Source: Chiloscyllium plagiosum (lineage: Eukaryota). From it: 20,000 bases of DNA. The DNA is taken from assembly GCF_004010195.1 (NCBI RefSeq), contig NC_057759.1:3440545-3460544 (forward strand), given 5' to 3'. How positions within the stretch are numbered: the first letter of the stretch is position 1; every line of letters starts with the position of its first letter. Below are positions 1 through 20,000 of the stretch, one piece after another. The notes under the pieces were generated by a model that searched no databases, had not been told where the DNA came from, and worked only from the letters and a program-made list of their open reading frames with translations. A program made the position numbers and the translations under genes.

Positions 1-360
1 TTCCGCTATGTGAATGCAGTTATCCATCTGTGCCTGTCTGTTTCAGCCATCTGAATGTATGAGTGCAAGTATCAATCTGTGTGTCTCAGTTTCTGCTACG
101 TCAATAAGCAAGTTTAGTTTTTGATCTGTACCTGTCAGATTCAGATATGTGAATGTATGAATGCAGTTATTAATATATCCCTGAATGTTTCTGCTTATAA
201 AAATGCAAATATATTCACTAAATCATACCTGTCATTTTCTGCAATATCAATGTGAAAATGTAGTTATCAATCTGTAACTATCAGTTTCTGTTCTGTGAAC
301 ATATGAGTGTTGTAATCAATCTGTACCAGTCAGTTTCTACAATGTGAATATTCTTGTATA
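1..360. repeat. Degenerate ~49-bp tandem repeat (minisatellite/satellite), approx. consensus GTTTCTGCTATGTGAATGTATGAGTGCAGTTATCAATCTGTACCTGTCA
   Basis: Unit starts (GTTTC/GATTC/TTTTC) at 40, 89, 138, 187, 235, 284, 333, i.e. period 48-49; recurring TGTGAAT and (T)ATCAATCTGT motifs. Confidence 0.85.
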
Positions 361-362
361 AT

Positions 363-710
363 GCGGCACATTATACGGCACAGTGGCTCAGTGGTTGGCT
401 CTGTTGCCTCACAGCGCCAGGGACCTGGATTTGATTCCAGCCTCGGGTGACTATCTGCGTGGAGTTTGCACATTCTCCCCGTGTCTGTGTGGGTTTCCTC
501 TGGGTGCCCCGGTTTCCTCCCACAGTCCAAAGGTGAATTGACCATGCTAAATTGTCCATAGTGTTCAAGGATGTGTGGGTTAAGTGCATTAGTCAGGGGT
601 AAATGTAGAGTGATAAGGGAATGGCTCTGGTTGAGATAATCTTAAGAGGGTCGGTGTGGACTTGCCAGGCTGAAGGTCCTGTTTCAAAACTGTATGGATT
701 CTAATTCTAA
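363..710 (+). mobile_element. HE1-type tRNA-derived SINE (V-SINE-like) of cartilaginous fish
   Basis: A box TGGCTCAGTGG 384-394, degenerate B box GATTTGATTCC 428-438, core TGGAGTTTGCACATTCTCCCCGTGTCTG..GGGTTTCCTC, CR1-like tail GGGTCGGTGTGGACTTG..CCTGTTTC ending in ATTCTA repeats. Confidence 0.9.
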
Positions 711-724
711 CTAAAAGACTACCC

Positions 725-872
725 CTGAAAGTTTCTGCTAGATGAATTATTAATAACTAATCAATTTATATTTAATCTCTCCCAATCAGTTTCTGATTTA
801 CTAATGTATGAATGCATTGATCAATCTGAATCTGCCATTCTTTGTAATATGAATATCTGAGTACAGTTACTG
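725..872. repeat. Continuation of the 49-bp satellite after the SINE insertion
   Basis: Units at ~731, 789, 838, e.g. GTTTCTGATTTACTAATGTATGAATGCATTGATCAATCTGAATCTGCCA. Confidence 0.7.
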
Positions 873-874
873 TT

Positions 875-1050
875 CTACATCTGGAGACATAGGAGTGGAG
901 GCTAGGAAACTTGGGGAAATAAATATTGACATCGTGAAAACAGTCCACATGCCAAAAGAGGAAGTACTAGAGACGTTAAAAAAACATAAAGGTGTCTCAA
1001 ACTCTTGGACCTGATCAAGAATATCCCATGATGTTTTAGGAAGCATTTGA
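875..1050 (+). mobile_element. Degenerate CR1/HER1 LINE ORF2 fragment (linker before RT)
   Basis: Reads, with frameshifts, EEVLETLKK.IKV...GPDQEYPM; resembles the CR1 segment EEVL..LK.IKVDKSPGPD.IYPR. Confidence 0.6.
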
Positions 1051-2049
1051 ATAAATGATATTGTTTTCTCATATTGATATTGTGCGCTCAGTAATGATTC
1101 ACTACTTGTCACATATGGCTGCTGAAATTATGTAAACGCTTGATGTCATTGTTTATCTGGGTTGTGACATTTAAAATGCCCTTTTAAAATGTAAACTGGA
1201 TTTAGTACACCAATTGCCTACTTTAGACAACCAGTCGGCCTCAAAAATGCTCTGAATGGTAGTGGCCAGTTTCAATCATATTAATTGAAACTGGGAAGAT
1301 GTCTATGGAGAATGCAGAGAAAAAAAGAAATTTGTCTTTCCGCAGTTTGTTTGGATATATCTCTGGAAATTGAGCTCAAACTAAGTCTCATTCAATCTGC
1401 TCTGTGCCTGTGGAAAGGATGTTCTCTGTTTTGACAGTGGTAACATACCTGCTGTTTGTTAGAAGCAGCTGGTCACACTTGGCTTTGAACTGAGGAAATA
1501 TGACATTGCCTTCATCATTCAAATATTTCCTTGGAGGAACACAGAAGATTTTTCACCTGTAAAGCAATATAAGCTACGTTAGGCAAGATTAAACTGATCA
1601 GTGTGGCAATCAGTTAATAATCATTTGGGTATTTTTAAACCTAGCAATTCAAACAGAACCAGGTTTCAATTCCACTCTTTCCCTGAGTTGCTCCATGTCT
1701 CCTTTTCTTTTATTTGCAACTTTGTGATGATTGGGCGAGATCCAGAACTAACATCTGCACACATCCATGAATGGGAATTCCTGAAGCAGCTGCAATGCTG
1801 ACATACATCAATAGCAAGATGCCAATACACTAAATGTTGAAGGAAAGAACAAGGGACGCTATGCCTAATGTTTTACTCGAAACTTCAAGTCTGTTCACTT
1901 TAATACGTGTCCTTTAATAAGATTGTCACAAAATTATGGTCTGTACTTCCATTCTTCACTGCCCAGTATCAACAAACAGCATGAAACAGAAGCTAAACAT
2001 TTAATTCCCTCAGTGTGTAGGGGATTAAAAATCACAAGAATGTTCCACA

Positions 2050-2460
2050 GCAGCTTCTTCCCGCTCTGCCTCCCTCAGCAGGCCCACACACAGCCCGAGA
2101 AAGGCCTCTCTCTTCCCCCCAGCCCGCTCACTCCAAGTTCCGGGACCAGTTCCTGCTCCGCTCGGCCTCTTACAAACAGCCCCCGGTTCTCCCTGAACTC
2201 ACCCCGAATCAATCCCGGTCTCGGAGCCCCCTCTGTGTCCCAGGCTCCCATCCCGATGTGCTGCTGGAAGGAGCCTGCTGTTCCCTCGCTTTCCTGGGCG
2301 CTGATCTCTCCATTGCGGTCTGTTTCAAACAAACCTCTTGCACTCACTGAGTAAATGCTCCTCAATGGCAGCGCTGGGGGAGGGCCTCACGCATGCCTCT
2401 CCGTCACAAACGTTCAACTTTGGGGAAGGCGCAGTATCACGCATGCGCTGCTTCAGGATG
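2050..2460 (-). promoter_or_regulatory. CpG/GC-rich island; probable promoter and non-coding first exon of a - strand gene
   Basis: Local GC and CpG enrichment; TCACGCATGC twice (2387-2396, 2437-2446), the second extending to an NRF1-like CGCATGCGC; - strand splice donor G|GTGAGT at 2202-2197. Confidence 0.45.
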
Positions 2461-2561
2461 CAACAATAAATCATTCACATGAAACCGACAGTGATTGCAG
2501 CAGTGCTAAACCCAGATCCAATATTGGGGATTAGGATCAAAGCACAAACATTACTTCCAAA

Positions 2562-2712
2562 AGAAAAGAAGAGACTAAATAAGCTTGGATTGTTTTCTCA
2601 TGAGCAGAGGAGACTGAATGGGGGCTCATGATTTTGGTGTAAAAGGTTATGAGGTGTATGCACAGGGTGAATAAAGAGAAGCTGTTTCCCGTGTTTGAAG
2701 ATCAACCACAAG
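2562..2712 (+). mobile_element. CR1/HER1 LINE ORF2 C-terminal fragment
   Basis: Reads RLNKLGLFSHEQRRLNG..KVMRCMHRVNKEKLFP, matching the CR1 C-terminal ERL..LGLFSLE.RRLRGDL..YKIM.G.DRV motif. Confidence 0.75.
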
Positions 2713-2795
2713 TGGTGATTGGGTTAGGATATGGTAGGAGTAAGGATTCTCACTATGATGGAGTGTAAGGGGTAAAGATATAAAGGCTATTATCT

Positions 2796-2915
2796 CAGAG
2801 TGTAGTTATTAATCTGTACATATCAGTCACTGGTTTATTACTGCATTTATCATACGCCACATGTCAAGCTTTTGTAGTGTATATGTGGGAATCTAGTTAT
2901 CAACCTGCAACTTTC
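2796..2915. repeat. Degenerate copies of the 49-bp satellite
   Basis: GAGTGTAGTTATTAATCTGTACATATCAGT and TAGTTATCAACCTG match the satellite unit. Confidence 0.55.
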
Positions 2916-3632
2916 ATCCAACTGGTCCACTCTGACCAGATACCCTAGACTGACCAAATCTCATTTGCTAGCATTTGGCACATATCCCTTTTTATCCTTC
3001 CTGTTCATTTACCCATCCAGGTTACTTTTAAATGTTGTAATTGTTCCCGACCTTCATCAATTCCTCTGGAAGCTCATTCCATATGGACATCACCCCCTGC
3101 ATGAAAGTTGTCCCTAAGGTAATTTTAAATCTTTGCCCTCTCACCTTAAACCTATGCCCTCTATGCTCCCCCAATCGAGGAGAAAAATCTTGACTTTTCA
3201 TTTTATCGATGCCCCTCATGATTTTATAAGCAGCTGTAAAAATCACCCTCAGCTTCCGATCCTCCACAGAAGAAAAAGCCCCGCCTATTCAGCCTCTCCT
3301 GATAGTTCAAACCCTCTAGTCCTGGTAACATCTCTGTCAATATTGTTTGCACCCTCTTAAGATTAACAACATTTTTCCTATAGCCGCGTGACGAGAATTG
3401 TATGCAGTCCGCTAAAAGTGCCCTAACCAATGTCCTGTGCAGCCCTAACATGATATCCCAGCTCCTAAACTCAAAATGCTTACAGGCAAGCATGCCAAAT
3501 TCCTTATTTCCACAATCTGTTATACCTGCCACTCCACTTTCAAGCAGCTATTCATATGCACCTGTAGGTCTTATTGTTTGGCAACACTCGCCAGGGTCCT
3601 ACCATTAACTGTGTAAGTCCTGCCCTATTTTG
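2916..3632 (-). mobile_element. CR1/HER1 LINE 3' fragment (ORF2 C-terminus + 3' UTR), decayed
   Basis: ORF track 3224..3532 and 3028..3267 (-): LHRTLVR.LL..CIQF.S..YRKNV..L.RVQ...TEMLPGLEGLNYQERLNR and YKIMRGIDK..RGHRFKVRG.RFK..WNELPEE. Confidence 0.9.
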
Positions 3633-3775
3633 AGCAATGAGAATATATGTGTAACTACCATTCTCTCCCTGTCAGCCTCTGCAATGTGAATAAGTGGGAG
3701 CAGTTTAGTCAGTTTCTGCTGTGTGACTGTGAGAGTGAAGTCCTTAATCTGTACGAACCACTTTCTACTCTTGCG
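3633..3775. repeat. Degenerate copies of the 49-bp satellite
   Basis: CCTGTCAGCCTCTGCAATGTGAAT and GTCAGTTTCTGCTGTGTGACTGTGAGAGTGAAGTCCTTAATCTGTAC match the unit. Confidence 0.6.
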
Positions 3776-4535
3776 TACCAATTTGGCTTAATTCTCTGGC
3801 AGCCACCAATATTCTCCGTGACTGCGGTTTATTCCGTGAGAGAAGGAATGAGATGTTTAATTAACATATCGGGATGGTTTTGAAATGTGAATTAAAGAGA
3901 TTAATTGCAGATTGCAGTTCTTGGCGCTTGGTTTTGTTTCTGCCAGTTCGTCAGGTCCAGAAAAAAAAACGGTAGAAAGAAACAGATGCGGTTCGGCAAA
4001 TGAATGAGCGAGAGAGATTGTCTGAAGTATACATTTGTAACCTAATTAACAGGTATTGGTGGATTCTCCTCTGAACAACGTCCTCCTTCTTATACAGCAT
4101 TCTTTTATGCAAAACATACTCCGTTACTTGTGAATCGGCGGGCTTTTCAAATTGGAAAGAAAACTGATTATGATTAGGCGCTGGCTTCGAGTTAAGAGAA
4201 CGTGCCCTCTCTTCTCTACCTCTTGGGAACATATTAAACACCAGTGAATCTATTTTTTCTGTTTACTGCTATTTGCTCAAGTTACTCTCTATTTGATTAT
4301 TCCGGAAGCTACAAGCCCCGGTTGGGGTGTGAGCCCTGAGATTCATCATTGGGAAACAAAATAAGTTCCCTTTTTCTTACAGACCCACGCGTAGATACAT
4401 TACACACTGATTTCTTAACTTACAAAAGTTGAGAATTCGCGGGATTCTGTTGGGTTGCTTCGGTTCGAAGCTTTCAAAATGAACCGAGATCAAACCAGAA
4501 CAGTTGCCGGACTGGAATAGTTAATGTTGAGCTTT

Positions 4536-4821
4536 TTAGATTTGATTACATTACAGTGTGGAAACAAGTCCACACCGACCCGCCGAAGAGCAACCCACCC
4601 ATTTACCCCTTACCTAACACTACGGGCAATTTAGCATGGCCAATTCACCTGACCTGCACATCTTTGGACTGTGGGAGGAAACCGGAGCACCCGGAGGAAA
4701 CCCACGCAGACACGGAGAGAATGTGCAAACTCCACACAGTCAGTCGCCTGAGGCGGGAATTGAACCCGGGTCTCAGGCGCTGTGAGGCAACAGTGGTAAC
4801 CACTGTGCCACCGTGTCGCCC
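4536..4821 (-). mobile_element. HE1-type SINE, well preserved copy
   Basis: On - strand: A box TGGCACAGTGG (4810-4800), B box GGTTCAATTCC (4766-4756), same core as the 363-710 copy, tail CACACTGTAATGTAATCAAATCTAA. Confidence 0.92.
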
Positions 4822-4909
4822 ACTTTTGCAACAAGGGAGCATGATATTAAAATAAAACCTAAATGCGGTGTTCGTTATTATTGCGCTCATGGCGAAGAAA
4901 GTTCATGAA

Positions 4910-4985
4910 ATCCTGACAGGGCTGAATGAGGGCATTCGGCCCATCGAGTCTGAACCTCCCCTCCAAAAAGCATCTCGGATCCTTC
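4910..4985 (-). mobile_element. Short CR1-type 3' tail remnant
   Basis: Reverse complement contains CAGACTCGATGGGCCGAATGCCC, resembling the CR1/HE1 3' terminal motif. Confidence 0.4.
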
Positions 4986-5189
4986 AAACAGCTCATGTGT
5001 TCACTTCTCCTAAAGAGAGACTGTGTGTGTACTGTACTTTTATAATTTAAAAGCAAATTAACGATGAAGTATGAAAACATTATTTTCTATAAAACTCCTT
5101 TCTCTAATCTACGTCTCGGCAGGATGTCCAAATCTGAAGGAAAACGGTTGATGATTTCCCGCCTGCCTTCTCAGCAATGATCATATAGT

Positions 5190-5401
5190 AGTCATGATTT
5201 GGAGATGCCTGTGTTGGATTGGGGTGTACAAAGTTAAAAGTCACACAACACCAGAATATAGTCCAACAGGTTTAATTGAAAGCACTAGCTTTCTGAGCGC
5301 CACTCCTTCATGACAACCACCTGATGAAGGGGCGTCGTTCCGAAAGCTAGTGCTTCCAATTAAACCTGTTGGACTATAACCTGGTGTTGTGTGATTTTTA
5401 A
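5190..5401. mobile_element. Palindromic non-autonomous Penelope-derived element with 15-bp target-site duplication
   Basis: Inverted arms 5233-5311 and 5324-5402 (~79 bp) with a 12-nt loop; flanked by CAATGATCATATAGT at 5175-5189 and 5402-5416; contains a hammerhead core. Confidence 0.85.
5318..5352 (+). ncRNA. Minimal type I hammerhead ribozyme motif (Penelope-type)
   Basis: CAC-CTGATGA-A-GGGGC(GTC)GTTCC-GAAAGCTA-GTG: stem I CAC/GTG, core CUGAUGA 5321-5327, stem II 5329-5333/5337-5341, GAAA 5342-5345, palindromic AGCT, predicted cleavage after CUA (5349). Confidence 0.75.
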
Positions 5402-5792
5402 CAATGATCATATAGTTACAGCTGGTGGGAACGCCAAGGGAGATAATTAGGAGAGAGGGGATTTAATCCGGAACACTCCACTACCTTCATATATGATGTA
5501 CAAATTACATTGCAGTATGTATTCTTTTCACTGCCGCTGAATGGGAATAACTCCCCAGCAATGCATTACTCACTGGTGTTTAACATGCTCGCTTTCTCTC
5601 GGAATAAAAAGACTGACTCGAAAAATTGACTCACTGGTGAATCAATGTTTTTGAAGATGCAAATTAGGAAAGGGAGTAAGGTACGATCGTTTGGAATATA
5701 TTTTTGTAATGGCAAAAACAAATCACCGAATAAGAATTCACACATTCTCCTCTGGCATTTTGGCGGGCTTTTCAATTCGAAATAAAAGCGGC

Positions 5793-5824
5793 NNNNNNNN
5801 NNNNNNNNNNNNNNNNNNNNNNNN
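5793..5824. other. Assembly gap (32 N)
   Basis: Run of N. Confidence 1.
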
Positions 5825-5845
5825 GCTCCCTCTGGATGGTTTAGT

Positions 5846-5861
5846 GGCTCTGAAAAGAGCC
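5846..5861 (-). terminator. Histone mRNA 3' stem-loop of H3
   Basis: - strand AAC-GGCTCTTTTCAGAGCC-ACTAAA (canonical SLBP site), followed by purine-rich AGAGGGAGC (candidate U7 site/HDE) up to the gap. Confidence 0.95.
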
Positions 5862-5917
5862 GTTGTGTTTCTCTCTCTCTCTCTCGGGGTGAATGTGCAG
5901 GGCCGGCTATGCTCCGT

Positions 5918-6565
<648 letters not shown>

Positions 6566-7009
6566 TTCACCCTCAATAACCTTGAGATTAAATTAACCAT
6601 TAAAACGCAAAACACCATACGTCTGCAACGAAGATAAAATTTAATATTTTAAAGTAATTCTTTAAATCCTACGAGGCGGGATCATTATCTGATCTGTCTG
6701 TAACAGGCAGGAGGAAAGGCGGGGTTTAAAACAGCCCAGACAAACTGAACAACCGAACTGGTGCTGGCCATGAATCAATCTAAACAACCCCGCCAATTTA
6801 AACATTTTAAAAGCTAATGCAGTGAACACTAATAAAAGGACAGAATCTCACTTTATGTTATTTTTATTATTACCCCCTATGAGATACCCCCATTCTCCGG
6901 TCTCCACTTTCGTAAACCATGGCAAGTGTTTATTTGATTTATTCAGATCAATTAATATCTAAGGTAGGTCTGCGCTCGGCGCCGGGACAGGGAACATTGG
7001 ATCCGGGCT

Positions 7010-7050
7010 CAGCTCTTTCCTGAGAGATGTGGGTGGCTCTGATAAGAGCC
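7010..7050 (-). terminator. Histone 3' stem-loop and histone downstream element of H1
   Basis: - strand CCAAA-GGCTCTTATCAGAGCC-ACCCA (7050-7035) and canonical HDE AAAGAGCTG (7018-7010). Confidence 0.93.
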
Positions 7051-7086
7051 TTTGGGTTCAGATGGTTATATATTACACTGACTGGT

Positions 7087-7737
7087 TCATTTCTTTGCTG
7101 CTGTCTTGGTCACTTTCGCTTTGGGCTTGGTCTTGCTTTTAGCCGGTTTGCTGAGGGGTTTGGGGGTTTTAGGGCCCTTGGTCTTTTTCACCTTCTTCAC
7201 GAGAGTCCGTTTCTTTGGCGCTGCTTTGCTCACCGCTTTCTTTGGCGGTGCCGCCTTCTTGCCGCTCGCTTTCTTGGCTGGGGACTTCTTGGTTGTCGCT
7301 CTCTTGGCTGGGGATTTCTTGGCTGTCGCTTTCTTGGCCGGTGATTTCTTCACGGCCGGTTTCTTGGCAACTGCTGATGTTCCCGCCTTCTTTCCCGCTT
7401 TTGCCTTGACTGGATTTTTAGGGAGTTTGAAGGAGCCGGAGACGCCCTGGCCCTTGACCAGAACAAGGGAGCCGTTCGCCAGGCACCTCCTGATACTCAT
7501 CTTGATCTGTGCCTTTCGCTTTCCCACATCGATCCCGCTTCTCTCCAGCGCCTTCTTTACAGCGGACAGAGACGCCCCTCTGCGATCCTTCATATCCCCG
7601 ACAACCTTCAGAATCAGCTCTCCCAACCCGGGACCGGGTGTTTTCTTCCTGGGAGCCGCCGCCTTCTTCTTGGGAGCCTTGGCTTTGGTAGGAGCGGCGG
7701 CTGGAGGAGCCGTTTCGGCGGCTGCACTGTCGCTCAT
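7087..7737 (-). CDS. H1: Linker histone H1 (divergent H1/H5-family member), 216 aa
   Basis: Ala/Pro/Lys N-tail, winged-helix globular domain ending KGQGVSGSFKL, Lys/Ala-rich C-tail with three KKSPAK repeats; intact, intronless, followed by a stem-loop. Confidence 0.96.
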   Translation of the reverse strand: MSDSAAAETAPPAAAPTKAKAPKKKAAAPRKKTPGPGLGELILKVVGDMKDRRGASLSAVKKALERSGIDVGKRKAQIKMSIRRCLANGSLVLVKGQGVSGSFKLPKNPVKAKAGKKAGTSAVAKKPAVKKSPAKKATAKKSPAKRATTKKSPAKKASGKKAAPPKKAVSKAAPKKRTLVKKVKKTKGPKTPKPLSKPAKSKTKPKAKVTKTAAKK

Positions 7738-7789
7738 GTTGAGAACTCTGCGCTGAATCTTTCTCTAGGACAGTCTGAACTGGGTCAGC

Positions 7790-7895
7790 AATGAAACTAC
7801 TGGGGGCGGCACTGAGCAACTTCAAGGCAGCGAGCGGACGGCGCAGGGACAACCTGCCGTCAGCTCCCTGCTCCTGCTGCCTCTCTGTGTTTCTC
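7790..7895 (-). promoter_or_regulatory. H1 proximal promoter: H1 box, H4-box-like element, weak TATA-position element
   Basis: - strand AAACACA (7892-7886), GTCCGC (7839-7834), TTGAAG (7825-7820); no CCAAT between the ATG and the H1 box. Confidence 0.7.
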
Positions 7896-8239
7896 TAACG
7901 GCCTAAACTCTCCGATTCCTCTGAAATTCCGCATCTCCAGAGAGCCAGGCTCGATCGCTCCTCACCCTGACATGGTAAGGTTTACGACTGAAAAGTTTTC
8001 ACTCGAATAGACGGCTCCGTTGTCGAGTTAAACTCATTTTGCTGCCGCACAGATCGAGCTTTTTGAGCTGAGCGCTGACATTGTCGGTACTTTTAGACTA
8101 AAATCTTGAAATCAACAAATACATTGTCTTAAATTCTACCTTTGGGGTCTATTGGGGGAGCCGGGGAATAAGTTGAATTGAAAATGTTTCTGATTTTCAC
8201 AAGAGAGACCCAGAAATATCATAATATTCGCGGATACAC

Positions 8240-8247
8240 AAACACAG
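8240..8247 (-). promoter_or_regulatory. H1 upstream TG box (inverted H1 box)
   Basis: - strand CTGTGTTT; the heptamer at 8240-8246 is offset exactly 354 bp from the H1 box at 7886-7892. Confidence 0.65.
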
Positions 8248-8494
8248 TTACGTTCGACTTACCGTCCGCCCTTTTCCGACAGCCTCTCTGACATAGTATT
8301 CACATTCACACAGTCACACGCCAGAAATATCACCAAATGTAAGTGTGGAAGGACAGAATGTCTCCTCCTTTCAGCCTTTGCTGCGGTGTCCAGGGAGTTT
8401 GTTGTAGTTTTTCTCCTCAGTAACTGTTACACTCTCATCAGCTCTATTGTTTACACCCTCAAAGATGGCCAGTCGGTTTGCCAAGCTTAGAAGA

Positions 8495-9199
8495 CAGAAG
8501 TGTGCACTGGAACAGGCCCTTCATGTTCATGCTGATTCTAGCAGATCCTGAATACTGTTTTGTCAAATGCTTCGCAATTGAAGCTTTCATTTTGATTTTT
8601 TTTCCCTGAGGCTGACTGGCCTATAGTTCATAATTTTATATCTACCACCCTTTTCGATTGGATTGCTTACACGAGCTAGCCCCCAATCTGTGTAAATTAT
8701 TGCAGAGCTTGTAGAATCTTGGAACATGACCATCACTGCATCCAGTATTACTCAGCCCATTACATCTGGGACGTAGATGATCAAGGCCTGGTGTTTCCCA
8801 ACCTTCAATCCTATCCACTGTCCCAACATCATTTCCCAAATAATACTGATTTTGTTCAGTTCTTCCCTTTCACTAAACTCTCCAATACCACTACTGTGTT
8901 AGTTGTGTGAATATTTGTGAACAGAGAACAATAGTATGTTTGCGATTTTTGAGACATTTTCATTCCCCATTTTGAACTCCCCTCTTTAATGTTGTAAGTG
9001 GCATGTGGTCCTCTTTGTCAACATATTTATGTTCATTTCTCTCTTTACACATTTATTAGTATTTTAGCAGTTTTTTAAATGGTTTCCACAACATTACTCT
9101 TTTCTTCATTTGTTCTTTGTTAGTTAAATCCCTTTTAGCAGTCATTTGTTAAATCTGGATCTGTTTGCAGCCTTCCCGTCTCACTATATTCCCAAATTG
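8495..9199 (-). mobile_element. Highly decayed CR1 LINE fragments
   Basis: Reverse complement of ~8607-8629 gives AACTATAGGCCAGTCAGCCTC (NYRPVSL, start of CR1 RT); the rest is too decayed for firm boundaries. Confidence 0.5.
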
Positions 9200-9699
9200 N
9201 NNNNNNNNNNNNNNNNNNNNNNNNNNNNNNNNNNNNNNNNNNNNNNNNNNNNNNNNNNNNNNNNNNNNNNNNNNNNNNNNNNNNNNNNNNNNNNNNNNNN
9301 NNNNNNNNNNNNNNNNNNNNNNNNNNNNNNNNNNNNNNNNNNNNNNNNNNNNNNNNNNNNNNNNNNNNNNNNNNNNNNNNNNNNNNNNNNNNNNNNNNNN
9401 NNNNNNNNNNNNNNNNNNNNNNNNNNNNNNNNNNNNNNNNNNNNNNNNNNNNNNNNNNNNNNNNNNNNNNNNNNNNNNNNNNNNNNNNNNNNNNNNNNNN
9501 NNNNNNNNNNNNNNNNNNNNNNNNNNNNNNNNNNNNNNNNNNNNNNNNNNNNNNNNNNNNNNNNNNNNNNNNNNNNNNNNNNNNNNNNNNNNNNNNNNNN
9601 NNNNNNNNNNNNNNNNNNNNNNNNNNNNNNNNNNNNNNNNNNNNNNNNNNNNNNNNNNNNNNNNNNNNNNNNNNNNNNNNNNNNNNNNNNNNNNNNNNN
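9200..9699. other. Assembly gap (500 N)
   Basis: Run of N. Confidence 1.
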
Positions 9700-10769
9700 C
9701 TTCTTTGAGGAGGTGACCAAACAGGTGGATGAGAATAGAGCGGTTGATGTGATGTATTTGGATTTCAGTAAGGCGTTTGACAGTGTTCCCCAAGGTAGGC
9801 TATTACACAAAATATGGAGTCATGTGACTGTGGGTAATTTAGCGGTTCTGATCAAAAGTTGGCTTGCTGAAAGAAGACAGAGGGTGGTGGCTGATGGGCA
9901 ATGTTCATCCTGGAGTTCAGTTACGAGTGTGGTACCGGAAGGATCTGTTTTCGGGCCACTGCTGTTTGTCGTTTTTATAAATGACCTGGACGAGGGTGCA
10001 GAAGGATAGAGTAGTAAAGTTGCGGATGATAGTCGGGTCATTGGAGCTGTGGACAGTGCCGAAGAATGCTGTAGTTTACAAACGTACATTGATAAGCTGC
10101 AGAGATGGGCCAAGAGTTGGCAGATGGAGTTTAATGTGGAAAACTTGGAGGTGATTCACTTTGGAAGGAGGAACAGGAATAAAGAGTACTGGGATAATGG
10201 TAAGATTCTTGGCAGTGTAGTTGAGCAGAGAGATCTCGATATTCATGTACACAGATCGCTGAAAGTAAACACCGAGTTGATAGGTTGTTAAGAGGCCATA
10301 TGGTGTATTAGGTTTTATTGGCACGGGGATTGAGTTTCGAAACCATGTGGTCATGTTAAAGCTGCACAAAAGTCTGGTGCGGCTACACGTAGTAATTTGC
10401 CTATAGTTTGGGTTGCTGCATTATACAAGGATGTGGAAGCTTTGCAAAGGGTTTAGTGGTGAATTGCTAGAATGTTGACTGGTATGGATTGAAGGTCGTA
10501 TGAGGAAAAGCTGAGGGATATGAAGCTGTTTTCATTCGAGAGAATTAATTGGGACATATAAGAAAATCAGAGGATTAGATAGGGTGTTCACTGAGAGCCG
10601 TTCCCTCGAATGGTGTTGGCTAGTACGAGGGGACATAGCTTTAAGTTCAGGGAATATAGTTATATAACAAATGTCAGAGGTATTTGCTTTAGTCAGAGAG
10701 TAGTAGGAGCAACACTTGAAGGCCAAAGGGGCTGCACTGTTCTATAATGTTCTTTGTTCTCTGTTCTAA
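9700..10769 (+). mobile_element. CR1/HER1 LINE, RT domain to 3' tail (pseudogenised)
   Basis: [70 protein letters not shown]; ends in TGTTCT-type tail repeats near 10738-10769. Confidence 0.93.
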
Positions 10770-10770
10770 C

Positions 10771-11095
10771 TACCTCCCTTTTAACTGGATCCTGGATTCC
10801 TGACTGGGAGACCGCAGACATTCTAAATTGACAACAACATCTCCAACACCATCATCCTGAGCACTGGGGCTGCCCAGGGCTATGTGCTCAGTTCACTGCT
10901 GTTCACCCTGCTGAAACTCAACTGTACAACGATGATACGGCTGTAGTGGGTCCCATTAGCAGAAACGACGAGACAGCATTCAGAGAGGAGATGCAGCGTT
11001 TACCAGACTTGTGCAGGGCAAATAACCTTTCTCTGAAGGTGGACAAGACAAAGGAGATAGTTGCTGACTTCATGCTAGCATGGAGTGATCACTGT
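10771..11095 (+). mobile_element. Rex1/Babar-type LINE RT fragment (copy 1)
   Basis: NWILD.LTGRPQT..IDNNISNTIILSTGAAQGYVLSSLLFTLL, then DDTAVVGPISRNDETAFREEMQRL..LCRANNLSLKVDKTKEIVADF. Confidence 0.8.
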
Positions 11096-11428
11096 ATTGA
11101 CAATTTTAAAAGCCAATGATACAATCTGACGTTTTAGGGGTATAAGACCAGGGAAAATTGAACAATTGAGAGGAGGACTGCAAGCCCAACATGTAAACAG
11201 ACTGTTTGCAAAGCGTACTTCTCAATCAGTAACCTGTGACGTAGAAATCCCTAAGAAGAAGAAATTAAGACACAGGAAGGTCCAAATAGAAGAACCAAAA
11301 GCTGCCTGGTTTTGCGATTAGGTGTGTTGTTTTGTAAATCTTAAATGGAAGTTTTATGGGACTAGTGTGATGGAAGGGGAGGTAAAATAGAGGTTAGAAT
11401 AAGGACTTGTACATAATTGTTAAAATTA

Positions 11429-11888
11429 GCTTTTATTGGTACGGGGATTGAGTTTCGAAACCATGTGGTCATGTTAAAGCTGCACAAAATTCTGGTGCGG
11501 CCAAACGTAGTAATTTGTCTATAAATTTGGGTTGCTGCATTATACAAGGATGTGGAAGCTTTGCAAAGGATTTAGTGGTGATTTACTAGAATGTTGACTG
11601 GTATGGATTGAAGGTCGTATGAGGAAAAGCTGAGGGATATGAAGCTGTTTTCATTCGAGAGAATGAATTGGGACATATAAGAAAATCAGAGGATTAGATA
11701 GGGTGTTCACTGAGAGCCATTCCCTCGCATGGTGTTGGCTAGTACGAGGGGACATAGCTTTAAGTTCAGGGAATATAGTTATATGACAAATGTCAGAGGT
11801 ATTTGCTTTAGTCAGAGAGTAGTAGGAGCAACACTTGAAGGCCAAAGGGGCTGCACTGTTCTATAATGTTCTTTGTTCTCTGTTCTAA
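11429..11888 (+). mobile_element. CR1 3' fragment (duplicated copy)
   Basis: Duplicate of 10311-10769. Confidence 0.85.
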
Positions 11889-11889
11889 C

Positions 11890-12214
11890 TACCTCCCTTT
11901 TAACTGGATCCTGGATTCCTGACTGGGAGACCGCAGACATTCTAAATTGACAACAATATCTCCAACACCATCATCCTGAGCACTGGGGCTGCCCAGGGCT
12001 ATGTGCTCAGTTGACTGTTGTTCACCCTGCTGAAACTCAACTGTACAACGATGACACAGCTGTAATGGGTCCCATCAGCAGAAACGACGTGACAGCATTC
12101 AGAGAGGAGATGCAGCGTTTAACAGACTTGTGCAGGGCAAATAACCTTTCTCTGAAGGTGGACAAGACAAAGGAGATAGTTGCTGACTTCATGCTAGCAT
12201 GGAGCGATCACTGT
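11890..12214 (+). mobile_element. Rex1/Babar-type LINE RT fragment (copy 2)
   Basis: ORF 12011..12238 DDTAVMGPISRNDVTAFREEMQRLTDLCRANNLSLKVDKTKEIVADF; duplicate of 10771-11095. Confidence 0.8.
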
Positions 12215-13180
12215 ATTGACAATTTTAAAAGCCAATGATACAATCTGACGTTTTAGGGGTATAAGACCAGGGAAAATTGAACAATTGAGAGGAGGACTGC
12301 AAGCCAAACATGTAAACAGACTGTTTGCAAAAGGTTGTTTTGAAAGGTACTTCTCAATCAGTACCTGTGACGTAGAAATCCCTAAGAAGAAGAAATTAAG
12401 ACACAGGAAGATCCAAATTGAAGAACCAAAAGCTGCCTGGTTTTGCGATTAGATGTGTTGTTTTGTAAATCTTAATTGGAAGTTTTATGGGACTAGTGTG
12501 ATGGAAGGGGAGGTAAAATAGAGGTTAGAGTAAGGACTTGTACATAATTGTTAAAATTATTCTCTATTATACCATAGGAAATAAAGTTGTTAATTTTTAC
12601 TTGAAGTAGTTCTTGGTCACTCGAATTTTTACAGATTACAGCATGGGATAAATCTGATCTGTGTCGCTGGCTTTAAATTAAGCGTGTCGTGATAGTTGGG
12701 GACTTGGATCCGTAATCTGAACTAGTTTGAATATATTTGCGGTACAAAAAAATCTCAGCAGATTTAACTACTTGCACGTGAGCGTCTGAGATCTTTAAAT
12801 GAAACATAGGTGAGACAACTGGTTTAATTTCGGGGACTTGATTAAATTAGAAGTGAGAGATATGACCTTTAAAATTGCTAGATACGTTCTGGGATTTGAA
12901 GATAATTCTCAAATTTGCCAAAACGTGTTTAAAGAAAGGAAAAAAAGCCATACTTTCAGAATTAGCAAATAAGTTAGGTTTTGGGTTTGATCAAGAACAA
13001 TAACAAAGCTGAAATTGTAAAGGACATAGTCAAACACTTAAGTGTGTCGGAGAAACAGGCACGGACTGGTGGAGAAACTTAAATTACAATTTAAGAAAAT
13101 GGAGTTAGAAGAGAAACAAAGAGAGAGAGAGGAAATAGAGAAGGAAAGAGAAAGAGACAGAGAGAAGAGAGAGACAGGAA
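12215..13180 (+). mobile_element. Gypsy LTR retrotransposon relic: partial LTR, degenerate PBS, gag N-terminus (partial LTR also at 11096-11428)
   Basis: CCAAT 12232, TATAA 12260, AATAAA 12580; LTR end ..GTCGTGATA ~12694; TGGGGACTTGGATCCG resembling a tRNA-Pro PBS; ATG 12862 then frameshifted MTFKIA..ELANKLG..KAEIVKDIVKHL..EKLKLQFKKMELEEKQRERE coiled coil. Confidence 0.65.
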
Positions 13181-13182
13181 AC

Positions 13183-16100
13183 CGAGTCTGAGAGAATTTT
13201 AGAGGGTGACGCCCATAAGGATGTAGCTTAATTGGCACAGTGTTTCAGATATCTACATCTTCCACAATTACAATTAGCTCTTCCCAGCCTATTCCCATAT
13301 ATCTGCCAAAGTGATTTTCGTCTAGATGTTTATTGAACAATTTATTCCAAATTCTCATTGCTTCCTCGTTGTCCAATTTAATTTGAGCAATATCAAATTC
13401 AGAATTATCTCTATGATTATATGACTATCTGGATGCGATTCTTCACTTGAACCTGTAGTAAGTACTACATTGTCCTTTTGATTTCCACCCCAAGCAAAAT
13501 ACTGCTTGAGCGTATTAACATGACACACTCTCTCAGTTTTCGGTCGTTCTGGTGTTCTAGTCAAATAATTGAAATCAATGAAATTCTTTTCTTCGGTTTG
13601 AGCAGTCCTTCACTTCTAAAGATGTATATCCTATACGGAATGATACCGACAATGTATCCTCAACTTGCTACACTACTACTTTTTGAACGCTTTTCTGCTT
13701 CCCCTTTCATCATTCGGTTTGCTATTTTTAAATGCTGTTTTGCTAACTTACCGACACTATTTAGCGTCTCCATAAAATGCGACACCAAGTCTAATAACGT
13801 AGTCTCTGAACTCTGACTCACTAATTTTTCGTCATTTGGTTTATGTGGTCCTTTCACCTGATGTCTAAAAAACACTAAGTCCGTTGGACTGAATTTATTT
13901 GATTCAATATGTGCGTCCCTGTTTTCAGTAAGTATATTTGAATTTCTTTATCCCAAGCACTTGGCTACTCTTGTCTGTTGCCCGTCTATATGTGCTTTAA
14001 TTTTGCTGCCACTGTTCTATTGCTCCTTGTGATTCTGCAGTTAATTTCAATTATTTAATTCTTAAGCTATCCATAATAACCCTGAATCAGTTTATGGAAT
14101 AATATGACCCTTGATTCATTTGTATCTCTGTGGGGAATCGTCACACAGGAACGATAGAAATATGTTACTTTTTGACAATCGTTTTAGCTGTGGTATTGTG
14201 TGAAAAGCAAAGCCTATGGAAATGTAGTGGTCATATCTTTTATCGTTAATAACTGTTGATTCACATTTTTTCTGTTTTAAGGAAGGGTGCTAAACAATCA
14301 ACAATAACTCTTTCAAAAGGTTCCTCAACTGCTGGGATCAGTATTAAGCGTATTCGTTTTATCAGTGTCGGAGTTTTTCCTATTATTTGACATCTGTGAT
14401 GTGTTCATCAAAATTCAAACACGCCGTTATGCAGTCCAAGCAACTAAATCGTTTTGTATCTTGAATACAGATTTTCATACTCTGAACTAATGTCCTATTA
14501 GTAACCCATGCTGTACCAGCAATACCCCCTTTGTATAACTTCGGCGGGTCGGTGTGGACTTGTTGGGCCGAAGGGCCTGTTTCTACACTGTAATGTAATC
14601 TAATCTAATCTAATCTTTCCATCTTTCTGTTGTAATTCATCTGCCTTTTCTGAGCTATATTGCCCAATCTGGCTTTCGCTTGTTCTTCCGTCTTCTTCTC
14701 ACTCACTTGATCAAAAAAGATCATGGAACTTCACCTTCCCAATTTTGTTCTTTGAAATTCCTTCCTGTTTTAACCCAAGGCTTTCTGACCTTTTCCCACA
14801 CAGGCAGGAAAACGCCGTGGAATTACTTCCTATAACACTTGTACAGGTTTTTCAATCACAGTAGTCATCACTCCTACTTAGAAACAGCTACTGGTATATC
14901 ATTGATAAGGATAAACTGTATTTCTGGAACAGAGAATTCCACAACTTTGCTACTGTCACTTCACTACTTTTCACCTAAATCTTCTTAACTCACCTTATGT
15001 AATGGAACACTGCTCTTCTCACCATAATTCTGCGTATTATCACCTTTTTCTGCCAATAATCTTCTGCATTACGATATCTCGTAGTCTCTCGCCATTAAAG
15101 GTTCCTTTACTCCATATCCGCTTGAATCATAATTTATTTAATTGTTTCCTGATACACATGATTAAAACTTACCCATACAAATCCATTCTTGAAGAGATCC
15201 AGCAGTTTGTTACTAAATAACCTCTGAACAGAGTTTTTACTTTCCTTGCACTTCGTTTGCAGGTTTTTTACTTTCCTTGCGCTTTCTCTTCCCACTTTAA
15301 AAAACCTCACTATCTTATTCTGTTTAAACACTCCAGTTCTTCCAGTGGCTTTTTAAAACCACGAAAACTGTGATGCATGGTTCAACTGTATTACAGAGAA
15401 AATACCTGTGATTTGTTTTTTCCAGGTGTAATACACGCGTCTATTTCTTTTTAAACCTGTGGTAAACTCTTCTTTGTACCTTTATAGATATTTCCTTTTC
15501 CTTTACCATTTGAGTTTCTTGTTTTTTTTTATCCCAATTTCTGTCCATGACTGACTGAAATTCATGTCGGAGGTCAAACTTTAAGAAATGAACATCTCAT
15601 TACCATTTGCAATCTCTGTCGAGAAACTTGCTGTCGTAATCCTCTGCATTTCCACAAGAGTTCTCACTGGTTAAGGGAATGAATATTTGAACATGTCCAG
15701 TGTAACAGTCTCGCTAAGTGGGTCATGCAATCTGAATTATTTTCAATGTTTTTATCCAGCTTTCAAAGTTACATTGTTTGAACTTTCCAAATTGTAGGTA
15801 TGTCAGAGCAGATTCCTTCTTTAGGTTCCAAAGACATTGCCTGTATGCTTCTGGAACGAATTTATAAACGCATAAAATCGTTTTTTTTTTGCTTTAACCT
15901 CATCATGCTCCATAGCTACTTGCTGCGACAGTGAAGCAACGACCTCATTTGCAATACCTCCTAAATTATGGTTGAATTAACAATATCCAAGTATTCAGTG
16001 GACATGTGATTTATCAAGCCATTTTCTCAAACTAACTGAAAAAACACACTTCCCTCTCTTCGAACTTGATAACACTTCGTGTGTATTTAACCAGATCCCA

Positions 16101-17115
16101 TGCAGGCCTTTGGTTACGATACTTTTCCTGTTAATCGCTGCCCTCATCATTACTCCCAACATCAAATTTTACCTAGCTCTTTGCTAAGTCGGTTTTGACT
16201 TTCCAGTCTGTCTTTCTCAATTTCTTCTTCTAACTTTATCTGTTTGTTTCTCTCTTTTTATGTTTGGGCTATTCATTCTTTTGCTTTTCCCTTGCTATCA
16301 TCTGGAATTTAAGTGGTTTCATTTGCGGTTGAATTGTAACTATTTCTATTAACTCTGCATGCATTTCTGGCAATTTTAAACGCTAATCTGTTACAACAAT
16401 AACCTCCTCTTTCCATGTGAAGACAAGCAACTCCATCTCCAGCTTGTTTGCCAATTTTAAAAAGTCTGCCTTCATCACGTTTGGTAGGTAAGCCGGCGTT
16501 TCCGCAAACTTTGTCAAGGCACTCATCATGTAAATCAGCCGAAATCTACGCAAGAATAGAGAATTCCAACCCGGACCACTAAAATTCTTTAAATCTATAA
16601 GTTCAAACTCCAATATTGAATTAGAGACTTTGATTCCAGACCAGATTCCCCATTAGTTATAGACCGGACTAAAACTCAAAACCCCCAAATTGTTTTCATT
16701 ACATAACCGAGACTAACTTTTACATTTATTTCAAGGTAGTAGCTTCCAGTAATGATTCAACCAGTCTACGACTAAATAAAAACACATTCTATGCTTAGTG
16801 CACAGTTAATATACCAAAAAAAGACACAACTTTAAATCTGTTAAAGTACTTAACAATGTAATGCATTTTTAACACCTAATTATCAACTGTTCCAGTATAG
16901 ACAGTGTCCATCAAACACATCCTTTGGCAAAAATCCAACTCAGCAAGGCATTTTAGTTTTCCTTGAGTCCTTCATAGTCTGGAGGAAAGAAACAATCTGA
17001 TCCTTTTGATATTTAAGAGGAAGTCCCACTATCTAAGGTTTCACTCTCACAGCCAGAAAGTCACACCTTTGCTTCAGAAGTGAGCAGAAAACTCGCACTA
17101 ACAGGAAGCAAAAAT
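13183..17115 (-). mobile_element. Gmr1-like Gypsy LTR retrotransposon relic (LTR-PBS-gag-PR-IN-start of RT)
   Basis: On - strand: LTR ~17115-16656 with AATAAA (16730-16725); PBS-like TGGGGAATCTGGTCTGGAAT 16652-16633; gag KADFLKLANKLE; protease LRDIV (~15084-15070) and VPLHKV (~15000); integrase IPAVEEPFERVIVDCL (~14338-14291) and VCHVNTLKQY (~13520); then DVDI*NTVPIKLHPY, the pre-RT motif (~13260-13215). Confidence 0.8.
14539..14616 (+). mobile_element. 5'-truncated HE1 SINE tail inserted into the Gypsy relic
   Basis: CTTCGGCGGGTCGGTGTGGACTTGTTGGGCCGAAGGGCCTGTTTCTACACTGTAATG(TAATC)4; same tail type as the 4536-4821 copy. Confidence 0.88.
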
Positions 17116-17117
17116 TG

Positions 17118-17228
17118 AGGATGAAGGGCAAATGGTCGTAATGTCGATTCTCCTGATACTCGGGTGCTGCCTTACCGGCTGTGCTTTTCCACCACCACAC
17201 TCTTCCGGTCTGATCCGGACCATCTGCA
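17118..17228 (+). mobile_element. 3'-end fragment of another Penelope-derived repeat with a decayed hammerhead-like motif
   Basis: GATGA-A-GGGC-AAAT-GGTC-GTAA-TGTC then GATTCTCCTG..GCTGCCT..GCTGTGCTTTTCCA..CATCTGCA; resembles a common shark repeat (from memory). Confidence 0.45.
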
Positions 17229-17450
17229 AACAAAGACACGCACAAGAATTCCTAGAAGCATGGCATTTCAACCGGAACTCTATAAACAAACACATGGAGT
17301 TGAACTCCATCTACCACCCCCTGAGAAAAGGAACAGGAAGTGACTTCACCATAGGAAATAACATCACCACAGGAAATGACACCATAAACCCAAAGAAACC
17401 CAAACATATAACTAGAAAGCAGGAATTCTCAGCATTGCTTCGCCTGAGGC

Positions 17451-17490
17451 CCACTGAAGATGTTACCTAGTAGGGTAATGAAATGTCTGG
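17451..17490 (+). ncRNA. Minimal type I hammerhead ribozyme motif in the 5' pseudo-LTR
   Basis: CCA-CTGAAGA-T-GTTACC(TAGTAG)GGTAAT-GAAATGTC-TGG: stem I CCA/TGG, CUGANGA 17454-17460, stem II 17462-17467/17474-17479, GAAA 17480-17483, GUC site ending 17487. Confidence 0.75.
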
Positions 17491-17559
17491 AAATGAACTT
17501 TGCAGGTCCGCGAGCAAGCCTACATCCAAAACCTCAAACTGAGCGACACATCTTCTCAA

Positions 17560-19870
17560 AACTCACTAAGACCTATGGGCCCAATACGCTAAAACGGCCC
17601 TAAAATGGGAAATGAATGCCATCCAACAGAGGGCACCCGCGAACAGCTGTACTTCCTGCACGAATGCCTCAGGAAACAGGTACTACCTAAATGTTTTCAA
17701 TACGAACCTCCGCTTAACACTCCATTAACCATAAGAATAGCAGAGCAAAACAGCAATAGAATGCTTTGAGAAATGATGAATGAAGCCCACAACAGTCTAC
17801 GTAAATACAACTGGGAAAATTTGCGTCAAAGGTCCTTACTCAGTCATGCAACAGACCATGAATGGATAGATACAGTACAACAAACCATAGATATTATACA
17901 GCGACAAGCACAGAAAATGAAAAAAAAACTAGCCCTGCAGAAAAAAAAAACTAGACAAACTTAAACAAAGAAACAACACTGACAACACAGAAGTATGGAT
18001 AAAAAACTTATCTGACCGACCCTTAACATACACTGAAAAAGCCGTCCTAGTAAGAGGATTAAATTACAGCTGCCAGGATGCGGACAAGATTTCTAAGCAG
18101 CATTAGAAGCAACGCAAAAAGATTCCAACTCACAGAAGAAACCCAGCAAACCATCAGACATTTAGTCGCACCAACATTAAGCAGAAAAAAGGAAGGAAAC
18201 ACACTCAATACACAAGAAAGGAAGGCACTAGAAAGACTAAATTAAAGATCAAAACACTGTTCTCCTACCTGCAGATAAAGGACGCTTGACAGTCATTCTA
18301 AATCGAGGAGACTACATTGAAAAAGCGAACGCACTACTTACAGATACCAACACGTACCAACAAATGGCGATAGACCCGACCCCACAAGTAGAGAACCGAA
18401 TCACAGCCCCACTCAAACAACTTCAGAAATCTGGAGAAATAAATAAGACCAACTTCCAAAAAATGAAACCAGACGGATCAAACACACCACGCTTCTATGG
18501 ATTACCCAAAATAACAAATCAGGAGCCCCCCTCAGACCCATGGTCTCACTACCTGGAACACCAACTTACAGATTAGCCAAGGAGCTACACCAAAGTTTAA
18601 AATACGTAGTAGAAGACACACACCACTCCATCTACTCCACCCAAGAATTCCTGAAGCCCATCAAAGGCGCTTAGATAGAAGAGGATGAAATAATAGTCTC
18701 CTTTGATGTAACAGCCCTGCTTACATCAATCGACATTAATCTGGCCAAGGAAACAGTGACTACACTATTAGAAGATCCAAAGACATATACACCAACACCA
18801 CTAACTTCATCAACAAGGACAGTATCAACAAGCAAGTGGACCTATGCCTTACCACACAGTTCACCTTCAACAACAACGCCTACAGACAAACCTATGGAAC
18901 ACCCATGAGATCTCCGATATCAGAGTTCTTAGCTAAGGCAGTAATGCAGAGAATTGAACAAATGGTTCTGCTAAACATCCAACCCAAACTTTGGGTTCGC
19001 TACGTGGATGATACCTTCGTCATCACTAAACGAAACAAATTAGAGGAAACCTTCAAGACCATCAATGATACCGTTACTGGCATAACATTCACTAAAGAGG
19101 AGGAAAACAACAACAAACGGCCATTCTCAGATGTCACAGTAGAGCAAACAACCAATAGGGAACTTCAAACCAGCATCTACAGTAAAACAACACATACAGA
19201 CCAAATATTGAACTACAGAAACAATCATCCCAACACCCACAAACGAAGTTGCATCAGAACATTATCTCTAGAGCCAACACACACTGCAGCACAGAGGAAC
19301 TACGCAGAGCAGAGGAAAAAAAAACACTTATACCGTGTATTCAAAAAGAATAGATACCCAATGAACACAGTCCACCGATTTCTTAGCAACAATCCCAAAT
19401 AAGAAGACAAAACACATCCAGAAACCCTAGCCACTCTCCCCCTACATCAAAGACATGTCGAAAGTGACTGCCAGACTACTCAGTTCCCTTGGCATCATGG
19501 TAGCCCACAAACCCTCCAACACACCAGAACAGCAGCTAATGAACTTGAAAGACCCAATACGGACAACGAACAAAACTAAAGTCATTTACAAAATACCGTG
19601 CAAGGACTGTAACAAACACTACATTGGATAAACAATCAGAACACTTGCCACCAGGATACATGAACACCAACTAGCCACAAAAAAGACATGACCCTCTCTC
19701 ACTAATATGCTGACATACGGATGAGGAAGTACACCACTTCGACTGGGACAGCACATTCATCCTAGGAAAAGCCAAACAAAGAGACGCACGATAATTTCTA
19801 GAAGCATGGCATTCCAACCGCAGGTCTGTCAACAAACACATCAAGTTAGACCCCATCTACCACCCCCCTG
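17560..19870 (+). pseudogene. Disrupted Penelope RT/GIY-YIG endonuclease ORF
   Basis: WIKNLSDRPLT, PADKGRLTVILNR, PRFYGLPK, SFDVTALLTSI, GTPMRSPIS, RYVDD (YVDD 19001-19012), VIYKIPCKDCNKHYIG*T.R.L..RIHEH (from 19581), FLEAWH. Confidence 0.9.
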
Positions 19871-19969
19871 AGAAAAGGAACAGGAAGTGACTTCTCCACA
19901 GGAAATGACATTACCGACCCAAAAGATAAATAGAAAGCAGAAATCATCAGCAGTGCTTCGCCCAGAGGC

Positions 19970-20000
19970 CCACTGAAGATGTTACCTAGTAGGGTGACTA
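19970..20000 (+). ncRNA. Hammerhead motif in the 3' pseudo-LTR (cut by the window edge, probably mutated)
   Basis: CCA-CTGAAGA-T-GTTACC(TAGTAG)GGTGAC-TA; the G of GAAA appears replaced by T. Confidence 0.6.

Follow-up and report, generated by a model that had tools for sequence, protein, structure and literature searches.

The 212-nt palindromic insert beside a histone H3 gene of Chiloscyllium plagiosum is one of thousands of short Penelope footprints, and not a separate ribozyme element. We consider it probable, at roughly three chances in four, that it is a minimal one-off insertion of a Penelope-like element (PLE), formed by the head-to-head joining of two separately primed cDNAs, each copied from the capped, uncleaved 5' end of a sense RNA. 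This reading draws on the structure of the insert and of its parent element, on the points at which the arms of many related palindromes end, and on an extra G that marks these ends.

The insert and its target site

The window, that is, the whole stretch of DNA that was analysed, is 20,000 nucleotides long and contains the following features.

5175 to 5189, plus strand: left copy of the target-site duplication (TSD), whose last 5 nt (ATAGT) are also an antisense match to the parent's first codons
5190 to 5311, minus strand: long, tailed arm, a copy of parent 5'UTR that reaches from within the hammerhead core (AUGA) to one codon past the start codon
5190 to 5232, minus strand: 43-nt Penelope tail, between two inferred reverse transcription start sites, with the parent ATG at 5195 to 5193
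5312, plus strand: extra G, where the parent has C and a continuation of the partner arm would also give C; likely a copy of the mRNA cap
5313 to 5401, plus strand: short tail-less arm, from the inferred transcription start (A+1) to the proximal start site TTTTTAA
5318 to 5352, plus strand: minimal type I hammerhead motif, with a predicted cut after 5349; predicted to be masked in the hairpin
5359 to 5364, plus strand: ATTAAA hexamer resembling a polyadenylation signal
5402 to 5416, plus strand: right copy of the TSD
5918 to 6328, minus strand: histone H3 gene, named from its recognisable protein sequence

The structural description given in the first-pass annotation holds. The duplication CAATGATCATATAGT is present at both 5175-5189 and 5402-5416 (15 bp), and the hairpin arms, 5233-5311 and 5324-5402, are 79 nt each, 89% complementary and spaced by 12 nt; the insert folds with -129 kcal/mol (z -14.8), a stability equalled by none of 200 shuffles. 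As had been described, the CTG is missing from the left arm, its stem II closing pair is broken, and it extends 43 nt beyond the right arm. The closing pair is intact in the left arm of the sister copies L143 and L144, so its change in the window postdates the insertion. That the repeat is a true TSD is borne out by paralogous spacers downstream of H3 genes, 23 of which were found by flank search and 20 examined: 16 are insert-free and carry the target motif once, some with changes, and four carry the insert at the identical base. With 16 spacers empty and four filled, the window insert is, as judged from these sequences, a single insertion with a true 15-bp TSD that was later duplicated along with the H3 spacer. 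The overlap of the left TSD copy with the parent's first codons (ATAGT) is possibly a primer-template microhomology. The symmetric terminal inverted repeats of a MITE are absent, as the 43-nt tail makes the ends differ, and a MITE (a DNA transposon derivative) was rejected on this asymmetry and on the retroelement-derived sequence.

Three segmental duplicates of the window insertion (L142, L143 and L144) lie on contig C50 and provide a small natural series against which duplications of the histone unit could be dated. Most of the 23 related H3 spacers are on this contig, which points to a dispersed histone cluster. In a further paralogous spacer (L155), a different insert starts 7 nt past the identical target motif and resembles another hammerhead-bearing shark repeat. 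Within the window, what we take to be the histone mRNA 3' stem-loop of the H3 gene lies at 5846-5861 on the minus strand, and about 430 nt would be expected to separate the end of the mature H3 mRNA from the insert, leaving the insert outside the mRNA. A linker histone H1 gene (7087-7737, minus strand; Pfam PF00538) adjoins H3. By eye, a tandem duplication of about 1.15 kb with LINE-like fragments occupies about 10290-11420 and 11440-12560, and the stretches 4540-4815, 370-700 and 14540-14615 presumably represent whole or partial copies of a SINE-like repeat that is common in sharks.

The parent element

The suggestion that the insert is a non-coding mobile insertion of Penelope origin with inverted pseudo-LTR (pLTR) ends is borne out. 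A 33-nt tail motif from the left end of the insert has 8,375 exact matches in the genome, and long relatives continue upstream into a CA-rich region and then the end of an open reading frame (ORF). The parent ORF bears YIDD, a C-x4-C-xx-C linker (L197, L200) and a GIY-YIG-type domain with two cysteines, and it contains a VYLIRCRQGCPEAWYIGET-type segment, as in endonuclease-containing PLEs (definition in PMC8557442). Over about 4 kb, L227 and L232 show the order pLTR, ORF start, YIDD, endonuclease end and tailed pLTR, that is, the single ORF of a PLE, with reverse transcriptase (RT) followed by a C-terminal GIY-YIG domain, between pLTRs; in L212 and L228 both pLTRs are visible with gaps in between. 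The parent copies seen are interrupted by stops, frameshifts or gaps. Among the atlas neighbours of the parent protein are RVT_1, GIY-YIG and HTH_animal clusters at 0.96, while a Pfam scan of a 422-aa parent fragment returned no family and a PDB search with this fragment no match. A CX2-5CxxC zinc-finger linker precedes the endonuclease, as in Neptune and Nematis elements, and by the definitions of PMC8557442 the parent is assigned as a Neptune- or Nematis-type PLE.

Seven of 30 loci found by the RT N-terminus have a same-sense pLTR upstream, and in six of these seven candidates the ORF begins at the tail-ending ATG. Because this ATG lies within the left end of the window insert, both arms are shown, at the level of sequence, to be copies of the parent pseudo-LTR and 5'UTR, and the 43 extra bases correspond to the tail known from Penelope elements (PMC11167929, PMC3846280).

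A second, unrelated PLE lies at 17130-20000 of the window. It has YVDD, a GIY-YIG-like stretch, broken frames and two direct pLTRs, and a hammerhead-like motif that starts at 17454 and repeats near 19970; its protein likeness to the parent studied here is weak.

Palindromes are built anew at each insertion

The insert had been proposed to be a discrete retrozyme- or SINE-like unit. Such a discrete, non-autonomous, ribozyme-bearing palindromic family, with a copied 212-nt unit and a switch between hairpin and ribozyme, is now barely credible. The top BLAST matches would seem to favour it, as all 40 that were scored cover nearly all of the 212 nt at 88-100% identity, the outer ends are alike in the 30 examined, and palindrome lengths, which range from about 100 to 1300 bp, cluster near 175-230 nt. 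However, top matches are selected for likeness, and yet their centres differ. This set was rejected as a family test for that reason and replaced by 90 loci ordered by position, namely the first 90 of the 8,375 tail matches, all on contig C1. An inverted arm is present at 59 of the 90, the other 31 being solo arms, long arms that run beyond the range examined, or interrupted copies. Among the 59 inverted arms, 52 end at reference positions 33-42, the tail-less point, which gives the form of a Penelope-type insertion, with an inverted 5' pLTR and a tail of 30-40 nt at one end only. A TSD of 12-15 bp accompanies 39 of the 59 loci with one mismatch allowed, and its length is variable, as in Penelope-type insertions.

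When the arms lie no more than 15 nt apart, the junctions can be compared closely, and 48 of 49 such pairs are distinct, which indicates that each palindrome is built anew at insertion. The first-pass annotation had itself reasoned that random breakpoints would mark one-off Penelope products and speak against a discrete unit. The junctions do differ, and the discrete unit falls with them, but the breakpoints are not random, being concentrated at the likely transcription start (see below). Copies with the window junction also share its flanks and are thus segmental duplicates, and the ribozyme fold has a probability below 1e-10 within the hairpin, both of which count further against a discrete family. 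One shared internal sequence and junction at unrelated sites, as in a SINE-like family, was not found among these loci, nor were the head-to-tail units of a non-LTR retrozyme with a hammerhead in each, the insert being a single head-to-head pair. Genome-wide, a few small secondary families could exist.

Arms end at a likely transcription start and carry an extra G

In reference coordinates, the ribozyme cut falls at 95/96, position 124 is core C3, and position 132 is the A of the motif ACAAYCAC. Position 120 is reached by 102 of the 149 arms, and 71 of these end by position 140, an arm-end hazard of 0.035 per nt as against 0.002-0.009 elsewhere. The pile-up sits just upstream of the ribozyme core, and only 6 of the 149 arms end in the 90-99 bin, which contains the ribozyme cut. 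Ribozyme-cleaved RNA was rejected as a template, since the arm ends do not pile up at the cut site.

The parent base before the A of ACAAYCAC is C, and 725 exact matches genome-wide bear another base at this position: in the first 100 of these, G occurs 86 times, T 10 times and A 4 times. At the two neighbouring positions, G makes up 27 of the first 100 non-parent bases (of 298 matches) and 14 of the first 100 (of 400 matches), against which the excess of G is marked (Fisher p 1e-17 and 4e-26). The window subfamily has 59 G, 29 T and 12 A in the first 100 of 1,842 matches; all of these bases were counted by hand in the first 100 matches. At five of five loci picked for it, the extra G stands on both arms with a separate filler in between, and the window G at 5312 matches neither parent nor partner. 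Upstream of the G, the 21 arms inspected continue into the partner arm at varying points, into filler or into target DNA. Given this variation, the idea that the G came from a second parent, one whose upstream sequence differs, was rejected. Point mutation was also rejected, as about 620 G copies (86% of 725) are set against 1,852 parent-like ones and a transversion of this kind belongs to the rarest class.

In 59 long arms, TATAAA starts 30 nt (43 arms), 32 nt (15 arms) or 28 nt (one arm) before the A. Reverse transcriptases are able to copy the mRNA cap as an extra G. The simplest reading is that RNA polymerase II would start at the A and that the cap would be copied as the G. A pile-up at TATA +30-32, with an extra G and on both arms, argues that the arms probably arose as run-off cDNAs on a capped sense RNA that had not been cleaved. 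Other templates exist as well, given that many arms, with 1,852 exact parent-like matches, extend past the start point.

The same arm ends could be ascribed to 5' truncation and inversion from the 3' pLTR of a long transcript, with the RT stalling past the hammerhead and either adding an untemplated C or being joined preferentially after a partner G. This would be in line with a pile-up that borders a structured motif on its upstream side, with a G that, in about two thirds of the 21 G-start arms inspected, could also be the next base of the partner arm, and with the occurrence of long arms of every size. However, a stall would be expected at the entry of the stem and not 8 nt past its exit, and the excess of G is limited to one position, is located at TATA +30 and affects both arms simultaneously. 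In two G-start arms (L127 and L128), moreover, the G abuts target DNA. Truncation with stalling is on these grounds unlikely.

A model of two cDNAs joined head to head

The preferred model proposes that the endonuclease nicks both target strands, 12-15 nt apart, and that each 3' end would then prime reverse transcription at one of two internal sites, one cDNA starting from the start-codon site and the other from a site about 40 nt upstream. Each cDNA would extend 90-130 nt to the RNA 5' end, where the cap is copied, or would stop short, and the free cDNA ends may be joined by microhomology or by a short templated filler. The RNA template could be either the coding mRNA or a transcript from another pLTR. 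The window copy would later have been duplicated with the H3 spacer and would now be decaying. In vitro, an element from the anole has been found to cut and extend both target strands, to use two internal start sites that bound the tail and to use uncleaved RNA (PMC11167929).

The junctions of L131, L237 and L238 hold fillers of 7-40 nt made of repeated arm-end pieces, similar to the scars of templated end joining, and these repeated pieces suggest end-joining repair. In 22 of 49 close palindromes, and likewise in the window, the tail-less arm extends at least 8 nt further 5' than the tailed arm, so that neither arm is a subset of the other. A 2-nt subfamily indel agrees in 45 of 51 arm pairs and is discordant in six, with about 21 discordant pairs expected if arms were paired at random; most arms thus come from one RNA, or from one subfamily at a time. 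The six discordant pairs hint at two RNAs in some events, although slippage in a TG repeat could also be their source.

Fold-back or self-priming, possibly on an antisense template and as considered for rotifer Penelopes, offers another route to a palindrome, in which a strand snaps back and copies itself. It has been put forward for head-to-head junctions (PMC3846280), and both the indel agreement in 45 of 51 arm pairs and the near-symmetric junctions of 17 of 49 palindromes would suit it. However, a self-copied arm can only repeat all or part of the first arm, whereas in the window and in the 22 palindromes with the longer tail-less arm neither arm is contained in the other; in addition, both arms carry the extra G that marks a sense RNA 5' end. 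Fold-back is accordingly rated very unlikely, and two separately primed cDNAs remain the preferred reading.

The hammerhead motif and its predicted masking

The hammerhead elements reported at first pass are all present. Stem I is formed by CAC (5318-5320) and GTG (5350-5352), and the core comprises CTGATGA (5321-5327), a bulged A (5328), GAAA (5342-5345) and the AGCT palindrome; stem II (5329-5333 with 5337-5341) has 5 bp, including two G-U pairs. The motif thus has what defines the minimal type I hammerhead, for which the criteria were taken from PMC4209133: CUGANGA and GAAA, a bulged base before stem II, G10.1-C11.1, a palindromic stem III and an NUH site. An Rfam search at the gathering score returned none of 4,227 families, and the minimal hammerhead was not picked up. 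When stems I and II are forced, the penalty is 35 kcal/mol in the full insert, 18-35 kcal/mol in the transcribed prefixes tested, 5 kcal/mol in the right arm alone and 4 kcal/mol in a natural parent 5'UTR. The fold is costly in every prefix tested because the antisense arm is transcribed first, and the ribozyme of the window copy is therefore predicted by folding to be masked by the hairpin. In a dimer cofold, the hammerhead dimer is not the minimum-energy structure, though a simple cofold is blind to tertiary folding.

Among the sister copies of the window insertion, one carries mutations in C3 and in the AGCU palindrome, another has lost the core and the third is unreadable. The idea that a transcript could switch between hairpin and active ribozyme is undermined by the 35 kcal/mol penalty and by a core that is mutated or deleted in two of the three readable copies of the window insertion. 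Nothing points to a selected ribozyme switch, and we propose that the ribozyme is a passenger and that the window copy is decaying. A transcript of the hairpin could, as far as the predicted fold goes, feed small-RNA pathways.

RNA ends and the polyadenylation site

In a poly(A) single-cell run, 2,936 reads belong to the family; they come from many copies, perhaps inside host transcripts. Loose poly(A) ends occur behind 5376 (424 reads) and 5379 (710 reads), 12-15 nt past ATTAAA, and 231 family reads continue past 5402 into tail sequence. The flanks of the window locus have zero depth with 2 in 100 of the run read, which is not taken to bear on whether the window copy is expressed, and the H3 gene body lies outside the coverage. 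The family reads show that polyadenylation takes place within the pLTR, at a site that lies upstream of both priming sites, and with thousands of copies present, this site may end many host transcripts. If element mRNA ends at the pLTR poly(A) site, the priming sites exist only at the mRNA 5' end, which would explain the dominance of short stubs. In that case long copies would depend either on read-through RNA, with which the 231 reads are compatible, or on a strand jump.

The retroviral strong-stop scheme suggests an analogy with LTRs. Penelope pLTRs might resemble retroviral LTRs in having a TATA promoter, a cap-to-poly(A) repeat with the hammerhead and then a priming stretch found only at the 5' end; a strong-stop product would run off at the cap and jump to the repeat at the poly(A) end to give long copies, and the short palindromes would be paired strong-stop products integrated without a jump. 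This extension of the model is tentative and, on balance, doubtful.

Relation to known elements

The architecture of the insert is already known. In Adineta, Pen2a insertions likewise consist of a head-to-head, tail-less inverted pLTR with a 30-40 bp tail at one end that includes the ORF start (PMC3846280; PMC8557442, Fig. 2), and they also have a variable TSD, as well as a pLTR that contains TATA and initiator-like sequence. The window insert differs from them in lacking the element body and in having two arms that each stop at the likely cap. Inverted copies are described in these two papers as 5'-truncated or self-primed, and the extra G is unmentioned in the portions of them that are accessible. 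With Poseidon PAc of Anolis carolinensis (PMC11167929), the shark elements would share the two tail-bounding start sites, the cutting and extension of both strands and the uncleaved template. In PAc, however, the ORF starts inside the hammerhead and the start sites lie within the ORF, whereas the ORF of the shark parent starts at the tail end; the PAc work was done in vitro, and neither palindromes nor caps appear in its accessible text, word search included.

Minimal hammerheads of metazoan PLEs (PMC4209133) share with the window motif the short helix I, the bulge between 9 and 10.1, G10.1-C11.1 and the palindromic 15.2-16.2, and pairs of motifs on opposite strands, 100-700 bp apart, are reported there. 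The window hammerhead differs in a stem I of just 3 bp and in its predicted sequestration by the antisense arm. Non-LTR retrozymes (10.64898/2026.07.22.740005) are likewise short, non-coding, PLE-derived and provided with a type I hammerhead; they consist of units repeated in tandem, head to tail, each with its own ribozyme, in contrast to the head-to-head pair of the window insert, with one intact motif and a site-unique junction. The new part is therefore the family-wide cap signature: neither a cap-derived G nor palindromic Penelope stubs of sharks were found in print, in a limited literature search of mostly open papers without their supplements.

Implications

The locus itself is ordinary and probably without a function for H3. 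For repeat annotation it carries a warning, as palindromes of this kind mimic a SINE or MITE family in a list of top BLAST matches. The origin of Penelope inverted repeats, and the choice between a sense and an antisense template, are left open in the accessible text of PMC3846280 and PMC8557442. The G added at TATA +30 on both arms, together with the absence of an arm-end pile-up at the cut site, provides genomic evidence, from hundreds of natural insertions, for a capped and uncleaved sense template. The signature thus bears on both the question of sense versus antisense and that of fold-back versus two cDNAs, and makes both testable; it extends the in vitro result from the anole and yields exact predictions of 5' ends. 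The insert beside H3 can in this way be read as a record of the mode by which Penelope elements are copied.
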